This document shows, piece by piece, positions 1 through 64,000 of a stretch of 64,000 nt of DNA. The translations under genes were made by a program, and so were the position numbers. This DNA is from an uncultured delta proteobacterium (GTDB taxonomy: Bacteria > Desulfobacterota > DSM-4660 > Desulfatiglandales > HGW-15), in NCBI GenBank assembly GCA_963815145.1, contig CAWFFS010000010.1, positions 178,860-242,859 on the forward strand. Direction: 5' to 3'. The notes beneath the pieces were generated by a model. The model worked only from the letters and a program-made list of their open reading frames with translations, did not search any database and had not been told where the DNA came from. How positions within the stretch are numbered: position 1 is the stretch's first letter; each line of letters opens with the position of its first letter.

Positions 1-58
1 CCGCGGGATGAAAGATAAAGTTGAAAAGCATTCATTCCAGGCGCTGATTATCAGCGGA

Positions 59-871
59 TTATGACATATGGGACAGTATAACGACCTCTTCCGTTACATT
101 CGTAACACCGTGTATTGACCTGATGCTCGTGAGCAGCTTGTCCTTTTCTTCCTGTGAATATATGTAACCCGTGATTGCAACCATGCCCTTTGCATGCACT
201 TCGATATCGAGCCATTTTGTTTGTATACTGTTTTTCAGCAGCACAGCGTTTATCTCTCTTTTAAGCGATAACTCGTCTATCATGTCCAGGGCATCCAGGC
301 TGCATGCCGTGATGGAATATTGATAGGCATCTATAATCATTCTCGACGCCAGCTCATAATCGATCTTCTGCGTGTTGATCACAAAGTCATATAAAGATTC
401 GTCTTTCCAGTCCTTGTGAAAAGCATAATGGAAAAAACCATCCTGTTCATGATCTGCTTTTTGTACAAAATTTTGCGCGACATCCCGGCTGACTTGTCTC
501 TGCTTCATCAGATTATCTATGCGGAGAGCTTCCCCGGCATGAATCTGGACATGAAGTGCACAACCGAATTTGCGGAGCAGAATCTGGCTGCCATGGCCGA
601 TGAAAACCCCTTCTCCTTCTTTGGCAAGTTCATATACGATCGATTCCAGATAGTTTAAATAAATTTTGGGCTTCTTACTCAGCAGACGATCAAAAAGGCC
701 CGGTATCTTATCATCAAAATTTTCTATACCATCATGTCGAATACCCCTTTTAAGGGCTTCCTGCTGGAGACTGTCGTCATCAAAAAGTTTCAGATCAAGG
801 CCATCGGCAACCAGCCTGGCGATAGCCTCTCCACCAGAGCCTATTCTTTGGGAAATGGTAATAAACGGCAT
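59..871 (-). CDS. cytidylate kinase-like (P-loop) family protein with C-terminal BON-like domain
   Basis: ORF 59..1048. 'MPFITISQRIGSGGEAIARLVADGL' is the typical N-terminus of the cytidylate-kinase-like family. GAGGAG RBS lies 8 nt upstream of the ATG at 871. The C-terminus 'VHAKGMVAITGYIYSQEEKDKLLTSIRSIHGV' is BON-like. Confidence 0.6.
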   Translation of the reverse strand: MPFITISQRIGSGGEAIARLVADGLDLKLFDDDSLQQEALKRGIRHDGIENFDDKIPGLFDRLLSKKPKIYLNYLESIVYELAKEGEGVFIGHGSQILLRKFGCALHVQIHAGEALRIDNLMKQRQVSRDVAQNFVQKADHEQDGFFHYAFHKDWKDESLYDFVINTQKIDYELASRMIIDAYQYSITACSLDALDMIDELSLKREINAVLLKNSIQTKWLDIEVHAKGMVAITGYIYSQEEKDKLLTSIRSIHGVTNVTEEVVILSHMS

Positions 872-1186
872 CGAGTCTTCTCCTCTTGCATCTACACTAA
901 ACAGATTCAATGAAACATAGCGTTTATAAAACAGAAGGACAACATATCCCCACAACCAAGGATGCAGGATAATTTTTTTAATTATCATAACACTGGTACC
1001 TGTGTAAAGAAATGGGGTAGAATTTGTATTTTCCGAGAAAAATTGCATTATATTAGAAACAATTTACTGGTATGAATATCCCTCAGTAACTCTCTTCAGA
1101 CAGGACGGGTTATCCCTGTATTGAATAAAGCGTTCAGGTGATTATCTTTTACTCAAAAGGTATTATTGACAGGAAGGTGAGAAAAA

Positions 1187-1315
1187 ATGGAAGGAATAAA
1201 ATACTATTTACCGGGAATAATCCTGATTTTATCCGGCTTACTAATCATAATTTATCCTGAAATTCTGATAGCCCTGATTGCATCTTTGACAATCCTGGGA
1301 GGAATAGGTGCATAA
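1187..1315 (+). CDS. small (42 aa) two-helix membrane protein, DUF3096-like, below the ORF-track size cutoff
   Basis: ATG at 1187 is preceded by AGGAAGGTGAG. Translation is MEGIKYYLPGIILILSGLLIIIYPEILIALIASLTILGGIGA*. An intrinsic terminator lies downstream at 1447-1491. Confidence 0.4.
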   Translation: MEGIKYYLPGIILILSGLLIIIYPEILIALIASLTILGGIGA

Positions 1316-1446
1316 TTGCTGGAAAGAGTGTGCATGATTCGGTAAAGGATTTTCATAATATCAACAGAAACGGATTTTATGATGAAACCATTAATGATTT
1401 CGGGAGCATAAAAGGACCTTTTTTCAGGTTCAGACAAAGATGGTTC

Positions 1447-1491
1447 TAAAAAAATATCAGGGGATATCACTATTCCCCTGATATTTTTTTT
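1447..1491. terminator. bidirectional intrinsic terminator
   Basis: Perfect 11-bp stem ATATCAGGGGA (1454-1464) / TCCCCTGATAT (1474-1484) with a 9-nt loop. It is flanked by A7 upstream and T8 downstream and abuts the stop codon of the minus-strand gene at 1490. Confidence 0.65.
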
Positions 1492-2479
1492 AGAACAGTT
1501 CTTTGCTCATCCTGTCTATTTCAGCACTTACTGCATCATAAACCCCTGGGAACGTGCTGCCCGGACCGCCTGCTGCCAGGCATGGAATAAAGTACAATTT
1601 ACCATTGTTTTCACAGGCCCTTCTTACTTCTCTTTCGATAAGCTCCTGTGTCCATCCGGCACAGTCCACCACGCCGTTGTCGATATCACCCATGAATGCA
1701 ATCTTTTCTCCGTACTTTTTAACCAGTTCGGGAACATTGTTCGTTGTAACGCACCCCTGGAACACGTCAATTCCCATTTCGATCATATGGGGAACAAGGT
1801 TGGCCGCATATGAATCGCTGTGGTGCACGATGATTTCCACGCCATTTGCCTTGTAGAACGCGTATATTTTTTTGTATGCAGGAACAATAAACTCGTTAAA
1901 CATCTGGGGCGACAGGAATGAAGAACGGTGGCTGCCCCAGTCGTCATGATGCAGAAGCGCATCAGGATGGTAATTTTCACAGAGCAGTTCTGCGTATTTA
2001 ACTTCATATTGAGTTATGTAATCAATAAGGTCTTTCATTGCCTCGGGTTCCTGGTAGAAATTGATCAGGCAGTCTTCCATGCCCATCAGGTAATGGAGCT
2101 GTTCAAATACACCCGGCGCAATGAGGCAGGTTACAAACAGTTCATTGCGGTCGATTGCCTCTGCCGCGGATTTGAACTGATCCCATGCCTCCTGTGGATA
2201 GTCAAGATTGGGAGCTCTGACGACTTCCTTCCATTTCGTGATATCCTTTACCACCCTGTGTTCATCATCGTGTACGGGAAAGGGTCCGGGTGTATTTTTC
2301 TGGAACCTTATGGTAACTCCCCATCCGTTTTTTACCTCCGGACCGCCGGGGACGGGAAAAGGATAAGCTGTCGAAACCGGGTTTGCAAAAATAAATTCGA
2401 ACGGCTCGTACTGTTTTACAAACCTGTCAGGATTTCCTCCGCTGATCGTTTCCATGAAGTTCTGTCTCTTTGTTAACAT
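1490..2479 (-). CDS. uroporphyrinogen decarboxylase (URO-D) family protein, MtaA/CmuA-like methyltransferase-type
   Basis: 329-aa ORF. Overall similarity to URO-D-fold proteins ('HHDDWGSHRSSFLSP', 'IVHHSDSY', C-terminal 'IPCLAAGGPGSTFPGVY'). Confidence 0.6.
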   Translation of the reverse strand: MLTKRQNFMETISGGNPDRFVKQYEPFEFIFANPVSTAYPFPVPGGPEVKNGWGVTIRFQKNTPGPFPVHDDEHRVVKDITKWKEVVRAPNLDYPQEAWDQFKSAAEAIDRNELFVTCLIAPGVFEQLHYLMGMEDCLINFYQEPEAMKDLIDYITQYEVKYAELLCENYHPDALLHHDDWGSHRSSFLSPQMFNEFIVPAYKKIYAFYKANGVEIIVHHSDSYAANLVPHMIEMGIDVFQGCVTTNNVPELVKKYGEKIAFMGDIDNGVVDCAGWTQELIEREVRRACENNGKLYFIPCLAAGGPGSTFPGVYDAVSAEIDRMSKELF

Positions 2480-2648
2480 ACTGATGCCTTTCGTTTATTG
2501 CATGGGGTTGATTCAATAGCCTGTTAGCCTGCCGGCAGAAGGAAATACAGAAACCTGTTTTCCGTATACTTAGGGTAATTTCGGCTCCATATCACATAGA
2601 CTGAAAACACGTGTATTTTGATCCATTAATAATATATTGAGCAGGGGG

Positions 2649-3290
2649 TTACTTCGGATATCCCACTGATTGCGCCAGTGTGATCTTTTGATCCGGCCGA
2701 AGTTTCATTATTTTTGCCAGTGCCTCCCTGTTAACGCTTCCCCTTACCACTGCTGAGAGGCCTTCAGATGCACAGAACAGATAAACATTCTGGGCAATGA
2801 AACCCGTATGGGCGCCAGTATAAAATTCAATTGCTTTGGGATCGGTTACCTTCAACTTTGCAAGATCCGAGACATAGATCAGGTCAAGGGCCGCATCCTT
2901 TACATAACCCTGAACCCCGGTTGCAGCACGAATGTCGTCGCTCAATATTTTTTTAAGCTCATTATCTTTTGCATCATAAAGAAAGAGGCCGTCGCTCATT
3001 GCTACATAGATATCAATATCCTGCAGGTTCCTGGCAGACGGGGCAGTTCTATGGCCGTTGGGACGATTGATACCCCAGGCAGCCCACAACAGGTTGGAAA
3101 GGGTTTGCTGTGAAAGTTTCTTTGAACTGAATTCACGGCCAGATTTACGTTCCTTCAGGGCCTGCATCAGGGGCATACCTCCTTCGGTTTGCGGGGCAGG
3201 CAGTTTGATTATATCCCGGGAATAGGCTGAGGCAGTAAACATCAAAAGAAGCCCGGTTAGAAAAACTGTTTTAAATCTAAATCTCATCAT
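2649..3290 (-). CDS. nitroreductase-family protein with N-terminal signal peptide
   Basis: GGAGG RBS lies 8 nt upstream of ATGATG at 3290. Signal-like 'MMRFRFKTVFLTGLLLMFTASAYS'. Nitroreductase-type 'LKERKSGREFSSKKLSQQTLSNLLWAAWGINRP'. Confidence 0.65.
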   Translation of the reverse strand: MMRFRFKTVFLTGLLLMFTASAYSRDIIKLPAPQTEGGMPLMQALKERKSGREFSSKKLSQQTLSNLLWAAWGINRPNGHRTAPSARNLQDIDIYVAMSDGLFLYDAKDNELKKILSDDIRAATGVQGYVKDAALDLIYVSDLAKLKVTDPKAIEFYTGAHTGFIAQNVYLFCASEGLSAVVRGSVNREALAKIMKLRPDQKITLAQSVGYPK

Positions 3291-3344
3291 AACAAAAACC
3301 TCCATATGAATTGTTTGTAAGTTTATCATCCGTAAACCATGGAT

Positions 3345-4787
3345 TTAAATCGAACCTTCACTCCTTTTCACAACCATGGAGTATATGAAAATACCGATCG
3401 CGGATGCCATACCGATCGCTGCAAACTGATACCACAGTTCATACGGACGATAGGTGTTCCAGAGCAGGTTTGTGGCGTCAACCGCGTTCTTTCCGGTCAC
3501 TTCCATCAGTTTTGAAAACGCGTCAGTCCTCACAATCCCGCCGCTGATATTCAGATGATCCTGCATGTAGCGAATCGCCAGATTGGCCTTATCACCCATC
3601 CGGCTATAAATTTCACCGCCCATGATCGATCCGTAACCCCAGCCTACTGCCAGAGGGATATTCGCATACCCCATATAAAGTCCCTTTTCTCCTGGAGGCG
3701 CGATAACCCCGAGATATTCATTCATCTTAGGCGAAGACAGCATCTCACCCACTGCAAACAACATGATTCCTAAAAGGACGAATGCCCCGTTCATCGTGAA
3801 TCCAGCCGCGATAAGTCCAAGGGATGAGATGACGATTCCCATAAAAATCGATGTCACACGGCGCATTTTTGAAACAAGCCAGGATACGAATACAACGGCG
3901 ATAACAATCAGGCCGGCATCGGCATTGATCATCCATTCCTGCGTGATCATTGTCCCACGGGCAGTTTCAACAGTCATCCAGCCTGGCAGGTTGAATTTTG
4001 TCACAAGGCTGGATGTATCCACCCAGTCGACAATAAAATTCGGAAGCATATCGAACAACTGCATGAACATCAGCCAGAAACCGGACATAATAAGAATAAA
4101 CAGCCCGAGTTTCGGCTTTATAATATTTCTGAAGGTCATTTTCATGATATCAAACGGACCCATGCTCTGTTCCCCGCCAGCCGGTATCTCCTTGTAGGTG
4201 AGAAGAGTAAGGAAATTCAGGCAAACGATAACGGCGCATCCGTAGAAAACAGTCGGCCATGAGATACCGTAGAGGAAGTGTGCAAGCGGCGGTCCGAGAA
4301 ATCCTCCGATATTGACCAGCATATAAAAAGTTCCCCAGCCTACGGACGAATGCTCTTGGTCCAGGGTCTGTACCAGGGAGCCCTGAATCCCCGGTTTGAA
4401 TACAGCCGTTCCAAATGCCAGGGTAACGGCCCCCATGAGAAACGGGAAGTAGGCTCTCTGTGTTGCCATCAGGATATAACCCAGGGCCTTGAAGACTATT
4501 GATACGGCAATCGTTTTTTTATAGCCGTATCTGTCCGCGAATCCGCCCGAAAACATGGGCACAAGGCTCTGCACCACGGCCCACCACATGAATATCTCAC
4601 CCTTTTGAATCTGTGTAAAATGCAGACCGTGGATCTCATCTGCCTGGGCGATGTAAATTGGTATAACGACTCGAACACCGTAATATGCCAGTCTTTCCAG
4701 CATCTCCATGACATTGAGCATCCAGAATGCCCGTGGGAAGGTCCGCACCTGCGTAAACAATCCGGTTCTCCTGTCCATTGCAGTCAT
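3345..4787 (-). CDS. MFS transporter, POT/PTR2 (proton-dependent oligopeptide transporter) family
   Basis: 'FWMLNVMEMLERLAYYGVRVVIPIYI' matches the POT signature (ExxERFxYYG). Multiple TM helices. RBS GAGAGG lies 6 nt before the ATG at 4787. Confidence 0.7.
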   Translation of the reverse strand: MTAMDRRTGLFTQVRTFPRAFWMLNVMEMLERLAYYGVRVVIPIYIAQADEIHGLHFTQIQKGEIFMWWAVVQSLVPMFSGGFADRYGYKKTIAVSIVFKALGYILMATQRAYFPFLMGAVTLAFGTAVFKPGIQGSLVQTLDQEHSSVGWGTFYMLVNIGGFLGPPLAHFLYGISWPTVFYGCAVIVCLNFLTLLTYKEIPAGGEQSMGPFDIMKMTFRNIIKPKLGLFILIMSGFWLMFMQLFDMLPNFIVDWVDTSSLVTKFNLPGWMTVETARGTMITQEWMINADAGLIVIAVVFVSWLVSKMRRVTSIFMGIVISSLGLIAAGFTMNGAFVLLGIMLFAVGEMLSSPKMNEYLGVIAPPGEKGLYMGYANIPLAVGWGYGSIMGGEIYSRMGDKANLAIRYMQDHLNISGGIVRTDAFSKLMEVTGKNAVDATNLLWNTYRPYELWYQFAAIGMASAIGIFIYSMVVKRSEGSI

Positions 4788-5135
4788 ATACATCCTCTCT
4801 TGCTGTTCAAAGAAAAACGTTTGTGCAAAACAAGCAATATCTGAAAACAACAGGATCTGAAAACAACAGGTCGTGTCTTTAATCTTTTCAGTTTACCCTT
4901 TTCTCTCTGTATTTAAAACCCTAAAAACCGGATAATTTTTGTAAGCTGTCCAATGAAAATGCATACCTTGACTCTGCGCTGCGACTGCTTAAAATAAACA
5001 TAAAGAAGTAAATTTATTCATAATTATAACATATTGATATTATTTACTTTTAAAGCTTAACAGGTTGAACCGGATTATGGAAATCAATGAAAAAAATATC
5101 CGGTTTAAAAAGAATATCCTTCTGTGAGGTGAAAC

Positions 5136-5531
5136 ATGAAAGCAAAACTTATTATAACAGGTCTGTTGCTTTCGCTTCTTTTGATATTCTCCGGCTGCGC
5201 TACCACTGGCGGGTATGGTTCAGGAGGATCGAGGTATCTGTACAGGGGATACATATACGGAGGAACAGGACCTTACTGGTATCCGGGGTATGGATATTAT
5301 GGATACTATGGAGATTATCCGTACTGGCAACATCCTCCGGGCGGTTTTTATCATTATCCCCACCACATCTATCGCGGTCACAGGCATGATTCATTGCCAG
5401 ATCATGGATATATGCACGACGGCAGAAGATTCAGATCCCATGATCACGGAAACGTAGGAGATCATGAAGGCAGACATTTTTTTTATCATGATGAAGGCGG
5501 GGAGCACCACGGAGACCGCGACAGGCGGTAA
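5136..5531 (+). CDS. Gly/Tyr/His-rich low-complexity lipoprotein
   Basis: Signal peptide plus lipobox 'LLLIFSGC'. The mature part is dominated by G, Y and H ('YGYYGYYGDYPYWQHPPGGFYHYPHHIYRGHRHD...HHGDRDRR'). Confidence 0.6.
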   Translation: MKAKLIITGLLLSLLLIFSGCATTGGYGSGGSRYLYRGYIYGGTGPYWYPGYGYYGYYGDYPYWQHPPGGFYHYPHHIYRGHRHDSLPDHGYMHDGRRFRSHDHGNVGDHEGRHFFYHDEGGEHHGDRDRR

Positions 5532-5559
5532 AGGGAAATATTAAAAATTAAAAAAAATG

Positions 5560-6201
5560 CTATGCGGACCTCAAGGCATCGAGGATATCGTTTGAGGATA
5601 CAATCTCCCCGAAAAACATATCAATGTTTAAAAGGGACCATTGTTTAGCCTCAGGACTCGTCCCTTCTGTCAGATCGGATGGTATCACTATATGGTATTC
5701 CCTCATGAAGCCGTCTCTGGCCGTGGATTCAACGCACACGTTCGTGGCTATACCGGTTATTATCAAAGTGTTGACACCCTTCGATCGGAGGTATTGATCG
5801 AGGTATGTGGAAACAAAGCCTGAATACTTGTATTTGGGGATTACCACATCCCCCGGTTGAGGTATGACTTCATAGAATTCAGCAAGTTCCGGGTCAACGG
5901 ATCTCTCGATGCTTATTCGTTTGTAAAGTTCATCAACTACCGGGGATGAAAGTTCCGGCAGCTTCATCATTTTCAGATGTACAATATGTTTAAGGACTTC
6001 CCTTGCCTCCTTCAGGAATATATTAAGCCTCCCGGCCAGTTCCCGGGCCGGCTCGATATCAAAGCCCCGTTTATCAAAGCTGCCGCCTTTACAGCAGAAA
6101 CTCTTCTGCATATCCACTATAATCAGCGCTGTTGAATCGGGGGTCAGCCTGGCCTTCAGCCGGTTCAACAGGATGCGGTTTTTATTTTCATGATTTTTCA
6201 A
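5560..6201 (-). CDS. isochorismatase-family cysteine hydrolase
   Basis: 'ALIIVDMQKSFC' and 'ITGIATNVCVESTARDG' are the canonical isochorismatase/nicotinamidase motifs, including the catalytic Cys. Confidence 0.8.
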   Translation of the reverse strand: MKNHENKNRILLNRLKARLTPDSTALIIVDMQKSFCCKGGSFDKRGFDIEPARELAGRLNIFLKEAREVLKHIVHLKMMKLPELSSPVVDELYKRISIERSVDPELAEFYEVIPQPGDVVIPKYKYSGFVSTYLDQYLRSKGVNTLIITGIATNVCVESTARDGFMREYHIVIPSDLTEGTSPEAKQWSLLNIDMFFGEIVSSNDILDALRSA

Positions 6202-6303
6202 GGGGAAATCTCCTTTGTATTTCAGGAGGATCGGATTGTTGATTGATACGGGTTAAAATCTCTGTATAATCTGACATCAAAAAGTGGAATTGAGTTATTT
6301 GTA

Positions 6304-6397
6304 TGGCGGAGAGAGAGGGATTCGAACCCTCGGTAGGGCTTTACACCCTACACTCGCTTAGCAGGCGAGCGCCTTCAGCCGACTCGGCCATCTCTCC
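6304..6397 (-). tRNA. tRNA-Ser (anticodon GCT)
   Basis: The reverse complement gives a 94-nt cloverleaf that includes CCA. Acceptor stem GGAGAGA/TCTCTCC. Anticodon stem-loop CTCGC-CTGCTAA-GCGAG. Long variable arm. T-arm GGTTCGAATCC. Confidence 0.92.
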
Positions 6398-6534
6398 GTG
6401 AAAAGTTTTAAGGTGCGTATAATAATTGCACCCCTTAAAAATATCAAGGGTAAAATGAACTTTTTTACCCTGTTTTTTATAAAATCAGGAACAGGAGCAA
6501 TGAATATGCGCAAATGATGATCCGGTTTTTATTT

Positions 6535-7191
6535 TCAGCTTTTTATCCCTTCCCTGAGCACCCTGATAGCCTCTGCATAATCCTCCGTATTGAATACTGC
6601 CGATCCTGCGACAAATACGTTCGCACCGGCGGCAGAAACATCTCCTATGGTCTTTGAGTTAACGCCCCCGTCGACCTCTATATTGATATCAAGGCCCTTT
6701 TCAACTATCATTTTCTTAAGTTTTTCAATCTTCGGCAGAACACCGCGTATAAATTTCTGGCCGCCGAAGCCCGGATTTACCGACATGATAAGAACCATAT
6801 CCAGATCTTCAAGCACATACTCTATTGCATCAAGCGGGGTGGCAGGGTTAAGGGATACGGAGGTTTTACACCCGGTATCGCGTATAATCTGAAGAGACCT
6901 GTGAAGATGGTTTACCGCTTCTGCATGTACAGTGATAATATCCGCTCCCGCCTTTGCAAAATCGTTTATATACATGTCGGGATTATTGATCATGAGGTGA
7001 ACATCGAGGGGAAGGCCTGTTGCTTTTTTTACTCCTTTAACAACACATGGGCCTATGGTGATATTGGGGACAAAATGACCGTCCATTACATCAACGTGGA
7101 TATAATCAGCCCCTGCCCTTTCGACGGCCCTGACTTCTTCTCCCAGCCTGGCGAAATCGGATGACAATATTGATGGTGCTATTAATCCCAT
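6535..7191 (-). CDS. rpe: ribulose-phosphate 3-epimerase
   Basis: '[19 protein letters not shown]', '[12 protein letters not shown]', '[12 protein letters not shown]', 'EVDGGV'. The start is placed at the ATG at 7191 rather than the longer ORF start at 7323. Confidence 0.92.
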
Positions 7192-7210
7192 TTGGTTCTC
7201 CCTATTTAAA

Positions 7211-8575
7211 TCATTTTTCTTTTTTAAGGAGGGCGGCAAAAAAACCGTCCATATTATGTTTGTGGGGATAAGACCTGAAAAATCCGTCATTGTCAATAAG
7301 GTTTCTCCCCCATTCAGGTACAATTTCCCTGAGATCGACCAGTGAAAATTTATTGGATCTTCTTAAAAAATTATCAATCACCGTCCTGTTCTCTTCCCTT
7401 GTGTAGGTGCACACCGCATAGAGTACCAGGCCTCCTCTTTTTACAACCTCTGCCGTGTTTTCAAGTATCTTTCGCTGTATTCTTGAAATCCTCTTTATAT
7501 CTGTTTCCGACCTGTTCCATTTTATATCGGGATGTCTCCCAATAGTGCCCAGACCGCTGCAGGGAGCATCAATGAGTATACTGTCATAGGTCTTTTTCAG
7601 CACGGTCGAAAAGGGCACGGTTGCGTCTGCTGAAACGGTTTTTATCCCCGTAATCCCGAGTCTTCCGGAGGTTTCTCTCAGCCCGTCAAGCCTCTTTTTG
7701 TCCGTATCAAGGGCCGTCACCGTCCCATTTCCGCCCATGAGCTCCATGAGGTGGGTCGATTTGCCGCCGAGGCCTGCACATACATCCAGTATATCCTGAC
7801 CAGGTTGCGGCTTAAGAAGCCATGATACCACCTGTGCGGCCTGATCCTGTACCAGGAACAGGCCTTTTTTAAAGGAAGGAAGCCTTTCTATCCTCCCGTT
7901 GAAATTTTCCAGGATTATGCATTCAGGTGCATACTGCGCAGGCGCACCTTTTATTCCTTCTGCTGCAAGTATTTTTATAAGCTCGTCTCTATCAACTCTG
8001 AGCCTGTTTGCCCTTATATTCAAAGGCGGAAACGCATTCTGTGCCTTAAACAGCTCCTCTGCGAAATCGATGCCGAATTCATCCATGCATCGTTCGGCAA
8101 GCCACGGAGGAAAGGAATAAAAGCTGCTCAGATATTTCAGAGGGGTTTTTTTCCTTGCAGGGTATTTGATGCCGGTTTTATTGCGGCACAGGTTTCGTAA
8201 GACGCCGTTTACAAAGGGGACAATATAATTATGTCCTTTTAAAGCCTTGACCTGTTCAACCGCCCTGTCTACGGCGGCTGATTCCGGGACTCTGTCGAGA
8301 AACAGGATCTGGTAGACGGCGAGACGAAGGATGTTGAGGACTACCTGGTCTATCTTTTTTACAGGTGTTCTGGAAAACCCGCCTATTATCCAGTCAAGCC
8401 TGAGTCTGAATCTTAAGACTCCCTTGACCAGGTTGCTTATAAAGGCCCTGTCTCTTTCATCAAATCCGGGATTTTCTCTGAACAGATTCTCCAGGTAATT
8501 ACCAGTGTATGTCCCGGCTTTTTCCAGGTCTACAAGTGTCATTAGGGCCAGTTCGCGCGGTTTATCAGTTTTCAT
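7211..8575 (-). CDS. rsmB: 16S rRNA (cytosine967-C5)-methyltransferase
   Basis: NusB-like N-terminus. SAM-MTase motifs '[13 protein letters not shown]', '[21 protein letters not shown]', '[14 protein letters not shown]'. It sits in the conserved def-fmt-rsmB context. Confidence 0.9.
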
Positions 8576-9347
8576 TAGCCAGAAATACCTTTACAGCGGT
8601 TTCAACCATGTCTATATCAATATCAGTGTCATAGCATGGTCCGAAAGGCCTTTTATTTAAAATACCATACACAGGTATGGGAAAGCTGTCCTGTATACCG
8701 CTTGTAAGGTCCCTTTCACAGGCTACGCCGATGATGATGTTCGGTTTTTTTTCAACCACTATCCTGCGAGCCAGAGTTCCGCCCGTGGCAACAGCAATTG
8801 GGACATTATATTTTTCGGTAAGTGCTACGAGGTCTTTTATCCTGCATTTGCCGCATCTTTTACAGTTTTCAATATCCCCTGTTATCCTTACAGGACATTC
8901 ATGGTACTGAAGGCAGTGGGGAAGCAGAATAAGCAGTTTTTCCGGTTTTACCTTTTTTGCTTCGGCCAGAACGAGCTGGTTATTTATTTCTATGAAGGAC
9001 CTCCGGACCTGATCTTTCCTGATACCTATAATTTTTCCAACAACCACAAGCATGGGGAACAGGAACCGGATTACAACTCCCCTGATGCGCCGGTTGAAAA
9101 AAAAATTTCTGCCCCTCAGGATGGTAAATATAAGGGTAAAACCTCCGCCTATCAGGAACAGGACAGCAAGGCCGATACACACGGCCATAATAGCCGGAAG
9201 CTTCGGGTTGATGTTGCTGAAACCGACATACGGTATCCACCAGAGCAGTATTGCCGCCCCTGTTAAAGCCGTACAGGTTAAAAGGAGCAGCAGGATAAAC
9301 CTGTTTCTGTCACGTTTCCTGCTGTTATTATTCTGTCTCTCGTCCAT
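8565..9347 (-). CDS. DUF116 domain-containing membrane protein
   Basis: Two N-terminal TM helices and the Cys-rich 'LPHCLQYHECPVRITGDIENCKRCGKCRIKDL' typical of DUF116. It lies between fmt and rsmB. Confidence 0.7.
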   Translation of the reverse strand: MDERQNNNSRKRDRNRFILLLLLTCTALTGAAILLWWIPYVGFSNINPKLPAIMAVCIGLAVLFLIGGGFTLIFTILRGRNFFFNRRIRGVVIRFLFPMLVVVGKIIGIRKDQVRRSFIEINNQLVLAEAKKVKPEKLLILLPHCLQYHECPVRITGDIENCKRCGKCRIKDLVALTEKYNVPIAVATGGTLARRIVVEKKPNIIIGVACERDLTSGIQDSFPIPVYGILNKRPFGPCYDTDIDIDMVETAVKVFLANEN

Positions 9348-9413
9348 CCCGAACCCGGTACCGATTTATTAAAGGCATTTTTAGATTGACCGGCTCATAT
9401 CAAATATCATCTA

Positions 9414-10386
9414 TCAACTCCCCAGCACAGTATCTTTTTCTACCCTGTTTCCCCTGAGAAAATCCCCCACCAGTATTCTTTTTTTACCCGGAAGTTGTAT
9501 CTCTCCCATTTGGATTATTCCCCTGCCCGTTTCAACAAGAAACCTCTTATTATCATCCACTGTAACCCGTCCTGGTCTCCCGGATACAATATCCCTGTCT
9601 TTTACAACCGGAGAAAAGACCTTGATCTTTTTTCCATTCATCACCGTTGCAGCGCCCGGGGAAGGAATCCATTGCGCGTATGAGAGAAGAAATCTTTACG
9701 GCATCCAAGCCCCAGTGTATCTCGGTCATCTCCCTCGTAATCTTTGAAGCATAGGTTGCACGTGTATCATCCTGGAGTACTTCAACCGGTGCCTTTTCTG
9801 CCGACTCTTTGAGAAACCTTATGATCACATCACCTGAAAGTTCAGCCAGCCTGTCAAACAGTTGCCCGGCTGTTTCATGCTCTTTTATCGGCGTCTCCTC
9901 CACATAAAGTATCGGCCCCCGGTCCAGGCCTTTTTCCATTTTCATAATGGTAACACCTGTAACCGGTTCGTTATCCAGTATTGCCCATTGTATAGGAGCC
10001 GCCCCGCGGTACCTGGGAAGAATGGATGCATGTATGTTTAAAGCGCCGTATTTCGGTATTGAAAGGACATCCTTATCAAGTATCTGTCCAAAGGCTGCAA
10101 CAATGAAAAGATCCGGTTTCATTGACCTGAGTTCGTCGATAAACGCCCGGTCGTTTACATTTTCCGGCTGAAGGACCTTTAAATTGTGCTCCAGTGCAGT
10201 CTCTTTTACAGGGCAGCTCGATACGCACCGCCCTCTTCCCCTTGGCCTGTCAGGCTGAGTAACAACAGCGGTGATATTATGACCTTTTTCAATCAGATTT
10301 TTAAGGGCTGGCACAGCAAAATCCGGCGTTCCCATGTAAATGATCCTCGGGATGCGAGGAAACCGGCAATCAAGGCTCTGTTCCAT
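9414..10386 (-). CDS. fmt: methionyl-tRNA formyltransferase, reading frame broken by a 1-nt homopolymer indel (fragments 9553..10386 and 9414..9644)
   Basis: N-terminal fragment has 'IIYMGTPDFAVPAL' and 'NIHASILPRYRGAAPIQWAI'. The C-terminal beta-barrel continues in the adjacent frame ('PGAATVMNGKKIKVF...'). The frames join at CCCGGGG, 9655-9661. Confidence 0.9.
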
Positions 10387-10395
10387 AGTATTCTG

Positions 10396-10908
10396 TTAGT
10401 TACCTTTACTGAGAATTTTCTTTAAACGCTTTTTATACAAGGATCTTTTTATGGAGCTGATGTGATCGATAAAAAGGATGCCGTCCAGATGATCGATCTC
10501 ATGCTGCAGGCAAACAGCATGCAGCCCCTCCGCCTCTATCTCTATTGGGTTCCCGTCACGATCCAGTGCCTTTACACATACTTTTTCACTTCTTTTTACA
10601 TCGGCTGAATATTCATACACGCTGAGGCATGCCTCTTCATATACGATTGAACCTTCGCAGGACACTATTTCCGGATTTATAATCACGTTTATATTATTTC
10701 CTTCCTCGGCTGGTGTGATATCATATACAACCAGCCTTAAGGGCTCGCCTACCTGAACGGCTGCGAGTCCTATTCCAGGGGCCTTGTACATGGTTTCAGT
10801 CATGGAATCGATCAGTTCCTGGATATTTCCATCAATATTCTCTACCCGTACGGCCTTTGATCTCAATATCGGGTCCGGATATCTAAATATATTCAGTGTA
10901 TCGCTCAT
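10396..10908 (-). CDS. def: peptide deformylase
   Basis: Three deformylase motifs: 'GIGLAAVQVG', 'EACLSV', 'QHEIDHLDG'. Confidence 0.95.
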   Translation of the reverse strand: MSDTLNIFRYPDPILRSKAVRVENIDGNIQELIDSMTETMYKAPGIGLAAVQVGEPLRLVVYDITPAEEGNNINVIINPEIVSCEGSIVYEEACLSVYEYSADVKRSEKVCVKALDRDGNPIEIEAEGLHAVCLQHEIDHLDGILFIDHISSIKRSLYKKRLKKILSKGN

Positions 10909-11045
10909 TTATCTCCTGCCATATTTTTTTTCTGTCTATACTATAAAATAACCATAATAACCACACTTTAAATAGCAAAAATCCGCTCCATGCCCATTAA
11001 ATCCGACTTGACATTTAAGGCTCTTATCCATATTGAAAGATTATT

Positions 11046-11636
11046 ATGAAAAATATAATAAATTTTCTTTTTGAAGCGGGCATGCTTAAAAAAACACCCC
11101 GGACAGGTTATCAGTTCCTGGGTACCGGAGAGGAATCCGTAGCGGACCATTCCTTCAGGATGACAATAATCGGTTATATCCTTGCAGGTGAAATACCGGG
11201 AGCAGACCGCAATAAAACAGTTCTGATGTGCCTTTTCCATGATCTCCATGAGGCCAGGACCGGAGACCAGAACTATGTAAATAAAAGGTATAACACCGTA
11301 AATGAAAAAAAGGCAGTCTCTCATATGACCGCGGGCCTTTCCTTCGGTAAGGAGATAGCAGGACTCACTGATGAATTCAACCTGGGAGAAAGTCTCGAGG
11401 CAACGATTGCAAAAGATGCCGACCAGCTCGATCTTATTCTTGAACTCAAAGAGCAGAAGGACCTGGGAAACAAATACGCGGATGAATGGCTTTTTTATGC
11501 AAAAAAAAGGCTTATCAATGATAAGGCCAGGGAACTGGCAGAGGAGATCCTCAAAACGGATCATACGGAATGGTGGTTTGATAAAAGAATTGATCTGTGG
11601 GTAAATGGGACTAAAAACAACAATAATATCAAGTAA
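11046..11636 (+). CDS. HD domain-containing phosphohydrolase (YfbR-like 5'-nucleotidase type)
   Basis: 'RTGYQFLGTGEESVADHSFRM' and 'HDLHEARTGD' (H...HD...D metal ligands). Confidence 0.75.
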   Translation: MKNIINFLFEAGMLKKTPRTGYQFLGTGEESVADHSFRMTIIGYILAGEIPGADRNKTVLMCLFHDLHEARTGDQNYVNKRYNTVNEKKAVSHMTAGLSFGKEIAGLTDEFNLGESLEATIAKDADQLDLILELKEQKDLGNKYADEWLFYAKKRLINDKARELAEEILKTDHTEWWFDKRIDLWVNGTKNNNNIK

Positions 11637-12204
11637 TTTCACCACAACTTCCAAAATTAAGAAGGCCGCCCTGGGTGTATCATTAATTTCACACCTGGTT
11701 CTCTTTATAATCATCCAGCAGTTTATGCCTCAACTATGGCAGACAACTGAGCTTAAGACCTATAAGGTAGACTTTGTAAGGGATGCCATTGATGATATCC
11801 CGTTAGAAAAGATTGATGAACAAAACCGTGAGAACAGCCTGAAAAAAATAATAGAGTCAAACAGGAATAACGAGGAGACCATATCTCTCGATACCAGAGA
11901 TAAGAGATATGTCTCCTATACCAGTATCTTAAAAAAAAGACTTGCATCATACTGGGGATACCCGAGAGAAGCAAAGGAAAAGCTCATGGAAGGGAAATCA
12001 CATGTACTTTTCAGCCTGTCAAGGGAAGGCATGCTGACGGGCATTACAGTTGTCGATTCATCAGGTCATGAGATACTAGACAGGGAAGCAGTTGATGCCA
12101 TTAAACGATCGTCACCCTTTCCTCCGTTCCCTGACTCCATCACTGCCGGCAGACTCAATATAAACGTGACCTTTGACTATCGTCTCACGACTAAAAAAAA
12201 ATGA
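11605..12204 (+). CDS. TonB-family C-terminal domain protein (energy transducer-like)
   Basis: N-terminal TM helix. C-terminus 'YPREAKEKLMEGKSHVLFSLSREGMLTGITVVDSSGHEILDREAVDAIKRSSPFPPFP' is TonB_C-like. Confidence 0.6.
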   Translation: MGLKTTIISSNFTTTSKIKKAALGVSLISHLVLFIIIQQFMPQLWQTTELKTYKVDFVRDAIDDIPLEKIDEQNRENSLKKIIESNRNNEETISLDTRDKRYVSYTSILKKRLASYWGYPREAKEKLMEGKSHVLFSLSREGMLTGITVVDSSGHEILDREAVDAIKRSSPFPPFPDSITAGRLNINVTFDYRLTTKKK

Positions 12205-12325
12205 TCGAAAGTCATGTAATATCCGTTAGTATCGAGTTAGAACATGCTTGACTCAAATCAAAATATGCTTATTTTAAAAGGCTTGAAAGATTCAAAATAT
12301 CCATATCCAGTAAACCGGGGTTATA

Positions 12326-13260
12326 ATGGCAGCAGGAAAAGACTACTATAAGATTCTGGGTGTTTCCAAAACAGCCACAGATGATGCGATAAAAAAGGCA
12401 TACAGAAAACTGGCCATGAAATATCATCCTGACCGCAATAAGGATGACAAGACCGCCGAGAGCAGGTTCAAGGACATAAGCGAGGCATATGCGGTACTAA
12501 GTAATAAGGAAAAAAGACAGCAATATGACATGTTCGGCTCGGAGAGGTTTCAAAATAAATTTTCCCAGGAAGATATTTTCCGCGATTTTGATTTCGGGAG
12601 CATTTTCAGCGAATTCGGATTCGGCGGCAGAGGACGGGGCAACTTCGGGAATATCTTCGGCGGGATGGGAGGAAACTCGTTCAGGGGGGAGGATCTCCTT
12701 TCAACGGCTCATTCAGCGGCCGCCCTCAGCCGGTAAAGGGAAAAGACATTATTTATGAGCTGTCCCTCAACCTTGAAGACACGATAGAAAGTTCGGAAAA
12801 GCTGATTGCCTATCACAGGGATAATTCAAACCAGGAAAAGATATCAGTCAAAGTCCCGGCAGGGATTTCAACCGGTAAAAAACTCAGGCTTACCGGAAAG
12901 GGAAACCCGGGCATAAACGGCGGCCCCCAGGGTGATCTTTATATACAGATAAGGATTCTGGAGCATCCTCTCTTCAAAAGGGATGGAGACGATCTCATAA
13001 TAACACGAAATATAAAATTCACGGAGGCTGTGCTCGGTACTGAAATAGAGGTGCCCACCATCGATAAAAAGACCCTGAGGCTCAAGGTTCCGCCCGGAAC
13101 CCAGAATAACGCAAAATTCAGGCTCAAGGATTACGGCATCCCCCACATGAACAGCAAGGGACGGGGTGATGCTTTTGTCTCAATCAATATTGAGATCCCG
13201 AGGGATCTTACAAACAAACAGGAGGAAACAATTAAAAAGCTTTCCGAGCTTGGATTGTAG
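12326..13260 (+). CDS. DnaJ-class co-chaperone without zinc finger (CbpA-like), frame broken by a 1-nt indel in a G6 run
   Basis: J domain '[33 protein letters not shown]' followed by a G/F-rich region. The C-terminal substrate-binding domains ('[16 protein letters not shown]...[22 protein letters not shown]...') are open in the next frame from about 12685 to 13260. Confidence 0.85.
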
Positions 13261-13266
13261 TAAAAT

Positions 13267-14235
13267 ATGAAGGCAATATCCATTTTTTCAGGCGGGCTGG
13301 ACAGCCTCCTGGCCGCTCTCCTGATAAAGGAATCAGGCATAGATGTTATGCCTGTTTTTTTTACCACACCTTTTTTCACCCCTGAAAAGGCAATAAACTC
13401 GGCCGATAAAAACAACCTGCCGCTCAGGATAGTTGATATAACAGACAGATACTTTTCTTTACTCAGGGCGCCAAAACACGGTTTCGGAGGAAACATGAAT
13501 CCCTGCATCGACTGCCATGCCCTGATGCTCAGGCTCGCAGGAGAGATGCTGGAAGAGGAAAAGGCAGATTTCATCATAAGCGGAGAGGTGCTTGGTCAGC
13601 GTCCAATGTCCCAGAACAGGGGTTCGCTATCCATAGTGGAAAAGGAAAGTACGATGAAAGGCCTTGTCATAAGGCCGCTTTCAGCGAAACTTCTGCCAAA
13701 AACCCTCCCCGAGATCAATGGCTGGGTTGATGAAAAAATCCTGCTGGCCTTATCGGGACGGACCAGAAAGCCGCAGATGAAACTTGCAGAAAAATTAAAT
13801 GTCAGGGATTATCCTGCCCCTGCAGGGGGATGCCTCCTTACGGACCCGATCTTCAGCAGAAGGCTTAAAGACCTCATGGACAACAGCCCCGATTTTACGA
13901 GAAATGAAATAGAACTGCTCAAACTTGGGCGTCACTTCCGTATCAGCCCTGATACTAAAATTGTAGTAGGAAGGAACCTGGAAGAAAATGAAAGGATACT
14001 GGAACTTTCAAACGACTGCGGCTATACGCTCAATACAATAACTGTTCCGGGTCCGGTTGTTCATGTGTCAGGCAAAAGATCCCAGGAAACAGATATGCTC
14101 GCCTCATCCATGACTGTATCATACAGCGATGCAAAGGATGGAGAAATCGAAATAGCCTTAAATCAAAATGGAAAAAGGGAGTTACTCCTGGTTCAATGGA
14201 GAGATAAAAGCGAATTCTTGCATTACATGATTTAA
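13267..14235 (+). CDS. PP-loop ATP pyrophosphatase family protein (ThiI/MnmA-like tRNA thiolation-type)
   Basis: PP-loop 'IFSGGLDS', 'NPCIDCH', 'ISGEVLGQRPMSQ' (resembles ThiI 'GESLGQVASQ'). Confidence 0.55.
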   Translation: MKAISIFSGGLDSLLAALLIKESGIDVMPVFFTTPFFTPEKAINSADKNNLPLRIVDITDRYFSLLRAPKHGFGGNMNPCIDCHALMLRLAGEMLEEEKADFIISGEVLGQRPMSQNRGSLSIVEKESTMKGLVIRPLSAKLLPKTLPEINGWVDEKILLALSGRTRKPQMKLAEKLNVRDYPAPAGGCLLTDPIFSRRLKDLMDNSPDFTRNEIELLKLGRHFRISPDTKIVVGRNLEENERILELSNDCGYTLNTITVPGPVVHVSGKRSQETDMLASSMTVSYSDAKDGEIEIALNQNGKRELLLVQWRDKSEFLHYMI

Positions 14236-14296
14236 TCTTCCGGAAGCGGACAAGTTTTCCCGCTGCCCTGCGGCCGGATAGTTCATTTTCTTTTTA

Positions 14297-15135
14297 TTAC
14301 TGTTTAAAAAGCCTTTCCCAGAAAGACTTCTCCTTTATTTCCCTGAGGCGTTCGTTGTTCTCTGCCAGGGTCCGGTTTCTGGTCTCGATCCGCCCTTCTA
14401 TTACATGAATCTGCTGGTTGAATTCCTGTATACTGGACTCTATGTCTAGTATGGCGATCTTTTCCTTTCTTAACGCATCATCATTATATGACTTCAGGCT
14501 CTTCCGGGCCTCGGCCTTTTTTTTTCTAGATCGGCCAGCTTTGCTTTTTCACTATCTATCTGGGCCGTAATTTTCCTGTTCTCATCAAGTATAGTCTCCT
14601 GCTTTTCCATAGTCAGATACAGGTAGGAAAACCCGGCCAGGGCAATAATAAGAATGATAATCAGGATTTTTGCTAAGCTCGAAAATATTCTGAATAGGCC
14701 TGGGAAGATATTGAACCTGCCAAAAAATCCGCTTATTGAATCTGCCTTTGTATATTTGACATCGCTACCTTTTACCTGCTGCCATATTTTTTCTATTGCA
14801 ACGGTGATTTCGTTTACGTCACCGGATAAAGCAGCTCCCAGTTTGCCTGAGATGCATTCATCCCTGACTTCATTGCTTCCTGAAATCATGTCAAAGGCTG
14901 TTTTTTCAAAACTGTCCATAGTCTTATCAGTGTTGACTTCAACGGCAAACTTTCCCGGAAACTGTTTTTTGAGCGCCCTGATATCATCCTTCAACACGGA
15001 CAGGTTATTTTTTAAAAGGGTTCCTATTTTAGTGAGGTAGATATTTTCTCCAAGATATTCATTCGCAACGGAAAGAAGGAGTGTATTGTCCCGTATATTT
15101 CTGAGAGACTGAAAATCCGGCTGATTCATGCTCAT
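14297..15135 (-). CDS. coiled-coil membrane protein, unknown function, frame broken at a T9/A9 run (annotated ORF 14494..15135 plus a 74-codon hidden extension)
   Basis: TM helix 'ILIIILIIALAGFSYLYL' followed by a coiled coil. After A9 (14517-14525) an open frame continues with 'KAEARKSLKSYNDDALRKEKIAILDIESSIQEFNQQIHVIEGRIETRNRTLAENNERLREIKEKSFWERLFKQ*', with the stop at 14297-14299. Confidence 0.5.
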
Positions 15136-15477
15136 TTTTTAAACCTTTTCATTATTTTCAGGTATAACTATCAATACATGCTTTGTATGACAGAATCTAC
15201 CTTAACTGAAAATCAGGCATATATTAAATATGCATATTTTGTTTTTTACAGTAATAACAATGGGTAAATACAACAAAAATTTTTTTTTTTCAAAAGAAAT
15301 TGACAAACCCGAAAAATATCAAGTAGAACACAGAAGAATTGAAAGACCAATTCATAAAATCATTTCCCTGTTTAGTCCTGCATGTAAATAAGATCACCAG
15401 GGTTTAAGTTTTATATTATTTCGGTTTAGACCGGCATATGAATAAATTAGTTTTGCAAAACAGGCTTGGAACTTGAT

Positions 15478-15708
15478 ATGGCTGAAAAGAAAAAAGGTAG
15501 AATAAAAATAAACAGCGAACTTTGCAAAGGTTGTTATCTTTGCATTTCAGTTTGCCCCGGGCAGATAATTTCAGTATCTGAAAGTCTCAATCATCAGGGT
15601 TATTATCCTGCAAAAAGTACGGACGATCCGGAAGACGTAAAATGTACAGGATGCGCAATGTGTGCAACCATGTGTCCTGATGTTGCAATTGAGGTTTACC
15701 GTGACTAA
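15478..15708 (+). CDS. 2-oxoacid:ferredoxin oxidoreductase delta subunit (2x[4Fe-4S] ferredoxin)
   Basis: 'CKGCYLCISVCP' and 'CTGCAMCATMCP' cluster motifs. It is the first gene of a four-gene operon. Confidence 0.8.
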   Translation: MAEKKKGRIKINSELCKGCYLCISVCPGQIISVSESLNHQGYYPAKSTDDPEDVKCTGCAMCATMCPDVAIEVYRD

Positions 15709-16765
15709 AGAAAAAGTATTGATGAGTGGAAACCATGTTATCGGTGAGGCCGCGGTAAGGGCCGGCTGCAGATTTTACGCCGGCTACCCGATTACCCCTC
15801 AGAATGAGCTGACCGAATACATGGCAGGAGCAATGGCCAGGCTGGATGATGGCACGTTTATACAGGCAGAAAGTGAGATAGCCGCTATAAATATGCTTAT
15901 AGGTGCCTCCATGGCAGGTGCAAGGGTAATGACCAGTTCATCAAGCCCGGGAATAAGCCTTAAGCAGGAGGGGATTTCCTTTTTATCCGCCCTCGAGCTT
16001 CCGGCTATAATTGTAAACTGTATGAGAGGCGGACCCGGTCTGGGAAATATCGCTCCTTCACAGGGTGATTACTTCCAGGCTACAAGAGGCGGAGGCCATG
16101 GCGATTACAGAAACATCGTCCTTGGGCCGGCATCAGGTCAGGAACTGGCCGATCTGGTATCCAGGGCCTTTGATTATGCTGATGAGTACAGGACACCGGT
16201 CATTATATTACTCGACGGAATGATGGGACAGATGATGGAACCGGTCGTATTTCCCGAGTACAGGGATGTTGGCACACTGCCTCCCAGACCCTGGAAAATC
16301 GATGGCGCAAAGGGCAGGCCCAGACGTGTCATTAAATCCCTGCTGCTGGATGTCAATGTCGAAGAAGCCCATAACTGGAAACTGTTTGAGAGATATGAGA
16401 GGATCAAAGATGAGATCCAGAAGGCTGAAACATATAGAACAGCCGATGCCAAACTCACAGTAATTGCCTATGGAACGGCTGCAAGAATCGCAAAAGGCGC
16501 TGTTGACAGGGCCAGAAAGGAAGGTCTGAAGGCAGGGCTTTTAAGGCCTGTCACCCTTTGGCCTTTTCCTGAAAGGTATCTGAAGGAAACAGCCGGAAAT
16601 AATACTGAGTTTCTGGTCTTTGAAATGAGTACAGGTCAGATGATCGAAGATGTAAAGCTTTCCCTGAATGGAAGCAGCCGGATACATTTCTATGGCCGCC
16701 CGGGAGGGCCGGTTTCGACACCTGTAGAGATTCTTGAACAGATTAAAAAATATTACCCTGAATAA
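15701..16765 (+). CDS. 2-oxoacid:ferredoxin oxidoreductase alpha subunit
   Basis: 'GNHVIGEAAVRAGCRFYAGYPITPQNE' is the typical KorA/PorA N-terminus. GTG at 15701 overlaps the delta-subunit stop. ATG at 15722 is an alternative start. Confidence 0.85.
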   Translation: MTKEKVLMSGNHVIGEAAVRAGCRFYAGYPITPQNELTEYMAGAMARLDDGTFIQAESEIAAINMLIGASMAGARVMTSSSSPGISLKQEGISFLSALELPAIIVNCMRGGPGLGNIAPSQGDYFQATRGGGHGDYRNIVLGPASGQELADLVSRAFDYADEYRTPVIILLDGMMGQMMEPVVFPEYRDVGTLPPRPWKIDGAKGRPRRVIKSLLLDVNVEEAHNWKLFERYERIKDEIQKAETYRTADAKLTVIAYGTAARIAKGAVDRARKEGLKAGLLRPVTLWPFPERYLKETAGNNTEFLVFEMSTGQMIEDVKLSLNGSSRIHFYGRPGGPVSTPVEILEQIKKYYPE

Positions 16766-16804
16766 CAGGTGGTTATCTGATTTTTTTAATGTAAGGGATG
16801 TAAA

Positions 16805-17563
16805 ATGTCTGAAACTGTTTTTTCCAAACCCAAATATCTGAAGGATGCTGTTTTACACTACTGCCCTGGCTGCGGGCATGGAATAACCCACCGTCTCGTG
16901 GCAGAAGTGATAGAAGAGCTTGATATAGGTGAAATTTCCATATGCGTTCCACCTGCCGGCTGTGCTGTTCTGGCCTATGATTATTTTGACATCGATGTCG
17001 GCGAAGCGGCCCATGGCCGTGGTGCTGCTGTTGCAACCGGTATAAAGAGAGTACTTCCCGACAGGATTGTCTTCACCTACCAGGGAGACGGGGATATGGC
17101 GGCAATAGGTACTGCCGAAACCATTCATGCAGCCAACCGGGGTGAGAAGATCACTACCATATTTATTAATAATGGGACATACGGCATGACAGGCGGACAG
17201 ATGGCGCCGACAACCATTGTCGGCCAGAGATCCACTACTACACCCGGTGGAAGGGATGTGAACAGGGATGGCAATCCCCTGAGACTCAGCGAAATGCTAG
17301 GATTGCTCGACGGAACAGTATATATCGAACGCGTTTCAGTAACATCACCCAAAAACATCAGGGCTGCAAAAAGAGCTATAAAAAAGGCATTCAAGATTCA
17401 AATGGCTAATCTGGGATATTCCCTTGTCGAGGTACTTTCCCCCTGTCCTACAAACTGGAAGATGACGCCTGTTGATTCCTGCAAATGGATAGATGAACAC
17501 ATGACAGAAACATTCCCTGTTGGCGTCATCAAGGATAAAACAGAGGGAATGGAAGAGAGGTAA
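16805..17563 (+). CDS. 2-oxoacid:ferredoxin oxidoreductase beta subunit (TPP-binding)
   Basis: 'HYCPGCGHG' and the TPP motif 'GDGDMAAIGTAETIHAANRGEKITTIFINNGTYGMTGGQ'. Confidence 0.9.
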   Translation: MSETVFSKPKYLKDAVLHYCPGCGHGITHRLVAEVIEELDIGEISICVPPAGCAVLAYDYFDIDVGEAAHGRGAAVATGIKRVLPDRIVFTYQGDGDMAAIGTAETIHAANRGEKITTIFINNGTYGMTGGQMAPTTIVGQRSTTTPGGRDVNRDGNPLRLSEMLGLLDGTVYIERVSVTSPKNIRAAKRAIKKAFKIQMANLGYSLVEVLSPCPTNWKMTPVDSCKWIDEHMTETFPVGVIKDKTEGMEER

Positions 17564-17566
17564 TCG

Positions 17567-18109
17567 ATGATAACCAAAACGGCATTTGCAGGATCAGGGG
17601 GCCAGGGAGTTCTTTCAATGGGATATATCCTGGCATTTGCGGTAATGAGAGATAAAATGAACGTCACCTACCTGCCATCCTATGGAGCTGAAGTAAGGGG
17701 CGGCACAGCAAACTGCACCGTATGTGTTTCGGATGCAGAGATAGCGTCACCTGTTGCATCATCTCCCGACTATGCTGTTGTCCTGAACAAGCCGTCGATG
17801 GTGAAATATCAGAAGCTCTTGAAAAAAGGCGGCATTATGCTGATAAACTCATCCATGGTGGATGGAGAGCCTGAGAGGGATGATATAGAAGTTATAAAGA
17901 TCCCGGCAAATAAAATAGCCCTTGAACTCGGTAATGAGAGGGCAGTAAATATGATAATGCTAGGCGCCTTTGCTGCCAGAACAGGTGTTACATCGATTGA
18001 ATCCCTCATTGGAGGCATGAGTGAGGTCCTGAAATCAAAAAAGGCCGGCCTGGTGGAACTTAACAGGATCGGGATGGAAAAGGGCGCAGAATACGCCCTC
18101 AATGCCTGA
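17567..18109 (+). CDS. 2-oxoacid:ferredoxin oxidoreductase gamma subunit
   Basis: 'FAGSGGQGVLSMG...YGAEVRGGTANC' is the typical gamma-subunit signature. Confidence 0.85.
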   Translation: MITKTAFAGSGGQGVLSMGYILAFAVMRDKMNVTYLPSYGAEVRGGTANCTVCVSDAEIASPVASSPDYAVVLNKPSMVKYQKLLKKGGIMLINSSMVDGEPERDDIEVIKIPANKIALELGNERAVNMIMLGAFAARTGVTSIESLIGGMSEVLKSKKAGLVELNRIGMEKGAEYALNA

Positions 18110-18116
18110 TTTATTT

Positions 18117-19746
18117 CTATACAAACTCTATAAGTGAAGGATCATAATCCTCCACCTTTTCATATCCCAGGAGATTCAACAGGGTCGAGGCTACGTTTGA
18201 CAGGCCTTTTTCTTTCAGATCGGCCATTCTGTATTCACCCTTGTATTGCGGATCAAAAATAACAAACGGGACGGGGTTAAGGGTGTGCGCTGTCTTTACG
18301 CTCTTCTTCCCGTCCTTTCCAATGGAATACATAATATCCGCATTACCGTGATCTGCTGTCACCACGGCGATGCCTTCCATTTTTTCCACTGCATTGAGAA
18401 GCGCCCCGAGACATTTGTCAACTGTTTCAACTGCCGTTACTGCGGCATTCATTACACCGGTATGCCCTACCATGTCCCCATTGGCAAAATTAAGCCTTCC
18501 AAAACGATAGTCCCCTTCACTCATAAGTTTGATAACAGTGTCCTTTATCTCAAAGGCCTTCATTTCAGGTGCATGGTCAAACTCTATCCTGTCCGATGGT
18601 ATTTCTATATACTTTTCGAGTCTTTCATCTATATAACCGGACCTGTTCCCGTTCCAGAAATATGTAACATGACCGAATTTTTGCGTTTCGGATACGGCAA
18701 AGGATTTGACACCGGCAGCGCAGAGATATTCGCTGACAGTGCGATCAATGTCCGGAGGCCGGACCAGGAAATTCGGCGGGAGATGGGTATCACCGTCATA
18801 TTCCATCATTCCTGCATAGAGTATATCAGGAAGAGGCCCTCGCTCGAACTCGCTGAAATCCTTTTCAGTAAACGCCCTTGATATCTCTATTGCCCTGTCT
18901 CCTCTGAAATTGAAAAAAATTACCGAATCGCCATCCTTTACCGGGCCGACAGGATTATCGTTGCCATCCACCACGACAAAGGGATCAAGATACTGGTCTG
19001 TAATATGAGGATCTTCAGTATAATAGGTTTGTACTGCCTCCGATGCCGAATGAAATTTTCTTGCCTTTCCGAGTACATGTGCATCCCATCCTCTCTTTAC
19101 TATACTCCAGTCGGCATTGTACCTGTCCATGGTTACCTTCATCCGTCCACCGCCCGAGGCTATCGCATAATCCAGATTTTTATCCTTTCTGATCTTTTCC
19201 AGCCTTTCCTGGGTGGGGATTACATAATCGAGTGCGCTTTTTTCGCCCACATCTCTTCCGTCGAGAAGGACATGAACCCGAACTTTTTTAAATCCTGAGA
19301 CAGCACATTTGTCTATAAGGATATTAAGCTGATCGATATGTGAATGAACATTCCCGTCTGAAAGCAGCCCTATGAAATGGAGAGCCCCCCTTTTCCGAAC
19401 GAGCTGCTATCGTCTTCCATAATTTTGACTTAAAAACCTTTCCGGTTCGAAGGGCACTGTTTACAAGGCTTGCGCCCTGTTCAAAGACTCTTCCGGCACC
19501 AAGGGCATTGTGACCTACTTCGCTGTTGCCCATATCACCATCACTCGGAAGACCTACGGCCCTGCCATGCGCATTCAGTTGCGTATAGTACTTTGTTTTT
19601 AATAATTTTTTCAACACAGGTGCATTGGCAAGATAAACGGCGTTGCTGTCATCATCTTTTCCAATGCCAATACCGTCCATTATGATCAGGAGCAGAGGCC
19701 CTTTTCTGCCACTGAAGTTTTTTAAGGATTTCAATTCTAATGACAT
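18117..19746 (-). CDS. gpmI: 2,3-bisphosphoglycerate-independent phosphoglycerate mutase, frame broken in a C6/G6 run (fragments 19324..19746 and 18117..19250)
   Basis: N-terminal fragment has 'LLLIIMDGIGIG' and 'GNSEVGHNALGAGR'. After G6 (19385-19390) the adjacent frame reads 'ALHFIGLLSDGNVHSHIDQL...VHVLLDGRDV', continuous with the 377-aa ORF ('ADHGNAD'). Confidence 0.92.
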
Positions 19747-20026
19747 TTTGTACTCCGGGTGGTTTGATTTTAAAAAGGGATGTTACGATAAAACATTGAA
19801 AATGGTCAAGCAATGATTCAGAAACATCCGGAAAAACAGAATGTCAAAATAATGTCGTTATGTTAAATGAATCGTAAGTCCTTTTACCTGATTATTTACA
19901 GGATAGGAAACATTCGTCCCATGTGAAACAGCCTTTTTAAATAAAATTAAGAGGAGCCCATATTACTCACAGATAACATACCGATAATATTACATTATAT
20001 CCCCAATAACAGTAAATCGGATTTAT

Positions 20027-20068
20027 AAAAAAAGACCCCGTCAGGGCAACCCTGACAGGGTCTTTTTT
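20027..20068 (-). terminator. intrinsic terminator downstream of the 25883->20156 minus-strand operon (hairpin usable on both strands)
   Basis: AAAAAAA-GACCCCGTCAGGG-caac-CCTGACAGGGTC-TTTTTT. The stem is 12 bp with one mismatch and has A/T runs on both sides. Confidence 0.65.
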
Positions 20069-20155
20069 CAGAGATCAGGAATGAAGTAAGGAGGGAGACT
20101 CCATTTCCTTATATTTATTATTGCAATTTTAATACCAGCCGGGAAATGCTTTTGA

Positions 20156-21298
20156 TCACAGACTTACAGTAAAAAGATTTTCAGACATCTTCTTGATTTT
20201 ATTAATATTTATATCCACTCCGAGTCCGACACCCATTAAGGGGTATGCCTTTCCCCCATAGCCAAATGATACATCACTGTCAGTAATATTTTCAGCCAGA
20301 AGCAGATTGTCATATGACCCGTCATAATAAACCGAGTCATTTGAAAGCAGGTTGAGTATACGCCCTGCAGACGACAGCAGTCCTGATTCCCCAAGCTGGC
20401 AGCCTATCTGGAATTTCATTTTTGAGTTCCGGATATAATTAATCATCGAAAGTGAACGCCTCAACCCGCCGCACTTTGAAACCCTTATATTTATCATCTG
20501 GTAATGCCTGTTTTCATTCAAAAGATATAAATCATCAAGGGTGCAGGCTGACTCATCTGCCATAAGATCTATATTGTATTTTTTTGTTTCACTGCTCAGT
20601 TTCTCGATATCGGGGTCTTCCGGAGACATCGGCTGCTCAAGGATTTTTACTTTATAATCGTTTATCAGCTCTATATGCCTTAGGCCTGTTTCATATGTCC
20701 ATACCCCGTTTACATCGGCCTTCAGGTCATACCCATCATGAAAAATCCTGTCCACCGCAGTGAGAAGCATCTGGTTATGAGAATAATCTCTTCCCAGTTT
20801 AAGTTTCAGTTTATTGATGCCCAGGCTTTTTATCTTCCTGCATACATGATTCACCAGTTCCTCCGTCCCAAGCGGAATAGCGGCGCCATAACTGATGGAA
20901 TCGGTGTAATAATCCTTTGCGAACAGATCCAGCACCCGTTTTTTTTCAGATCTTGCATAGGCATCCAGTAAGGACATTTCCAGTGCGCATATGGAGGCAT
21001 TCATTCCTCTTGTGGAGGGAAGAGCATCGATCAGGCGCCAAATCTGATCCACAGTCTCCAATTCCCATGGGAAATCTTCTCTGCCTGTCAGATACCTGAT
21101 GTTTTCTTCTGCAGTTTCCAGGGTCTCACCGGTTACATAGGGCCTCGGAGCACCCTCTCCGCAACCTAATACTTCTCCTTTTTCATTGACCAGAATTACT
21201 ACAATATTCCTGACCCATAACCGTTTCCTGAGTGAATGTGAAAATTCTCCTGCGAAAGGCAGAATGACCCTTGCGATAATTGCTTTTTTAATTCGCAT
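20156..21298 (-). CDS. enolase-superfamily enzyme, MLE subgroup (dipeptide epimerase / N-acylamino-acid racemase / OSBS-like)
   Basis: Catalytic and metal motifs in order: 'KLKLKLG' (KxK), 'DVNGVW', 'ILEQPM', 'LMADES', 'NIRVSKCGG'. Confidence 0.75.
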   Translation of the reverse strand: MRIKKAIIARVILPFAGEFSHSLRKRLWVRNIVVILVNEKGEVLGCGEGAPRPYVTGETLETAEENIRYLTGREDFPWELETVDQIWRLIDALPSTRGMNASICALEMSLLDAYARSEKKRVLDLFAKDYYTDSISYGAAIPLGTEELVNHVCRKIKSLGINKLKLKLGRDYSHNQMLLTAVDRIFHDGYDLKADVNGVWTYETGLRHIELINDYKVKILEQPMSPEDPDIEKLSSETKKYNIDLMADESACTLDDLYLLNENRHYQMINIRVSKCGGLRRSLSMINYIRNSKMKFQIGCQLGESGLLSSAGRILNLLSNDSVYYDGSYDNLLLAENITDSDVSFGYGGKAYPLMGVGLGVDININKIKKMSENLFTVSL

Positions 21299-23300
21299 TT
21301 AAAAACGGGCTCCCCGGATTGTTTTGAACATCCTGCGGATGAACGGGCAGATCAATAATGAATTTTGCCCCTTCATTCACTTTACTTTTCACCTCTATCG
21401 TTCCGCAATGGTCCTGTATATTCTGGTGAACAATGAAAAGTCCCAGCCCTGTCCCGCTGTGATCCGTGCTCTTATATTTTGTTGAAAAGTATGGATCGAA
21501 TATTTTATTGAGCAGGTTCTCCGGTATCCCTTCACCACTGTCCTCAACTATTATGCGGATACCTAGTCCGTTTTTCATTTCTGCGTTTCTTTTTGTGGTT
21601 ATTTTTATCAATCCGTGTTCAGGTGTAAATTCCACTGCATTGGAGAGGAGATTTAATATCACCTGTTTGATTTTTTCGGAATCAATCCATACCTCTTTTA
21701 TCAACGGATCAAAATCCTTTTCTACCCTGATCTTTTTAACATTGCTCTTTGGAGAAACAAGAAGAACCATCTTTGCTATTATTTCATGCAGATTATTTGA
21801 TTCAAACCTGGATTCTCTGGTATTTACCAGATCAAGAAGCTCGGAAATCAGGTCATTGACCCTCTCTGTTTCCTCAAGGGCAATCTTGTGAAAATTTACC
21901 CTGTATTCCTCATCATCCAGTTTATAGGGCAGCAACTGTATGAATGTACCGATGGCTGTCATGGGGTTTTTGATTTCATGTGCCAGCCTTGCCGCCAGAT
22001 CACCTAAAAACGCCAGCTTTTCGGCTCTGCTCAAGAGTGCGTGAGAGCGCTTGAGTTCCAGCATCTGTTCCTGAAGCTGCCTGTATAGCCTGGCATTTTC
22101 AATGGCTATCGCTATCTGTGGTGAAAAAATTTCCAGGGTCCGGCGTGTTTCTATTGGCACACCATCCACTTCAAGGGAATCTGTCGCAATAACACCAATA
22201 ACCTTTGCCCGTGTGATCAGGGGGACTACGTGGACGGCACGGGACTTTCCATAGCTCAGTACTATGTTCTCTTTTCGAAGACTTGAGTTATTAACATCCG
22301 GGATGTATTCCGCTTTCCCTGAGTTGGTGACCCTTACGAGCATGTTGTTGACCCTGTGCAGGGGTATCTGATATTTCATTATTTCATCAGGGATTTCACC
22401 GTCGAACCCTGTTGCATGAAGATATTCAAGACAGCCTTGCTGCCCATTTACAAGGAGTATCAACGCCCTTCGTATCCTGCACACATTTGACAATGTGTTC
22501 ATTATTACTGTTAAGAGATCATCCAGATTCAATACTGAAAGGATAGCCTTGCCTGTCTCCTGTATGGCCTGGAGCTGTTTTATTTTATTGTTCAGGTCGA
22601 CATTAAGCGTGTTTACTTCTTCAAATTTTTGTTCAATGACCTGTTTGTCTCTTTCCATCTCTTTGATAGTCTCATTGAGCACTGATTTGGATGAAAAGAA
22701 TCTCGAAAAAAATATTTTAACATTGTTCTGAGAAGACCATTTCAGATGATACTCGCAATAGGGATCACCATTGAAAAAACATCTCTTTTCTTCTAGGGAT
22801 ATGGGCGAACCTCCCCAGATGAGCGGAATGTAGCTGTATGATCCCTGGTTATAAAGGCATATGTCCTTTGAAACCTCCATCCCCGGTGTCCAGTGAAGCC
22901 TCACAACAGCGTTGTTATTGTTTAATTCGACAAGTTGAACCTTTTTATTTCTGTTCCATTTGTCATTAATCCGCTGCAGGTTTTTTAAACCTTTTTTGAT
23001 CGTCCAGAAGGCCTTTACTATTATCCTCTGACCGTATCCGAGACGAAAGTTCTCAGCTGCGTATCTCGCTATATGAAACGCGGTCAGATCATCCTTAAAA
23101 AATATTCTTGCCCTTTCATATAATTTTGCTGCAATCGAGCACGAAATCCAGTTTGCTTCATCACATAAGTAGGATTCTGCATCAGGAAGCGAATCTATTT
23201 CAGGATCAAGGTCCTTCAGCATGTATTCCAGATCGCCGCTGTTAGTTTTTACATAGTTGATAATGGCCCTGGAATTTATGCAGCTGACTTCTTTTTTCAT
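21288..23300 (-). CDS. sensor histidine kinase (unknown N-terminal sensor domain, coiled coil, GAF, HisKA, HATPase)
   Basis: H-box 'LAARLAHEIKNPMTAI'. ATPase 'NLLSNAVEFTP...VEDSGEGIP...GTGLGLFIV'. GAF-like 'LDDLLTVIMNTLSNV...VVPLITRAKVIGVIATDS'. Confidence 0.85.
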   Translation of the reverse strand: MKKEVSCINSRAIINYVKTNSGDLEYMLKDLDPEIDSLPDAESYLCDEANWISCSIAAKLYERARIFFKDDLTAFHIARYAAENFRLGYGQRIIVKAFWTIKKGLKNLQRINDKWNRNKKVQLVELNNNNAVVRLHWTPGMEVSKDICLYNQGSYSYIPLIWGGSPISLEEKRCFFNGDPYCEYHLKWSSQNNVKIFFSRFFSSKSVLNETIKEMERDKQVIEQKFEEVNTLNVDLNNKIKQLQAIQETGKAILSVLNLDDLLTVIMNTLSNVCRIRRALILLVNGQQGCLEYLHATGFDGEIPDEIMKYQIPLHRVNNMLVRVTNSGKAEYIPDVNNSSLRKENIVLSYGKSRAVHVVPLITRAKVIGVIATDSLEVDGVPIETRRTLEIFSPQIAIAIENARLYRQLQEQMLELKRSHALLSRAEKLAFLGDLAARLAHEIKNPMTAIGTFIQLLPYKLDDEEYRVNFHKIALEETERVNDLISELLDLVNTRESRFESNNLHEIIAKMVLLVSPKSNVKKIRVEKDFDPLIKEVWIDSEKIKQVILNLLSNAVEFTPEHGLIKITTKRNAEMKNGLGIRIIVEDSGEGIPENLLNKIFDPYFSTKYKSTDHSGTGLGLFIVHQNIQDHCGTIEVKSKVNEGAKFIIDLPVHPQDVQNNPGSPFLNAN

Positions 23301-23320
23301 ATAACGATGCCTTTTACAGA

Positions 23321-24916
23321 TTACAGATTTAAAACCCTGCTGCTCCTCCGGCCTGATAATTCGTCTTTTTTCGCCTTTCTCAGGATGGAAAGAAAACCCC
23401 TCAATAAATCCAGGTTATCTCCATTTACTTTAATGATATTTCTCTCCCCGTCTTTATAGCAACTATCGGGTATAACAGGGTCAAATAATGATGATGCCGG
23501 CAGTCTGAAAAACGGTACCATTTTCAAAAAAGCCGTCTGTAATTTTTCTGTATTATTGGACAGCCTGTAAATTTTGTCGATATAGGACATGACCGTCTCA
23601 AAGGTAAGATCCCTGGATGGTTTCCTCACAACATTCTGCCCGAATACCGTATCATCATCAAATACTACATCAGGTAATGATATCGCCAGGTCATGTATTT
23701 TTGTTTTGGGATAAACATGACATTCTCCGACCTTGAAGACATGCCCTGCCCTGCCGCTGAACTCCGTGAGTTTTTTTGCAAAATTATAGCTTTCTGCCAG
23801 ATCGTCTTCCGTATCGCCAGGATAACCCGCAATCATAAAAATCATCAGGGGAATTTCATATTCGGCCGCCTTTTTGAATATGGCCAGAGTATTGCTCAGA
23901 TATCTTTCATAATGCGCCCGGTCTTTTATCTTATTCATTCTGCGCAGGGTATTATAGCTTGCGGATTCGAAACCAAGCACAAGGGTTCCGCATACATCAT
24001 GGATTTCCGGGATTATCTCGGGATCAAAAACATCACATCGTGTTTCAAAGTGGATCTTCATTCCGAGTTTCCTGATAGCCGGCACAAGATCAAAGGACCT
24101 GAACAATGCATCGCACACTACTATGTCTTTTGCCCTGCAATGATCGGCAAGATTTCTCAGATCCGACTCAATAATCTCTGATGGTACAGCTTTTCTGGAA
24201 GGTCTGATATAATCTTCCATGCAAAAATTACACCTGTAAGAGCATCCCCGGCTGAAAGAATACGGAAGGACATCATAGGCCGCAGGATTTTTTAACAGGG
24301 TCAGGTCGAGGGGCGCCTTGTCATTTAAATCGAATCTTTCGCTATTATGTGTAAAAACCAAGGTTTCATTATCCTTCCATACAAGTCCGGATATTTTTTT
24401 ATCTCTGGGATCTCTGCCGCTCGTCAGTCTTTCAATTATCTTCAGCGCAGGTATCTCACCCTCTCCCCTTACAATAAGATCAACCGCATCCGTCCTTTGG
24501 AAAATATCTTCATAATAAAGCGTAGGAAAATATCCGCCCAGAAATAAAAATATTTCAGGGTTGTTCTTTTTAATAATTTCACACAAATGAACACTTTCTT
24601 CTGCCTGTGATATGGCAGTACATGAAATGCCGATTCCTGCGGGTTTGAGCAGTGATATATCCTCAAGTAATTCATCATATATTCTATCTTTACCACTTTT
24701 GTTTAAGGGAAGCCCATAATCCATTGGAATTGATATAACTTTTATATCGATATCAGGATTATTCTTTTTGACATAACCGGCAATTTCCAGAAGTGGAAGA
24801 GGATAAGCCGGGACATACATACCTATGTTTTTTGAAACCGGTTCCAGAAGCAGTATCAAAATATACTCCTTTCCTTTATAGGGGTTATCTCCATGACGAT
24901 CAGACATGCCTTTCAA
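23321..24916 (-). CDS. B12-binding domain-containing radical SAM protein
   Basis: The N-terminal Rossmann-like B12-binding region precedes 'SRGCSYRCNFCMED' (CxxxCxxC). Confidence 0.8.
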   Translation of the reverse strand: MKGMSDRHGDNPYKGKEYILILLLEPVSKNIGMYVPAYPLPLLEIAGYVKKNNPDIDIKVISIPMDYGLPLNKSGKDRIYDELLEDISLLKPAGIGISCTAISQAEESVHLCEIIKKNNPEIFLFLGGYFPTLYYEDIFQRTDAVDLIVRGEGEIPALKIIERLTSGRDPRDKKISGLVWKDNETLVFTHNSERFDLNDKAPLDLTLLKNPAAYDVLPYSFSRGCSYRCNFCMEDYIRPSRKAVPSEIIESDLRNLADHCRAKDIVVCDALFRSFDLVPAIRKLGMKIHFETRCDVFDPEIIPEIHDVCGTLVLGFESASYNTLRRMNKIKDRAHYERYLSNTLAIFKKAAEYEIPLMIFMIAGYPGDTEDDLAESYNFAKKLTEFSGRAGHVFKVGECHVYPKTKIHDLAISLPDVVFDDDTVFGQNVVRKPSRDLTFETVMSYIDKIYRLSNNTEKLQTAFLKMVPFFRLPASSLFDPVIPDSCYKDGERNIIKVNGDNLDLLRGFLSILRKAKKDELSGRRSSRVLNL

Positions 24917-25883
24917 GCAGAGGCCGTAAAACCGGTCCTGCTGTACCTCTTATTGTTGCAGGCGCCCTGAATGATCGGGAACCGCACAATTGAGGATATT
25001 TTTTCCACTGGTACCATTGCTCCGGATAGTGATATATGAACTGCTCAAGCACCTTAAGGACTGCCTCGCCTGTTGTAATGGAATTACTGCTGCTAATCAT
25101 CCTCAGCATATCATCATGGGAATACACTATCAATTCATACTTGGAAAGGCTGTATCTGTGAATTACTCCAAATAACACTTCGGCACCCGATCTTTTCTGC
25201 ATTATATTAATAGTCCTGTCCAGGCCTGTAATCTGCCCGAGAAATGTTGTCCTTTTCCTGTCCGAAGGCCTCCACTCATCTATCTCGTCACACTGGGTCA
25301 CAAGGACACGGTTTTCCTTTAATTCCGATATGGCATGATGAAATACATTTCCGGATTTTTCAGCATCAATCATTTTTATATTATATTTTTCGGCCTGGGC
25401 AAAAACTTTTTTTCGCAATTGAGCGGTCTTAAATCTGGCTATCATTGATATATTTATATTTTTAATTGCAAGCAGTGTCGGGATAAACTCAATGGCTCCG
25501 TAATGACCGGTTATGAGAATAACGCCCCTGCCATTTAAAAGGGCTTTTTTTATCAGGGCCAGATCGTTACATATAACACTGGAAGACAGGAAGCCTGTAG
25601 CCTTTCTTTTGCTTTCAAAGGCAATATAAAGCTTCTCATAATAATGATAAAGGATTCCATTAAAAACCCTTTTGAGAGTCTTATCCCTGTCATCATCGTT
25701 CCTTATCATACGCATGACCTCAAGGACTGATTTTTCTATGACCTGTTTTTCACGGTTCTTTATGAAGAAATAGATCCTGCCCAAAAAAAATATATAAAAC
25801 CTTGCCAGTTTCCATCCAAACACCATATAAAGAAAAATGTTAACTCTCGCCTGTAAAAAATTACTCAATCTAAAAATTCTCAT
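24900..25883 (-). CDS. lysophospholipid acyltransferase family protein (LpxL/HtrB-like lipid A biosynthesis acyltransferase fold)
   Basis: N-terminal TM helix. 'ITGHYGAIE' (HX4D/E acyltransferase motif). C-terminal 'YPEQWYQWKKY' resembles the LpxL 'PEQY.W.H.R.K' tail. Confidence 0.7.
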   Translation of the reverse strand: MRIFRLSNFLQARVNIFLYMVFGWKLARFYIFFLGRIYFFIKNREKQVIEKSVLEVMRMIRNDDDRDKTLKRVFNGILYHYYEKLYIAFESKRKATGFLSSSVICNDLALIKKALLNGRGVILITGHYGAIEFIPTLLAIKNINISMIARFKTAQLRKKVFAQAEKYNIKMIDAEKSGNVFHHAISELKENRVLVTQCDEIDEWRPSDRKRTTFLGQITGLDRTINIMQKRSGAEVLFGVIHRYSLSKYELIVYSHDDMLRMISSSNSITTGEAVLKVLEQFIYHYPEQWYQWKKYPQLCGSRSFRAPATIRGTAGPVLRPLLERHV

Positions 25884-25936
25884 GGTTCCCCCCCCTGTCT
25901 GCTGTCAAAATATCAAGGACCAGCTGGAAATATTAT

Positions 25937-25952
25937 GTCAATATTTATGCCA
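25937..25952 (-). promoter_or_regulatory. candidate sigma-54 (-24/-12) promoter for the acyltransferase operon (imperfect)
   Basis: The minus strand reads TGGCATaaataTTGAC. The -24 TGGCAT and the spacing are correct, but the -12 element is GA instead of the conserved GC. It lies 55 nt upstream of the start at 25883. Confidence 0.3.
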
Positions 25953-26110
25953 AAACATTTTTTACTTGTATTTATTTATTCCTGAGATCCTCTGCATACT
26001 GAGCAACATTATATCTATTTAATTTTGTTAGCTTTTACCAAAGATCAAGAATTCATATGCTTTTATAAGTTATTCAGCCCCGGAGATTTTTTTTAAAAAA
26101 TGGGATAAAA

Positions 26111-26149
26111 TGCACAAATTTTTGTGCACGCTGCACATTTTTATGTGCA
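26111..26149. promoter_or_regulatory. tandem palindromic operator/UAS pair (TGCACA-N6-TGTGCA x2)
   Basis: TGCACAaattttTGTGCA (26111-26128) and TGCACAtttttaTGTGCA (26132-26149), with centres 21 bp apart. The same arrangement recurs at 38038-38077. Confidence 0.55.
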
Positions 26150-26358
26150 AAAAACCTGATTTTTTTATAATATGAAGATTAGCTGTTCTATAATTTTTGA
26201 TTTTTTTAATCATATAATTTGCGTTCAAGTTAGAATTAGCCTAGATTATTGTTTAAGTTAATTGTATACAGTCAAAATGTATTTAAAAAATGTTTAATTC
26301 CTACCTGAACCCAGCAATTGCATTTGATTATTTTTTTTACCGGAAAGGAAAACTTTTA

Positions 26359-27699
26359 ATGGGTAATAAAGCCTCCATACTTGTTGTCGATGATGAATAC
26401 GGCGTTCTGCAATCATTTAAAATGGTATTGGGCTCGGAATATAATATATTTCTCGCCGAGACAGGTGAAAAGGCGGTAAGAATATTTTCCGAAAACGCAA
26501 TTGACCTGATATTGCTTGATATCATCCTGCCGGATTCCAATGGCATTGATCTATTGAAAAAATTCAAGGAAACCGATCCTGATACAGAGGTCATCATGGT
26601 AACAGCTGTAAAAGAGGTAAAAACTGCCGTAGAAGCCATGAGATTCGGTGCATATGATTATATTGTCAAACCTTTTGTTGTTGAAGATATTATCAACATA
26701 ATAAACAGGGTACTGGAAAAGCACCGTTTGCAGAGGGAGGTTACATATCTCAAGGATGAACTGGAAAGATTTCAGCCATTTGAAAAGATTGTGGGGCAGG
26801 ACCCTAAGATGCTGGAAATTTTTGAATTGATATCCACCATAGCCGAAAGCGATGGAGCAGTATTGATACAGGGAGAAAGCGGCACGGGCAAAGAGCTGGT
26901 AGCAAGGGCGGTCCACAGGCTTGGTGCAAGAAAAAATCAACCCTTTGTGGTCATTAATTGCGCGGCAATTCCGGCAACTCTTATGGAGAGTGAAATTTTC
27001 GGCCATAATAAAGGGGCTTTTACCGGTGCATCGGCATTAAAGATAGGAAAACTGGAAATAGCCAACAAGGGGATTGTATTTTTAGATGATGTGGATACAC
27101 TTGACATAGGAATGCAGGCAAAATTGTTAAGGGTCATCCAGGAGAAAGAATTCGAAAGACTTGGCAGCACCAAGCTTATCCGGATAAATGTTCGTTTTAT
27201 AGCAGCATCAAATAAAAACCTTAAACACCTTGCCGAAACAGGACTGTTTCGTGAGGATCTTTTTTACAGGCTTAACGTATTTCCAGTTGAAATTCCGCCC
27301 CTCAGAGAGAGACGGGGAGATATCCGTCTATTGCTCGATCATTTTCTGAACCTTTATTCCAAACAGAATGGAAAACCCTTAAAGAAATTCTCAAACAGTG
27401 CAGCAAAGCTCCTTACAGATCATTATGAATGGCCGGGTAATGTTCGTGAGCTTCAAAACCTTGTGGAACGACTTGCTACCATTACCAGGGGAAATGTGAT
27501 CTTCCCTAAAAACATTTCGAATTTCAGCATCAATAAAAAGGAAATCAGGGATGTACCTCTGAAAGATGCTGTCGATATCTTTGAAAAAGAATTTATAGAT
27601 GATGTATTGAAACGGGTAAGAGGCAGCAAGAAGGATGCCGCACGTATCCTGGGAATACATCGTAATACGCTTCAAAAGAAATTGACTGGCCAGACGTAA
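26359..27699 (+). CDS. sigma-54-dependent Fis-family response regulator (NtrC-type bEBP)
   Basis: REC 'ILVVDDEYG...DLILLDIILPDSNG'. AAA+ Walker A 'GESGTGKE'. 'GAFTGA' sigma-54 contact loop. C-terminal HTH 'AARILGIHRNTLQKKL'. Start taken at 'MGNKASILVVDD'. Confidence 0.92.
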   Translation: MGNKASILVVDDEYGVLQSFKMVLGSEYNIFLAETGEKAVRIFSENAIDLILLDIILPDSNGIDLLKKFKETDPDTEVIMVTAVKEVKTAVEAMRFGAYDYIVKPFVVEDIINIINRVLEKHRLQREVTYLKDELERFQPFEKIVGQDPKMLEIFELISTIAESDGAVLIQGESGTGKELVARAVHRLGARKNQPFVVINCAAIPATLMESEIFGHNKGAFTGASALKIGKLEIANKGIVFLDDVDTLDIGMQAKLLRVIQEKEFERLGSTKLIRINVRFIAASNKNLKHLAETGLFREDLFYRLNVFPVEIPPLRERRGDIRLLLDHFLNLYSKQNGKPLKKFSNSAAKLLTDHYEWPGNVRELQNLVERLATITRGNVIFPKNISNFSINKKEIRDVPLKDAVDIFEKEFIDDVLKRVRGSKKDAARILGIHRNTLQKKLTGQT

Positions 27700-27716
27700 A
27701 ATTATACATTTCGTGA

Positions 27717-28913
27717 ATGAAAACTGATTTTACCATTCCACGTTCTGAGATAAAAAACAGAATCGCCGCCATCCAGAAACACATGCAGGTAAACAATATA
27801 GACGCACTGTGTGTTCTCCAGCAGGCAGACCTCTATTATTTCAGCGGAACAGCACAGAACGGTCTCCTTTTCATCCCTGCAGAAGGAGCGCCCATTCTTT
27901 TCATTATCAAGTATCTTCCAAGGGCCCAAAAAGAATCACCCGTAGATGATATAATAGGCATAAGATCCATCAGGGATGTGCCGGGATTACTAATGGATTA
28001 TCTCGGGCATAATATAGAGACTCTGGCATTTGAATTCGATGTGCTGCCTGTAAGGGATTTCGAGTACTATAAAACCCTTTTCTCTGCTAAAAGGTATGTA
28101 GACGGATCCGGGTTCATCTTAAACACACGGATGATAAAGTCTCCCTGGGAAATAGAACAGATGGAAAAGAGTGCAGAATTGTCACGCAGGACATTTGAGT
28201 ATATCCGATCTTCAATCAGACCTGGATACACTGAGATTGAATTTTCCGGTATGTATGAGACCTTTGCAAGGAAACACGGGCATGACGGTCTTTTAAGGGT
28301 AAGAAATTATCGGGAAAAGGCTTATAACTGGCATATATTGAGCGGTAAAAGCGGTGGAATCGTAGGCGTACTCAATGCCCCGGCGAGCGGCGAGGGGACA
28401 TCACCCGCCTTTCCAAACGGAGCAGGCAACAGGATCATTCAGTCAAATGAGCCAATTATGGTCGACCTGGGAACGGTTATAAATGGTTATCATACTGACG
28501 AAACAAGGATGTTTGCCATAGGTTCCATGCCGGATGAAGCCATGAACGCCTGCATGGCATCAATCGATATTCATGATTACATACTCGACCACACCAGACC
28601 CGGTATTCCTGTACACGAGCTTTATGATATCTCAGTGAAACGTGCCAAAACCCTTGGTGTCTTTTCCCGGTACCTTGGCCCGGAAGGTGAAAAGGTTATC
28701 TTTGTCGGGCATGGCATCGGTCTGGAGCTGGTGGAGCAGCCAATTATCGCCAGGGGAAAAGAGACTGTGCTTGAGCCGGGGATGACTTTCAGCCTTGAGC
28801 CGAAGCTGGTTTACAAAGACCGGTTTTCAGCAGGAATCGAAAGCGTTTTTGTTGTCACTGAATCCGGATGCAGGCTTATAAGCCGGGTTCCTGTTGACAT
28901 ATTTATATGCTGA
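27717..28913 (+). CDS. M24-family metallopeptidase (Xaa-Pro aminopeptidase/creatinase fold)
   Basis: 'VDLGTVINGYHTDETRMF', 'GHGIGLELVEQP', 'FSLEPKL' (pita-bread metal ligands). Confidence 0.8.
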   Translation: MKTDFTIPRSEIKNRIAAIQKHMQVNNIDALCVLQQADLYYFSGTAQNGLLFIPAEGAPILFIIKYLPRAQKESPVDDIIGIRSIRDVPGLLMDYLGHNIETLAFEFDVLPVRDFEYYKTLFSAKRYVDGSGFILNTRMIKSPWEIEQMEKSAELSRRTFEYIRSSIRPGYTEIEFSGMYETFARKHGHDGLLRVRNYREKAYNWHILSGKSGGIVGVLNAPASGEGTSPAFPNGAGNRIIQSNEPIMVDLGTVINGYHTDETRMFAIGSMPDEAMNACMASIDIHDYILDHTRPGIPVHELYDISVKRAKTLGVFSRYLGPEGEKVIFVGHGIGLELVEQPIIARGKETVLEPGMTFSLEPKLVYKDRFSAGIESVFVVTESGCRLISRVPVDIFIC

Positions 28914-28981
28914 TAACAGGATATTCATTATATGTTTTCTGGTAACGTTTTTCGAAATCACAATATTTGAATGGATAAACT

Positions 28982-29986
28982 ATGGATAAAAGACCGGTAA
29001 TAGGTATAACAATGGGAGACCCCGCTGGAATAGGGCCGGAAATAATATGCAGGCTGGCCCGGGAGGATGATGTATTTGAGATATGCAGGCCGATAGTCAT
29101 AGGTGACCCGGGTGTTCTTTCAGAGTATGCTGACGCATCAGTTCGAATAAAGGAAACGGATACAGTTTCCGAGACACAGGGTCGAACAGGTGTTATAGAG
29201 GTCATTAAGATATCCTCCCTTGTTAAAAAAGATTATATCCCAGGAAAGCCTACACTGGCTGGCGGCACAGCCATGGTAAAATATATCCTTGCTGCAGTTG
29301 ATATGGCATTAAAAGCAAACATATCTGCGATGGTCACCTGCCCCCTCAATAAGGCGCTTATGAACAGGGCGGGATATAATTATCAAGGACATACCCAGCT
29401 TATCTCCGATCTGACCGATACTGAAGATTATGTTATGATGCTTGCAGGAAATAAACTCAGGGTCACCCTGGTAACCATACATTGTGCCCTGAGGGATGTG
29501 CCTGGGAAACTAACAACAGATAATATATTAAAGACAATATCCATAACAGCATCATCTCTGAAAAAAGACTTCGGGATCAACGCACCACGGATAGCTGTTG
29601 CGGCGTTGAACCCCCATGCAGGTGAGGAAGGTCTTTTTGGCCTTGAGGAGATATCCGTCATCCGTCCGGCAGTGGACAAGGCCATTGAGCTTGGATATGA
29701 TGTATCGGGTCCCCTTCCTGCCGATACCTTGTATCCAAAGGCGGTTTCAGGCAGTTATGATGCGGTTGTAAACATGTATCATGACCAGGGACTGATCCCG
29801 CTGAAACTTTTACATTTTTCCGACGGGGTAAATGTAACTCTCGGTCTCCCAATTATCAGGACGTCTGTTGACCACGGAACGGCATACGATATTGCGGGTA
29901 AAGGTATTGCAGACCACAGCAGTCTGAAATCCGCTGTCATAATGGCTGCCGGAATGGTGAAGAACAGGATTGACTATTCGGAATAA
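28982..29986 (+). CDS. pdxA: 4-hydroxythreonine-4-phosphate dehydrogenase
   Basis: '[15 protein letters not shown]', 'LNPHAGEEG', '[15 protein letters not shown]'. Confidence 0.9.
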
Positions 29987-29988
29987 AG

Positions 29989-32814
29989 ATGACGGCAAGT
30001 GAAATCAAGATAAGAGGGGCCAGGGTACACAACCTGAAGAGTATCAACCTTGATATCCCCAGAGACAGGATGGTTGTCATTACCGGTTTGTCCGGATCAG
30101 GAAAATCATCCCTTGCCTTTGACACCATATATGCCGAAGGTCAAAGGAGATACGTAGAATCCCTTTCAGCCTATGCCAGGCAGTTTCTCGGGCAGATGGA
30201 CAAACCTGATGTGGACTACATAGATGGCCTGTCTCCGGCTATTTCTATTGAGCAGATGGTATCGAGCAGGAACCCGCGATCCACCGTAGCGACCGTTACC
30301 GAAATATATGACTACTTAAGACTGCTTTATGCAAGGATAGGCCGTTCCCACTGCCCGAAATGCGGGACTGAAATATCTGCCCAGACAACACAGGCCATTG
30401 TGGATAGAATAATGTCCTTTGAATATGGCACAAAAATCCAGATTCTGGCTCCGATCGAGGAAGGCCGCAAAGGAGATTTCCATAAGCACTTTAATAAACT
30501 TAGAAAAGACGGCTTTACCCGTGTAAAGATCGATAATGAAATCAGGCTGCTGGATGAAGATATCAGACTGGATAAAAATAAAAAACACAGCTTAAATGTA
30601 GTGATAGACAGGCTGATTATCAACAGTGACATAAAAAACCGCCTTACCGATTCAATGGAATTGACCCTCAAGATGGCAAACGGCCAGGCAATTGTCGATG
30701 TCACAGGTTCGGAAGAAATATTTTTCAGTACAAACGCCGCATGCAGAAAATGCGGCATAAGTATCCCCGAACTTACCCCTCAGATGTTTTCATTCAATAA
30801 TCCGCAGGGTGCCTGCCATACATGCAGCGGCCTGGGGAAAAAAAGATACTTTGACCCTGACTTAATAATCCCTGACCCTGCGCTTTCTCTCAGAGAGGGT
30901 GCTATTGCTCCATGGGCAAAGAGAAATTCTGTCTATTACCAGCAGATGCTTGATTCTATCTGCAAACATTATGATATCGATATATACCAGTCCTTTGAAA
31001 GTATAGGCAGTGAAAAACGGCAAATACTCCTCTATGGATCAGGAGATGTTCAAATAAATTTTTATTTTGAGAAGGACGGAAAGCGTTATGATTATGACCG
31101 CCCGTTTGAAGGAATAATACCGGCCCTTGAAAGAAGGTACAACGAAACCGATTCCTTCCAGGCAAGAGAAGAAATAGAAAGATATATGGGCATAATGGAC
31201 TGCCCCGAATGCAGCGGCGCCAGGTTAAACGAGATGAGCAGGGCAGTAACGATTGGCGGAATTTCAATCCATGAACTCACGGCATTTTCCATTAAAAAGG
31301 CGTACGAATATTTCAATAACCTTGTACTTGATGCAAGAGAAGCGCTGATATCAAAACGGGTAATAAAGGAGCTGCAGGACAGGATAACATTTCTCAATAA
31401 CATTGGCCTTTCATACCTGACCCTTGACAGGACTGCCTCAACACTCTCCGGAGGAGAGAACCAGAGAATAAGGCTTGCGACACAGATAAGCTCGGGGTTG
31501 GCAGGTGTCCTCTATGTCCTGGATGAGCCGAGCATAGGGCTTCACCAGAGAGACAACCGCCTGCTGCTTGACAACCTTATCAGGCTAAAGGATCTTGGAA
31601 ATACGGTCCTTATCGTAGAACATGATGCTGAAACTATTGAAGCGGCTGATTATGTTGTCGATATGGGGCCTGGTGCAGGAGTAAACGGCGGAGAGGTGGT
31701 ATTCAGCGGGACGCCGGAAGAACTGTTAAAATCCGGTGAATCCCTGACAGGGCAATATCTTTCGGGAAAGCTCAAAATACCCGTACCTGAAAAAAGAAGA
31801 AAAGGTAATGATAAAAAACTTATTGTCCGCGGGGCGGGGCAAAACAATCTTAAAGATATTGATGTGGAGTTTCCACTGGGAACATTCATTTGTATAACAG
31901 GTGTTTCCGGATCAGGAAAAAGCAGCCTCATAAACGAAACGCTCTACCCTGCCCTGGCCCAGAAACTGTATCGATTAAAAAAGACTGCCGGAAAACACAG
32001 AGAAATAAGAGGGATTGAATATATTGACAAGGTGATCAGCATTGATCAGGCCCCTATCGGTCGCACACCCCGCTCCAATCCTGCAACATATACGGGTATC
32101 ATGGCCTATGTCAGGGACCTGTTTGCCATGCTTCCCGAGTCCAGGATGAGGGGTTACAAATCAGGCAGATTCAGTTTTAATGTAAAGGGTGGGCGCTGTG
32201 AAGTATGCAATGGTGATGGTCTGATAAAAATCGAAATGCATTTTCTGCCTGATGTTCATGTCCTGTGCGAATCCTGCAAAGGAAAAAGGTTTAACAGGGA
32301 CACCCTCGAGATAAAATACAGGGGTATGAATATCGCTGAAGTCATGGATATGACCATAAACCAAAGCTTTAAGTTTTTTGAAAATATACCTAATATTAAA
32401 AATAAACTTAAGACTCTCGTTGACGTAGGACTTGGCTATGTAAAGCTGGGTCAATCTGCAACCACCCTTTCAGGCGGGGAGGCACAGAGAATAAAACTCG
32501 GGAGAGAATTAAGTAAACGCAATACCGGAAGAACACTCTACCTGCTGGACGAACCCACGACCGGGCTGCATTTTGAGGATATCAAAAAACTGGTTGAGGT
32601 TTTAAGATACCTTGTCTCCATAGGCAACACGGTCATAGTAATTGAACACAACCTCGATGTGATCAAATCAGCAGATTATATAATAGACCTCGGACCCGAG
32701 GGCGGTGACAGAGGTGGCAACATCGTGGCAACTGGAACACCCGAGGAAATTACAAATACCGAAGGGTCTTATACTGCTTTTTATCTGAAAAAGGCATTGG
32801 AAAAGATGCAATAG
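29989..32814 (+). CDS. uvrA: excinuclease ABC subunit A
   Basis: 941 aa. Two ABC modules ('[14 protein letters not shown]', '[10 protein letters not shown]', two 'LSGGE.QR' signatures) and Zn-finger CxxC pairs. Confidence 0.97.
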
Positions 32815-32885
32815 ATTGAAAGTTTTCAAGAAAAGTGCTACACATCCCCGCTTAAACCGGAAATAAAACAATCGGAGTTATCTCA

Positions 32886-35009
32886 ATGAAAAAATTGATT
32901 ACATCGGCGTTACCATATGTAAATAACATTCCCCACCTGGGGAACATTATAGGCTGTGTCCTTTCTGCTGATACCTACGCAAGATTCTGCCGCCTTAAGG
33001 GTTATGAAACACTTTTTGTCTGCGGAACGGATGAATATGGAACAGCCACAGAGACAAAGGCAAGAGAGGAAGGCCTTACACCCCGGCAGATATGCGATAA
33101 GTATCATGCACTCCATAAGGATATATATGAACATTTCAACATATCTTTTGATATATTCGGAAGGACATCGACCGAAAAACAAACGGAAATAGCACAGGGC
33201 ATATTCAAAGACCTCGAGGCAAAAGGACTTATATCAGAGGAGACCTCAAACAGGGTCTACTGTGAAAATGACAACATGTTTCTGGCTGACAGGTATGTCG
33301 AAGGGACCTGCCCCCACTGCGGAGATGAAGGTGCGAGAGGGGATCAGTGTGATAACTGCGGGAAGCTTCTGGAACCGGAGAATTTGAAAAATCCCCGCTG
33401 CAAGATATGCGGAGCTACTCCTGTTTTAAAAGAGACTTCTCATCTCTACCTGAAACTGGACGAACTCCAGGACAGACTCAGGGAATGGTCGGACAATGCA
33501 TCCCAAAAGGGGAACTGGACAAACAATGCAATCCAGACCACGCTGTCCTGGTTTGAAAAGGGGCTTCAGCCAAGGCCCATCACCAGGGATTTATCATGGG
33601 GAATACCTGTACCCAGGCCCGGTTACGAAAACAAGGTCTTCTATGTGTGGTTTGATGCACCAATAGGGTATATATCAATTACAGCAAATGAAAAGGATGA
33701 CTGGAAAGAGTGGTGGCAGAACCCTGATGAGGTGACCCTTTATCAGTTCATGGCAAAGGACAATATCCCCTTTCACACTGTAATTTTTCCGGCGTCACTT
33801 ATTGGAACAGGTAAAAACTGGACCCTCCTTTACCATATCAATGCAACCGAGTATCTTAATTATGAAAATACCAAGTTTTCCAAATCCAGAAATATAGGCG
33901 TGTTCGGGAATAATGTAAAAGAGACCGGTATTCACATTGACCTGTGGAGATTTTACCTTCTCGCAAACAGGCCGGAAAGAAACGACAGCCAGTTTACCTG
34001 GGATGACTTCATTGAAAAGGTCAATTCGGAGTTTACCGATAATATTGGCAACATGGTCAATCGCGCGCTTATTTATTTAAAGAAAAACTTTAACGGTGAG
34101 ATTAAAGATATTGATTTACCTGAATCTCACAGATTGTTCATAGAGGCATGCAAAAAAGAACTGGAACAGGTTACAGAGGCATTTGAGGCAGTAAGGATAC
34201 GCGATGCAATCAGGACTATACTTGCAATTGGCAACAGGGGAAACAAGTTTTTTCAGGACATGCAGCCATGGGATCGTATAAAAACCGAACCTGATCATGC
34301 TCATGCAACAGTTTCCATCCTGGCATACCTGGTAAAGAGCGTCGCTATAGCACTGAGCCCCTTTATGCCGGAGACATCCGAAAACATAAGGGAATTCATG
34401 AATATAGACTCGTGGACATGGAATGACATAGGCCGATTTGAAGGAATGAATGGTCATATAATCGGTCAACCTGCTATTATCCATAAAAAACTTGATCCCA
34501 AACTTGCTGAAAAATTCAGGAAACAATTCAGCGGAAAACAGTCGGACTTCGGGCGGGCCCAGCTAAGGGTAGGCAGGATCAAAGAAGTAAAAAAACATCC
34601 TAATGCCGATCAGCTTTACTGGCTCTCAATTGACCTTGGCGAAGAGGCGTCCAGAAGTGTTGTTGCCGGCCTGGTAAAAAAATATACTCCGGTAGAACTT
34701 GAAGGGCGCAAGGTTGTTCTGCTGGCCAACCTGAAACCAACAAGGATCAGGGACATTAAATCGGAGGGAATGGTCCTGGTCTGTAAGCACAGGAACAAGA
34801 TGGAACTTCTGGACGCGGGCCCCTTTGAACCGGGCCAGATAGTGATGGTGGATAAACAGAAAGTGGATCACAGCGAACTGACCATTGAAGAGTTCAACGA
34901 GATTGACCTTCTGGTAAAGGACGGGCAATTAATGTCCGGCGAACAGAAATGCCATATCGGAGGCACACCTGTTGAGACTCACCAGCTCAAAACCGGCAAA
35001 GTATGCTGA
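32886..35009 (+). CDS. metG: methionine--tRNA ligase with C-terminal tRNA-binding domain
   Basis: 'SALPYVNNIPHLGN', Zn knuckles 'CPHCG...CDNCG...CKICG', 'KFSKSRN' (KMSKS), C-terminal 'VGRIKEVKKHPNADQLYWLSIDLGE'. Confidence 0.97.
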   Translation: MKKLITSALPYVNNIPHLGNIIGCVLSADTYARFCRLKGYETLFVCGTDEYGTATETKAREEGLTPRQICDKYHALHKDIYEHFNISFDIFGRTSTEKQTEIAQGIFKDLEAKGLISEETSNRVYCENDNMFLADRYVEGTCPHCGDEGARGDQCDNCGKLLEPENLKNPRCKICGATPVLKETSHLYLKLDELQDRLREWSDNASQKGNWTNNAIQTTLSWFEKGLQPRPITRDLSWGIPVPRPGYENKVFYVWFDAPIGYISITANEKDDWKEWWQNPDEVTLYQFMAKDNIPFHTVIFPASLIGTGKNWTLLYHINATEYLNYENTKFSKSRNIGVFGNNVKETGIHIDLWRFYLLANRPERNDSQFTWDDFIEKVNSEFTDNIGNMVNRALIYLKKNFNGEIKDIDLPESHRLFIEACKKELEQVTEAFEAVRIRDAIRTILAIGNRGNKFFQDMQPWDRIKTEPDHAHATVSILAYLVKSVAIALSPFMPETSENIREFMNIDSWTWNDIGRFEGMNGHIIGQPAIIHKKLDPKLAEKFRKQFSGKQSDFGRAQLRVGRIKEVKKHPNADQLYWLSIDLGEEASRSVVAGLVKKYTPVELEGRKVVLLANLKPTRIRDIKSEGMVLVCKHRNKMELLDAGPFEPGQIVMVDKQKVDHSELTIEEFNEIDLLVKDGQLMSGEQKCHIGGTPVETHQLKTGKVC

Positions 35010-35748
35010 AACAATAGGAAAACGCAAATTCATCAAACTTTCCTCTTCACGGCAGCATGAGTACCTTGCCTTTCTTGCCCGGGAAGCCCTTAAAACAGTC
35101 GATTTTTCGGGCTTCTTCAAAAGATACACGGAAATGCAGTCCTGGGTGGAGCTGGATCAATACACTCCACCTGATTATCTCTCAGATGATGAGGCCGTGT
35201 ATGAGTATTTCCTGTTTCACAGGGGTTTCAGTGCTAATCCTGACATTTTTGAAGAAAAGGAGATACTATTCGAAGGTCAGAAATCATTTTCATGGGATCC
35301 GAAATTCGATGTAACCATCGTACTTGACCAGGTGAGAAGCCCCTATAATACCGGCTCAGTATTGAGGCTGATCGACAACTTCGGGTTCAGTAGACTGGTC
35401 CATAATGCGGACTGGTTGAGACTGGATCATCCTCAGCTCCGCAAGGCCGCAAGGGGTTCCGAGAGATGGATACCTGTCGAGCATAAACCGGACCTGTTGG
35501 GTTGGATCACAGATATAAAGATTCCGGTGATCGGTGTTGAAAATTCGGAGGATGCCATATCCATCGATGAATGGCACCCCCAGATACCCTGCATCCTTAT
35601 CATAGGAAACGAGGTTTACGGCATAACCGCAAAATTACGCGAACAGTGTGATATTCTTGTAAAGATTCCGATGTTCGGTTTCAAGCAATCCATGAATCTT
35701 CATCATGCACTTGCCATTGCAGGCTATAAAATCACTTCTGCATCCTGA
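34972..35748 (+). CDS. TrmH/SpoU-family RNA 2'-O-methyltransferase
   Basis: SpoU motifs 'VLDQVRSPYNTGSVLRLIDNFG', 'ILIIGNEVYGI', 'IPMFGFKQSMNLHHALAIAGY'. The start is uncertain because the ORF overlaps the metG 3' end by 38 nt. Confidence 0.7.
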   Translation: MRLTSSKPAKYAETIGKRKFIKLSSSRQHEYLAFLAREALKTVDFSGFFKRYTEMQSWVELDQYTPPDYLSDDEAVYEYFLFHRGFSANPDIFEEKEILFEGQKSFSWDPKFDVTIVLDQVRSPYNTGSVLRLIDNFGFSRLVHNADWLRLDHPQLRKAARGSERWIPVEHKPDLLGWITDIKIPVIGVENSEDAISIDEWHPQIPCILIIGNEVYGITAKLREQCDILVKIPMFGFKQSMNLHHALAIAGYKITSAS

Positions 35749-37113
35749 TTAATCGCTTTGTTCAGAGCGGATCAGCAGCCTGTCTCCCGATTTTTCAAGT
35801 ATAAGTTTTTTATCCGATTTAACAGAGAAGTTGGAGGATTTGTAGCCCTGCGAAAAACTGACTGTAATCAGGTTTTCTTTATCAGGATTAGATATCTTTA
35901 CATTCGTTATTTCAATCCTGATCCATTTTTTTCTTCTATTTTTTCTTGATTTATCGGATGCCCATCCTTTTTTGTCCAGCCTTCCTGATTTGAAGTCATC
36001 CGCATAAAAGGAGATATACCTTGCAATATCCCCATTTTTTCCAGCGCTCATCTCCCAGGCGGTCTTCCATTCATCTAAAAAGTCATGAACCCGGGCGTCT
36101 AGATCGCTTTTTAATTTTTTCTCCCGAGCGGTAGGGGTTTCAACGGGCGTCGGCTCTTTTTTCTCGATTATAACCGGATTCTTTACGGCGGTTACCTTTT
36201 CAGGCTGTGGCCGTTTTATCACCTTCTTCCGGATTTCCGTTGACTGGCTGCCAGTACGATCCTCAACAACAATTGGTTCTGTCTGAGCACTTGTTGTTAT
36301 TTCAGTGGTAGAATCATCACTGTACCTTACCATGTACAGGCTGCCTCCGACTATAATAATAAGGAAGGAAATGACATAGATCGATAGGATTTTCCTTATC
36401 CATTTCGGGGTAATACCATACCTGATTATACCCAGTGTAAAACCTTCATCCCCTCCCTTTCTCCGGAAAAGTTCAATGATGCTTTTACAGAGCTTTTTGG
36501 GATTTTTTACCTTTCTTGAAAGCCATTGAATATCTCGATTTGATATCCTTTCGGTCAGTCTTTCGGTTGTAAGTACAACCATACCCTTCTTCTCAAGGGG
36601 GTATTTCTTTATATAAATATCAGGTGATTCATGTATCCCAAGGCCTTTTATTAATGCCTGAAGGGCCCTGGGATCATCATATCGCTTTTCTGCAAAAGGG
36701 TCTTCTTCCCTGAGGGTGTGGTCACGCGTAAGCTGGTTTAATTCATTATCCTGAAAAAGATATATCCTGCTGTCACCCATGTGAGAAAAATACATTATCT
36801 TATTCTGGATAAAGAGAATACATACGGATGCAGCCATTTTTTCATTGATCTGAATCCTTTCATTCAGGATTATCCTGTTTGCTTCCTGCAGGGAGTAGGC
36901 TATTGCATCACTTGGCGAATCAAGCTTTTCCATGTATTTGAAAAAGGACTCAAAGATAGTTCTGCATGCAAGATTGGAGGCTTTCGATCCAAGGTATTCT
37001 TTGCCTACACCATCAATAATTACAAAAAGATTATTGTGATGAATGCAATTATTTTCTTTTTCGATTACCTGGCTGCCGGAATAGGTAACAAATGAATAAT
37101 TTATGTCTTTCAT
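35749..37113 (-). CDS. PP2C-family Ser/Thr phosphatase domain, TM helix, and C-terminal extracytoplasmic domain of unknown function
   Basis: 'FVIIDGVGKEYLGSKAS' and 'SHMGDSRIYLF' are PP2C-like. TM helix 'ILSIYVISFLIIIVGGSLYMV'. The C-terminal roughly 110 aa are unassigned. Confidence 0.65.
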   Translation of the reverse strand: MKDINYSFVTYSGSQVIEKENNCIHHNNLFVIIDGVGKEYLGSKASNLACRTIFESFFKYMEKLDSPSDAIAYSLQEANRIILNERIQINEKMAASVCILFIQNKIMYFSHMGDSRIYLFQDNELNQLTRDHTLREEDPFAEKRYDDPRALQALIKGLGIHESPDIYIKKYPLEKKGMVVLTTERLTERISNRDIQWLSRKVKNPKKLCKSIIELFRRKGGDEGFTLGIIRYGITPKWIRKILSIYVISFLIIIVGGSLYMVRYSDDSTTEITTSAQTEPIVVEDRTGSQSTEIRKKVIKRPQPEKVTAVKNPVIIEKKEPTPVETPTAREKKLKSDLDARVHDFLDEWKTAWEMSAGKNGDIARYISFYADDFKSGRLDKKGWASDKSRKNRRKKWIRIEITNVKISNPDKENLITVSFSQGYKSSNFSVKSDKKLILEKSGDRLLIRSEQSD

Positions 37114-37252
37114 TGCGTAAGGTTGGTAAAAGAAAGTAAATTTAAATGTTATTATCAGATATTTACATTATGAGTCAAGCTCAAAACCCTCTTACCCTCA
37201 CGACAATTTTTATTAATTAGTGACCATCCAAAAATGTTCGTTTTTTGCTAAA

Positions 37253-37339
37253 AGCTATCAGCCATCAGCATTCAGCTGTCAGATTAAAGTATAAAAATCA
37301 AAGGCTTGGATGATCGATAATCGCTGACCGCTGAAAGCT
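37253..37339. repeat. imperfect inverted repeat built from TCAGC-periodic units (orphan hairpin element)
   Basis: AGCTaTCAGCcaTCAGCatT (37253-37272) against the reverse complement of 37319-37339, AGCTtTCAGCggTCAGCgatT. It is flanked by similar ~22-nt direct repeats CCATCCA(A/G)AAAT..TTTTT at 37225 and 37341. Confidence 0.35.
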
Positions 37340-37455
37340 CCATCCAGAAATTGTCTTTTTCTTGATGGACACTGCTAATTTTACAAGGCAAATGAAATGG
37401 ATTAAATCCATTCCGGCACTAAATAGCCTCCGGAACGGATTCGTATTGAAGTTTA

Positions 37456-37746
37456 TTACTCTTTTTCAACAAAGATCAGGTCTTTTATTAATTCAAACTT
37501 TTTCTGACCGATACCCTTCACTTTCATTAAATCCTCTATCGTTTTAAATTTTCCATTTTTTTCTCTATATTCAATTATTCTCTCTGCATATTTTTTCCCG
37601 ATTCCTTTCAGCTTGATTAGCTCCTGAACGGTTGCCTTGTTAAGGTCAACCTTTACTGCATCGACAGCCTGCACAACTCCTGCTGCTGCAAATACGATAA
37701 CAATACACAAAACAATAATTCTTCTCAATTTAAGCATCTCCGTCAT
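37456..37746 (-). CDS. ComEA-family helix-hairpin-helix DNA-binding protein
   Basis: AAGGAGG RBS lies 8 nt upstream of the ATG at 37746. N-terminal TM/signal segment. Tandem HhH 'VDLNKATVQELIKLKGIGKKYAERII...EDLMKVKGIGQKKFELI'. Confidence 0.8.
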   Translation of the reverse strand: MTEMLKLRRIIVLCIVIVFAAAGVVQAVDAVKVDLNKATVQELIKLKGIGKKYAERIIEYREKNGKFKTIEDLMKVKGIGQKKFELIKDLIFVEKE

Positions 37747-38037
37747 TGACAAAGCCTCCTTTTTCTAAAAGGTTGATAAAATCCATCACAGAAATACTAT
37801 GCCTGTAATGGTAACATTTTGATGTTTTTTTAATTTTTAAAAGGAAAGCAATTATGCTAATTACAATTTTGGTGCCAATCCTGGAGTCTCGTTACAAAAA
37901 TTAAAAACAAAGTATAGCCACTTCAAATATACCCCATAATATCAGACATATACAATTTACCTTAACCATAATAATTTATATAGTTCACTGAACCGGTGAT
38001 TTTTTTTAAAAAAAAAACGTAGAATTTCTTAGCTACT

Positions 38038-38077
38038 TGCACATATTTATGTGCATCAATGCACACAAATATGTGCA
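38038..38077. promoter_or_regulatory. second tandem TGCACA-N6-TGTGCA palindrome pair (candidate bEBP UAS)
   Basis: TGCACAtatttaTGTGCA (38038-38055) and TGCACAcaaataTGTGCA (38060-38077), with centres 22 bp apart. They lie about 100 bp upstream of the -24/-12 element at 38154-38170. Confidence 0.6.
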
Positions 38078-38153
38078 AAGAATCCAAATATTTTTTGCGT
38101 GTTTTTAAGCAGGTTATTTGTTGCGCACAAAATTATTTTCATATAAAATCGCT

Positions 38154-38170
38154 TGGGAATGTTTTTTGCA
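38154..38170 (+). promoter_or_regulatory. sigma-54 (-24/-12) promoter
   Basis: tGGGAATGTTTTTTGCAt. GG (38156-57) and GC (38168-69) have the canonical spacing, the -12 element is TTGCA, and there is a G at the consensus +7 position. AGGAG RBS and the ATG (38199) follow about 30 nt downstream. Confidence 0.6.
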
Positions 38171-38198
38171 TACCATCCCTTCATAGGAGCGCTACAGA

Positions 38199-38735
38199 AT
38201 GAGTGATGCAGACAATATCCAGAGAAATGATGAGATAATAAAAATATTAAGAGCCATAACACCATTAAGTCAGATAAGAGATGAGGATATCAGAGGACTC
38301 CTGAAATCCAGCAAAATGATAAAGTATGAACCAAACGAAGTAATTATCTCTGAAGGTGATTACAGCTGCTGGATTTACTTTCTGATAAAGGGAGAAGCAG
38401 GAATTCAAAAAGAAGGTGAAATAATAAATACCCTGACGCGATGTGGAGATATTTTTGGTGAAATGGGCATAATCGATAATTCTCCACGGTCAGCCACAAT
38501 TGTTGCAGTCACCAGTGCAGTATGTCTGGCAATTGACACATCATATGCTGAAAAATTAAGAGGTAATGAGAAAAATGCCTTTAACTCAATTTTATACAGA
38601 ATTTTTTCAGAAATTCTTACTGAAAGACTCAGACGTATGGATGAAGAGCTTATCAGGATAAAAAATGAAAATTACCGTCTTATAACCGAACTTGAAGTGA
38701 TAAAATCCGGTGTGAAATTGGAGATACTCCCCTGA
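38199..38735 (+). CDS. cyclic nucleotide-binding domain protein with C-terminal coiled coil (no DNA-binding domain)
   Basis: cNMP phosphate-binding cassette 'FGEMGIIDNSPRSATIVA' and beta-roll 'VIISEGDYSCWIYFLIKGE'. The C-terminus 'RLRRMDEELIRIKNENYRLITELE' is coiled-coil rather than HTH. Confidence 0.8.
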   Translation: MSDADNIQRNDEIIKILRAITPLSQIRDEDIRGLLKSSKMIKYEPNEVIISEGDYSCWIYFLIKGEAGIQKEGEIINTLTRCGDIFGEMGIIDNSPRSATIVAVTSAVCLAIDTSYAEKLRGNEKNAFNSILYRIFSEILTERLRRMDEELIRIKNENYRLITELEVIKSGVKLEILP

Positions 38736-38736
38736 A

Positions 38737-38943
38737 ATGATACCTAATTGCACTAAATGCGAGCATTATTATATAACCTGGGATAAAAACCATCCATATG
38801 GATGCAGGGCCATGAATTTTAAAAGCAGCGAACTGCCATCAGTAGCGGTCCGTGAAAATTCCGGAATGAACTGCCTTCAATTCAAAACCAAAAAGCAGAA
38901 GAAAAAACCTGGCAGCACATATACGAAAACTAAACTTATCTGA
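38737..38943 (+). CDS. small Cys-containing (zinc-ribbon-like) protein with Lys-rich tail, unknown function
   Basis: 68 aa, 'CTKCEHYYITWDKNHPYGCRAMNFKS...MNCLQFKTKKQKKK'. The start lies 1 nt after the preceding stop, suggesting translational coupling. Confidence 0.5.
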   Translation: MIPNCTKCEHYYITWDKNHPYGCRAMNFKSSELPSVAVRENSGMNCLQFKTKKQKKKPGSTYTKTKLI

Positions 38944-38982
38944 ATGTTCTTAAACCACAACTGATTACCTTGATTTATGTTA

Positions 38983-39011
38983 TTGACCTGAGAGTATAAA
39001 TTACTTATACC
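38983..39011 (+). promoter_or_regulatory. candidate sigma-70 promoter for the bicupin-like gene
   Basis: TTGACC-17 nt-TATACC. AAGGAGG RBS lies before the ATG at 39050. Confidence 0.3.
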
Positions 39012-39049
39012 AAGCGAAGCAATTAACTAATAAGGAGGACGTTTTTTCG

Positions 39050-39976
39050 ATGGCTGATTTAATTTCACGATCTGAATATGAAAAGTACGCGATAAGAAAA
39101 CCTGATATGAGTATCTTTCCCGGGGTAAAGGGGCGTGAACCAGTCATGACCTACCTTAACGACAAACTGTTTCCAGGCGTACCCTATAATATCGATCTTA
39201 GCTTTATAACTTCAGTGCCTGAACCACACATTTTTGAACATGCAATCGATTATGACAGAATTTATATTTTCTGGAGCACGGACCATAAAGAGCCCCAAAA
39301 TCTAGGCGCCACCATCGAGTGCTATATTGGCGGTCAGAGAACCGAGTTCAGCAATACAACCAGTCTTTTTATCCCAAAAGGGATGAGACTGGGGCCGATA
39401 AACTGGTTGAAAGTGAATCGCCCACATGTCATGATGGAGTTTATTCTTGGCACCGGTGACAGTTCCGTACTGACAGGCAGCGGCATTTTTGATCCCAAAG
39501 ACGGGCTACCCGAAAAGACCGATGAAACAGACTATGAACAGTATGTCATCCGGAGCCCCCTGAGGGAAGCCGGTGACCCGCGTCAGGGGCCGTACAGGAT
39601 GTATCCTACCATGACATACATGAGCTCAAGACAGTGCAAGGCTAACAACAACTACATAGAATTCGGATATATCTGGGATAAAGTTGATCCGCCCCTGCCG
39701 AGAATGACACACTATAACTTTGATGAAATCGTTTTGCATTTCGGCAGCGATCCTGATAATCCAACCGACCTCGGCGGTCATATGAGATTCGATGTAGGAA
39801 ATGACAAACTTGAATTTGATACCAACTACTGTATCTGGCTCCCTAAAGGAGTTACTCACGGCCCGCTGATGTTTTATGATGTCAAGAAGCCTTTTATAGA
39901 AATGGCTATTATGCTGAATGCCGGTACAGTTGAAGAATACAGGGATGATTCCAACTTTGAAACGGATATAGAATAA
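39050..39976 (+). CDS. two-module cupin-like protein (N-module degenerate), unknown function
   Basis: C-half 'THYNFDEIVLHFGSDPDNPTDLGGHMRFDVGNDKLEFDTNYCIWLPKGVTHGPL' and N-half 'FEHAIDYDRIYIFWSTDHKEPQNLGATIECYIGGQRTEFSNTTSLFIPKGMRLGPI' both align to the proteins at 44626 and 45123. Confidence 0.5.
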   Translation: MADLISRSEYEKYAIRKPDMSIFPGVKGREPVMTYLNDKLFPGVPYNIDLSFITSVPEPHIFEHAIDYDRIYIFWSTDHKEPQNLGATIECYIGGQRTEFSNTTSLFIPKGMRLGPINWLKVNRPHVMMEFILGTGDSSVLTGSGIFDPKDGLPEKTDETDYEQYVIRSPLREAGDPRQGPYRMYPTMTYMSSRQCKANNNYIEFGYIWDKVDPPLPRMTHYNFDEIVLHFGSDPDNPTDLGGHMRFDVGNDKLEFDTNYCIWLPKGVTHGPLMFYDVKKPFIEMAIMLNAGTVEEYRDDSNFETDIE

Positions 39977-39993
39977 GTAGAAAGTGTTATTAC

Positions 39994-40024
39994 AAAAAAA
40001 GGGGGCTGAAACAGCCCTCTTTTT
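39994..40024. terminator. bidirectional intrinsic terminator between convergent genes
   Basis: AAAAAAA-GGGGGCTG-aaa-CAGCCCTC-TTTTT. Confidence 0.7.
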
Positions 40025-40041
40025 ATTTTGCAAAAGATATA

Positions 40042-41970
40042 TCAGGCATTAACTGCAGCCCTGGTATAATTTTCCAGGAAATACCCTAAAGATTCGGATT
40101 GACTCATTGTAAGGTCTCTGAATTGAATGCCCCTTCTCCTTACTGACACATCGGTCAGGTCCCTGGAATTATTCAATACTATATCCGATACGGTCCTGCA
40201 TGGAATATTTTCCAGAACAAACCTTTTATCAGATGTCATAATAGAGTATTTGCCGTTTTCAACTATCTGATTTCTAATACTGTAATACTTGAATGACATC
40301 CCTGATTTGCTAATGTCAAGCAAAGTGTGTCTTTTTTCAGGCCTGGAACTGGAAACGACAAAGATATCCTCTTTTACTTTAAACCTGTCTCCGCGCCTTC
40401 TATCCTTATTACTGGCACTAAGAACATTCTTTATAGCTATTGCCAGTGTGTTTGTCCGGACAGGTTTTGTCAGGATTTCGCATATCCCTTTATTTTTTAG
40501 ACTTTCCTGATCCACTCTATTATTAAAACCTGTGCAGATGATAACAGGTGTATTTTTTCTGATCTCATGAATTTTTAAGGCAAGGAGATCACCTGTCATC
40601 CTAGGCATTGTCATATCGGTAATTACCAGGTCAAATGCATCCGGATCATTCTCAAATACCTCAAGGGCACGGTTACTTTCAGTAAAGGCCTCGACCCTGT
40701 ATCCAAGCTGCTCCATCATAATCTTCATTGTATCTGCAATCATATATTCGTCATCCACAAGCATGATGTTTTCTTTGCCGCAGGGAATATACTCATTATC
40801 CAGAACGGGCTTGTCATCTATTACAGCATCAATCACTGGAATATAAACGGTAAATACGGTTCCAGAGCCGACTCTGCTGTCTACTTTGATTATACCCCCA
40901 TGGCTTTTTATAATCCCATGCACCACTGACAGACCCATACCTGTACCTTTTCCTGGCTCCTTTGTCGTAAAATAGGGATCAAATACCCGCTTGATTACTT
41001 CTTTTGATATCCCATGCCCTGTATCAGATATGGTGAGTTCAGCATAAGGTCCCTGGGGCAGATCACTAAATGATGTTATTGGATCTACACCTATAACCTT
41101 TGTAGTTACATTTACCCGGATTACTCCGCCGGAGATCATTGCGTGCGCTGCATTTGTACAGAGATTTACCATAACCTGGTTTAACTGGGTCGGATCACCC
41201 ATAACAACAAGCTTGGAATCTGGAATATTTTTTCTTATTTCAATATCTGACGGCAAACTTGATCTGAGAAGCTTCAGTGATTCATTAATACTTGAAATAA
41301 AATCGATAGGTTTTTTTTCTGCATCAGTAATTCTTGAAAAACTCAGGAGACGGCTGACCATCTCTTCTGCTCTGCAGCTAGCTGTGATTATATTATTCAG
41401 GTATTGCCTTGTCGGACTGTCCTTCTGGGTTGTTCTTATGGCAAGCTCGGTATTGCCTATTATTATGCCCAGAGTGTTATTGAAATCATGTGCCATGCCC
41501 CCTGCCAAGGTCCCTATCGCTTCCATTTTCTGAGACTGCCGAAGCTGGAGTTCCAGTTGTTTTTTTTCCGATTGAATTACTCTCTTCTCATCTTTCGATC
41601 TCTTATGCCTTATCGCATTTTCCACCCTTATCATCAGTTCATCAGCGTCGAAAGGTTTTCTGATATAGTCGGAAGCACCTTTTCTTATTGCTTTTATCGC
41701 TGAATCCATTGTAGTGTCGCCGGTCATTATAATAAATATGGTGTCAAGGTCCAGATCCATGACAGTCTCCATAATCTGAAATCCGTTCATCACAGGCATC
41801 ATAACATCCAGGATAGCCAGATCGAACTCTGTCTGATGCAGAAGTTCGACTGCCTCCAGGGCATCATTGGTTACTGTTATGTTATACTCCCTTCTGGTCA
41901 GCACAGCTTTTACACTTGCAGCCACAACAGTATCATCATCAACAATTAATATTTTTACGCTCGGATCCAT
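40042..41970 (-). CDS. hybrid sensor histidine kinase/response regulator with C-terminal PilZ domain (REC-HisKA-HATPase-REC-PilZ)
   Basis: REC1 'ILIVDDD...DLAILDVMMPVMNG'. H-box 'GGMAHDFNNTLGII'. ATPase 'DTGHGIS...GTGMGLSVV'. REC2 'IMLVDDEYM...DLVITDMTMPRMTG'. PilZ motifs 'RRRGDR' and 'DISKSG'. Confidence 0.85.
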   Translation of the reverse strand: MDPSVKILIVDDDTVVAASVKAVLTRREYNITVTNDALEAVELLHQTEFDLAILDVMMPVMNGFQIMETVMDLDLDTIFIIMTGDTTMDSAIKAIRKGASDYIRKPFDADELMIRVENAIRHKRSKDEKRVIQSEKKQLELQLRQSQKMEAIGTLAGGMAHDFNNTLGIIIGNTELAIRTTQKDSPTRQYLNNIITASCRAEEMVSRLLSFSRITDAEKKPIDFISSINESLKLLRSSLPSDIEIRKNIPDSKLVVMGDPTQLNQVMVNLCTNAAHAMISGGVIRVNVTTKVIGVDPITSFSDLPQGPYAELTISDTGHGISKEVIKRVFDPYFTTKEPGKGTGMGLSVVHGIIKSHGGIIKVDSRVGSGTVFTVYIPVIDAVIDDKPVLDNEYIPCGKENIMLVDDEYMIADTMKIMMEQLGYRVEAFTESNRALEVFENDPDAFDLVITDMTMPRMTGDLLALKIHEIRKNTPVIICTGFNNRVDQESLKNKGICEILTKPVRTNTLAIAIKNVLSASNKDRRRGDRFKVKEDIFVVSSSRPEKRHTLLDISKSGMSFKYYSIRNQIVENGKYSIMTSDKRFVLENIPCRTVSDIVLNNSRDLTDVSVRRRGIQFRDLTMSQSESLGYFLENYTRAAVNA

Positions 41971-42062
41971 AAAAACTCCTTTAAAGGCATACGAATATTC
42001 TTACAGTCTAATTTATTTTGTATGAACTATGGTCATTATTCCGAATATTTGCCGTTTTTCTA

Positions 42063-44270
42063 TCAGTTAATGACCGGTAGCATTATTTTAAAACATGTCC
42101 CTTTGAGCGTATTATCATCCAGTATGACTGTTCCGCCCATTTTTTTGATCAGTTCATGGACGATCAGTAATCCTAATCCGTCATGATCAGCCTTTGTTGT
42201 TGACTGTTTTTTAAATAGATTCGGCCTTAAATGATCCGGAAAACCGTGACCTTCATCAGAAATTGATATTTCTACTTTTTTTGCATCGTCTCCGGAACTA
42301 TTTGTTTTCACATCACCAGCCTGAGAGCCTTTTTTGTATCGAACATTTACCTTAATACTTCCTCCCAGAGGCATTGCTTCTATGGAGTTATTGATAAGAT
42401 TAATCAACACCTGCCTGAAGGCATCTTTATCGATCATTACATCCGGAATATCTTCATCACCTTCGAAATATATATTTATTTCCGAGCTATCTACACGGCT
42501 GTTTTTTATAAGCAGGATAGTATCTGAAATAATGCTGTACAGACTCGAAACTGTCTTTACCGGTTTTTTTTCAGGGGAAGACGACTTGAATTCTTTCAAC
42601 AATTTGCCGATGCGGTCCAGTTCATCATCTATTATCCTGATCTCATCGTTCTCGACATTTATATCATCCAGCTTCATGTTGAGGACCTTCAGATAATTCT
42701 TTATTGCGCTTAGCGGGTTATTGATTTCATGGATAAGCTTTCTGGTCTTTATAGAATTTGTTTCAGTGTTTTTTTCTGCTGCATCTTCGCTGTTTTTCTG
42801 CGATTCTTCGTAAACTATATAAGGCATCACTAAATCCATGAAATACAGAACTCTTTCAATGCCCTTTTTATTGACAGTTCGCCAGGTATTATTGACTCCA
42901 AGAACAATAACCCCTGTAATCTTATCTTCATTCATCAAAGGCAGGCAAAAGAGCCCGTCCATATTTATGAGGTTTGCTATTTGAAGGTCAAAAAGAGCCG
43001 GATCGGTGTTATTAACTCTATCAAGGGAGTTTATTTCTATCTCCATCAAAAAGGAGTTAACAATTGAACTGTCTTTAACATCCATTGAGACTGTCAGATC
43101 GCCAGAGAGTAATGCGCTTTCAGGTAGACCGAGTTTTATACCATCAAGAGATCTGTTTTCGATGTTATGCCTGAAATAAAATATTTGGTCCATTCCGGTA
43201 AGGAAATGTATGGCCTTCCCAATATTGTCGAATCGTTCTTTTTCATCGGCAGATTTACGAACCCGGGCAGCCAGCACCGACATTAATGAACCACCTCCTA
43301 CGTCATTCAGGAGTATAACTTTTTGTTCATCTTTAGATTGATATGCTATTTCACTGTTATCACTAGATATTTCCACACCAAGATTCAACAGACGATTCTG
43401 GGCTTTCAACTCCGCGATAGAGATTAGCTCGTCTATCAGGCTATCTTTTAAATTGAATAATTCTCTTCCTGTTTCCAGATGCTTTGAACGATCCTTTTCA
43501 TCCTGGGTATAGACCATGCCTGAAAAATAGACCAGTTTTACCAGTTTATTTGCCTGCTTTATCTTTTTTATCGGGTGGTGGTGATAAAAAATTGCATCTG
43601 AGATAAAAGGAAAAGAGGCCCAGTGCTCAACCATATGAGCCCCCAGAAAACAGTGATTTATACCCATGGCATGATCTTCCGATGACACCTGATTTAAATA
43701 ATCAAAGCCCTCTGAAGAACTGAGCGCGCCATATTGCACAGGAAATCTGTTTGACAGGACAATAGAACCTACATTATGGATAAGTGCGGCAATATATGCA
43801 GGAAATGAAGAATAGCCTACTGCCTCCGAGATTAAAGCCGAGAGATGTGCGGCCTTGAGGGAAATAAAAAAATGGTTGTTTCTACAGGGTCCAATGCTGT
43901 CTGAATCCGATAAGACCAGAGGGTGAATCAATAAATCTTTGATCAGCTGAACGGAAACGTCCTTTCCAATTATTTCTATTGCATCATCGAAGCTGGCTAT
44001 ATTTCTATTGCCGGAAATAAGAGTCGAATGCGTTAAATTCAGGATATTAAAGGCAAGTGAAGGACTTACAGCAATAAAATTATGGATATCTTCGGTAATT
44101 TCACGGAGATCGCCAGATTTGAGGACAGCGGAACGGATTTCCGTTTCAACAGGAAGAAACGGGGGCCTATCAATAATAGAGTCAATAGATCCTTTGATTA
44201 ACCTATTATAATTTTTCCCGCGATAATATGATGAGTTCCGTTGGGTCATCCGCAATATCTTCATCTTCAT
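42063..44270 (-). CDS. HDOD domain, GAF-like domain, histidine kinase
   Basis: N-terminal HDOD-like 'LPVETEIRSAVLKSGDLREITEDIHNFIAVSPSLAFNILNL...ALIHNVGSIVL'. H-box 'LIHEINNPLSAIKNYL'. ATPase 'DEGHGFP...DGLGLLIVHE'. Confidence 0.75.
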   Translation of the reverse strand: MKMKILRMTQRNSSYYRGKNYNRLIKGSIDSIIDRPPFLPVETEIRSAVLKSGDLREITEDIHNFIAVSPSLAFNILNLTHSTLISGNRNIASFDDAIEIIGKDVSVQLIKDLLIHPLVLSDSDSIGPCRNNHFFISLKAAHLSALISEAVGYSSFPAYIAALIHNVGSIVLSNRFPVQYGALSSSEGFDYLNQVSSEDHAMGINHCFLGAHMVEHWASFPFISDAIFYHHHPIKKIKQANKLVKLVYFSGMVYTQDEKDRSKHLETGRELFNLKDSLIDELISIAELKAQNRLLNLGVEISSDNSEIAYQSKDEQKVILLNDVGGGSLMSVLAARVRKSADEKERFDNIGKAIHFLTGMDQIFYFRHNIENRSLDGIKLGLPESALLSGDLTVSMDVKDSSIVNSFLMEIEINSLDRVNNTDPALFDLQIANLINMDGLFCLPLMNEDKITGVIVLGVNNTWRTVNKKGIERVLYFMDLVMPYIVYEESQKNSEDAAEKNTETNSIKTRKLIHEINNPLSAIKNYLKVLNMKLDDINVENDEIRIIDDELDRIGKLLKEFKSSSPEKKPVKTVSSLYSIISDTILLIKNSRVDSSEINIYFEGDEDIPDVMIDKDAFRQVLINLINNSIEAMPLGGSIKVNVRYKKGSQAGDVKTNSSGDDAKKVEISISDEGHGFPDHLRPNLFKKQSTTKADHDGLGLLIVHELIKKMGGTVILDDNTLKGTCFKIMLPVIN

Positions 44271-44544
44271 TATGTCATGATTTCTATAAATTTATGGCAT
44301 CAACAGCATCTTTTTGAAAAAATGCATCCCATTTTGACGACAGCGGACCCATAGATAACTAAGATGCTTTAAATTCCCATATAATAACAAACCTGATTTG
44401 TCAACAAAATATAGCGCATCAACGTAATTAATTCCCTATATATGGTATTTCCTCAATAAAACAGTGCAAATTATTATTAATAATGTTTTTGCGCATTTAA
44501 ATTAAAATCGACACATATGAATATTATCTTGAAGGTTTTTGCAT

Positions 44545-44581
44545 AAAAAAGCGGCCCCCTGATCTTTTTACAGTCAGGGGG
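44545..44581 (-). terminator. intrinsic terminator after the two-gene cupin operon
   Basis: The minus strand has stem CCCCCTGA/TCAGGGGG (44555-44562 / 44574-44581), followed by GCCGCTTTTTT. Confidence 0.6.
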
Positions 44582-44625
44582 ACTGTTCAGGCAAGATTAT
44601 TTATAATTTTAAACGGAGTTTAAAA

Positions 44626-45063
44626 CTATTCGTATCTCAGCGTCGGCCCTGCAGTAAAATGTATGATTGGCCGAATAACATTTTTGATTATCAATGGACC
44701 GTGTTCGATCCCGGCAGGTATAAAAGAAGCAAAACTTTCTGTTATATTATGGGTTTTGCCGTCGATTGTGAACTCTATCTCTGCACCAAGATCGTAAATA
44801 TTATCATAATTATATCCATAGAAGCCTAAAAATTCTCCCCAGCTGTGAGTATGGGCCTCAACATATGTAACACCTGTATTAAATACCTCACCGGGCATGA
44901 TCCACATGGCTTCGCTGTAAAAATCCGTATTATCAACCACATCCGCATCAAGATGAACAATTTTCCTGAAAAACTTCGGGTCCATTACGGGCCTGTAAGA
45001 TGGATATGTCAGGTTTGGTTTATCTGACCATACAAAGTATTTGGCATGTGTCTTTTCCGCCAT
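44626..45063 (-). CDS. cupin-like protein, unknown function (paralogue family)
   Basis: 'AHTHSWGEFLGFYG' (HxH...E) and 'IPAGIEHGPL' (PxGxxH) are cupin metal motifs. Confidence 0.55.
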   Translation of the reverse strand: MAEKTHAKYFVWSDKPNLTYPSYRPVMDPKFFRKIVHLDADVVDNTDFYSEAMWIMPGEVFNTGVTYVEAHTHSWGEFLGFYGYNYDNIYDLGAEIEFTIDGKTHNITESFASFIPAGIEHGPLIIKNVIRPIIHFTAGPTLRYE

Positions 45064-45122
45064 TTTATCTCCTTGAAAAATAGATTACATATCTGGATAA
45101 CATAATGTTATCCTGTCTTTTC

Positions 45123-45626
45123 CTAGGCGTAAGCCTGACCTGGCCCGACCGTGTAATGGAATATTGGAATTTGCATAGGACTCAGCACCTTCAATGGACA
45201 GTGCACCATTCCTGCCGGTATATAAACAAGAAAACTTTTATCAATTATAAATTTTTCGTCCTCCAGCCAGAATTCTATTGTCATACCCAGATAACTCGGG
45301 TCATCAGGATTAGACCCGAACATAGTGAGTACTTCCGAAAATTCATGGGCATGGGGGGCAATCCCCTCTTGTTTTTCCATCTCTTCTCTTGTCATAACAG
45401 GCTGTGGGCGCTGATCTTTAAATGTAGAAGGCCAGATCCAGGTACTTTCCCCGTAAAAGGCGCCGGGGATCACATCGCTGTCCATCCAGTTAATATGCTC
45501 CAGATGGAGGCGAAATCCCTCATCATCATATCCTCTGCCGATTTTCTGATCACCCTTATAGCCTGGCATCTGGGCTACCTGTTTAAGATCAGTGCAGATA
45601 TAAGGTCCGTATTTTGACTCTTTCAT
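45123..45626 (-). CDS. cupin-like protein, unknown function (paralogue family)
   Basis: 'PHAHEFSEVLTMFG' and 'IPAGMVHCPL'. It aligns with the 44626 protein and with both halves of the 39050 protein. Confidence 0.55.
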   Translation of the reverse strand: MKESKYGPYICTDLKQVAQMPGYKGDQKIGRGYDDEGFRLHLEHINWMDSDVIPGAFYGESTWIWPSTFKDQRPQPVMTREEMEKQEGIAPHAHEFSEVLTMFGSNPDDPSYLGMTIEFWLEDEKFIIDKSFLVYIPAGMVHCPLKVLSPMQIPIFHYTVGPGQAYA

Positions 45627-45888
45627 TTACATGCTCTCCTTTCATAAAACCTTTTTTGGTTATTCCGGGCTACTCTTGAATAAAATAAAAATTTTTAACA
45701 AAAAAGTATATTTAACGTGACTAGCAGTGTCAAGAATTCATTTAATCAGTAAGATTTATGTTACCATAAAATTTTGCAGCAGGAAAATTGAAACTGTATT
45801 GGAAAAGGAATCAGAAATTGCTTCTGGAGTGGCATTCCTGCCCATTACCGCTGTAGGCAGCAAAGGACAGGAATGCAGGGACAGCATT

Positions 45889-47517
45889 CTAACCAAGTAT
45901 TGCCTTCAAATCTTCATCCGGTGTGGTAATCGGCATGATATTGAAGTTTTTAACCAGCACATCAAGGACATTGGGTGTTATAAAGGCAGGCAGTGAAGGG
46001 CCGAGCCTTATATCTTTTATACCAAGATATAAAAGGGTCAGGAGAATTGCACATGCCTTCTGTTCATACCATGAAAGTATCATTGAAAGCGGAAGATCAT
46101 TAACTCCGCAATTGAATGCCTTTGAAAGGGCAACGGCTATCTGTATTGCAGAATAGGCATCATTGCATTGACCTATGTCCAGAAGCCTCGGGATGCCTCC
46201 AATATCCCCGAGTTTTTTATCGAAGAAACGGTATTTCCCACAGGCTAAAGTAAGAACAACGCAGTCGGAAGGTACTTTCTCAACAAATTCTGTATAATAG
46301 TTTCTTCCGGGTTTTGCACCGTCACAGCCAGCAACCAGAAAGAAGTGTTTTATTGCGCCGCCTTTAACAGCATCGATAACCTTGTCAGCTACACTCATGA
46401 CAGCATTTCGGCCAAAGCCGCACATAACAGTTCCCCTGTCCGTATCTTCCGGATAACCAGGCATTTCAAGGGCTTTATTGATAACAGCGGTAAAGTCATT
46501 ATTGGGAACATGCTGTACACCGGGCCAGCCTACGAGACCTGTAGTAAAAATATTATCCGAATAATTTGCCTGTGGCCTCTGAATACAGTTTGTTGTCATA
46601 AGAATTGCACCGGGGAATTCGCTGAACTCCTTTGCCTGATTCTGCCATGCGGTCCCATAGTGCCCGTAAAAATGGCCGAATTTCTTGAGATTGGGATAAC
46701 CATGTGTAGGGAGCATTTCACCGTGGGTATAGACATTGATCCCCTTCCCTTCTGTCTGTTTCAATATTGTTTCAAGATCCAGAAGATCATGACCCGAAAC
46801 AAGTATGGCCTTACCCTTTTTGGCGCCTAGCGGAACGACTGTGGGTACAGGATGGCCGTAACGGCTGGTATTTCCCATATCAAGCAATTCCATGGCTTTA
46901 AGGTTTATCTCACCGCACTTCAAGGTCAGGCCGACCCAGTCATTAAGTGAGAGATCCTTGTTCAGCATTGCGGCATACCCTTCATGGATATATGCATATA
47001 CGCTTTCATCTTCCTGCCCCAGAAGCTGTGCATGATCTGCATAGGCGCATACGCCTTTTATCCCGAACAGTGTTGTATGTTGAAGCGCAAGGATATCCGG
47101 ATCAACTGAGGTATCCGATTTAAGTCCGACGGTTTCACCCTTGGAGACAAGTTCATCTGTCGAGTTTCCAGGAACGTATTTGGCACAATCCTCTGAAAAA
47201 TCCGTTTTTCCCCCTGCCTCGGAAATTTTCTTTTTCAGTTGTTCCCGGAGCCGCGCACACTCATTTATCAATTCCACGAACCGGTTGCTGTCAAAATCAA
47301 CATTTGTAAGAGTAGAAAATGTTGCCCTGCAGGTAAATACATTGACATCCCTGTCACTGATTCCTGCCTTTCGCCCCTCAACTGCGTAGAGAGACAATCC
47401 TTTAAGCATGTAGATCAAGAGATCCTGTAATGCCGCAACATCCGGCTGTTTGCCGCATACACCGATCTTTGTACATCCTTCACCCTTAGCCGTCTGTTCA
47501 CATTGATAACAAAACAT
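45889..47517 (-). CDS. hcp: hybrid-cluster protein / hydroxylamine reductase
   Basis: N-terminal 'MFCYQCEQTAKGEGCTKIGVCGK' cluster motif, 542 aa, typical Hcp length and C-terminal 'ILLTLLYLGIKDIRLGPSLPAF'. Confidence 0.95.
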   Translation of the reverse strand: MFCYQCEQTAKGEGCTKIGVCGKQPDVAALQDLLIYMLKGLSLYAVEGRKAGISDRDVNVFTCRATFSTLTNVDFDSNRFVELINECARLREQLKKKISEAGGKTDFSEDCAKYVPGNSTDELVSKGETVGLKSDTSVDPDILALQHTTLFGIKGVCAYADHAQLLGQEDESVYAYIHEGYAAMLNKDLSLNDWVGLTLKCGEINLKAMELLDMGNTSRYGHPVPTVVPLGAKKGKAILVSGHDLLDLETILKQTEGKGINVYTHGEMLPTHGYPNLKKFGHFYGHYGTAWQNQAKEFSEFPGAILMTTNCIQRPQANYSDNIFTTGLVGWPGVQHVPNNDFTAVINKALEMPGYPEDTDRGTVMCGFGRNAVMSVADKVIDAVKGGAIKHFFLVAGCDGAKPGRNYYTEFVEKVPSDCVVLTLACGKYRFFDKKLGDIGGIPRLLDIGQCNDAYSAIQIAVALSKAFNCGVNDLPLSMILSWYEQKACAILLTLLYLGIKDIRLGPSLPAFITPNVLDVLVKNFNIMPITTPDEDLKAILG

Positions 47518-47567
47518 AATTTATCTCCTTCTTGGTGGTTTAAAAGTGTTTTCCTGTATTTTTGACA

Positions 47568-47609
47568 ATAGTATTTCATTCCGCTGTTCAATACATTGAT
47601 TTATGTCAA
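47568..47609 (-). promoter_or_regulatory. class-II type FNR/CRP-family dependent promoter of hcp
   Basis: The minus strand reads TTGACataaATCAA (47596-47609), then 22 nt, then TACTAT (47568-47573). This is the spacing expected for a site centred at -41.5. Confidence 0.5.
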
Positions 47610-47693
47610 AAAATAAAAAGATGAGAAAATTATCTTTGAAAATAAAGTTTTTTTTATTATCCTCTTTTTTAACGGGCGGTATCAACAGTTAAT

Positions 47694-47807
47694 ATGAGAA
47701 AATTTAAAATAACAACAATGGGGTATAAAACATCGTTTATTGATGATGAACCGGGCATACCTGTATCAATAAAACGGGTTTTTAAGGATGATTCCTATGA
47801 GCAATGA
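47694..47807 (+). pseudogene. possible remnant of a receiver (REC) domain N-terminus upstream of, and out of frame with, the kinase core gene
   Basis: The 37-codon ORF 'MRKFKITTMGYKTSFIDDEPGIPVSIKRVFKDDSYEQ*' resembles the first roughly 25 residues of a REC domain (xxIDDEPxI...L...GYE). It overlaps the start of 47788..48651. Confidence 0.3.
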
Positions 47808-48651
47808 ACAATCATGTGATCTCAAAGGCAAATTACGAGCAATGGAAGATGACGAGTCTCACGAAATTAAACAATCGGATGATGAAAGAAAAAAAACTGA
47901 AGCACAGCTCATACAGACTTCAAAAATGGAAGCCATGGAGACCTTAGCGGATGGTATCGCGCATGATTTCAACAATATGCTTTCTGGCATTGTCGGATAT
48001 TCGGAAGTAGCTTTGCTTGCCGCTGAAAAGGATAAACAGGTATCCAATATATTAAATAAAATACTCAATGTATGTGAACGGGCAAAGGTTCTTATAAATC
48101 AAATACTTTCCTTCAGCAGGCAGAATTACGAGGCATATGATGATGAGCCTGTTAATGTCGGACCTGTTATCAGCGAGGTTATTAGACTTTTAAGTGTATC
48201 GTTACCTGAAAATATCGAGATAAAAGTAAGTATTAATAATGACACCAGCATCATAAAGATCTCCCCAATAATGATACACCAGGTCGTTATGAACCTTTGC
48301 ACAAACGCCATACAGGCCATGAAAGTAAACGGAGGCATTCTGTCTATCGATCTCTCAAGCGTTAAAATTGATATGAACCACGGCCTGCAAGATGCCGCGA
48401 TTTTACCCGGGCATTATGTAAAACTCACCATAAGTGACAATGGCCCGGGAATACCTGATGAAAACATGGATAAAATCTTTAACCCGTACTTTACAACAAA
48501 GGAGAAGGGCGAAGGCACAGGACTGGGACTCTCAGTGGTTCATGGAATAATAAAAAATTATAAAGGTTTAATATCAGTGTCCAGTAATCCGGGTGTCAAG
48601 ACCTCTTTTGAGGTCCTGCTGCCATCAATGATAATCCCGGAAAGCAGTTAA
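47788..48651 (+). CDS. histidine kinase core (HisKA+HATPase) without sensor domain, paralogous to the 40042..41970 kinase
   Basis: 'KMEAMETLADGIAHDFNNMLSGIVGYSEVAL', 'DNGPGIP', 'GTGLGLSVVHGII'. Confidence 0.8.
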   Translation: MIPMSNEQSCDLKGKLRAMEDDESHEIKQSDDERKKTEAQLIQTSKMEAMETLADGIAHDFNNMLSGIVGYSEVALLAAEKDKQVSNILNKILNVCERAKVLINQILSFSRQNYEAYDDEPVNVGPVISEVIRLLSVSLPENIEIKVSINNDTSIIKISPIMIHQVVMNLCTNAIQAMKVNGGILSIDLSSVKIDMNHGLQDAAILPGHYVKLTISDNGPGIPDENMDKIFNPYFTTKEKGEGTGLGLSVVHGIIKNYKGLISVSSNPGVKTSFEVLLPSMIIPESS

Positions 48652-48692
48652 ACCCAGATTTTGCAGTAGACATCTACTGCAAAATCTGGGTT
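48651..48692. repeat. perfect 20-bp inverted repeat between convergent genes
   Basis: AACCCAGATTTTGCAGTAGA-ca-TCTACTGCAAAATCTGGGTT. Both flanking stop codons (48649-51 and 48691-93) touch the arms. There is no flanking T-run. Confidence 0.7.
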
Positions 48693-50943
48693 AAATATTC
48701 AGGCAGAACAGCTTGAGTCCATCCAGCATGCTGGGGTCTATGATTTCTTCATTTCGTTTTTTACTCAAGTCATCAATGGTGCCCACCTTTTCCTCAACCC
48801 TTTTGATCGTCTTTTCCACGCATGCCAGAAAAACATCAGGAGGCATAATATCCCTGTGACACCTTGCAGTGGAGAACAGGCTCAGACTTTTATCCGTGAT
48901 AGACAGGGTCATTCGCCTTGCTTCATATAAGAATTTCAGGACGGTTTTGGCTATACCTGCATTAAGAATAGGAGAAAAATCCCATAATATGGATGCAAAA
49001 GAAAGCCTGGTGTTGGGGATTGATGTGCGCAGCAGGATGGATTCGCCATAATCTGACACTGCATTGCTCAGAAAATTGACAAAGTCGGAATGCTGGTCCC
49101 TTATGCTTTTTTCCTTGCTGAGCCACCCCATAGCGTAAAAAACATCAGTTGCAGTCCCGGTTACATGACCATCCCTGTCTGTGATAGGGATTTCAGGGCT
49201 TTCAAACATTTCACCATAAGCCTTCAGTATCCTTTTCAGGCCCAGCGCGAACAGGAGGAAATAATAAGATCTATGCCCGCGCGAACTTAAGGCCATTCCC
49301 ATTTCGAAAAGACTTCGAGCCTCATCCAGGATTTTGAAAACATGGTCCGGAACCAGGAAATATTCCTTTTCTCTGTAGACTCCCCTGCCCTTTCTTATGA
49401 GCCTGAGGATAGTGATCGCCTGCCCTAATTTCCCGAGGCCGTATTCACAATAAAAATCTTCAATCTTTGTTGTACATATCTCATCGATAAGCGCCGCTTC
49501 TTTTTCGGCCTGCCTGAAATGGATATCCGATATGGAATAGGAATCGGCTTCTATACCAAGTATCCAGTATATCTCCATTCTTAAATTTCTTGCTGGCAAA
49601 TTGGCAGGATCTGCGTTAAGGATAATTCTTAAAATTTCATCGGCAGCAAGAAATCTCCTCCTGAAATAAAGTGTCCTTGCAATCTCCAGTCCAAGAAAGG
49701 AATTCTGAGGAGTCTTTAAAAAGGATGCGACCGCATAAGAGCCCCTCGCGTGCTCCCATTCGACATCAACATCATCAAACCACAGCATTTTCATAAATTT
49801 CTGGTCTGTTCCGGCATCCATCTTGAGAACAGGATCATCAAGGAGACCGGGAATGAGGTCCCAGAAATTTGTATTCCACAGACCCATTATCCACCATATT
49901 GCCACTTTCTCACCTGTAGAGATATCTATCTCCTTTGGTTTTTCACAGAAGACAGCCCTGATATCGTTTACCAGGACACAGAGATGTGCGAAATCGGTCA
50001 TTCTAATTAACGAATCGGCGGAAAGCCTGGTCCTTATAATAGACTGAAGATAGATATCCAGATTTGAAAGTTCGCCCGCAGCAATCGCAATAGTCAGCAT
50101 CCTTTTTGTTGTGCCATGCTTTGAAAGTGACCATCTGACAGATATCTGATGAGCAATTGAAAGGGCATCCTTGACAGCCTTTCCATAGGAGCGGGGATGG
50201 TCAGCGCTTTCTTCGGAAAGGTTGTCATTGGGGATATCCATAAAAAATGATGTGGTGCTGAAAGACTGAAAACGGTTTCTGTTAGTAAGAGAAAGATCCT
50301 TTGCGCATTTGAGGAGTTCCGCCTTCAGCCAGTTGACCGAGGATGTCTCAATAACATCTCCGTGGCTGTATAGATCAAAGGCTATCCGGACCCCTCTTTT
50401 ACTTTTTGTTCCCGGGTCAAGCGGACACATTTTTACGAGGGTCTCATAATTCCAGATGGCTCCAAGGCTGCTCCTGCTGTATCCAAACCAGAATGCAAGA
50501 AGTCTCAGGCAGTTTCGCTTGTTGACCGTGTTTGCCGGTTCCCTTTGCAGCCGGCTCAACATTACATTGGTCACCTTTCCTGAAGGAATCAGGTTCCCGA
50601 GATTAAATTTCTCCACCAGATCGTTGATCCAGCCTGTCAGGCCGCGGACAGAATTTTTTAATATTTCTTTATCCTCAAGGAATTCTCCGAGGGTTAAATC
50701 ATTAGGGGGCTCACATTCATCCGGATCAAACGAATTTTCAAGTACGAAAAATTCAAGGGCCCTTTCGCCGTCATCAGGGCCGATAATATTATTGTCCCTG
50801 GCAATATCTACAAAACGGTCTATCTTTATGCGGTTATCTTCGATAAATTCACTGTACGATTCCTGATTTGGAAATACCGCGAGCAGGGCTTTCCTGATTT
50901 TCTCATTCTCATCCAAATTATTTTTACTTTTCATCATTTTCAT
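48691..50943 (-). CDS. large hypothetical protein (750 aa) with TPR-like C-terminal half
   Basis: Long uninterrupted ORF. 'ADEILRIILNADPANLPARNLRMEIYWILG' is TPR-like. No catalytic motif was recognised. Confidence 0.5.
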   Translation of the reverse strand: MKMMKSKNNLDENEKIRKALLAVFPNQESYSEFIEDNRIKIDRFVDIARDNNIIGPDDGERALEFFVLENSFDPDECEPPNDLTLGEFLEDKEILKNSVRGLTGWINDLVEKFNLGNLIPSGKVTNVMLSRLQREPANTVNKRNCLRLLAFWFGYSRSSLGAIWNYETLVKMCPLDPGTKSKRGVRIAFDLYSHGDVIETSSVNWLKAELLKCAKDLSLTNRNRFQSFSTTSFFMDIPNDNLSEESADHPRSYGKAVKDALSIAHQISVRWSLSKHGTTKRMLTIAIAAGELSNLDIYLQSIIRTRLSADSLIRMTDFAHLCVLVNDIRAVFCEKPKEIDISTGEKVAIWWIMGLWNTNFWDLIPGLLDDPVLKMDAGTDQKFMKMLWFDDVDVEWEHARGSYAVASFLKTPQNSFLGLEIARTLYFRRRFLAADEILRIILNADPANLPARNLRMEIYWILGIEADSYSISDIHFRQAEKEAALIDEICTTKIEDFYCEYGLGKLGQAITILRLIRKGRGVYREKEYFLVPDHVFKILDEARSLFEMGMALSSRGHRSYYFLLFALGLKRILKAYGEMFESPEIPITDRDGHVTGTATDVFYAMGWLSKEKSIRDQHSDFVNFLSNAVSDYGESILLRTSIPNTRLSFASILWDFSPILNAGIAKTVLKFLYEARRMTLSITDKSLSLFSTARCHRDIMPPDVFLACVEKTIKRVEEKVGTIDDLSKKRNEEIIDPSMLDGLKLFCLNI

Positions 50944-51009
50944 TAAACGGGTTACTCCCTCTTTTTTTCTACAATGAGAAGACTGGGCGGGTAAGGGGAA
51001 AATAGAAAA

Positions 51010-52209
51010 TCAGTTTGTCATTATAAACAGGGGTTTCATTTCAAAACTTTTATATAGTGGCCGTAGTCTTTTTATATCATAGTGTTTTTCGACGTCGACG
51101 ATTTTCTTGGAACTCGTAACGACCTCTATCGGCATGTTGTCATATCTCCCGTTTTTCAACACCACAATTCTGCCATGTATATTGTCCAGAATAAGATCCA
51201 GCGCAAGGTTCCCGTAAGCCATAGGAACAATCGAGTCAATCGCATCAGGGTCGCCTCCCCTTACAAGATAACCAAGCTTCTGATTGATAATATCAATCGG
51301 CCTGCCGTTGTTATACTTTGCAGACCTTTCTCTCAGTTCCGATGATACAAGATCGCCGATACCCCCGAGTTTTTTATGTCCGTAAGCATCTGTCCTTGCT
51401 TCCTGAAAGACCATCTCGCCGCCTTCAAACATGGCGCCTTCTGAAACAAGCACAACAGAATAGCGGCTCGGGTTTTTATTCCGGTCCTGTGTCAGGAGCT
51501 CGGTAAGGAGCTCCATGTCAAATTTATGTTCAGGAATAACGCACCTGTTTGCCGCACCGGCCATTGCCGGAAGCATCGCCGTAAAACCGGCATAACGTCC
51601 GAATACCTCCATGACGAGAAATCTTTCGTGTGATCCGGCGGATGTACGCAGGCTGTTTGTCATGGAAATAGTCCGGGTTACACAGGTACTAAAGCCTATA
51701 CAGTAATCAGTTCCGGGTACATCGTTATCCATTGTTTTTGGTATGGCAACGACTTTAACGCCCTCCTGGTACAGCCTTACTCCATAACTTAAGGTATCAT
51801 CCCCGCCGATAGGAATAAGGTAATCAACCCCTAAAAAATCAAGATTTTTCAGTACATCAGGAGTAAGGTCATTGATATCTTCCGTGTATTTATCCTTCAG
51901 ATGTTCCGGTACACTCTCTTTTTTAACATGGCTCGGTCTTGCCCTGGATGTATGCAGGAAAGTGCCGCCGGTTCTGCCTGCCTTATTGACTATCTCTTCG
52001 GTCAGTACCTGGTAATAACCGGAGTTGTCAGCATCCTTGTCAGGGATAATATCTATAGTTCCCTGCCATCCATGTCGAATGCCAATCACCCTGTACCCTT
52101 CCCTTATAGCCCTTATGGTTATAGCCCTTATTGCAGGATTAAGGCCGGGGACATCCCCGCCGCCGGTAAGAATTGCAATTACACCTTTTTTATTTACTGA
52201 ATCTGACAT
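51010..52209 (-). CDS. pfp: 6-phosphofructokinase, PPi-dependent type by active-site signature
   Basis: 'ILTGGGDVPGLNPAIRA', 'PIGGDDTLS' (Asp at the E. coli PfkA G104 position), 'PKTMDNDV' (Lys at the G124 position). Confidence 0.8.
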   Translation of the reverse strand: MSDSVNKKGVIAILTGGGDVPGLNPAIRAITIRAIREGYRVIGIRHGWQGTIDIIPDKDADNSGYYQVLTEEIVNKAGRTGGTFLHTSRARPSHVKKESVPEHLKDKYTEDINDLTPDVLKNLDFLGVDYLIPIGGDDTLSYGVRLYQEGVKVVAIPKTMDNDVPGTDYCIGFSTCVTRTISMTNSLRTSAGSHERFLVMEVFGRYAGFTAMLPAMAGAANRCVIPEHKFDMELLTELLTQDRNKNPSRYSVVLVSEGAMFEGGEMVFQEARTDAYGHKKLGGIGDLVSSELRERSAKYNNGRPIDIINQKLGYLVRGGDPDAIDSIVPMAYGNLALDLILDNIHGRIVVLKNGRYDNMPIEVVTSSKKIVDVEKHYDIKRLRPLYKSFEMKPLFIMTN

Positions 52210-52242
52210 TTTTTCTCCTTTATTCCATTAGAAAAAAGCCCT

Positions 52243-53658
52243 TTATACTCTAACCACTTCAATCATATTTGTAGCCTGCTCATAACCTCCAGGAACACCG
52301 GCAGTTATTACCGCAAGGTCCCCTTTCTCAACGATCCCTGCCTTTAAAGCAAAATGTGAAAATTCGCTGATTATATCTCCTGTTCTGCCTATTTCGGGAA
52401 TAAGAAATGCATTACACCCGAAAAACATGGATAGCCACCTGACAACATCAGCATCAGGAGACAGGGCAATAACAGGGCAGCTTGGCCGGAACCTCAATAT
52501 ACGCATAGCGGTCCTTCCTGATCTTGTTGGGGCGATTATCACAGAGGCATTTATCTGGTCGGCAAGAACACAGGCGGAATAGGCCACCGATTCATTTGTC
52601 TTAGTTCCCGGGAGCGCTTTCATAAATCTTTCATGGGGATATATTGTTTCGGCATAGCCGGCTATCTTTGACATGTACCTTATGGAGTTTACGGGATAAT
52701 TTCCGGAGGCGGTTTCCTCTGAAAGCATTACCGCATCTGTTCCGTCCAGAACCGCATTGGCTACATCACCGGCTTCCGCCCTTGTGGGACGGGGTGATTC
52801 CACCATTGAGCGAAGCATCTGGGTGGCCGTAATTACGGGCTTACCTGACTCATTCGCCATTTTTATAAGCTGTTTCTGTAAGACAGGGACCCTTTCCAGC
52901 GGTATTTCCACACCCAGATCACCGCGGGCTACCATTAACCCGTCAGAAACATCAAGTATCTCCCTTATATTATCTATTGCCTCATGTTTTTCTATTTTTG
53001 CAATAACAGGCACCTTTTTTTTATTTTTTTCAATTATGCTCTTTAAATCAATGATATCCTGCGCGCTCCGGACAAAAGAGAGTGCGACAATATCGACCCC
53101 CATTTCAAGACCAAACTGCAGATCATCACGATCTTTCGGTGTGAGCGAAGGCGTATTGATAGTGCCCGTTGGCAGGTTTATCCCCTTGTTAGAGGTCAGT
53201 ATGCCACCGGTCAGGACCTCACAGTGTATCTCCTTTAGAAGAATATCCCTGACCCTGAGCTCCATCAATCCGTCTGCGAGAAGAATACTGTCCCCCGGTT
53301 TGACTTCTTCGGGAAGGTCGGGATCTGTTACACTTACCCTGTTTCCGCTCCCTTCCACCTTTTCGGTTGTAAGTATGAGGGTATTGCCCGGAGAAAGTTC
53401 TATACCAGGATCAGGAATCGTGCCGGTTCTGATTTTAGGACCTGCAAGATCCTGCAGAATGGCGACGGGTTTATCAAGCTCTTCTGAAAGCTGTCTTATG
53501 ATTTTAATTTTATTTTCGTGATCTGAATGTCTGCCATGTGAAAAATTGAGCCTGGCCACATTCATGCCCGAGAGTATCATTTCACGGATTATGGATGGAG
53601 TATCGCTGGCCGGACCAATAGTGCAGATAATCTTTGTTTTTGTAATAGATTTGTTCAT
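52243..53658 (-). CDS. pyk: pyruvate kinase
   Basis: 'TKIICTIGPAS', 'MNVARLNFSHG', 'IAKIEKHEA', 'MVARGDLGVEIP', 'TQMLRSM'. Confidence 0.95.
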   Translation of the reverse strand: MNKSITKTKIICTIGPASDTPSIIREMILSGMNVARLNFSHGRHSDHENKIKIIRQLSEELDKPVAILQDLAGPKIRTGTIPDPGIELSPGNTLILTTEKVEGSGNRVSVTDPDLPEEVKPGDSILLADGLMELRVRDILLKEIHCEVLTGGILTSNKGINLPTGTINTPSLTPKDRDDLQFGLEMGVDIVALSFVRSAQDIIDLKSIIEKNKKKVPVIAKIEKHEAIDNIREILDVSDGLMVARGDLGVEIPLERVPVLQKQLIKMANESGKPVITATQMLRSMVESPRPTRAEAGDVANAVLDGTDAVMLSEETASGNYPVNSIRYMSKIAGYAETIYPHERFMKALPGTKTNESVAYSACVLADQINASVIIAPTRSGRTAMRILRFRPSCPVIALSPDADVVRWLSMFFGCNAFLIPEIGRTGDIISEFSHFALKAGIVEKGDLAVITAGVPGGYEQATNMIEVVRV

Positions 53659-53701
53659 TAATTTCTCCAGTTTCCAGTGAAAACAAAAGATAATGGATAG
53701 G

Positions 53702-55153
53702 CTACTGGTCTGCGCTTACAGTTTCTCTTTTCGCAACAACATATTCCATGGTAAATTTTCCATTAACACCATTTTCAATCTTGACCTTGTTGTCAAGATC
53801 AAGATTTACGTCCATCTTGCCGCTTTTGGTGATATTATCAAGCTGGATCTTGTCGGTATAAACAGTGGATATATCATTGAGCACCAGGCTGGGTCCGCTG
53901 ATGACAGCAATCTTGGGTTGAAACGATACGCTGGATATCAGGAGATCATCCTGCAGTTTTCCCTTCCAGTCAGCCTGAACCGGTACTTGTTTCTGGATTA
54001 TTTTATCAAGGACAATACTTATCGATGATGGGGTTGTGTTTCTTAAAAAAACGCCCGGGGGCAGTGTTATGTTTTTTTTGGTAATATAATAGATATTCCT
54101 GCCTATGGCGCCATCACTCAGGTCAATGGCAACCTTGACCTTTTCCGGCGTAATGTTTCTAAGCAGCGTACCAGACCCGTTGAGATCAAGCGAAACCGTT
54201 TTAACCGATGTATCCATGATTATCATTTCCGGGTTGCTGTTAGTGTATTCTACCGGCACCTCAAGCGTAACGATTGTGTCAACGCCCTTTGTAAAACTCA
54301 GCCAGATTCCGGTTATAAAGATCAGCGAAATAGCAGCCGCCATCACCAGTTCGATCTTTTCCTTCCTGCCGCCCGATGAATCCTTTTCATTTATCCCCAA
54401 ATGACTGTTTATATAATCGGAGAGGTCATTTTTATCCGCGACATTGAATATATCTCCTGATTTTGCCACAATAACACTTCTTCTCTCTTCGGAAGAAACA
54501 ATGACAAGGGCATCGGTAGTTTCCGCGAGACCGGCCGCTGCCCTGTGGCGCATGCCATAATAGGATGGAAGGTCTTTCCTGTGGGAAAGCGGTAGCACTG
54601 CCCCTACCTGCGAAATCCTGTCTCCTGTTACGATAGCGGCACCATCATGTACGGGATTTTCATGCCAGAAAATACTCAGGATCATTTCTTTTGAAATTTT
54701 TCCGTCCCAGTTAATCCCGCTATGAACGGAATCGTAGATATCCTCCTTTCCGGGGATAACAAGAATGGCACCCGTACCCTTTGACGCCATTTCGAATATG
54801 CTTTCGGAAATTATATCCACGGGAGTATCCCGCTCATAATGAGGCGTATCCCAGAATAATGTTCTGAAATTTTTCGCCTGGAGAACAGTCCTTATTTCAT
54901 TCCTGAATATTACTATTATAATGATAGCGGCAACTGCAGTAAAACTCTGGACTGCCCAGCTTGTGACAATCAGCCCCATGTAGAAGGCTATCTTCTGGAA
55001 GAACCACAAAACAGCAATCCCCATCAGCACACGAAAAACATTGGTACCCTTGAACAGGACATAGAGCCTGAAAAGTATATAGCTCATTAGAAGGATATCA
55101 AAAACATCCCGCCACCTGATCGTATTTATGAATTCATGAGTCATGTGATTCAA
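53702..55153 (-). CDS. cdaA: diadenylate cyclase CdaA fused to a YbbR/CdaR-like domain region
   Basis: Three N-terminal TM helices. DAC motifs 'HDGAAIV' (DGA) and 'GMRHRAAAG' (RHR). An extra TM helix 'LVMAAAISLIFITGIWL' precedes YbbR-like repeats ('TLEVPVEYTN...', 'KVAIDLSD...'). Confidence 0.8.
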   Translation of the reverse strand: MNHMTHEFINTIRWRDVFDILLMSYILFRLYVLFKGTNVFRVLMGIAVLWFFQKIAFYMGLIVTSWAVQSFTAVAAIIIIVIFRNEIRTVLQAKNFRTLFWDTPHYERDTPVDIISESIFEMASKGTGAILVIPGKEDIYDSVHSGINWDGKISKEMILSIFWHENPVHDGAAIVTGDRISQVGAVLPLSHRKDLPSYYGMRHRAAAGLAETTDALVIVSSEERRSVIVAKSGDIFNVADKNDLSDYINSHLGINEKDSSGGRKEKIELVMAAAISLIFITGIWLSFTKGVDTIVTLEVPVEYTNSNPEMIIMDTSVKTVSLDLNGSGTLLRNITPEKVKVAIDLSDGAIGRNIYYITKKNITLPPGVFLRNTTPSSISIVLDKIIQKQVPVQADWKGKLQDDLLISSVSFQPKIAVISGPSLVLNDISTVYTDKIQLDNITKSGKMDVNLDLDNKVKIENGVNGKFTMEYVVAKRETVSADQ

Positions 55154-55638
55154 TCTGTAATGCTGAATCGTATAGTAGCCAGGATATTACCATCAGCATC
55201 GGTAATTTCCACTCTCCATGGCCCCTTGTCACTTTCTCTCAACTGAATATTGCTTTGTGTCGCATACCGGGGAGGTGAAAGTTTAAGCGTAAATTTTGAG
55301 CTCAGTTTATCGTTAAAATAGTATTTATGGTAAATCAGAGTATCCTCATAAACAGGATCAAAATAGGTAAAACAAAATACCCTGCCTATACTTGATGAAA
55401 ACACTACACTTTCATTTACAGGTGTTGTACTGTTAAGAACCTTCTCGCAAAGAACCGCTTTTTTTAACACCGGCGGAAGGGCTTTGGCCGGAGGAGAGGT
55501 CTTGACAGGCGGAGGGGTCTTGGCCGGAGCAGTATTATCATCCGCGAAACATAACACGCACTGCAACAGGGCAACTGCCGCCACGGCTATGACAAGGCCT
55601 TTTACTGAAAGATATTTTCTTTGCTTACCGGACATCAT
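55150..55638 (-). CDS. secreted/membrane-anchored DUF2914-like protein with Pro-rich linker
   Basis: Start 'MMSGKQRKYLSVKGLVIAVAAVALL' overlaps the usp stop. Linker 'APAKTPPPVKTSPPAKALPPV'. C-terminal beta-rich domain 'VFCFTYF...GPWRVEITDADGNILATIRFSI'. Confidence 0.5.
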   Translation of the reverse strand: MMSGKQRKYLSVKGLVIAVAAVALLQCVLCFADDNTAPAKTPPPVKTSPPAKALPPVLKKAVLCEKVLNSTTPVNESVVFSSSIGRVFCFTYFDPVYEDTLIYHKYYFNDKLSSKFTLKLSPPRYATQSNIQLRESDKGPWRVEITDADGNILATIRFSITD

Positions 55639-56057
55639 TTCACCATCATCACCGGACACGGGGCAAGTATTCCGACACGGTAGCTTATAGTTGCCCATCC
55701 GTCCGGAGATTCCATATCTTCAAGTTTATGAGAACTCAGGATGATCAGATCAATCCCTCTGGCAGAAGCGTATTTTACTATTTCCGGGACACGTTTGCCG
55801 TAGATAATATCACTAGAAATGTCTATTTTATCACTTGCATATCTGTTTGCGATCTTTGCCATCTTTTCACCCGCACGGGCAGCAAGTTTATCATAAAACT
55901 CGCTGAATTCTGTTTCTCCTTCATCATCATCTATCGTTTCCACAACATGGAGAAGCGTTATCCTGCATGAGGCGTTTTTATTCATATCGGCTGCTATTTC
56001 AAGGGCCTTTAGACTTTTATCGGTTAAATCAGTGGGTACCAGAATATTCTTGAACAT
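55635..56057 (-). CDS. universal stress protein (UspA family)
   Basis: 'MFKNILVPTDLTDKS...ITLLHVVE...DLIILSSH' has the typical Usp layout. Confidence 0.85.
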   Translation of the reverse strand: MFKNILVPTDLTDKSLKALEIAADMNKNASCRITLLHVVETIDDDEGETEFSEFYDKLAARAGEKMAKIANRYASDKIDISSDIIYGKRVPEIVKYASARGIDLIILSSHKLEDMESPDGWATISYRVGILAPCPVMMVK

Positions 56058-56077
56058 TTACCACTCCTTGATCATTG

Positions 56078-57337
56078 TTAAACCTGATTTAGTTTTTCTC
56101 TGGATTTTTCATCCCATATCTTGATGAGGTAATCCTTTTGATCTTCAAACTTTGCGGCCTGATCTTCTACAAGGATTTCCGCCTCACTTGATGACATTTC
56201 CCAGCTCTGTTTAACAAAGGATGCAACTCTGCCAAAATAGAGAGGTGTCATCATGTCAAGCAGTTTATCTCTGTTAACATTCCAGAGATGATAGGTTGCA
56301 GCCAATTCATATAAAATCTTTACCCATGCTTCAGTGGAAAGATGGAAATTTTTGGATTCCATTTTGCTGGTTTCTGTAACCTGATTGAAGCTGGATTCAC
56401 TAAGTATACTTTTCCACAGGGATGAAAACTGCTGATAACCTGTCTTGAAAAGATCAATCATTAATTCGAGATTTACATTGACGGGTTCGGGATCCAAAGC
56501 ACCTTCATATCCGAACAGTTCAAGTGCCTCGCTTCCTTTTACGTTTTGCCAGATGCTTTCATGCGTTTCCATAAGAGAAAACAGGGCCGAAAGTACCTGT
56601 CGGAACATTGGTCCCAGATGCTGACCAGGATCCTTGACATCATGTATTTTTACGCCCAGGTTGGACTGACATATCCTGAAGCCCTGGGTGACCGCACTTG
56701 TGGTCATCCATATATCTATGCCGAATTTGGCAACATCAGTATCCCATACATCCTGTTCAGTGTAAAATTTAGCCACATCACTGGAAATGGCAAAATCTCC
56801 TCCGATCGGTTGTCTTATCCTTTTACCGTAAAGAGCCCTTGTAAGATTATAAACAATATTATTTGTGATTGTTCCATCATACTTATGCCTCATATATACC
56901 GGCGAGACATACTGGTAGTCATGATTAAGTATGGGTTCCAGAAGGTATTTCACCCAGTCCGGTGTGATACTCCTCAGATCGGAATCCACCATTGCGCAGA
57001 CCTTTACCTTCAGCCTTTTTGCTGCCTCAAACACTGATCGGAGTGCAGTGCCCTTTCCGCCTGGTCCCCTGTAGATCGATACGATCTTTTCCTGCCAGGG
57101 CTTGATCTCAAACTCCTTTGCAGCCTCTCTTGTATCATCGGTTGAACCGCCGTCTGCAATAAAAATAACGCTTCGCCTGTCATTATAATGAGTCGCAAGG
57201 CCGTGCGTTACCATCTGAATAACATGAGCTATTGTTTTTTCATTATTATAGCTGGGAATCCCCATAAGTATGTCAGCGGTTCCAATTTCTTCTATCCTTT
57301 TTGATGTGTATCCTCTAAGTGCTGTATCATAATTCAT
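56078..57337 (-). CDS. glycosyltransferase, GT-A fold (GT2/GT81-like)
   Basis: 'ILMGIPSYNNEKTI', 'ADGGSTDDTREAA', 'GKGTALRSVFEAA', 'MVDSDL' (DxD). Confidence 0.6.
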   Translation of the reverse strand: MNYDTALRGYTSKRIEEIGTADILMGIPSYNNEKTIAHVIQMVTHGLATHYNDRRSVIFIADGGSTDDTREAAKEFEIKPWQEKIVSIYRGPGGKGTALRSVFEAAKRLKVKVCAMVDSDLRSITPDWVKYLLEPILNHDYQYVSPVYMRHKYDGTITNNIVYNLTRALYGKRIRQPIGGDFAISSDVAKFYTEQDVWDTDVAKFGIDIWMTTSAVTQGFRICQSNLGVKIHDVKDPGQHLGPMFRQVLSALFSLMETHESIWQNVKGSEALELFGYEGALDPEPVNVNLELMIDLFKTGYQQFSSLWKSILSESSFNQVTETSKMESKNFHLSTEAWVKILYELAATYHLWNVNRDKLLDMMTPLYFGRVASFVKQSWEMSSSEAEILVEDQAAKFEDQKDYLIKIWDEKSREKLNQV

Positions 57338-57640
57338 TGTTCCTCTCCCAAACGATGTAAAATATTAAACACTGCACAAATAAAAAAATTGTACTAAATT
57401 CATATATTCTTAATTTTTTTTAAAACTAATCACCTTCGGCAATTTTTTATTTTAATTTATATCATATATACAGGCCCCGAAACAATAATTATTCCTTTGA
57501 AAATATAATATAAAAAGGCTAAATTACTTGAAATTTTTAATCAATCAGATTTTACTGAACTTTTGATATGTTCAAAAAATCATTTTTTAACTCTTTTCCG
57601 GTTCTAATATTTACTGTTTGAATCAGTTGGCGGAGAGCAA

Positions 57641-59116
57641 ATGGAATCAGGTCTGAAAATACTTTTTGTGTCCTCAGAAGTTGTTCCCTATGCAAAAAGC
57701 GGCGGGCTTGCCGATGTATCAGGCGCTTTACCTGTGGCCCTTCGAGAGTCGGGTATGGATGTCAGGATCGTCATGCCCTGTTATGCAGCAGTAAAAAAGG
57801 GCATGCTGAATAAAGCGCCTGTCATTAATGATCTGACTGTCCCCCTCGGGGACATGTCCTTAACCGCAAGGGTATACGAATCAAAATCACAAAAACGAGC
57901 TCCCACTACTTATTTTGTAGGCAGGGAAGATCTGTTTGGAAGGCCGAATCTCTATGGTGATTCGACAGGCGATTATTATGACAATCTTGAGCGTTTTTCT
58001 TTCTTTTCTCATGCCGCATTAAGGACCGCGCAGGAACTTGATTTCAGACCTGACATCATTCATTGCCACGACTGGCAGACCGGCCTGATACCTGCGTTGC
58101 TTAAGGACCCTTACAGCATAAAATTCTTTTCCGGCACGTCTGTGTTATTTACTATTCATAATATGGGCTATCAGGGGGTCTTTCCAGTTAATAAACTTTT
58201 AATGACAGGGCTGAACAGCAGTGATTATTATCACCAGGAAGGCCTTGAATACTGGGGTAGCATCAGCCTGTTAAAATCGGGTATTGTGTATGCCGACGCA
58301 GTTACAACCGTGAGCCCAACCTATGCAGGGGAGATCCTGACTCATGAATTCGGCCTGGGCATGGAAGGAATACTCGCCAATAAAAAAGGAGCCCTTTTCG
58401 GCATATTGAACGGCGTTGATTATGATGTATGGAACCCTGAAAAAGACAAACATGTCGCCGGCAATTATTCGATAAAAAATATTTCCGGGAAAATAATATG
58501 CAAAAAAGATCTGATAAAGGAAATGAATCTTGATCCTTCTCTCAGGGACAAACCTCTTTTCGGAATGGTTTCGCGGCTTGACAAACAAAAAGGACTCGAT
58601 ATGCTCCTTGAAATCATGGATGAAGTTATTGCCCTTGATGCAGGTTTTGTTCTTCTTGGCTCTGGCGACAGTTATATAGAAAATACAATAAAGGAAAAAG
58701 CAAAACAACACACAGGGAAAATCGGTACAGGTATAGGATTCAATGATCCTCTTGCCCATAAAATAATGGCCGGTTCGGATATCTTCGTCATACCCTCAAG
58801 ATATGAACCATGCGGACTTACCCAGATGTACGCCCTTAAATATGGTACAGTACCTCTGGTAAGGGCAACCGGAGGCCTTAATGATACAGTATTTCAGTAT
58901 GACACGAATACAAAGACCGGAAACGGGTTTAAGTTCGACGCCGCCACTTCGGGGGAGTTGCTGAATTCAATACGGCAGGCCACTGCCCTTTATAAAGATA
59001 AGACAGAATGGAAAAAACTCATATCAAACGGCATGAAAGAAGATTTTTCCTGGAAAAAATCAGCAGAGAAATATATTGAGATATACAGAAGACTTCACGA
59101 TCGGAGAAAAATATGA
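57641..59116 (+). CDS. glgA: glycogen synthase (ADP-glucose type)
   Basis: 'ILFVSSEVVPYAKSGGLADV', 'IIHCHDWQTGL', 'IPSRYEPCGLTQMYALKYGTVPLVRATGGL'. Confidence 0.95.
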   Translation: MESGLKILFVSSEVVPYAKSGGLADVSGALPVALRESGMDVRIVMPCYAAVKKGMLNKAPVINDLTVPLGDMSLTARVYESKSQKRAPTTYFVGREDLFGRPNLYGDSTGDYYDNLERFSFFSHAALRTAQELDFRPDIIHCHDWQTGLIPALLKDPYSIKFFSGTSVLFTIHNMGYQGVFPVNKLLMTGLNSSDYYHQEGLEYWGSISLLKSGIVYADAVTTVSPTYAGEILTHEFGLGMEGILANKKGALFGILNGVDYDVWNPEKDKHVAGNYSIKNISGKIICKKDLIKEMNLDPSLRDKPLFGMVSRLDKQKGLDMLLEIMDEVIALDAGFVLLGSGDSYIENTIKEKAKQHTGKIGTGIGFNDPLAHKIMAGSDIFVIPSRYEPCGLTQMYALKYGTVPLVRATGGLNDTVFQYDTNTKTGNGFKFDAATSGELLNSIRQATALYKDKTEWKKLISNGMKEDFSWKKSAEKYIEIYRRLHDRRKI

Positions 59117-59400
59117 AACTCGAAAAAGATAGATGGCTATGGGTAATAGTTCAGGACCCGGGAGGAAACGAGATGTTCCTGGGGCAGTATGATGAGAAAA
59201 AGGATATTTCTTTTATCCCTGCCTTTTATGAAAAGGATGAGGCAAAGGCTTCGCTGGATTTTATCAACAAGGATGATAAAGTAAAGTACGAGGTCCAGGC
59301 AATCAAATACGGACTTCTTGAGCAATACTGTAAAGCAAACAACTTTGTTGTCTTTATATGCAATGCGTCAGGAGAAATACTGGAGAAACCCATGGGATAA
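59113..59400 (+). CDS. small hypothetical protein (95 aa)
   Basis: The start overlaps the glgA stop (ATGA). No motif was recognised. Confidence 0.4.
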   Translation: MKLEKDRWLWVIVQDPGGNEMFLGQYDEKKDISFIPAFYEKDEAKASLDFINKDDKVKYEVQAIKYGLLEQYCKANNFVVFICNASGEILEKPMG

Positions 59401-59473
59401 TTAATGATAGATTGATTATTAATAAAATTATATTCTCTGTGTCTCTGAGGTAAATTTTAAAAGGAGATTTCAC

Positions 59474-60190
59474 ATGAAAATTGCAATCGGTTCGGACCAC
59501 GCGGGTTTTTCATATAAATCCATATTAATAGAATATCTTACCGGAGAAGGGCACGAGGTAAAGGACTTCGGGACCTTCAGTGAGGAATCTGTAGATTACC
59601 CCCTTTTCATTCGCCCTGTCGCACTGGCAGTCAGCCGCGGTGAATATGAGAGGGGTATAGTGCTTGGCGGCTCAGGCAATGGTGAAGCAATGGCTGCAAA
59701 CCGGATAAAGGGGATAAGGTGCGCGCTCTGCTGGAACACGGAAAGCGCCATAATGGCTAGAAAGCACAATGATGCAAACATGATCTCCCTTGGCGAAAGA
59801 ATGATCTCAAAAGAAGATGCAGTCGAGATAGTCAGACTGTGGATTGAAACCCCGTTTGAAGGAGGAAGACATATTCCCCGAATCAGACAGCTTGATGAGG
59901 ATTTTTCCCAAAAGGAAGCGCAGCCGAAAACAGTATCGGATACAGTATCCGGTAATGAGGATGATTTTAATGTCGTTATTTCATTCGGATATATCCTCTA
60001 TACGGAAGGGAAAAAAACCGCGGAATTCAAGGTTGAACCCGGTCTGAAAGGTCCAACGATGGTTCACATTCCATCTTCTGAAAACTGGGATAAGGTCATG
60101 CCGGACTGGATGCATAACAGAAGAGAAGAAATAGTGGATCGGATAGCCTCAAAGTGCAAACATCTGATTTATGATTTCATGGAGTTTTAA
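59474..60190 (+). CDS. rpiB: ribose-5-phosphate isomerase B with a roughly 90-aa C-terminal extension of unknown function
   Basis: 'MKIAIGSDHAGF', 'GIVLGGSGNGEAMAANR', 'ARKHNDANMISLGERM', 'FEGGRHIPRI'. An unassigned tail follows from about residue 150. Confidence 0.8.
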   Translation: MKIAIGSDHAGFSYKSILIEYLTGEGHEVKDFGTFSEESVDYPLFIRPVALAVSRGEYERGIVLGGSGNGEAMAANRIKGIRCALCWNTESAIMARKHNDANMISLGERMISKEDAVEIVRLWIETPFEGGRHIPRIRQLDEDFSQKEAQPKTVSDTVSGNEDDFNVVISFGYILYTEGKKTAEFKVEPGLKGPTMVHIPSSENWDKVMPDWMHNRREEIVDRIASKCKHLIYDFMEF

Positions 60191-60244
60191 AATATAGAAA
60201 AATATTTTGTTTTTATTTTCGTGTTTTTCGCATGTTTCGCCTGT

Positions 60245-60330
60245 CCCGCCATCTTGTCAGGGCGAAGCTTTAGCGGAGACTGAAGCCTCCCCTGCCCTCC
60301 ATCTTGTCTCGGTGAAGTTCAGGCGAAGAC
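60245..60330. repeat. two copies of a ~36-nt core repeat with 50-nt period, preceded by a TTCG-periodic leader
   Basis: CCCGCCATCTTGTCAGGGCGAAGCTTTAGCGGAGAC (60245-60280) against CCCTCCATCTTGTCTCGGTGAAGTTCAGGCGAAGAC (60295-60330), 27/36 identical. The leader is TTCGtgttt TTCGcatgt TTCGcctgt (60219-60245). Confidence 0.5.
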
Positions 60331-60577
60331 GTAAGTTTTAGTGAAGGCAGCTGGCAACGACGGACTGTTCTAAAAAAGATCCCTGGGTTTACCCCTGTTT
60401 TCCGAGACAAAACCCATAGACTTCATATCCGGTTTTTCAGTAGAGTCTTATTTGTTGTTCTTTTTAGAATGCAGGGCTGGAATTTTCTTTTAAAATTCAA
60501 TGTACTACTCTCAACTGAATTACTGAAGAGCGCTCTATTATAGGCTCTTTCTGGAATGCATTCCATGTTACTTTCTA

Positions 60578-63262
60578 TTAACCTTTGTATTCTTTAAAGC
60601 CTGTCATCAAATCACTGAATGTTGTAGGTTTATATTTATGAAACCCCTCTTCACCGACAAAAACATAATCAAAACGTAAATCCTTTTGCGCATTGTTTAT
60701 ATCTTCACACCACTGTTTCAGCCGATTCATTTTTTCAGGTACATCAATTTCTTCACGGCCTTTTGTTTCCACGATAACAATATCAGTTTCAGTGACCTTC
60801 ACCAGAAAATCAGGGTAATAGTTTGAGGGGAAACCATCCTTATTGATGTAATCGATAACAAAATGAACAGCCAGAAAATTCTTTGCATATGAAACGATAT
60901 CGTCACACTTTTCCAGGAAAGCCGTAAATTCAAGTTCAAGCTGGCTGTCCCCTATGATTTTATTAAATATTGATTTTTGAGGGATAATATAACCCTGGTC
61001 CTTTACAACAAACGGGCGGGTTTTTCTTAACTTGATATAGTCCCGGATTTCGGTCTCACCTTTATCCTTTACAGTCAATTCATTGATATGTCTTTTAAAC
61101 TCTTCAATAACTGTTTTTGTGGCATTTAATTCAGAAAGATTCCTCAAGGTATTCAAGTCATCTACATCAACATGTTCACTAAAGAGGAAATCAGTGATAA
61201 ATTCCTTCACCTTGCCATAAAGTATATCATAACCGCTTACCAGCCTGAGGTCCTTCATGATCGCCTTTGTAAAATATCCGATTACACTTCTGTAATCAGC
61301 CACTGTCGTGGTATTGAGCAAAGTTATATGATTAATTTCATTGGTGGTTATGTCCTTGAATACAATCTCCCTCTTTTGCTCCTCTGAAAACTGGAGATAT
61401 TGAATTTTTTCATGGCTGAAGGATGCAGGATCAAGTTCCGAAATATTTTTGTATTCCCTGTATATCCTGGGTGCAAGAACCGGAATTTGGATATCCAGCT
61501 TTTCAATATCCTTTTTTATATTCTCAGTATCTACCTCGACAATTAATGGTGCTTTAGGACCGGTGCCCTCACCCATCGGTTTTCTCTCAAGTTCAACACC
61601 TTCACTCTGTATGGATTCAACAAATTCCATAAATGCATCAGTTCCAACAATGCTTACGTATTCTTCCACATCGGTTCCGAAATACATCCTGCGGAGACCG
61701 CGACCAAGTGTCTGCTCAGGAAGAATATTGCTCCTTGCAGTATACGCCCGCAACCCGACTATAGTAGTAACATTCCGGACATCCCAGCCTTCCTTCAGCA
61801 TAAGGACCGATACAATAACCTTAAATGGACTGTCCCAACTGTCTATTTTATTTGCCTGTTCACGAAGCCTTTCCAGTTCCTCTTTGCTTTTACCTGAAAC
61901 AGCTTCGGATATTTCTCCGCTCCGGTTTGTATGTATTGTCATAACCGCATCTTTGAACTCAGGAAAATTCGTTTCGAGGTATTCATGAACCTCATCACAG
62001 TTTTTCGTATCATCGGTCATGATAAACAGTATGGCTTTTTTGCCGAGCTTTTCATGTTCAGGATACACCTTCCGCCATTCTTCCACTCCCAGGTTAATGT
62101 AATCGGCGTATCTCTCAGTAAAAAGGGCGCTCTGTCGTTCCGCAAGCTTTGCCCTGCTGGCACTGTCCGGGAGCACCGGGTGCTTTACAACATTCTGGGA
62201 AATCGCTTCAACCAGGGGATAGTCCGATATTGTCTGAACAAAGATTGCCCCGTTGTTATGTTTGGGTGTTGCAGTTACATCAACCTGCAATGAAAGGAAA
62301 TTTCCCTTTTGAAGCAGCTTATTATGTATATCCTGAATGGACTTGAACCAGGCCAAGTTTGAATCATGTATATGATGGGCTTCATCATTCAGGACAACAA
62401 GTTCGTTAATATCCCTGACGATTTCACCTAAGTCTACTTTGGAATCTGTTGTTTTGCCGGTCGGCCTTTTACCGAGAAAATAGTCCATGGTGTTTTCATC
62501 AGAGAAACTGGTTTCCTCAGTATCCGAAGAATAGACCCTGTGTATATTTGTAAGAAATATATTTCCGGTCTTTCTAACGATGCTGACCTCATCCTGGATA
62601 TGCAGGGTGAGTTGAAAGTCATCCTGCCAGTTCTGCCCATCATAACCATTATCAGGCAATACAGGATCTTCGAAGAATATACGCAGCCCGTCAAAGTCAT
62701 TGCGGATTCGGTCAAGGACAATAATATTGGGGGCAATAAGCAGGAAATTTCTTGCAAGGTCTGAGTCCGCCTCATATGTCTTATGAAAATAAGCCCAGGT
62801 AAGAATCAGGCTCATAACTTTGGTTTTGCCGCTCCCCGTAGCCATTTTAACTACCAGCCTGCGCCAGTTTTCATCAAACATCCCGGCAGAAACAGCCTGT
62901 GATGAGTCATAGCGTAGGAGATCATATTTATCCTTGAACTTAACAACATCATAAAGATAGATGATTGTTTCAACTGCTTCCCGTTGTGCAAAATAATACT
63001 GGAAGGGAATAACTGATCCATCAGGCTGTGGAATAAGGTGTTCTGTTCTGAACCACCAGTTCATAAGAGAAACACTTGTTTTACTTGCACCTTCATAACC
63101 ATTTTCGCGCCATTCATGTATTTCCCTGCGGAGCATATGCACAAGGGGCGGAAGCAGCTTTTCATAACTGGATTCACGCAACGCTTCATCAGCCGGGAAC
63201 CAGCGAATATCCGGATCCAGAATTTCATAGGGAGTGGATGGGAAATCAGGATGTATGGCCAT
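60578..63262 (-). CDS. Type III-like restriction enzyme Res subunit (SF2 DEAH helicase with C-terminal PD-(D/E)xK nuclease)
   Basis: Walker A 'MATGSGKTKVM'. 'LNDEAHHI' (DEAH). 'QTLGRGLR' (motif VI). C-terminal 'YYPDFLV...VIVETKG' nuclease motif. A DNA-methyltransferase C-terminus lies upstream on the same strand. Confidence 0.75.
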   Translation of the reverse strand: MAIHPDFPSTPYEILDPDIRWFPADEALRESSYEKLLPPLVHMLRREIHEWRENGYEGASKTSVSLMNWWFRTEHLIPQPDGSVIPFQYYFAQREAVETIIYLYDVVKFKDKYDLLRYDSSQAVSAGMFDENWRRLVVKMATGSGKTKVMSLILTWAYFHKTYEADSDLARNFLLIAPNIIVLDRIRNDFDGLRIFFEDPVLPDNGYDGQNWQDDFQLTLHIQDEVSIVRKTGNIFLTNIHRVYSSDTEETSFSDENTMDYFLGKRPTGKTTDSKVDLGEIVRDINELVVLNDEAHHIHDSNLAWFKSIQDIHNKLLQKGNFLSLQVDVTATPKHNNGAIFVQTISDYPLVEAISQNVVKHPVLPDSASRAKLAERQSALFTERYADYINLGVEEWRKVYPEHEKLGKKAILFIMTDDTKNCDEVHEYLETNFPEFKDAVMTIHTNRSGEISEAVSGKSKEELERLREQANKIDSWDSPFKVIVSVLMLKEGWDVRNVTTIVGLRAYTARSNILPEQTLGRGLRRMYFGTDVEEYVSIVGTDAFMEFVESIQSEGVELERKPMGEGTGPKAPLIVEVDTENIKKDIEKLDIQIPVLAPRIYREYKNISELDPASFSHEKIQYLQFSEEQKREIVFKDITTNEINHITLLNTTTVADYRSVIGYFTKAIMKDLRLVSGYDILYGKVKEFITDFLFSEHVDVDDLNTLRNLSELNATKTVIEEFKRHINELTVKDKGETEIRDYIKLRKTRPFVVKDQGYIIPQKSIFNKIIGDSQLELEFTAFLEKCDDIVSYAKNFLAVHFVIDYINKDGFPSNYYPDFLVKVTETDIVIVETKGREEIDVPEKMNRLKQWCEDINNAQKDLRFDYVFVGEEGFHKYKPTTFSDLMTGFKEYKG

Positions 63263-63283
63263 TAAATATTTCTCCTTACTAAA

Positions 63284-63388
63284 CCGCTAATGAACGCGAA
63301 TAAACGCTAATATTTTTATCTTTTAATTTGTATTCACTATTTTTCATTTACGTTTTTTAAATTCGCGTCTATTGGCGTTCATTAGCGT
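63284..63388. repeat. 28-nt inverted repeat arms (ATTAGCG/CGCTAAT-periodic) flanking an AT-rich spacer, between the GxxExxY gene and res
   Basis: CCGCTAATGAACGCGAATAAACGCTAAT (63284-63311) against the reverse complement of 63361-63388, ACGCTAATGAACGCCAATAGACGCGAAT (24/28). The right arm overlaps the stop codon of the GxxExxY ORF. Confidence 0.7.
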
Positions 63389-63807
63389 TTCCTTCGGTTT
63401 TCTGTCGTATTTGCAAACCTTTTCCACTCTAATTTAGTGGAACCAAAATTGATAAGAATACCAAGAGGCATTCCTGATGCTTTGAGATAATTTAAGATTT
63501 GCGCTTCTTCTATCTCGGTAAGCCTCTTTATTGCTTTTATCTCTACTATTATGGAATCAAAGCATAAAAAGTCTGCGTAATATCTTTTTTCAAGTATCTG
63601 TCCTTTGTACTTGATTTTAATTTCTTTCTGGGCAGTAAAAGGTATTTTATTTACAGCAAACTCCAGCATTAATGCTTCTTCATAAACTGCTTCGAGGAAT
63701 CCACAGCCCAGCTCATTGGATACTTCCATCGCAGCACCAATGATCTTATATACTTCATCCTTAAACAGTAATTCTCGTTTATTAAGGTCCATATAGCTAC
63801 TCCCCAT
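63382..63807 (-). CDS. GxxExxY family protein (PD-(D/E)XK nuclease-like)
   Basis: 'GCGFLEAVYEEAL' (GxxExxY) and 'YADFLCFDSIIVEIKAIK' (D...ExK). ATG at 63792 is an alternative start with a GGGAG RBS. Confidence 0.8.
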   Translation of the reverse strand: MGSSYMDLNKRELLFKDEVYKIIGAAMEVSNELGCGFLEAVYEEALMLEFAVNKIPFTAQKEIKIKYKGQILEKRYYADFLCFDSIIVEIKAIKRLTEIEEAQILNYLKASGMPLGILINFGSTKLEWKRFANTTENRRKR

Positions 63808-63809
63808 TT

Positions 63810-63884
63810 AACCGCGAATGAACGCTAATATTCTTTTCATTATTTTTCATATTCATTAGCGTCTATTAGCGTTTATTAGCGGTT
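63810..63884. repeat. second inverted-repeat module of the same arm family, between the GxxExxY gene and the mod stop codon
   Basis: AACCGCGAATGAACGCTAAT (63810-63829) against the reverse complement of 63865-63884, AACCGCTAATAAACGCTAAT (18/20). The 10-nt periodic units are TCATTAGCG TCTATTAGCG TTTATTAGCG. Confidence 0.7.
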
Positions 63885-64000
63885 TCACTTTTTGCCACCT
63901 ACAGTCACTTCTGCAATTTTCATAGTGTCATTCCCGAAAATATCAACTACCTTAACTGCAATTTTATATCGCCCCGGTGGGCATTCATGGAAAACACTTT
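63885..64000 (-). CDS. C-terminal end of a DNA methyltransferase (Type III-like Mod), partial at the window edge
   Basis: The open frame to the window edge ends '...YKIAVKVVDIFGNDTMKIAEVTVGGKK*'. From memory, an 'AVKV(V/I)DIFGNDT' tail is characteristic of N6/N4 DNA methylases that pair with res helicases. Only 37 codons are visible. Confidence 0.5.
   Translation of the reverse strand, partial: SVFHECPPGRYKIAVKVVDIFGNDTMKIAEVTVGGKK

Follow-up and report, generated by a model that had tools for sequence, protein, structure and literature searches.

A conserved sensor kinase, acyltransferase and enolase-superfamily gene cassette with a divergent sigma-54 activator in uncultured Desulfobacterota

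Four same-strand genes in the window, by which we mean the whole 64,000-nucleotide stretch of DNA that was analysed, code for an acyltransferase, a B12 radical SAM enzyme (rSAM), a histidine kinase and an enolase-superfamily enzyme, and run from a sigma-54-type promoter to a strong terminator. Comparison of their sequences among genomes identifies them, with the activator gene that diverges from them, as a real, widely conserved and previously undescribed cassette whose home is in uncultured sulfate-reducing bacteria; its conserved core, by the same comparison, is the activator, the acyltransferase, the kinase and the enolase-superfamily enzyme, and the rSAM is optional. We tentatively propose that this is an autoregulated, ligand-controlled cassette that would make an acylated, epimerised amino-acid- or dipeptide-type lipid and would be the self-amplifying core of a wider regulon. 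The features of the cassette are these.

26359..27699, plus strand: NtrC-type sigma-54 activator, REC, AAA+ (GAFTGA) and HTH_8 (Pfam REC, Sigma54_activat, HTH_8)
26111..26149, no strand: presumed upstream activating sequence made up of two palindromic operators, TGCACAAATTTTTGTGCA and TGCACATTTTTATGTGCA, starts 21 bp apart
25937..25952, minus strand: sigma-54-type -24/-12 promoter, TGGCATAAATATTGAC; the operator pair lies 159 nt away, and the acyltransferase ATG ~54 nt downstream
24900..25883, minus strand: LpxL/LpxM/PatA-family acyltransferase, 327 aa, PF03279, H127-X4-E132, hydrophobic N-terminus
23321..24859, minus strand: cobalamin-binding radical SAM enzyme, 512 aa, B12-binding and Radical_SAM domains, C225-X3-C229-X2-C232; longest ORF to 24916
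21288..23300, minus strand: cytoplasmic histidine kinase, 670 aa, sensor 1-190, coiled linker, GAF 257-402, HisKA (H441), HATPase_c
20156..21298, minus strand: enolase-superfamily enzyme, MLE subgroup, 380 aa, MR_MLE_C, two lysines and metal ligands complete
20027..20068, no strand: bidirectional intrinsic terminator, 13-bp G+C-rich stem, TTG loop, T7, closing the operon

The open reading frames at 24900-25883(-), 23321-24916(-), 21288-23300(-) and 20156-21298(-) were confirmed, as were the co-directional run that the original prediction had ended at the hairpin of 20027-20068, the hairpin itself, the families and motifs that it had given to the acyltransferase, the rSAM and the enolase-superfamily enzyme, and the divergent sigma-54 activator alongside. 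The activator has its longest ORF from 26290, with the ATG at 26359 as the probable start (MGNKASILVVDD...). All three junctions had been taken as overlapping or nearly abutting. Two stand, a 20-nt gap at 23300/23321 and an 11-nt overlap at 21288/21298, but the acyltransferase and rSAM genes are separated by a 40-nt gap and do not overlap by 17 nt, because all rSAM orthologues are 512 aa long and an AGGAG Shine-Dalgarno sequence lies 6 nt 5' of the TTG at 24859.

Conservation was judged in 80 species-level genomes reached via the rSAM gene, 41 loci having enough flank; all genomes compared were MAGs or SAGs. An identical five-gene block was present in 39 of these 41 loci, each from a different species, whereas the genes that flank it in the window were found at only 3-6 of the 80 loci. 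Since the five-gene order is kept while the flanks vary, the adjacency is not random, and the prediction of an operon, which hung on co-conservation in other genomes, is not refuted. The layout is kept across dozens of uncultured Desulfobacterota species. In 53 of 54 loci the kinase gene has enzyme genes on both sides, and the acyltransferase is coupled to the enolase-superfamily enzyme in just as many. Departures include one locus (L011) without an adjacent activator, in which the enzymes accompany a hybrid kinase that retains the zinc-site residues, and three (L029, L041, L053) that share the same inversion of the enolase gene. Through these rearrangements the enzymes remain together with a kinase of this type. 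Database and literature searches returned no NCBIfam equivalog, PADLOC or Rfam match, no paper and no solved structure for the combination, which bears out the earlier impression that it is not a described pathway; all NCBIfam matches of the cassette enzymes are far under the equivalog cut-offs.

The kinase is, from its sequence and predicted structure, a cytoplasmic small-molecule sensor with an XylR/DmpR-type ligand pocket followed by a GAF domain. Pfam recognized GAF, HisKA and HATPase_c, and no transmembrane segment was found in it, the top 19-residue hydropathy being 1.51. The N-terminal sensor is predicted to have the XylR-A/V4R/H-NOX fold; its AlphaFold model (pLDDT 81) was matched by Foldseek to H-NOX, PoxR, MopR, DmpR and the palmitate-binding Bet3. 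No heme ligands were found in it. The residues C148, E171, C174 and C182 are invariant in 61 kinase orthologues, and their 23/3/8 spacing is that of the XylR zinc site C149/E172/C175/C183.

The activator orthologues are ~64% identical, carry an invariant receiver Asp77 and diverge from the acyltransferase gene in 50 of 55 evaluable loci. The operator consensus, TGCACA-N6-TGTGCA, occurs twice at the cassette as two 18-bp palindromes, in a layout that places them about 160-190 bp upstream of the sigma-54 promoter; the copies in the window are exact matches, and their observed count was reached in 0 of 100 shuffles. Sites of the form TGCAC-N8-GTGCA are present in 48 of 55 orthologous intergenic regions, mostly paired and 21-22 bp apart, and TGGCAY-N5-TTGAG/T lies at a matching distance (about 160-195 nt) in 41 of 48 orthologous loci. 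In six loci (L088, L105, L113, L144, L160, L197) a second sigma-54 promoter points at the activator gene. Retention of operator pairs and promoter across loci supports the view that the genes form one predicted sigma-54-driven operon with a divergent activator. The same architecture occurs at a second place in the window.

38038..38077, no strand: second paired operator, TGCACATATTTATGTGCA / TGCACACAAATATGTGCA
37862..37877, minus strand: second sigma-54 promoter, TGGCACCAAAATTGTA, with the second operator pair at a distance of 161 nt
37456..37752, minus strand: secreted ComEA-like protein of 98 aa, DNA-binding helix-hairpin-helix type, HHH_3 (92 bits), candidate second activator target

In the metagenomes 120 operator pairs were found, only ~17 of them at cassettes, and sigma-54 promoters lie beside 30% of the operator-pair sides as against 1.5% of control windows. 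These sites were assigned to this activator by motif alone, and paralogous activators of 38-43% identity are near three of them. The genes downstream code for a GAF-MshEN-T2SSE pilus ATPase, PilZ, VpsT-like, REC and SLATT proteins and outer-membrane beta-barrel proteins. The kinase had been called dedicated to the operon; this is not demonstrable and, because the paired operator and sigma-54 promoter recur at the ComEA-like gene and at many unrelated metagenome genes, the two-component system probably is not dedicated to it.

These features also suit a signal synthase with its receptor, in which the enzymes would make a hydrophobic autoinducer of acyl-amino-acid type, the kinase pocket would bind it and the activator would amplify the operon along with the pilus, competence and c-di-GMP genes. 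The logic would resemble quorum sensing and be comparable with phcBSR or CqsA/CqsS-LuxO. We consider this possible but not probable. The kinase gene keeps its place between the enzyme genes and stays with them even in the activator-less L011, the cytoplasmic sensor belongs to a kind that takes hydrophobic ligands, promoters in both directions would give positive autoregulation, and the candidate regulon is broad and of a lifestyle type. In addition, the tailoring genes vary, with two rSAM types and a PP-loop enzyme, in a way reminiscent of diversifying signals, and the sensor domains of paralogous kinases are ~59% identical, which suggests a common ligand. However, no conserved exporter adjoins the cassette in the loci compared, the PF03279 enzymes known to date all acylate membrane glycolipids, and the sensor domain is the more conserved part (~58% vs 41-48% for the cassette enzymes), the opposite of signal-receptor pairs that diversify together.

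The enolase-superfamily enzyme is, judging by its active site, probably a racemase or epimerase. Among 55 orthologues K/R165-x-K167 (K167 invariant), D195, E221, D248 (53/55) and K275 (53/55) are kept, and the nearest solved relatives are the dipeptide epimerases 3jva, 3r0k, 3q45 and 1tkk and the N-succinyl-Arg/Lys racemase 2p88, the best PDB profile matches scoring 118-154 bits. An amino-acid substrate is not proven, since the 'DxD' stretch of dipeptide epimerases is altered to D326-G-S-Y-D330. This kinship with L-Ala-D/L-Glu-type epimerases and N-succinyl-amino-acid racemase (NSAR) would also fit salvage or catabolism of D-amino-acid peptides or N-acyl amino acids, by acylation, racemisation and deacylation as in the NSAR pathway or in murein-peptide recycling, with the kinase sensing the substrate as XylR-type sensors classically do. 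Metallo-hydrolase genes are repeatedly found next to the cassette: in five loci (the window, L033, L201, L202, L206) an M24 peptidase immediately follows the activator, and in 17 of 44 an M20 amidohydrolase is convergent to the enolase gene. Yet these hydrolases are of two different types, lie outside the operon and are not family-wide, their occurrence following clade-level synteny. We doubt a salvage role also because the acyltransferase is of the membrane LpxL/PatA type and not a soluble GNAT succinyltransferase, no transporter is associated with the cassette, and catabolic regulators do not usually control pilus and c-di-GMP genes.

The acyltransferase is the only lipid link in the cassette. 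It matches PF03279 Lip_A_acyltrans with 53 bits (cut-off 22), H127-X4-E132 is invariant in 52 orthologues, and its AlphaFold model (pLDDT 78) has structural matches only to LpxM 5kn7 (E 3.6e-12) and PatA. The O-acyltransferases known from amino lipids (OlsA, GlsA, OlsF) belong to the OlsA type; the literature on them that we looked at does not mention LpxL, HtrB or PF03279, and no OlsB/GlsB-type N-acyltransferase was found in the cassette. JGI annotations label the acyltransferase orthologues 'KDO2-lipid IV(A) lauroyltransferase'. From that name, the PF03279 membership, the HX4E motif and LpxM as best structural match, the operon could serve inducible secondary acylation of lipid A or another glycolipid. 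The acyltransferase would by itself remodel the outer-membrane lipid from inside its own two-component operon, for which pmrCAB is a precedent, with the enolase-superfamily enzyme and the rSAM unrelated or supporting. This seems to us quite improbable. The acyltransferase reached just 16-44 bits with the LpxL/LpxM/LpxP equivalog models, whose cut-offs are 248-540, a PDB sequence search with it gave no match to LpxM or PatA, and lipid A chemistry offers no role for the near-invariant coupling to the enolase-superfamily enzyme. Where the original prediction spoke of inducible envelope chemistry, an acylated, methylated, epimerised amino-acid-type product is compatible with all the evidence, but the 'lipid-A-like' alternative lacks specific support, 44 bits standing against LpxL equivalog cut-offs of at least 248.

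The rSAM has a class B architecture. Its best NCBIfam matches are C/P-methylases, all under cut-off, its closest solved relative is the peptidyl-glutamine C-methylase QCMT (9CCB) with only 32 bits, and its C-terminal ~150 aa are conserved but unassigned. When contexts were anchored on the acyltransferase, three of seven (L201, L203, L204) had no rSAM and one (L208) an unrelated B12-rSAM. The predicted three-enzyme combination, co-conserved in 39 of the 41 evaluable loci found through the rSAM, is therefore not obligatory, and since some lineages do without the rSAM, 'methylated' does not belong to the core description of the product. A RiPP or lipopeptide cluster, with a ribosomally made precursor peptide that rSAM and epimerase would alter before acylation, is very improbable and largely refuted because no precursor gene was found: weak rSAM matches to RiPP C-methyltransferases (NCBIfam ApyD, rSAM_ocin_1) and QCMT, and the 25 loci in which the acyltransferase gene is preceded by a leader of 180-580 nt that could in principle conceal a small gene, stand against the lack of a conserved small ORF, leaders of only 41-80 nt in the window and 15 other loci, the lack of a peptidase, transporter or recognition-element gene, and an optional rSAM. 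Enzymes of the enolase superfamily, moreover, require a free alpha-carboxylate, and none is known to act as a RiPP epimerase.

According to the proposal of an autoregulated lipid cassette, the kinase would bind a hydrophobic cytoplasmic ligand and phosphorylate Asp77 of the activator, which would fire the sigma-54 promoter and raise kinase and enzymes together. The enzymes would share a single small-molecule substrate on the inner side of the membrane. The LpxL/PatA-fold enzyme would transfer a fatty acyl chain, and the enolase-superfamily enzyme, in the manner of dipeptide epimerases and N-acyl-amino-acid racemases, would invert a centre adjoining a free carboxylate by abstracting its alpha-proton. 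Lineages that have the cobalamin rSAM may use it for a decoration of their own, methylation of an unactivated carbon, and others may add a PP-loop adenylating enzyme. The result would be a lipid of amino-acid or dipeptide type, acylated and epimerised (D-configured); our best guess is that it is membrane-bound, and it may serve in the envelope or be what the kinase senses. Since surface, pilus and c-di-GMP genes probably make up a wider set under the control of this activator, the cassette would be the self-amplifying core of a lifestyle switch and not an isolated operon.

Each part of the cassette has known counterparts from which it departs. The sensor shares with the 'A' domains (V4R type) of XylR, DmpR, MopR and PoxR the fold class, the Cys-X22-Glu-X2-Cys-X7-Cys spacing, a cytoplasmic location and sigma-54-dependent control, but in those proteins it is fused directly to the AAA+ activator whereas here it heads a histidine kinase; it is matched structurally better by H-NOX than by PoxR or MopR, and the Pfam V4R and XylR_N models did not match it. 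With L-Ala-D/L-Glu epimerases and N-succinyl-amino-acid racemases the enolase-superfamily enzyme has in common the two catalytic lysines and three metal ligands, at only ~25% identity and below all NCBIfam cut-offs, and its context of acyltransferase and kinase is unlike murein-recycling or NSAR operons. The acyltransferase resembles LpxL/LpxM and mycobacterial PatA in Pfam family, HX4E dyad, predicted fold and hydrophobic N-terminus; it falls far under every LpxL/LpxM/LpxP equivalog cut-off, and it is coupled to a kinase and an enolase-superfamily partner, which the lipid A and PIM pathways are without. QCMT, TokK, CysS, HpnR and PhpK, the weak best relatives of the rSAM, have the same N-terminal B12-binding Rossmann domain and CxxxCxxC core, but no subfamily cut-off of the cobalamin C-methyltransferases is reached, the C-terminus of ~150 aa is unique and the gene is optional.

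As a system, the cassette can be set beside pmrCAB (eptA-pmrA-pmrB), in which a membrane-lipid enzyme is co-transcribed with a sensor kinase, the operon is autoregulated and the regulator controls other loci; that system has an OmpR-type regulator and a periplasmic sensor where the cassette has a sigma-54 activator and a cytoplasmic one, and the cassette adds epimerase and rSAM chemistry. In phcBSR of Ralstonia and CqsA-CqsS-LuxO of Vibrio (sigma-54) an enzyme that modifies a small molecule is likewise encoded with a sensor kinase, and the Vibrio signal output passes through a sigma-54 activator to lifestyle genes that include comEA-type competence genes. Their enzymes, however, belong to unrelated families, and their kinases are membrane receptors for extracellular signals.

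The four minus-strand genes of the original prediction were borne out at their coordinates, and the HX4E, CxxxCxxC, and KxK/D/E/D/K motifs noted in their products are all there and are kept among the orthologues. Together with the divergent activator they form a cassette whose features lie in the window as follows.

20027-20068: terminator, a 13-bp stem and then T7, as had been predicted for a strong terminator
20156-21298, minus strand: enolase-superfamily enzyme of the MLE subgroup (MR_MLE_C)
21288-23300, minus strand: sensor kinase, GAF-HisKA-HATPase after residues 1-250, which have no domain assignment
23321-24916 (longest ORF), minus strand: cobalamin-binding radical SAM enzyme (rSAM), B12-binding and radical SAM domains
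24900-25883, minus strand: acyltransferase of the lipid-A type (PF03279)
26290-27699, plus strand: sigma-54 activator, REC-AAA+-HTH_8

The acyltransferase and rSAM genes had been read as overlapping. Since the rSAM orthologues are all 512 aa and an AGGAG Shine-Dalgarno sequence stands before a TTG at 24859, the rSAM starts at this TTG and the first junction is a 40-nt gap instead.

A genome scan anchored on the rSAM alignment gave 80 loci, each of a different species and nearly all from Desulfobacterota MAGs, the carriers including Desulfatiglans, Desulfobacterales, Eth-SRB2 (MAG locus L017), one Seep-SRB2 MAG, and one single-cell genome. In tblastn with the window proteins, the order divergent activator, acyltransferase, rSAM, kinase, enolase enzyme was found in 39 of the 41 sufficiently flanked loci, while the window neighbours PdxA, UvrA, M24, iPGM, and POR were found in just 2-6 of the 80. 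Thus random adjacency of the genes, the outcome that would have spoken against the original prediction, is excluded. L011, a locus examined in detail, is a rearranged variant in which the three enzymes adjoin a hybrid kinase whose sensor is of the same type and no activator is near; its inverted enolase gene is also seen in L029, L041, and L053. The rSAM anchor biased this census, and a second set of contexts was fetched via acyltransferase homologues. Among these, L201 (a 6.48-Mb contig), L203, and L204 have acyltransferase, kinase, and enolase genes without the rSAM and share the window's outer synteny. L205 and L206 include the 512-aa rSAM, L202 has this rSAM together with another B12-rSAM of 456 aa whose gene runs antisense between those of the kinase and the enolase enzyme, and L208 has this second rSAM type alone. 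In addition, about 15 of 44 loci have a gene for a PP-loop ATP pyrophosphatase behind the enolase gene and in its orientation; the window lacks this gene and has its terminator at that place. Since the rSAM is absent or swapped in some acyltransferase-anchored loci and the PP-loop gene occurs in only part of the loci, the conserved core consists of the activator, acyltransferase, kinase, and enolase enzyme, and the cassette is this core plus variable add-on enzymes. No universal sixth gene was found, the PP-loop, M20, and DsrMK-like neighbours being restricted to clades.

Several of the accessory and neighbouring genes were looked at individually. The second rSAM (L202:11693-13063 and L208:4513-5886, both minus strand, 456-457 aa, placed between kinase and enolase genes in the opposite orientation) is unrelated to the first, the 25% identity between the two types being confined to the B12 domain. 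The PP-loop enzyme (L009:14734-15561 and about 14 other loci) is about 272 aa long, belongs to PF01171, has SxGxDS and CxxC motifs, and has its gene 18-55 nt past the end of the enolase gene. An M24 gene of the creatinase/prolidase type (window 27717-28913, plus strand) begins 18 nt past the activator, and likewise in L033, L201, L202, and L206, and an M20 amidohydrolase gene (L009:15860-17092, minus strand, and 16 other loci) is convergent to the enolase gene in 17 of 44 loci. These metallo-hydrolases beside the cassette could be functionally coupled to it or could just mark clade-level synteny. In the Seep-SRB2 MAG (L010:10007-12025) an alpha/beta-hydrolase (Hydrolase_4) takes the place of the kinase after an rSAM orthologue that is 61% identical, no acyltransferase lies upstream of this orthologue, and the contig stops shortly after the hydrolase gene. 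Next to the cassette, the cofactor-independent phosphoglycerate mutase gene of the window (18117-19746, minus strand) is broken by a 73-nt gap into ORFs of 140 and 377 aa and is one 543-aa gene in L201, L203, and L205; the split points to a frameshift, pseudogene, or assembly error in the window.

The acyltransferase scored 53.4 bits against PF03279 (gathering score 22.3) over profile positions 25-287 of 295, and its dyad, H127-YGAI-E132, is invariant in 52 orthologues. In Foldseek its AlphaFold model (pLDDT 78) matched LpxM (5kn7) with an E value of 3.6e-12 and a TM of 0.62 and PatA with a TM of 0.70 relative to the target, no other structural match being credible. Its domain, dyad, and fold make it a genuine PF03279 member. 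None of the NCBIfam equivalog or subfamily cut-offs for LpxL, LpxM, and LpxP was reached (best score 43.9 bits against 248; 21.6 bits against 297.8 for TIGR02207), and a PDB sequence search gave no match. Since the scores are far under every LpxL-type cut-off, the lipid-A-like product suggested originally has no specific support. The rSAM matched PF02310 (47.9 bits) and PF04055 (51.3 bits), its C225, C229, and C232 are invariant, and its architecture is that of class B, a B12-binding N-terminus followed by a CxxxCxxC core. It did not reach the curated cut-offs for PhpK, BchE, HpnR, HpnJ, KedN5, QCMT, or ladderane-type enzymes, the best NCBIfam score being 77 bits against 600 for PhpK and the others being lower relative to their cut-offs. 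Its best relatives, all of them weak, belong to the C- or P-methylases, and QCMT is the nearest among solved structures.

The enolase enzyme scored 91.7 bits against MR_MLE_C, and K/R165-x-K167, D195, E221, D248, and K275 are kept in 53-55 of its 55 orthologues; the two-base machinery of a racemase/epimerase is complete. Its nearest relatives are dipeptide epimerases and the B. cereus N-succinyl-Arg/Lys racemase and it is distant from all of them. No NCBIfam cut-off for the dipeptide epimerase, NSAR, OSBS, or MLE equivalogs was reached, the scores being 92 bits against 400 for DgcA, 87 against 335 for muconate cycloisomerase, 86.5 against 201 for MenC, and 68 against 500 for Ala-Glu epimerase. 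In dipeptide epimerases of the AEE family, an acidic D-x-D stretch after strand 8 binds the ammonium group of the substrate. This stretch is changed to DGSYD in the enolase enzyme: in the alignment with 3q45, 'YYD--FD' stands opposite 'YYDGSYD', and the conserved D326 and D330 are two residues wider apart.

The 407-bp intergenic region between the acyltransferase and activator genes has two exact 18-bp palindromes, TGCACA-N6-TGTGCA, whose starts are 21 bp apart (26111-26149), and a -24/-12 element, TGGCATAAATATTGAC, on the minus strand at 25937-25952, 159 nt from the palindromes. The palindromes are present, mostly paired, in 48 of 55 orthologous intergenic regions, and 41 of these 48 loci have a TGGCAY-N5-TTGAG/T promoter 160-195 nt downstream. 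The activator itself is of the sigma-54-dependent NtrC type, with receiver Asp77, an AAA+ domain with the GAFTGA loop, and HTH_8 in addition to the upstream palindromes and the -24/-12 promoter. In six metagenome cassettes (L088, L105, L113, L144, L160, and L197) a canonical sigma-54 promoter faces the activator gene, and therefore the operator is bidirectional and the operon and the activator are both autoregulated there. No such promoter is claimed for the window's own activator because the match by eye is poor, GG being replaced by GA. The -12 element of the operon promoters in the window and in the orthologous loci is consistently non-canonical (TTGAG/TTGAT and not TTGCW), and the activator-facing promoters of other loci have the canonical TTTGCT. 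The genes beyond the activator's 3' operator vary from locus to locus. The leader from promoter to acyltransferase gene is just about 40 nt in the window, and in about 25 loci, among them L008, L014, L017, and L020, it is 180-580 nt long and has conserved blocks such as GATTGATAGACATCA ... GGATGTTATCAATT. The long leaders have no conserved ORF. A riboswitch is unsupported, because RNAalifold on 14 leaders predicted no base pairs and no consensus structure and Rfam models matched one tRNA and nothing else in the window and four long-leader loci.

The kinase has no transmembrane segment, and its residues 1-190 have no Pfam match, V4R and XylR_N included, even at an E-value limit of 10. In Foldseek the AlphaFold model of this sensor (pLDDT 81) matched H-NOX domains best, with a TM relative to the target of up to 0.76, and also the domains by which PoxR, MopR, and DmpR sense phenol (E about 1e-3, with a low TM of 0.27-0.39) and the palmitate-binding Bet3. 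A heme H-NOX reading was ruled out because the ligands are absent and only the fold is in common: there is no Y-x-S-x-R motif and none of the three His in residues 1-200 is invariant. All 61 kinase orthologues have C148, E171, C174, and C182, and these zinc-site residues are kept even in the L011 kinase, which is 34% identical. From these findings the kinase is predicted to be a cytoplasmic sensor of a small hydrophobic ligand with an extra GAF domain. An exhaustive profile search showed that this sensor domain (window 22731-23300; proteins P0291-P0435) heads soluble kinases of diverse architectures in 1,097 clusters (50% identity) with E values of up to 1e-3, 84 of them with E values of up to 1e-30, and also one ABC-transporter fusion. 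It thus represents a large family of cytoplasmic kinase sensors without a Pfam model.

The original prediction had taken the kinase to be dedicated to the operon. It is probably not dedicated, because the same operator and promoter stand at a second gene in the window and at many non-cassette genes in metagenomes. A second exact operator pair (38038-38077) has a sigma-54 promoter 161 nt off (37862-37877, minus strand), and the gene behind it encodes a secreted ComEA-like helix-hairpin-helix protein (37456-37752, minus strand); no link of this gene to the cassette was found in other genomes. A cNMP-binding-domain gene (38199-38735, plus strand) diverges from the same region, where a weaker GG-N10-GC element is seen by eye. 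A metagenome search for the paired operator gave at least 120 loci, about 17 of those listed being cassettes, and at the other pairs listed sigma-54-type promoters lie 100-260 nt away on 30% of flanks compared with 1.5% of same-contig control windows. Among the matches listed, the genes that recur behind the sites encode pilus-type ATPases (GAF-MshEN-T2SSE), PilZ proteins, VpsT-like LuxR regulators, single receiver domains, SLATT (SLATT_4) proteins, hybrid kinases, giant secreted NHL/RHS-like proteins, and an outer-membrane beta-barrel protein. A cNMP-binding gene in L186 was set aside as a clue, being too distant from the operator. Going by the motif, the metagenome sites presumably belong to this particular activator, and the genes that bear them look like a candidate surface, pilus, and c-di-GMP regulon.

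Taken together, this is a conserved cassette under sigma-54 and two-component control with a predicted cytoplasmic ligand sensor. Its enzymes would make or modify one membrane-associated acylated molecule with a free carboxylate, the alpha-centre of which would be inverted, and the product might optionally be methylated by the rSAM or altered by the PP-loop enzyme. An acylated, alpha-inverted product would fit, in outline, the lipo-amino-acid guessed at originally. Such a product may be the kinase's own ligand, in a signal-and-receptor logic, as favoured by a kinase gene lying amid the enzyme genes, by enzymes and kinase staying together where the activator is lost, by variable tailoring genes, and by an apparently broad regulon. 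In its fullest form, the proposal is that the cassette makes a new, intracellularly sensed lipid signal, an acylated, epimerised molecule of the amino-acid type with methyl or other decorations that differ by lineage, which is bound by the XylR-type pocket of the kinase and its many paralogues and which, via the sigma-54 activator, governs genes for type IV pili, DNA uptake, and c-di-GMP in uncultured sulfate reducers; we offer this full chain as a long shot. Alternatively, the product may be an envelope component, by analogy with the logic of pmrCAB, and this is favoured by the fact that, to our knowledge, all PF03279 enzymes characterised to date act on a membrane glycolipid. A RiPP cluster was rejected since the leaders have no conserved small ORF and in 16 loci are 41-80 nt long, and PADLOC found no described defence system, its output being limited to weak matches with candidate PDC models and a generic AAA+ similarity of the RtcR type.

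The cassette is real and conserved and, as far as the literature search reached, undescribed: nothing relevant was found on the gene combination or the sensor type, and a search on amino-lipids gave known pathways only. It is a tightly conserved orphan module of abundant uncultured sediment sulfate reducers, namely Desulfatiglandales, uncultured Desulfobacterales, and Eth-SRB2, a bacterium that partners with alkane-oxidising archaea. If the product is the ligand of the kinase, it would be new signalling chemistry over pili, DNA uptake, and c-di-GMP in organisms with poorly understood cell-cell interactions, and if it is a lipid of the envelope, amino-lipid chemistry would gain an LpxL-family branch and there would be a new candidate biomarker. 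The parts are known and the combination is new, and its value lies in direct testability rather than in a proven new mechanism, because heterologous expression is open to every part: the promoter and operator, the sensor with its recognisable ligand pocket, and the enzymes, two to four in number.

As regards known systems, the described amino-lipid pathways use O-acyltransferases of the OlsA type, and neither OlsB/GlsB-type N-acyltransferase nor OlsA-type O-acyltransferase domains were found in the four operon proteins. Neither LpxL nor HtrB is mentioned in the publications examined on these pathways, and rSAM enzymes and racemases are absent from the 2026 review. GlsA was dropped as an LpxL-type precedent, since it has been described as homologous to OlsA and to the N-terminus of OlsF. 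On the sensory side the likeness is to XylR, whose zinc ligands, C149, E172, C175, and C183, have the same 23/3/8 spacing as C148, E171, C174, and C182 of the kinase.

Follow-up and report, generated by a model that had tools for sequence, protein, structure and literature searches.

The closest described systems come from E. coli, Aquifex aeolicus and D. vulgaris. AtoC of the E. coli AtoS/AtoC system reportedly binds the ato enhancer, a result attributed to Matta et al. in 2007, and Aquifex NtrC4 is said, in work ascribed to Vidangos et al. in 2014, to bind two sites in front of the lipid A gene lpxC. At E. coli glnA, the NtrC sites TGCACCAACATGGTGCT and AGCACTATATTGGTGCA are found upstream of TTGGCACAGATTTCGCT. 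D. vulgaris DVU1419 was shown by EMSA to bind the 18-bp motif TGTGCA-N6-TGCACA (PMC3333781); its sites are paired 22–29 bp apart and located 95–208 bp upstream of the targets (PMC3333781; Kazakov et al., 2015, PMC4641369), and the regulator is autoregulated and was assigned to envelope stress and a non-coding RNA (PMC3333781; PMC4641369). For E. coli sigma-54 promoters, the C at −12 was reported to be among five positions that "rarely deviate" in 135 mapped sites (PMC4591121).

Here, we describe a divergent control region within the window, i.e., the whole 64,000-nt stretch of DNA that was analysed. Judging from sequence comparison, its two 18-bp palindromes probably (with a probability of about 0.78) form a tandem enhancer (UAS) that serves the adjacent response regulator of the NtrC family. 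A literature search for the window motif, TGCACA-N6-TGTGCA, together with sigma-54 found only the differently arranged DVU1419 motif.

The control region, its genes and a second pair in the window

The following features make up the control region and the genes on both sides of it:

26111–26128: palindrome unit 1, putative UAS, TGCACAaattttTGTGCA; exact palindrome, invariant in the 11-way intergenic alignment
26132–26149: palindrome unit 2, putative UAS, TGCACAtttttaTGTGCA; exact palindrome, invariant in the 11-way intergenic alignment
26080–26100, no strand assigned: A/T-tract element CCGGAGATTTTTTTTAAAAAA, between the UAS of this first site and the minus-strand promoter
25952→25937, minus strand: candidate sigma-54-type promoter TGGCATAAATATTGAC, aligning with the conserved promoter of orthologous loci
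26359–27699, plus strand: NtrC-family response regulator / sigma-54 activator with receiver, AAA+ domain with GAFTGA and Fis-type HTH
24900–25883, minus strand: LpxL/HtrB-family (lipid A biosynthesis-type) acyltransferase, 327 aa, operon gene 1 (Pfam Lip_A_acyltrans, E = 2.8e-14)
23321–24916, minus strand: B12-binding radical SAM enzyme (Pfam Radical_SAM and B12-binding); gene order conserved
21288–23300, minus strand: GAF-domain histidine kinase (Pfam GAF, HisKA, HATPase_c)
20156–21298, minus strand: enolase-superfamily (racemase/cycloisomerase-like) protein, last operon gene (Pfam MR_MLE_C)

The two TGCACA-N6-TGTGCA palindromes with centres 21 bp apart that the initial annotation had reported were found again at the same positions (unit centres at 26119.5 and 26140.5). 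The exact 18-mer was present in 4 copies in the 64 kb compared to 0.00 in 100 shuffles, by which a chance origin was ruled out, and all four copies fell into two pairs, 26111–26149 and 38038–38077. A third, weaker site at ±21/22 bp, which would suit three dimers, showed no enrichment around the pairs. The A/T-tract element CCGGnGATTTTTTTTAAAAAA was found in 2 copies in the window, each just left of a UAS pair, and two matches were reached in 0 of 100 shuffles; it was absent from the other loci compared. It is possibly a bend or a site for an architectural protein, and since it is window-specific and not conserved elsewhere, no role was given to it.

The activator gene was the only sigma-54 activator gene in the 64-kb window. 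In the receiver of its product (Pfam Response_reg, residues 7–115, E = 9e-27), the DDE, LLDI, T and K positions were conserved in all orthologues, so that the acidic pocket and the phospho-acceptor Asp are present. The AAA+ domain (Pfam Sigma54_activat, E = 2e-66) contains the Walker A sequence GESGTGKE as well as the GAFTGA loop, the latter as previously annotated. The C-terminus (DNA-binding domain at about residues 380–446) matched Pfam HTH_8, the best PDB sequence matches of the last 65 residues being Fis, NtrC1, NtrX and ZraR, and the recognition-helix motif RNTL was found in all orthologues. Walker B was FLDDV/I (DD) in the window and 10 Desulfobacterota orthologues instead of the canonical hhhhDE, and DE in more distant homologues; by domain criteria, the DD form leaves the protein within the bEBP family. 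AtoC was the best-scoring curated model, but no NCBIfam equivalog cut-off was reached (AtoC, 438 versus 714 bits; NtrC, 414 versus 559; PEP-CTERM PrsR, 389 versus 503; ZraR, 358 versus 760). Since every score fell below the curated cut-off, naming the regulator AtoC, NtrC, PrsR or ZraR was dropped.

The minus-strand operon is tightly organized: the acyltransferase and radical SAM genes overlap by 17 nt and the kinase and enolase-like genes by 11 nt, and the gap between the radical SAM and kinase genes is 20 nt. Orthologues of the acyltransferase gene were found divergent from the activator gene in related loci, and the enolase-like gene was conserved in loci L112, L098, L053, L055, and L050. 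The kinase, for which AtoS was the best curated model, was 60–81% identical in orthologous loci, always located beside the activator, and is presumed to be the partner of the activator. Upstream of an sRNA-like promoter at 20122–20137, no TGCACA-type site was found; an RNA of 86 nt is predicted at 20027–20112 on the minus strand.

The second pair, located 12 kb away between a ComEA-like gene on the minus strand and a cNMP-binding-domain gene on the plus strand, was not mentioned in the initial annotation. It is surrounded by the following features:

38038–38055, no strand assigned: unit 1 of the second putative enhancer, TGCACAtatttaTGTGCA; exact 18-mer
38060–38077, no strand assigned: unit 2 of the second putative enhancer, TGCACAcaaataTGTGCA; exact 18-mer, centre 22 bp from that of unit 1
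37993–38013, no strand assigned: second copy of the A/T-tract element, CCGGTGATTTTTTTTAAAAAA, just left of the second pair
37877→37862, minus strand: predicted sigma-54-type promoter TGGCACCAAAATTGTA, −12 GT, rank 7 in the window
37456–37752, minus strand: ComEA-like helix-hairpin-helix protein with N-terminal hydrophobic segment (Pfam HHH_3, NCBIfam ComEA repeat region)
38155–38170, plus strand: candidate sigma-54 promoter GGGAATGTTTTTTGCA, rank 4 in the window
38199–38735, plus strand: cyclic-nucleotide-binding-domain protein (Pfam cNMP_binding)

Thus, two of the ten best sigma-54 matches of the window (ranks 4 and 7) flank the second pair. Its UAS centre lies at about −205 from the predicted minus-strand start near 37852, which matches the distance at the first site (−203), and the ComEA-like gene of locus L012 showed the same arrangement with the promoter TGGCACGCAAATTGAA. 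The ComEA-like gene is proposed to be the target of this second putative enhancer. On the other side, the distance between the candidate GGGAATGTTTTTTGCA and the UAS centre is 99 bp, and 29 nt separate the candidate from the ATG at 38199; its −24 half is weak, and no orthologous locus for it was found among the motif-derived loci. The gene encoding the cNMP-binding protein is a possible additional target.

Distribution of the pair and its link to promoters and regulator

Genomes (one per species, 185,579 in total) were scanned for two palindromes with a gap of 0–30 bp. The tandem pattern was found in at least 113 stretches, mostly from Desulfobacterota and with several sites per genome. Among the matches listed, a sharp peak was found at a gap of 3–4 bp (centres 21–22 bp apart; 61 of 121), nearly all of these being from Desulfobacterales, Desulfatiglandales or other Thermodesulfobacteriota bins. 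A second peak at 14–15 bp consisted mostly of Bacteroidota, again among the matches listed. These Bacteroidota pairs were rejected as parts of the same system, since a spacing of 32–33 bp and the lack of sigma-54-like promoters point to a different system.

For the enhancer test, the 74 pairs listed with gaps of 1–5 bp (centres 19–23 bp apart), including the window, were scanned for 400 bp on each side. The 21–22 bp phasing was present in 63 of the 74 close pairs among the matches listed. Sigma-54 matches scoring 10 bits or more were directed outward in 78 of 144 flanks and inward in 3, and the numbers were 82 and 6, respectively, when −12/−11 were left unscored (both among the matches listed). 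In about 50 control pairs with a gap of at least 6 bp among the matches listed, no outward excess was found, save for one or two Desulfobacterales cases. The distance from the pair centre to the −24 GG showed preferred values of ~72, 129, 155, and 180–226 bp among the matches listed; in the window, the tandem palindromes are 21–22 bp apart with centres at about −203/−205, within the typical range of ~70–230 bp. The sigma-54 weight matrix approximates published consensus frequencies, and its absolute scores are rough estimates; the conclusion holds in spite of this because it is protected by the outward/inward and spacing controls. These patterns are those of a two-site enhancer facing predicted sigma-54 promoters.

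Elsewhere, the first genes after the enhancer-linked promoters, assigned by a simple first-ORF rule, were found to encode single-domain receivers, PilZ proteins and a GAF-MshEN-T2SSE ATPase, and further an adenylate/guanylate cyclase, an HDOD protein, a VpsT-like LuxR regulator, an SpvB/FG-GAP protein and histidine kinases. Read from the domain names, and taken with the LpxL-family acyltransferase, the ComEA-like protein and the cNMP-binding protein of the window, this suggests a regulon of envelope or surface properties and second-messenger signalling.

In a tblastn search with the window proteins against the motif-derived loci, activator orthologues (61–73% identity) were found directly beside the pair and with the same divergent operon in 10 genome loci among the matches listed. 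In three further loci, the pair was located on the other side of the activator gene, and the divergent region of these loci also contained one unit or two. The pair was also present beside distant homologues from a Methylomirabilota bin (L088; 51% identity) and an unclassified bacterium (L037). A MAFFT alignment of 11 orthologous intergenic regions, including the window, showed that only the four hexamers and the minus-strand promoter survived divergence.

Since the first sample had been picked by motif, a second sample was drawn by protein. It comprised 80 metagenome loci selected by protein similarity only (59–72% identity), in which a pair was defined as two units of at least 10/12 each with a spacing of 19–23 bp. 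Upstream sequence of 250 bp or more was available for 71 of the loci, 33 of which contained the pair, and the density of exact units was 0.63 per kb upstream of the activator compared to 0.067 per kb elsewhere in the same loci. Where an LpxL-like gene was divergent (32 metagenome loci), the pair was found in 25 and one exact unit in 3 more. Where a kinase or radical-SAM gene was directly divergent (18 metagenome loci), the pair was found in 2 only; the other 16 (class B; regulator 63–66% identity) showed no palindrome nearby and contained a conserved sigma-70-like TTGCAT-N17-TATAAT instead. That all close relatives of the activator would have the motif upstream was thus rejected on account of the class B loci. 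Because these relatives are without palindromes, the motif is seen to track the activator together with the acyltransferase operon and not the activator gene alone, which fits an enhancer firing the sigma-54 promoter of the operon; a paralogue as the binder keeps some probability. The site exists, is conserved, and is tied to sigma-54-type promoters and to this regulator family. The presence of the pair in 25 of 32 protein-ascertained loci gives comparative support to the proposal of the initial annotation that the palindromes are the UAS of the adjacent activator, the binder being read from association.

The minus-strand promoter and transcription of the activator gene

The promoter TGGCATAAATATTGAC contains the −24 GG at 25951–25950 and a −12 GA at 25939–25938 (GG-N10-GA), and its 3′ end is located 54 nt before the acyltransferase ATG at 25883. 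From the predicted minus-strand start near 25927, about 12 nt after TTGA, the centre of the first UAS would lie at about −203. A minus-strand match with correct −24/−12 spacing and GA in place of GC at −12 had been noted before, and re-reading gave the same result. The −24 element with GG is TGGCAT (25952–25947), and TGGCAY was found in 10 of 10 orthologous genome loci among the matches listed; the −12 element has the correct spacing and retains the G, and the C of the canonical GC is changed to A (TTGAC). With the approximate sigma-54 matrix, the promoter ranked 24th in the window, a match that is not significant alone, and a loose search of the window with the −24/−12 consensus gave 17 matches compared to 18 expected. 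The promoter was taken as real because it is conserved in related loci and not because of its score.

In the window and the 10 genome orthologues among the matches listed, the acyltransferase-facing promoter was TGGCAY-N5-TTGA, with one TTGT and usually TTGAG, so that the −12 base was A or T in 11 of 11. TGGCAY-N5-TTG(A/T) was found to face the acyltransferase gene in 27 of the 32 protein-ascertained metagenome loci, with A at −12 in 26 and T in 1. Altogether, −12 was A/T in 38 of 38 promoters of the acyltransferase operon (11 genome loci among the matches listed, the window included, and 27 metagenome loci). The GA that the initial annotation had regarded as a defect is therefore present, but it is not a flaw, since A/T is conserved in 11/11 and 27/27; as far as alignments tell, A at −12 is the conserved state of this predicted promoter family. 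For all enhancer-adjacent promoters among the matches listed, the −12 base was C in 38, A in 32, T in 11 and G in 1, and in matches far from any enhancer it was random (A 17, G 14, C 12, T 7). A canonical TTGCT promoter was present on the activator side of the same enhancer in the intergenic regions of loci L053, L064, L059, and L094. Canonical promoters in the same genomes and regions indicate that the −12 deviation is promoter-specific and does not reflect an altered sigma-54 specificity.

No account was found of an entire promoter family in which A is fixed at −12. The conserved −12 A and the DD Walker B are the only features that specialists would find unexpected. An A:T pair at the nucleation point of melting may alter closed-complex stability or the energy of opening. 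A speculative extension, to which we give a rather small chance, is that a Desulfobacterota lineage has a sigma-54 promoter grade of its own, TGGCAY-N5-TTGA(G), which would be under selection and paired with the activator clade carrying Asp for Glu in Walker B. If the −12 A:T pair weakened the fork-junction "lock" that silences closed complexes, promoter and activator could be co-adapted, and one enhancer could give different thresholds or kinetics, a natural sigma-54 dial not previously described. These loci also form a clean natural data set for the old mechanistic question of the role of the −12 C in sigma-54 promoters, since one enhancer would serve two promoters, of which one is canonical and the other, on the opposite side, invariably has A at −12.

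Between the pair and the activator gene (plus strand, 26150–26358), no sigma-54 promoter facing the gene was found, the best score being below 3 bits, and a sigma-70 scan showed no plus-strand promoter there and fewer matches than in shuffles. A sigma-54 promoter facing the activator was present in 7 of 10 orthologous genome loci among the matches listed and in 10 of 32 metagenome loci. It had been suggested that the palindromes control the minus-strand operon, the activator gene, or both. Control of the operon is supported by the conserved promoter and the outward bias, whereas direct autoregulation of the activator finds no facing sigma-54 site in the window. Positive feedback of the circuit would nevertheless follow from the location of the kinase gene within the minus-strand operon; in this window, feedback would thus run via the kinase gene and not via a sigma-54 promoter of the activator itself.

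Proposed mechanism, alternatives and known systems

For the window, we infer phosphorylation, binding, looping and signal in the following way. The regulator would be phosphorylated by the GAF-domain kinase of the divergent operon, and two regulator dimers would bind the palindromes via their Fis-type HTH domains, presumably on one face of the DNA because the sites are two helical turns apart. The bound dimers would then nucleate the AAA+ ring. By looping of the ~180 bp of A/T-tract-rich DNA, the ring would meet sigma-54 RNA polymerase at TGGCAT-N5-TTGA (25952–25937), and ATP hydrolysis would open the promoter and switch on the operon of acyltransferase, B12 radical-SAM, kinase and enolase-like genes. 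The same regulator would act at the second pair (38038–38077) on the ComEA-like gene and perhaps on the cNMP-binding gene. In related genomes, the pair was found to precede many signalling genes.

It is unlikely, although this is the strongest of the alternatives, that the pair is a genuine sigma-54 enhancer bound by a paralogue encoded elsewhere, the adjacent regulator being a mere neighbour or target. The motif fronts many unrelated genes, several per genome, and it is missing from the vicinity of the 16 class B relatives of the adjacent regulator; besides, other sigma-54 activators with similar HTH domains are surely encoded in these genomes, and since RNTL recognition helices are widespread among NtrC-family proteins, specificity is not readable from this helix. 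However, within these loci the density of the motif is about 10 times higher upstream of this regulator family than elsewhere, it accompanies homologues as distant as those of the Methylomirabilota bin (51% identity) and the unclassified bacterium, and a divergent regulator and target with a shared site are the usual signature of a cognate regulator in regulon reconstruction (PMC4641369). These observations favour the adjacent regulator as the binder of the two-site enhancer.

NtrC-type proteins repress overlapping sigma-70 promoters, e.g., glnAp1 and glnL. The palindromes might accordingly act mainly as an operator of the regulator's own gene, repressing or tuning a sigma-70 promoter in the A/T-rich region 26150–26358, with no enhancer role. 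Since no sigma-54 site faces this gene in the window, the gene must use another promoter, and three perfect TATAAT hexamers are found on the plus strand between pair and gene. We nevertheless consider such a role improbable as the main one: the sigma-70 scan gave no plus-strand promoter and fewer matches than shuffles, and the outward sigma-54 bias together with the conserved promoter on the acyltransferase side reflects a conserved enhancer role, with which an operator function would be compatible, the two not being mutually exclusive. An RNA hairpin or terminator, or a chance or repeat-element feature, is more improbable still, to the point of being hardly credible. A terminator scan did flag TGTGCAcgcTGCACA and a T-run at 26123–26137, and some matches in other phyla are clearly repeat copies: one Nitrospirales genome contains identical TGCACACTTAAGTGTGCA pairs, and a Dehalococcoidia genome contains arrays. 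The flagged stem is, however, the junction of two adjacent half-sites, and no gene ends upstream on the plus strand because the region is divergent. The half-sites were invariant across species while spacers and gap varied, which is the pattern of a protein-binding site and not of a conserved RNA stem, and 4 exact copies compared to 0 in shuffles speak against chance. Thus, a tandem enhancer used by the adjacent regulator is the reading we prefer.

With these results, a two-component system widespread in sediment Desulfobacterota, mostly known only as metagenome bins, would have a binding motif (TGCACA-N6-TGTGCA in pairs 21–22 bp apart) and a core operon, and its regulon can be sketched for the first time. 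The sketch includes envelope- or lipid-modifying enzymes as well as ComEA-like, receiver, PilZ, MshEN, HDOD, VpsT-like, adenylate/guanylate-cyclase and cNMP-binding proteins, and the motif is usable for target prediction in any such Desulfobacterota genome.

Compared to known systems, the locus resembles E. coli AtoS/AtoC in that the ato enhancer GCTATGCAGAAATTTGCACAgTGCGCAATTTTCTGCATAGC, located ~105 bp upstream of TGGCACTCCCCTTGCT, consists of two adjacent ~20-bp units; together, these form a composite palindrome of 41 bp in which the cores are TGCA and the spacers A/T-rich. It differs in its half-sites, which are TGCA repeats 10 bp apart in ato and TGCAC-N8-GTGCA here; furthermore, the ato targets serve acetoacetate catabolism, and the ato promoter has the canonical GC at −12. 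Enteric NtrC (NR-I) at glnAp2 shares the domain architecture, the TGCAC/GTGCA half-sites, and two strong palindromic sites on one helix face with a sigma-54 promoter more than 100 bp away. However, the NtrC unit is 17 bp (TGCAC-N7-GTGCA) compared to 18 bp (N8) here, the NtrC sites are 32 bp apart compared to 21–22 bp, and no nitrogen-assimilation genes are among the targets here.

DVU1419, compared by motif, comes from the same broad lineage and has the same hexamers, but in the opposite order (TGTGCA-N6-TGCACA versus TGCACA-N6-TGTGCA in the window), which indicates a different dimer geometry. The PspF-dependent E. coli pspA promoter TTGGCACGCAAATTGTAT is an established sigma-54 promoter with a base other than C at −12 (TTGT), and its first 14 bases are identical to the promoter TGGCACGCAAATTGAA of the ComEA-like gene in locus L012. 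The pspA promoter stands alone, with T at −12, whereas more than half of the enhancer-adjacent promoters among the matches listed here have A/T. The closest solved structures by sequence were those of Aquifex aeolicus NtrC4/NtrC1 (4l4u, E = 9.5e-106; 1ny5). As a lead, NtrC4 at lpxC would parallel the LpxL-family target found here. Taken together, the locus represents an uncharacterised, widespread two-component system of the NtrC-type enhancer/sigma-54 class, which by its predicted features works like the AtoC, NtrC and DVU1419 systems while being a member of none of them.

Candidate small RNA after the enolase-like gene

The following match lies after the enolase-like gene (20156-21298, minus strand), the last gene of the minus-strand operon:

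20137-20122, minus strand: sigma-54 promoter match TGGTATTAAAATTGCA, with the top canonical sigma-54 score in the window

Folding of an 86-nt stretch located 3′ of this match (within 20027-20137, minus strand) predicted a 5′ hairpin with the loop CUCCCUCCUU and a perfect intrinsic terminator, with a predicted fold of -41.6 kcal/mol (z = -7.1). A counterpart with 94% identity over 84 nt was found in the Desulfatiglans bin L112 at an equivalent position, after the enolase-like gene, and the sequence on either side was far less conserved between the two than the stretch itself. Comparison of the stretch with Rfam matched no family, and no TGCACA-type site was present upstream of the promoter match. 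The stretch is a candidate sigma-54-dependent small RNA.

On the same strand, a phosphoglycerate-mutase-like gene (18117-19746) was found split into two ORFs; it could be a pseudogene, or the split could come from a frameshift or from an error in the assembly:

19324-19746, minus strand: phosphoglycerate-mutase-like ORF, 140 aa
18117-19250, minus strand: phosphoglycerate-mutase-like ORF, 377 aa

Probable enhancer pairs and palindromes elsewhere

The element CCGGnGATTTTTTTTAAAAAA was present in two copies in the window (26080-26100 and 37993-38013) and nowhere else in it, each copy being located immediately left of an enhancer pair, toward the TTGA/TTGT promoter of that pair. The element was found in none of 115 other loci searched. 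A stem-loop with a T-run flagged by the terminator scan at 26123-26137 was rejected as an artefact of the abutting half-sites TGTGCA-cgc-TGCACA.

TGCACA-N6-TGTGCA pairs in Bacteroidota (L002, L003, L006, L007, L029, L031, L040 and others) were spaced by 32-33 bp and had no sigma-54-like promoter nearby; presumably, these are the site of an unrelated regulator. Four loci of one Nitrospirales genome (L011, L034, L062, and L076) contained identical TGCACACTTAAGTGTGCA pairs and a Dehalococcoidia locus (L063) contained tandem arrays; such copies appear to be repeat elements, either dispersed or in tandem, as opposed to sites for a regulator.

Relatives of the activator

Close activator relatives with 63-66% identity (L132, L134, L140, L145, L155-L159, L161, L162, L173, L174, and L193) had a kinase or radical-SAM gene as direct divergent neighbour. 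Palindromes were absent at these loci, and a sigma-70-like TTGCAT-N17-TATAAT was conserved in their short intergenic region. Elsewhere (L128-L130, L138, L141, L149, L160, L166, L171, L175, and L177), one palindrome unit was located right after the activator gene, followed 70-75 nt further on by a canonical TGGCAY-N5-TTGC promoter, and the downstream ORF, where callable, was histidine kinase-like or membrane protein-like.

At about residue 240 of the activator (26359-27699), Walker B reads FLDDV, with Asp-Asp in place of the usual Asp-Glu. Asp-Asp was common to all 10 Desulfobacterota orthologues (10/10), whereas more distant homologues contained DE.

Follow-up and report, generated by a model that had tools for sequence, protein, structure and literature searches.

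A tandem palindrome pair as a likely bidirectional NtrC-type enhancer between divergent sigma-54 promoters in an uncultured delta proteobacterium

The binding half-site of NtrC begins with TGCAC (TGCAC...GTGCA), and at glnAp2 of enteric bacteria tandem palindromic sites, each for one NtrC dimer, share a face of the helix and precede a sigma-54 promoter by more than 100 bp. For ZraR, binding to a single intergenic enhancer activates sigma-54 promoters on both sides, and the two-component operon of ZraR itself is transcribed from one of them. In Desulfovibrio vulgaris, the NtrC-type regulator DVU1419 recognizes an 18-bp palindrome positioned 140-190 bp upstream of sigma-54 promoters (Rajeev 2011; Kazakov 2015, PMC4641369); its regulon includes its own kinase/regulator operon, and its targets comprise the envelope stress gene DVU0036 and a non-coding RNA (PMC4641369).

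We analyzed a pair of palindromes at 38 kb in a 64-kb stretch of DNA (64,000 nucleotides; hereafter the window) from an uncultured delta proteobacterium and compared it with these systems. The likeness to NtrC at glnAp2 extends to the tandem arrangement of palindromic dimer sites that face the same side of the helix, the sigma-54 promoter more than 100 bp away, the TGCAC half-site in the same orientation, and the predicted binder, a REC-AAA+-HTH_8 protein whose recognition helix starts with RNTL. In contrast, the glnAp2 sites are 17 bp long and 32 bp apart, whereas those described here measure 18 bp (TGCACA-N6-TGTGCA) and follow each other at 21-22 bp; moreover, the targets are unconnected with nitrogen, and the predicted enhancer serves divergent promoters. 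The architecture, with a kinase gene in the target operon, is that of ZraR at zraP-zraSR of E. coli. By sequence, the nearest named relatives of the predicted binder are AtoC (438 bits) and ZraR (358 bits), yet both ZraR and AtoC (atoDAEB, E. coli) differ from the present system in binding motif and targets, and the present sensor is a kinase with a GAF domain. DVU1419 shares the hexamers, but in everted order (TGTGCA-N6-TGCACA versus TGCACA-N6-TGTGCA), and its helix-turn-helix (LLGITQQALSAKIKKL) is unrelated to the one found here (ILGIHRNTLQKKL): For these two reasons we rejected it as an orthologue and do not assign it to the same regulon; its targets differ as well. Literature searches for the motif in combination with sigma-54, and for ComEA in combination with sigma-54 or such an activator, returned nothing relevant. 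The mechanism is therefore not what is new, as it is textbook; the regulon, located in uncultured relatives of sulfate reducers, is one for which our literature searches found no earlier description.

A first-pass annotation of the window had reported matching palindrome pairs at 38 kb and 26.1 kb, and on re-reading their positions and sequences were exact (Table 1). The phasing of about two helical turns that it described was measured as 22 bp from start to start at 38 kb and 21 bp at 26 kb; at the former distance, the two 38-kb sites would face the same side of the helix. A pattern scan of the 64 kb yielded exactly four perfect copies of TGCACA-N6-TGTGCA, arranged as two pairs with 21-22 bp between starts at two intergenic sites, where base composition predicts about 0.003 by chance. 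With up to two mismatches, seven matches were found in the window versus 2.03 expected, and seven were reached in none of 100 shuffles, which upholds the earlier statement that the pattern is not a chance one. The 38-kb pair sits inside a 446-bp gap that separates two divergent gene sets.

Table 1. Coordinates of the features discussed, counted from the first letter of the window; functions of regulatory elements are predictions.
Feature	Position	Strand	Description
Enhancer (UAS) site 1	38038..38055		TGCACAtatttaTGTGCA; exact palindrome; predicted site for one activator dimer
Enhancer (UAS) site 2	38060..38077		TGCACAcaaataTGTGCA; exact palindrome; starts 22 bp after the start of site 1 (two helical turns)
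Sigma-54 promoter, first-pass annotation	38155..38170	+	GGGAATGTTTTTTGCA; predicted start near 38181; predicted to drive the cNMP-binding gene operon
Sigma-54 promoter, missed by first-pass annotation	37862..37877	-	TGGCACCAAAATTGTA; predicted start near 37851; predicted to drive the ComEA-like gene
ComEA-like secreted helix-hairpin-helix DNA-binding protein	37456..37752	-	98 aa as listed; start probably ATG 37746
Terminator-like hairpin	37404..37442	-	Directly 3' of the ComEA-like gene; -21.8 kcal/mol, z-score -4.5
Cyclic-nucleotide-binding-domain (cNMP-binding) protein	38199..38735	+	178 aa; Pfam cNMP_binding 2.5e-17; no DNA-binding domain
Cysteine-rich protein	38737..38943	+	68 aa; start adjoins the stop codon of the preceding cNMP-binding gene
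308-aa protein	39050..39976	+	Probably last gene of the plus-strand operon
Second enhancer pair	26111..26149		TGCACAaatttTTGTGCA (26111-26128) and TGCACAtttttaTGTGCA (26132-26149), 21 bp apart
Sigma-54 promoter	25937..25952	-	TGGCATAAATATTGAC; 159 bp from the 26-kb pair; predicted to drive the acyltransferase operon; -12 TTGA
Target operon, four genes	20156..25883	-	Genes overlap or abut; Pfam matches
LpxL-like acyltransferase	24900-25883	-	Operon gene
B12-binding radical-SAM enzyme	23321-24916	-	Operon gene
GAF-HisKA-HATPase sensor kinase	21288-23300	-	Operon gene; probably the activator's partner
Enolase-superfamily enzyme	20156-21298	-	Operon gene
NtrC-family response regulator, sigma-54 activator	26359..27699	+	REC, AAA+ with GAFTGA, HTH_8; predicted binder of the four palindromes

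On the plus strand, the promoter layout proposed earlier was recovered: A GG-N10-GC element (GG 38156-38157, GC 38168-38169) with TTGCA at -12 lies 78 bp past the second palindrome, about 100 bp away from the middle of the pair, and is followed by AGGAG (38185-38189) and the ATG at 38199. Its description as a clear promoter stood with respect to conservation in orthologues but not with respect to sequence, as the element carries three mismatches to the consensus used for scanning (TGGCACN5TTGCW), all of them in the -24 hexamer (weak GGGAAT), and is only a moderate match. Likewise, the proposed enhancer-dependent sigma-54 geometry was supported by the orientation of promoters in other genomes (see below) but was incomplete: A further predicted promoter, 37877-37862(-), had been missed. 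It shows one mismatch to the consensus; 160-161 bp separate it from the pair, and about 110 bp from the ComEA-like gene downstream. At -12 it reads TTGT, without the canonical C. To rank these elements we used a position matrix that was trained on the pair-linked promoters of other genomes, with the window excluded, and scored 127,956 window positions. The promoter at 25952(-), next to the 26-kb pair, ranked first (score 20.0) and 37877(-) second (13.4), while 38155(+) ranked 13th (8.8). By arithmetic, the chance that the top two positions both land in the four 330-bp outward flanks of the pairs is about 1e-4. Both top-ranking promoters, 37877-37862(-) and 25952-25937(-), have perfect -24 hexamers (TGGCAC and TGGCAT, respectively), combined with TTGT and TTGA at -12. 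An RpoN-box protein (rpoN) was not found within the 64-kb window.

The three elements of the 38-kb site are those that evolution has retained. Six orthologues of the cNMP-binding protein (71-79% identity) were looked up, and the seven ComEA/cNMP intergenic regions were aligned (alignment A2). The six orthologous loci share the gene order PP2C/Cds6_C, ComEA, gap, cNMP-binding gene, 68-aa ORF and, in most, the 308-aa gene. Mean column identity across the seven intergenic regions is 51%, and only three invariant islands were found: The first, T.ATACAAT.T...TGCCA, is the minus-strand promoter (TGGCAyN5ATTGTAT in its own direction, with TGGCAyN5ATTGTA conserved in the seven orthologues); the second, TGCACA..TT..TGTGC, then 3-5 bases, then TGCACA..A...TGTGC, contains the two palindromes, whose TGCACA..TGTGC core is invariant across all seven regions; and the third, GG..TGTTTTTTGCATA, is the plus-strand promoter of the first-pass annotation. 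Degenerate half-sites, TGTGCt and TGTGCc, occur in L113-L116. The distance between the ComEA-side promoter and the pair is 138-169 bp, with five of the seven genomes at 159-161 bp. On the cNMP side this distance ranges from 45 to 187 bp, and the promoter always stands 27-29 bp before the ATG; here, GGnnTGTTTTTTGCATA is invariant in front of the cNMP-binding gene in all seven loci. Neither the promoter islands nor the palindromes accompany L122, a homogeneous comparison being limited there by lower identity (63%) and another gene neighbourhood. A MAFFT alignment of the two window intergenic regions with each other mis-registered the palindromes and was left out of the results.

The two window sites have a further sequence in common. 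CCGGnGA followed by T8 and then A6-A10 occurs at 37993-38017 and at 26080-26100, 38 and 24 bp from the respective pair, in both cases between the palindromes and the minus-strand promoter. Similar tracts of T-runs and A-runs are present in some orthologues of the 26-kb locus (L110, L086 and L066), and the tract was considered as a conserved bend or IHF element and rejected as such, since the orthologues of the 38-kb site do not conserve it. The hairpin of the tract, at 37985-37999, is weak, and there is no gene there to terminate. The tract could be a bending element or a coincidence.

To follow the motif beyond the window, we scanned one genome per species in 185,579 species for two perfect palindromes separated by 2-14 bp. 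The scan gave at least 111 loci, from which regulon size and membership can be read only incompletely, as perfect palindromes were required. At least 56 assemblies, 46 of which are labelled Desulfobacterota among those listed, have pairs with a spacing of 20-24 bp, and 20 assemblies hold the pair at two to five loci among the matches listed. The start-to-start distance is 21 or 22 bp in 80 of the 115 pairs listed, with smaller groups at 20 bp and 30-32 bp. The family logo reads aTGCACA-W6-TGTGCAt, with at least 90% A/T at the inner four positions of the spacer and with A(-1) and T(+19) on either side of the palindrome. All of these positions had been left free in the search, and in sequence terms such constraint is binding-site-like. 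Palindrome pairs or arrays spaced 30-32 bp were seen in Bacteroidota, in one Nitrospirales genome with five loci, and in some Desulfobacteraceae (L002, L005, L009, L013, L015, L021, L027, L029, L038, L044, L046, L048, L059, L060, L072, L076, L092, L096 and L099); these are almost never near a sigma-54-like promoter and are therefore probably part of another system.

A relaxed sigma-54 seed, [TC]GG[CT]A[CT]-N5-[TAC]TG, was then applied within 330 bp of the pairs spaced 20-24 bp. Among the matches listed, 82 seeds point outward and 3 inward, at 50-205 bp from the pair; at least one promoter accompanies 70 of 93 pairs, and promoters on both sides were found at 10. Among the matches listed, 46% of these promoters have A at -12, 34% have C and 16% have T. 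Since A or T prevails, the TTGT and TTGA of the window represent the norm for the regulon. Roughly two thirds of the enhancer-linked sigma-54 promoters among the matches listed thus lack the canonical C at -12; TTGAA recurs before single-receiver genes and TTGTA before ComEA-like genes. Single-domain receiver proteins are the most frequent other targets behind pair-linked promoters among the matches listed, and further targets elsewhere are PilZ-domain proteins, a GAF-MshEN-T2SSE ATPase, T2SS protein C and an HDOD protein. In the closest complete relative (L064), an adenylate/guanylate cyclase is a target among the matches listed. Our impression from these annotations is that the targets share a theme of second-messenger signalling together with cell-surface or secretion functions. 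Several pair-linked promoters have no plausible ORF within 300 bp downstream (L071 at ~5066(-), L087, L104, L081 and L026); the one in L071 reads TGGCACAGATATTGTA and is located 159 bp from the pair. Such promoters may drive small RNAs or very small proteins.

The candidate binder is encoded next to the 26-kb pair. The product of 26359-27699(+) matches Sigma54_activat (PF00158, 2.4e-66), Response_reg (PF00072, 1e-26) and HTH_8 (PF02954, 2.1e-11) and is the only GAFTGA protein in the window. The claim of a single regulon gains from this arrangement: Both window loci share the motif, and the only sigma-54 activator gene of the window adjoins the 26-kb copy. Orthologues of the activator (61-83% identity over the full length) adjoin a pair in at least 15 genomes, where they are usually divergent from the acyltransferase/radical-SAM/kinase operon. 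The helix LG(I/L)HRNTL is invariant in the pair-adjoining activators, including those with only 51% identity from a Methylomirabilota MAG and an unclassified MAG, and unrelated activators in pair loci carry other helix sequences. In an alignment with 1NTC, the crystal structure of a non-binding NtrC domain, the RN of this helix falls on the two arginine/asparagine positions that were changed to alanine there. The protein reaches none of the curated cutoffs of named families (AtoC 438.4 versus 714; NtrC 413.7 versus 558.6; PEP-CTERM-box regulator 389.1 versus 502.6; ZraR 357.9 versus 760), and its best 120 homologues all stem from uncultured organisms and bear generic names. Falling below the cutoff also led us to reject the PEP-CTERM-box regulator PrsR/PrsK, which had been considered for the GAF domain of the kinase.

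In most of the orthologous 26-kb loci examined, the pair is kept between the acyltransferase and activator genes, and an outward promoter equivalent to 25952-25937(-) is likewise present in most; three loci (L042, L001 and L017) hold a single exact palindrome at the equivalent position. The gene order of the acyltransferase operon behind the promoter recurs in 10-15 other loci. For the activator gene itself, the matrix found no sigma-54 promoter in the window (best score -0.8), although the relatives L110 and L041 do have one. Upstream of the activator gene, TGAACCCAGCAATTGCA at 26307-26323(+), which has no GG and one extra spacer base, stands roughly where L110 and L041 carry TGGCAyGATGATTGA/T; judged by its sequence, it may be a decayed autoregulatory sigma-54 promoter.

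The ComEA-like protein was identified by Pfam HHH_3 (3.1e-26) and the NCBIfam ComEA repeat region (79.8 bits, cutoff 53.1), and in another Desulfatiglandales genome (L010) a ComEA homologue is likewise placed behind a pair plus TGGCACGCAAATTGAA. The stem of the hairpin that follows the gene (ATCCATTCCGGA/TCCGGAATGGAT) is conserved in five of six orthologues, L113 keeping only part of the 5' arm; with such a conserved hairpin directly behind it, the ComEA-like gene is probably transcribed alone. The next gene on the minus strand encodes the PP2C/Cds6_C protein. Upstream of it, a sigma-70-like promoter (AACTTGACTCA ... TCTGGTAAT, ~37180-37215(-)) is kept in all orthologues (alignment A3), so that the PP2C/Cds6_C gene seems to own an enhancer-independent promoter. 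Between the two genes, about 120 bp (37254-37373) are absent from all six orthologous loci and are 76% identical to L085:4832-4944, aligning in both orientations; because of this double alignment and the absence from the orthologues, the segment looks like a small inverted-repeat (MITE-like) insertion. On the plus strand, all orthologues, the distant L122 included, have the 68-aa ORF immediately behind the cNMP-binding gene. No Pfam or NCBIfam family matched the 308-aa protein; at 84-90% identity in L113, L114, L116 and L121, where it occupies the same position, it is more conserved than its neighbours. The cNMP-binding protein was itself considered as the binder of the palindromes and rejected for want of a DNA-binding domain. 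The plus-strand operon is directly followed by a convergent hybrid kinase gene, 40042-41970(-), whose product has two receiver domains and a weak PilZ-like C-terminus and which holds the same position in the orthologous loci; an HDOD-domain kinase is encoded next to it at 42063-44270(-).

Taken together, we consider it likely that 38038-38077 is a bidirectional NtrC-type enhancer that is bound by the product of 26359-27699 and drives both divergent sigma-54 promoters. The elements themselves, their conservation, the outward bias of the promoters and the co-occurrence with the activator gene are observed; binding, phosphorylation, looping and a sensed signal are what we infer for the following course of events. 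Each 18-bp palindrome would bind one dimer of the response regulator. Phosphorylation of the regulator would come from its partner kinase, for which the GAF-domain kinase 21288-23300 is the probable candidate. The bound dimers would nucleate an active AAA+ ring, and looping of the intervening DNA would bring this ring into contact with sigma-54 RNA polymerase in the closed complexes at the two divergent promoters, which would then be opened by ATP hydrolysis. Transcription from 38155-38170(+) would yield the cNMP-binding protein, the 68-aa protein and the 308-aa protein, and that from 37877-37862(-) would cover the ComEA-like gene alone. The pair at 26111-26149 would likewise serve 25952-25937(-) and thus the acyltransferase/radical-SAM/kinase/enolase-family operon. 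Since the likely partner kinase is encoded inside this target operon, it would be under positive feedback.

Two alternatives retain the enhancer but restrict it to one side. The pair might activate only 38155-38170(+), with the ComEA-like gene being expressed independently; the canonical TTGCA at -12, invariant in the orthologues, and the non-canonical TTGT of the minus-strand promoter would agree with this. We nevertheless find it improbable: The minus-strand promoter outscores its counterpart (13.4 versus 8.8, ranks 2 and 13), is equally conserved, and keeps its distance of 159-161 bp in five of seven orthologues, whereas the plus side drifts from 45 to 187 bp. Moreover, with A at 46%, T at 16% and C at 34%, TTGT/TTGA belongs to the majority within the regulon, and the ComEA homologue of L010 also follows a pair and a promoter. 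Hardly more credible is the converse, in which only the ComEA promoter responds to the pair and GGnnTGTTTTTTGCATA is kept for another reason, be it a sigma-70 element, a leader or a translation signal. Its appeal stems from the plus-strand -24 element, which is weak and contributes to three mismatches overall, from the variable distance to the pair, and from the position of GGnnTGTTTTTTGCATA just 27-29 bp before the ATG, where it could overlap other signals. However, GG and GC are invariant at exactly N10 in the seven orthologues, a sigma-70 scan gave no plus-strand match at GGnnTGTTTTTTGCATA, promoters flank the pair on both sides in 10 other cases among the matches listed, and the adenylate cyclase target in the close relative L064 fits the cyclic-nucleotide theme of the cNMP-binding gene.

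Other objections concern the palindromes rather than the promoters. They might be bound by a different protein, such as a paralogue of the activator or a classical repressor or activator, instead of the 26359-27699 product. Dozens of activators are encoded in such genomes, and 11 of the 20 multi-locus assemblies are without an activator-linked locus among the matches listed; Desulfobacteria, with 50-69 sigma-54 activators per genome (PMC12316311), possess the largest sets known, so that a paralogue encoded elsewhere could share or compete for the motif. We rate a different binder as very unlikely all the same: In at least 15 genomes the activator gene stands beside the pair, conservation of the HRNTL helix is confined to these activators, and the 82 outward versus 3 inward sigma-54 promoters among the matches listed point to an enhancer-binding protein and not to a sigma-70 regulator. 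Finally, the palindromes might be copies that stem from a dispersed repeat or mobile element devoid of any regulatory role. The identical pair in many genomes brings this to mind, and the first-pass annotation had named a dispersed repeat as one outcome that would speak against its reading; in our view its likelihood is negligible. The motif is present at two sites in 64 kb and at one to five loci per assembly among the matches listed, and the flanks beyond motif and promoters are dissimilar, both between the two window sites and between orthologues. The sites are always intergenic with oriented promoters and belong to no Rfam family. A repeat or RNA element was rejected accordingly, with no further copies in the window and Rfam matches at chance level only; few copies per genome, all intergenic, in at least 56 assemblies are the mark of a specific regulatory motif and not of a repeat.

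Returning to the bidirectional enhancer, its gain for the field is one of annotation and regulon mapping and not of a new principle: A single predicted enhancer serves two divergent promoters. Almost none of the sigma-54 activators of Desulfobacteria has an assigned motif or target set, and one of them would now, as predicted from sequence, gain a motif (aTGCACA-W6-TGTGCAt, twice, at 21-22 bp), a core operon with its likely partner kinase, and accessory targets. The many apparently functional sigma-54 promoters without a C at -12 are useful for promoter models in these phyla. More tentatively, and with the odds rather against so broad a reading, the pairs may mark an unrecognised two-component sigma-54 regulon that spans Desulfobacterota, with outliers in Methylomirabilota and Planctomycetota, and in which about two thirds of the promoters have a relaxed -12 element. 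If so, it would couple an envelope-lipid operon (LpxL-like acyltransferase, B12-radical-SAM enzyme and enolase-family enzyme) and a secreted ComEA-type DNA-binding protein to second-messenger proteins, namely cNMP-binding, adenylate cyclase, PilZ, HDOD and single-receiver proteins, along with MshE-type ATPases, and the relaxed -12 (TTGA/TTGT versus TTGC) would imply a different balance between silencing and activation of sigma-54 promoters.

Follow-up and report, generated by a model that had tools for sequence, protein, structure and literature searches.

We find that a Type III mod-res operon in the window, the whole 64,000-nucleotide stretch analysed here, is interrupted by an AT-rich, self-contained cassette that sits exactly in the TAATG stop/start overlap of the two genes, the operon being otherwise intact around it. 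The cassette displays the layout of a family in which a GxxExxY PD-(D/E)XK gene is bracketed by its own inverted arms, each made of 2–4 phased 9–10-nt units.

A cassette in the stop/start overlap of mod and res

The 37 aa of mod that lie inside the window end in ...AVKVVDIFGNDTMKIAEVTVGGKK. A public 5.6-kb contig (L001), 100% identical over the junction, lengthens the protein to at least 720 aa, and the extended protein matches PF01555 (N6_N4_Mtase, 1.4e-44) and the PADLOC model MTase_III (9e-114). This bears out the first-pass annotation, which had recognized a methyltransferase C terminus at the window edge and proposed extending the sequence upstream to see the full gene. The Walker A, DEAH, motif VI and C-terminal nuclease motifs that it had assigned to res are readable in the translation (GSGKT, DEAH, QTLGRGLRR and PDF...VETK); the protein matches PF04851 (ResIII, 2.7e-17), PADLOC REase_III (2e-23) and, weakly, C-terminal endonuclease families, and is as long as its homologues (893–903 aa, 74–88% identity).

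Features of the interrupted operon (window coordinates)
Feature	Position	Strand	Remarks
Type III mod (DNA methyltransferase) gene, 3' end	63885..64000	minus	stop TGA 63887-63885; remainder past window edge
Whole inserted cassette	63263..63884	minus	622 nt; no intergenic DNA here in empty-site homologues
Arm A (left-type), AACCGCTAAT AAACGCTAAT AGACGCTAAT	63855..63884	minus	three phased 10-nt units; abuts mod stop codon
Arm B (right-type), TATTAGCGTTCATTCGCGGTT	63810..63830	minus	pairs with arm A (hairpin module 1)
GGGGAG Shine-Dalgarno of GxxExxY gene	63800..63805	minus	7 nt upstream of ATG 63792
GxxExxY gene	63382..63792	minus	136 aa from ATG 63792 (likely start); PF13366, TIGR04256; PD-(D/E)XK nuclease fold
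Arm C (left-type), AAACGCTAAT GAACGCCAAT AGACGCGAAT	63361..63390	minus	overlaps last three GxxExxY codons including TAA stop
Arm D (right-type), ATTAGCGTTTATTCGCGTTCATTAGCGGTTT	63281..63311	minus	pairs with arm C and with arm A
Shine-Dalgarno and spacer for res, AGTAAGGAGAAATATTTA	63263..63280	minus	AAGGAG at 63277-63272
Type III res gene	60578..63262	minus	894 aa, full length; SF2 helicase motifs and C-terminal PD...ExK nuclease

Comparison with insert-free mod-res pairs places the cassette boundaries in the TAATG overlap. In the nearest Res relatives with an empty site (L163, 87% identity; L164 and L165, 86%; L082, 85%), mod runs over the start of res as ...GGAGGTAAAAAGTAATGGC, the TAA of mod running into the ATG of res with no intergenic DNA. 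Judged against these sites, all 622 nt separating mod from res are insert, with a GC content of 0.34 compared with 0.43 for the window. The empty sites thus substantiate the earlier suggestion that a small selfish or accessory cassette had entered the ∼620-bp junction of two normally adjacent or overlapping genes. Among 67 homologous junctions (80 further loci examined), mod and res abut in 35 and are separated by other, unrelated genes in 32. Genes of at least 10 unrelated families have taken the slot, including KilA-N, RhuM, HepT/MNT, DUF3800, AlbA_2, GIY-YIG, Bro-N, DUF488 and IrrE+DUF4411; a KilA-N gene is present there in the closest Res relative (L162, 88%). The GxxExxY gene is not universal at this position: it is found at only one of the 80 further loci (L126, where mod lies off the contig), and the L126 protein is 43% identical, belongs to a different clade and has different repeat units.

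The cassette opens with hairpin module 1, followed by the GxxExxY gene and hairpin module 2, and closes with a Shine-Dalgarno spacer. Its arm starts directly after the upstream stop codon, which in L002 is itself part of the arm. In the empty sites, which read gtgGGAGGtaaaaagTAATGgc, the ancestral GGAGG for res is located within the last mod codons, and the cassette-borne Shine-Dalgarno takes its place. AAGGAG is present upstream of res as annotated, but it is supplied by the cassette and is not the gene's own. A portable Shine-Dalgarno is found in the window, L126, L002, L166 and L167; in L126 the 27 nt preceding res are a copy, with one base different, of the 27 nt preceding the GxxExxY gene. 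The insertion is built as non-polar: Shine-Dalgarno and spacer at its right end restore translation of the downstream gene.

The GxxExxY gene and its repeat arms

The middle gene matches PF13366 (7e-42) and TIGR04256 (GxxExxY, 9.5e-45). Its strand and family had been correctly called, but the length of 141 aa corresponds to the mechanical ORF from 63807. The second ATG is the likely start, because GGGGAG precedes it, homologues begin MD.N.RE and the public gene call is also 136 aa; the order right arm, Shine-Dalgarno, ATG recurs in L166, L167 and L126. The protein contains G36xxE39xxY42, D79, E89, K91 and Q103 (141-aa numbering), and the GxxExxY motif, D79, E89 and K91 are among the 30 columns invariant in its homologues. 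Foldseek matches of an AlphaFold2 model (pLDDT 87) are Cas4, lambda exonuclease and 3ijm. The invariant residues and the confidently predicted fold suggest that the nuclease is likely active. Sequence comparison places the protein in none of the canonical homing-endonuclease families tested, and no PADLOC defence model matched the cassette.

The gene is bracketed by repeat arms, as noted in the first-pass annotation. There are four, built of phased 10-nt units (consensus RAACGCKAAT) and forming two hairpin modules. They are real and non-random: the unit pattern occurs seven times in the window, always at the mod-res locus, against 0.14 expected. Module 1 (arms A and B) pairs over 21 nt (90% complementary) around an AT-rich 24-nt loop and folds as single-stranded DNA at -12.6 kcal/mol (z -4.2); module 2 (arms C and D) has a 49-nt loop (-20.1 kcal/mol, z -5.0). 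Arms A and D form an outer terminal inverted repeat of 31 nt (90% complementary). Hairpin folding z-scores for the cassette range from -4.2 to -5.5, and its RNA folds into strong hairpins (z -5.1). By inverted-repeat analysis, the first codons of the gene (CCTTAATAAACGAGAAT) are a decayed left-type arm. No Rfam family was matched.

Inverted arrays of 9–10-nt units recur across the 81 GxxExxY genes or cassettes that we surveyed from many phyla, in a family with more than 7,900 matches; an inverted repeat spans the gene in 54 of the 81. In the clade of the window, 66 of 94 core spacings are 10 nt; other clades have spacings of 9–10 nt. A[AT]CC invariably forms the outermost unit, the cassette termini being A[AT]CC...GG[AT]T, and many members have their start codon inside the left arm. 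The core motif tracks the protein clade across host phyla, and 32 hairpins are located 700 nt or less from the genes, while the 429 kb of more distant flank contain none; we thus conclude that the arms belong to the GxxExxY gene. Co-inheritance alone could explain the link between clade and motif. Gene-less hairpin copies adjoin genes, in tandem in L126, and 600 kb of unrelated loci yielded one solo hairpin. The arms of the window and L166 (80% amino acid identity) are 74–83% identical, except for one arm at 61%, compared with 43–47% for loops and 50% for third codon positions; by this comparison the arms are conserved above the neutral level (∼80% versus ∼50%). Arm mismatches show no RNA-strand bias in a test of modest power (39 G·U-type versus 37 A·C-type; 35 versus 29 in local hairpins only).

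Genomic contexts and related systems

Upstream neighbors of GxxExxY genes are co-oriented in 61 of 72 cases and downstream neighbors in 60 of 73 (together ∼84%), at a median gap of ∼95 nt. They span ∼100 Pfam families, without a common functional theme. Near relatives reside in differing contexts (L166 adjoins motA/motB, L167 another gene), and the closest relatives are in non-R-M contexts. We detected no transposase in the loci examined, where the neighbors are ordinary operon genes, and no consistent target-site duplication flanking the arms. Identical proteins (P0032, P0017, and the PF05635 protein P0249) always share the same context and thus give no indication that the cassettes have moved recently; any movement is rare. 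Family members are found in 6 of 72,556 plasmid records and in none of the phage collection, so that a vehicle for spread between phyla is not evident. Two PF05635 four-helix-bundle genes, which do not encode nucleases, have the same arm layout, suggesting that the arms may work without a cargo nuclease.

Free-standing homing endonuclease genes between conserved genes (“intronless homing”), such as phage T4 SegF and MobE, are likewise small nuclease genes lodged at the junctions of co-transcribed, highly conserved genes; only some of the homologous loci carry them, and their neighbors are left undisrupted. They are not known to have inverted-repeat arms of their own, however, and GxxExxY genes are chromosomal in many bacterial phyla and absent from the phage collection. 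In REP/RAYT systems (REPIN), short inverted repeats flank the gene for a Y1 (HUH) transposase and gene-less hairpins also form; the cassette instead encodes a PD-(D/E)XK enzyme, its gene-less hairpins are not dispersed over the genome, and the gene itself is multi-copy and operon-embedded. Like integron gene cassettes (ORF plus attC hairpin), the GxxExxY cassette has a promoterless ORF followed by an imperfect hairpin, co-orientation with its neighbors and a hairpin-ORF-hairpin layout, and the tandem hairpins of L126 add to the resemblance. Its arms lack the attC R''/R' cores (RYYYAAC/GTTRRRY) and consist of phased tandem units, and GxxExxY cassettes stand singly in ordinary operons, not arrayed beside an integrase. 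Accessory genes embedded in R-M operons are known for Type I hsd loci; there too an unrelated gene lies at a subunit junction and the R-M genes are not inactivated. Unlike other R-M junction inserts, the GxxExxY cassette carries its own arms and is mostly found outside R-M loci.

With the intervening sequence (IVS) of 23S rRNA, whose internal ORF encodes S23p (PF05635), the cassette shares its size (0.4–0.6 kb), AT-richness relative to the host, ∼30-nt terminal inverted repeats forming a stem, one small ORF and a sporadic presence/absence distribution, and both are regarded as selfish. The 428-nt Coxiella burnetii IVS has a GC content of 36% versus 42.5% and a terminal stem of 28 bp that RNase III cleaves (PMC4990558). 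PF05635 genes with the cassette-like arm layout occur in operons near the loci studied here. The cassette differs from the IVS in its location (a protein-coding operon rather than an rRNA helix), its cargo (a PF13366 nuclease, where the IVS encodes a four-helix bundle), its arms (phased 10-nt units whose cores are clade-specific) and its Shine-Dalgarno for the downstream gene; excision of the cassette by RNase III is a prediction.

Weighing the explanations

The best reading, to which we give about an even chance, is a selfish operon-riding cassette resembling the 23S rRNA IVS; its arms probably serve the cassette's own nuclease as binding arrays. An IVS-like element acting mainly as RNA is possible but unlikely. 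Host RNase III would cut the arm stems and release the cassette from the polycistronic transcript, rendering the insertion harmless; the cargo protein would have no role in arm recognition, and spread would occur through ordinary recombination and horizontal transfer of conserved flanking genes. The layout (short AT-rich insert, 28–31-bp terminal stem, small ORF) and the strong RNA hairpins fit this view, as does the occurrence of the same arms with PF05635, the classical IVS ORF family, inside protein operons. Flanks as conserved across phyla as mod and res (74–88% amino acid identity) would allow any insert to spread by homology, which would also account for the hotspot at their junction. 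Yet G·U pairs are not favored on the transcribed strand, arm sequence is conserved beyond pairing alone, a stem leaves the tandem phased units and clade-specific cores unexplained, and Rfam returned no match. We consider it quite unlikely that the family is domesticated and not mobile, comprising host-beneficial, autoregulated small nucleases (for example in repair, defence or recombination at variable loci) with the phased units as operator arrays for self-repression. Phased arrays, direct as well as inverted, are characteristic of operator or centromere-like sites, and a start codon within the bound region, strong purifying selection on the protein, stability in place and very many paralogues are all consistent with it. 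The lack of a PADLOC match and of a functional theme, variable presence at orthologous junctions, low GC relative to the host and a parasitic-looking position within unrelated operons argue against it.

A passive passenger, in which the arms bound a non-autonomous, MITE-like element mobilized by a transposase in trans and GxxExxY is cargo, seems very unlikely. Defined terminal inverted repeats, the gene-less and solo hairpins and similar arms on a non-nuclease family would be expected of it, but hairpins are essentially limited to GxxExxY genes, the arm motif tracks cargo clade and not host, and neither target-site duplication nor transposase was seen in the loci examined. The first-pass annotation had also considered the protein a functional third component of the system. 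Such a role, for example as a regulator or auxiliary nuclease that the Type III R-M operon has co-opted, we regard as highly improbable. The gene is intact, on the same strand and within the operon, three cassettes of its clade (window, L002 and L004) adjoin homologous mod genes, and a second clade occupies the same junction in L126. However, the R-M genes beside the L002 and L004 cassettes are decayed, the closest homologues lack GxxExxY, and 79 of the 80 other loci do so as well. Since the one other homologous locus with GxxExxY carries a different clade, and homologous junctions are empty or otherwise filled, and given the ∼100 unrelated contexts and closest relatives outside R-M loci, a third R-M subunit is not supported.

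As a selfish operon-riding cassette, the element would have arms acting in cis as its ends, arrays of sites, phased at roughly one helical turn, that its own nuclease would bind sequence-specifically on duplex DNA. Nuclease and arms may promote rare copying of the cassette to new sites via break-stimulated recombination, a spread akin to homing and unlike cut-and-paste transposition. In the transcript, the arms would fold into 21–30-bp stems resembling the terminal stem of the 23S rRNA IVS, which may be RNase III substrates. For the host system, the likely effect would be loss of mod-res translational coupling, with no new activity gained. While the insertion itself is ordinary, the arm architecture of the large, uncharacterized GxxExxY family seems not to have been described previously.

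The mod-res junction and its insert

The locus lies on the minus strand in the order mod, GxxExxY gene, res (see table). The methyltransferase C-terminus and the res helicase-nuclease that the first-pass annotation had placed at its two ends are both borne out. A 5.6-kb public contig (L001), whose junction is 100% identical to that of the window, extends mod to at least 720 aa and matches PF01555 N6_N4_Mtase (1.4e-44) and PADLOC MTase_III (9e-114). The translation of res shows, in addition to its profile matches, the motifs GSGKT, DEAH, QTLGRGLRR and PDF...VETK of an SF2 helicase with a C-terminal PD-(D/E)XK nuclease; matches to C-terminal endonuclease domains in the profile search are weak. 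A Mod methyltransferase, a Res helicase-nuclease and a mod gene 5' of res on one strand, the features that define Type III, are all present, with order and strand as in such systems and a 622-nt insert between the two genes. The Res family is very conserved and widespread, with full-length identities of 74–88% in many phyla.

Features of the mod-res junction (window coordinates)
Feature	Position	Strand	Description
mod 3' end	stop TGA 63887-63885	minus	C-terminus ...AVKVVDIFGNDTMKIAEVTVGGKK*; 37 aa visible, ORF enters from the window edge
cassette	63884-63263	minus	622 nt, mod to res; GC 0.34 (window 0.43, res 0.41)
arm A	63884-63855	minus	first base directly 3' of the mod stop codon
arm B	63830-63810	minus	pairs with A; AT-rich 24-nt loop
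arm B exit			GCGGTT-AAATGGGGAGTAGCTAT-ATG, start of GxxExxY
GxxExxY gene	start 63792 (second ATG)	minus	136 aa, likely start
arm C	63390-63361	minus	spans the last three codons and stop of the GxxExxY gene
arm D	63311-63281	minus	pairs with C; AT-rich 49-nt loop
arm D exit			GCGGTT-TAGTAAGGAGAAATATTTA-ATG, start of res
res	63262-60578	minus	894 aa; PF04851 ResIII 2.7e-17, PADLOC REase_III 2e-23

In the nearest Res relatives (public loci L163, 87%; L164 and L165, 86%; L082, 85% identity) mod and res overlap (...gtgGGAGGtaaaaagTAATGgc). These empty junctions are of the GGAGGTAAAAAGTAATGGC type: the stop codon of mod and the start codon of res share bases, and the SD sequence of res falls within the mod Gly-Gly codons. 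At 88%, L162 is the closest of the Res relatives, and its junction is occupied by a KilA-N gene. Among 80 further homologous loci (70–85% identity) the two genes abut in 35, are separated by inserts of 57–2,309 nt in 32, and lack a mod end in view in 13, so that 32 of the 67 scorable TAATG junctions (loci among L082-L165) are occupied. The inserts belong to at least 10 unrelated families: KilA-N, SLFN_AlbA_2 with HATPase_c_4, DUF3800, MNT and HepT toxin-antitoxin pairs, HTH-IrrE with DUF4411, DUF488, GIY-YIG, Bro-N, RhuM and an unannotated 461-aa ORF. GxxExxY occurs at a single one of the 80 (L126, mod off the contig), with a protein 43% identical to that of the window and arms of the CCACGAAT type. 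Several of the KilA-N inserts end in ...GGK(K)* like mod, recreating the TAATG overlap with res.

A survey in which junctions abut or hold other inserts, and hold GxxExxY once, argues for insertion into a general hotspot and against a conserved third component. On this comparison the ancestral state is the TAATG overlap, and the entire 622 nt (63884-63263) are insert. The earlier suggestion that a small selfish or accessory cassette had entered the operon junction is thus upheld, and comparison with mod-res pairs that lack the insert has fixed its boundaries. Its competing suggestion, that the middle gene is a functional third component, has lost ground: GxxExxY is not a conserved part of the system, and we regard the locus as an intact Type III system with a passenger, not as a new three-gene system.

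The res gene had been credited with a ribosome binding site of its own. An SD sequence is indeed present, but it derives from the cassette and not from the ancestral operon. At the L126 junction (1-1070), where four gene-less tandem hairpins precede GxxExxY and three follow it, GxxExxY and res are each preceded by 27 nt (ggttcac[g/a]ataaaggaaaaaccatATG) that differ between them at one base, which identifies the translation-initiation region of res as cassette-derived. Over 23 positions the right flank of the window cassette agrees with the ancestral 3' end of mod at 14, a suggestive, non-decisive match; L126 argues for a cassette origin of this spacer and against its descent from that mod sequence by copying and divergence.

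Cassettes of the window clade also lie beside homologous mod genes in L002 (130-3040) and L004 (4400-5000), both with decayed restriction-modification (R-M) systems. In L002 an arm provides the mod stop codon (…GGKNR*) and is followed by a Bro-N/DinD-like gene, and res is internally deleted (aa 1-102 joined to 618-893); in L004 the system is reduced to scrambled pieces of mod 3' of the cassette.

Cassette anatomy and the GxxExxY protein

Two left-type arms (A, C) and two right-type arms (B, D) form two hairpin modules, A/B and C/D, whose loops share a common stretch. All four arms are built from 10-nt units of the pattern RAACGCKAAT or its complement. This pattern occurs seven times in the 64 kb, always at the cassette locus, against 0.14 occurrences expected, and the repeat arms that the first reading saw bracketing the middle gene are therefore real. 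Arms A and D form an outer inverted repeat (31 nt, 90% complementary) that encloses everything else. Folded as single strands, the two hairpins give z-scores between −4.2 and −5.5, and local hairpins prevail when the full cassette RNA is folded. The first codons of the GxxExxY gene are a decayed left-type arm, and each right-type arm is followed by an SD sequence and an ATG.

We found no sigma-70-like promoter in the cassette and no terminator in the arms, so that these scans do not show the hairpins to act as transcriptional insulators. An Rfam scan of the cassette returned chance matches only (microRNA precursors, E 0.4–0.8), with no known RNA family and no rRNA. In the window clade a stop and a start codon overlap, as in TAATGA, within each 10-nt unit (63855-63884 in the window, and homologous left arms); the 10-nt period shifts the frame by one base from unit to unit, so that a set of three places stops and ATGs in all three frames. 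We dropped this as a general rationale for the units, since clades with 9-nt units do without it.

A same-strand GxxExxY gene with a PD-(D/E)XK-like product had been called between mod and res, and this call stands; its proposed length of 141 aa is less likely than 136 aa. The second ATG has GGGGAG 7 nt upstream, homologues begin MD.N.RE, and the public gene call is also 136 aa. The protein matches PF13366 (PDDEXK_3; 7e-42, 142.9 bits against a cut-off of 22) and TIGR04256 (9.5e-45, 151.7 bits against a cut-off of 35). PF13366 is the sole ORF match in a Pfam search of the cassette, which recovered no recognised transposase (DDE, Y1/HUH, serine or tyrosine). Among 44 aligned sequences 30 columns are invariant, including G36xxE39xxY42, D79, E89-x-K91 and Q103. 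An AlphaFold2 model (pLDDT 87, pTM 0.81) has the canonical PD-(D/E)XK core, alpha-beta-beta-beta-alpha-beta, and at the level of this prediction confirms the fold. The closest Foldseek neighbours in the PDB are Cas4 SSO0001, lambda exonuclease and a 145-aa restriction-endonuclease-like protein (3ijm); since the best TM-scores are ∼0.4–0.5, no specific function follows from them. Sequence searches of PADLOC, PHROGs and the PDB gave no match, and the function of the GxxExxY family is listed as unknown (PMC3424549).

A shared cis-architecture of GxxExxY genes

GxxExxY homologues number at least 7,900 at E<1e-5 among the matches listed, many of them on contigs of ∼1 kb. We compared 80 loci whose proteins are 53–69% identical to that of the window, from many phyla (hosts include Phycisphaerales, Holophagaceae, Leptospirales, Chloroflexota, Bacteroidota, Verrucomicrobiota and Nitrospirales). 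Throughout the flanks read the layout is the same, a gene between inverted arms of 2–4 tandem units, and a strict ungapped test detects a gene-spanning inverted repeat in 54 of 81 cassettes. The unit core is CGCNAAT in the window clade and CACGAAT/G, CGCAGAT or CACAAAT elsewhere (the arms of another clade read CCACGAAG); it tracks the protein clade, not the host phylum. Cores are spaced by 10 nt in 66 of 94 spacings of the window clade and by 9–10 nt in other clades. A[AT]C invariably stands ahead of the outermost unit, so that the cassettes have defined termini, A[AT]CC...GG[AT]T. In many members of the window clade the start codon lies within the left arm (aaccgcgaATGAACGCGAATGAACGCGAA), hence the recurrent N-termini MNANERE and MDANERE. 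Arm-gene-arm is the commonest form; the window, L002, L166 and others are flanked, on one side or on both, by additional hairpin modules that hold no gene. A likeness of some cores to DnaA boxes (TCCACA) was dropped, as it fails for the window clade (CCGCG).

Repeat units are sometimes translated. In L009 (3130-3260) about seven tandem GAACGCGAAT units run into the ORF, and many homologues (for example at the termini in L009, L011 and L016) have repeat-encoded extensions, MNANEHELMMNANE... or a C-terminal ...HANERQ. Diverged GxxExxY copies may lie within a few kb of one another, three in 8.4 kb in L038 and two in L055 (Marinilabilia, Labilibaculum).

The hairpins are confined to GxxExxY genes: we count 32 within 700 nt of such a gene, none in 429 kb of farther flank and one solo copy in 600 kb of Res loci, which rules out a dispersed host repeat or a dispersed population of the REPIN or MITE kind. 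The sole hairpin away from GxxExxY in the ∼1 Mb examined is of the CCACGAAT type (L108:8280-8345). Between the window and L166, whose proteins are 80% identical, five of six arms are 74–83% identical and one 61%, compared with 43–47% for the loops and 50% for third codon positions. Arm mismatches of the G·U and A·C types are about equally frequent (39 versus 37 in gene-spanning repeats, 35 versus 29 in local hairpins) and bear no RNA-strand signature.

The cassettes sit among ordinary operon genes (81-cassette set). Neighbours are co-oriented in 61 of 72 cases upstream and in 60 of 73 downstream, at a median distance of ∼95 nt, and represent ∼100 Pfam families, among them rml/epimerase sugar genes, PAS sensors, ABC transporters, a tRNA synthetase, GatB and a few R-M genes. 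The closest relatives of the window protein (80–84% identity) lie in unrelated contexts, L166 beside motA/motB and L167 beside another gene. Identical proteins were always in the same context in the two clusters sampled, with none at different sites, and a direct repeat that could represent a target-site duplication is not consistently present in the flanks of 28 cassettes. Mobility of the cassette is slow. The family has no obvious vehicle, with members in six of 72,556 plasmid records and none in the phage collection.

In L011 (4447-6072; Amarolinea) and L016 (Hydrogenedentota) the cassette is followed, directly 3' of GxxExxY, by homologous sequence encoding NPDVL(T/S)CIANLS.DEVFTPP, which we take to be a methyltransferase N-terminus; this would be another recurrent R-M association. 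Over the whole set, two downstream neighbours match Pfam Eco57I.

Related elements and a proposed mechanism

The closest analogue of the cassette is the ORF-bearing intervening sequence (IVS) of 23S rRNA. Both are small and AT-biased, with a terminal stem of at least 20 bp and a single small ORF. The cassette differs in lying between protein-coding genes and not in helix 9, 25 or 45, its ORF belongs to PF13366 and not to S23p/PF05635, and it adds phased-unit arms and a portable SD sequence to the IVS-like plan. The Coxiella IVS, for example, is 428 nt long with a 28-bp terminal stem cut by RNase III and an S23p (PF05635-family) ORF; its GC content is 36% in a genome of 42.5%, and it is held to be selfish, its mobility being unknown (PMC4990558).

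Among other elements, free-standing homing endonuclease genes share with the cassette the presence/absence pattern between conserved genes, and cleavage of the empty site is putative. The cassette is not an insertion sequence, since it has terminal inverted repeats but neither a transposase nor a consistent target-site duplication. REP/RAYT (REPIN) elements are ruled out by a PD-(D/E)XK enzyme in place of Y1 and by the lack of dispersed hairpins, and integron cassettes by termini (A[AT]CC...GG[AT]T) that do not consistently fit the attC cores RYYYAAC/GTTRRRY.

Two PF05635 genes (23S_rRNA_IVP, four helix bundle; L164:79-447 and L175:2001-2366) have the layout of a GxxExxY cassette. In both loci (L164:60-550, L175:1964-2545) the start codon falls inside a left arm of tandem GGTGAAT-type units, and the stop is followed by a right arm in inverted orientation or by a hairpin. 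From these two cases, armed mini-cassettes may be a broader class in which the cargo varies. Curators of databases have noted that there are many copies of GxxExxY and four-helix-bundle genes and that these lie inside operons; we found no paper describing such GxxExxY/PF13366/TIGR04256 or four-helix-bundle/IVS cassettes.

What the window holds is an AT-rich cassette, a predicted nuclease gene with its own arms, that sits in a mod/res overlap, leaves both genes intact and furnishes an SD sequence for res; cassettes of this kind are found in all manner of operons. We propose that the arms are the cassette ends and would serve as arrays of binding sites for the cassette's own product on duplex DNA. 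This is favoured because the units are phased at about one helical turn and their cores are clade-specific, and also because sequence, not just pairing, is constrained and mismatches have no RNA-strand bias. The GxxExxY nuclease would also drive break-stimulated recombination that, on rare occasions, copies the cassette. On transcription the arms would necessarily fold into 21–30-bp stems, plausible substrates of RNase III, and insertion into the overlap would cost mod and res their translational coupling. Taken as a whole, we consider this mechanism about evenly balanced between right and wrong. Least secure is the step in which the nuclease recognises the arms; two non-nuclease PF05635 genes share the layout.

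The same stems, and the parallel with rRNA, are what an RNA-level, IVS-like element processed by RNase III would present; the comparison of G·U with A·C mismatches, an indirect test, found no RNA-strand bias, and we judge such an element unlikely. A domesticated, autoregulated nuclease is compatible with the 30 invariant columns of the protein and with start codons inside the left arm; with neighbours that have no function in common and a gene present or absent at orthologous junctions, we think this reading quite unlikely. A passive, MITE-like passenger would account for terminal inverted repeats with defined termini; the hairpins are confined to the vicinity of GxxExxY genes, no transposase lies in the loci examined, and this account strikes us as very improbable. 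That GxxExxY is a true third R-M component, to which its place between mod and res and the arrangement in L126 might point, is extremely improbable given its occurrence at one of 80 further homologous junctions. Extending the duplex-binding mechanism to the family, GxxExxY cassettes, perhaps with those of PF05635, might form an unrecognised class of minimal autonomous elements of about 0.45–0.65 kb, in which a nuclease recognises clade-specific phased end arrays and copies itself into operon junctions while stop and SD signals hide the insertion from the host operon; we put this forward tentatively, as a rather improbable generalisation.

The locus itself adds one more case to a familiar pattern, in which an R-M operon hosts an accessory or selfish gene; the gene here belongs to an annotated family. 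The mod/res overlap as a hotspot that has captured at least 10 accessory families bears on the accretion of cargo by defence loci. In the literature searched we found no account of the family-wide cis-architecture or of how it parallels rRNA IVSs. Phased 9–10-nt inverted arrays, cores that track the clade, arms conserved above neutral and a start codon often within the left arm make up a precise architecture shared by PF13366/TIGR04256, a huge family of unknown function, which thereby becomes testable for binding, cleavage and RNA processing. The origin and mobility of 23S rRNA IVSs have been an outstanding question since the 1990s, and operon-embedded relatives offer a more tractable system for it. 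If the generalisation is true, a minimal autonomous element would give a function to many thousands of genes across most bacterial phyla and would unite them with the rRNA IVSs.
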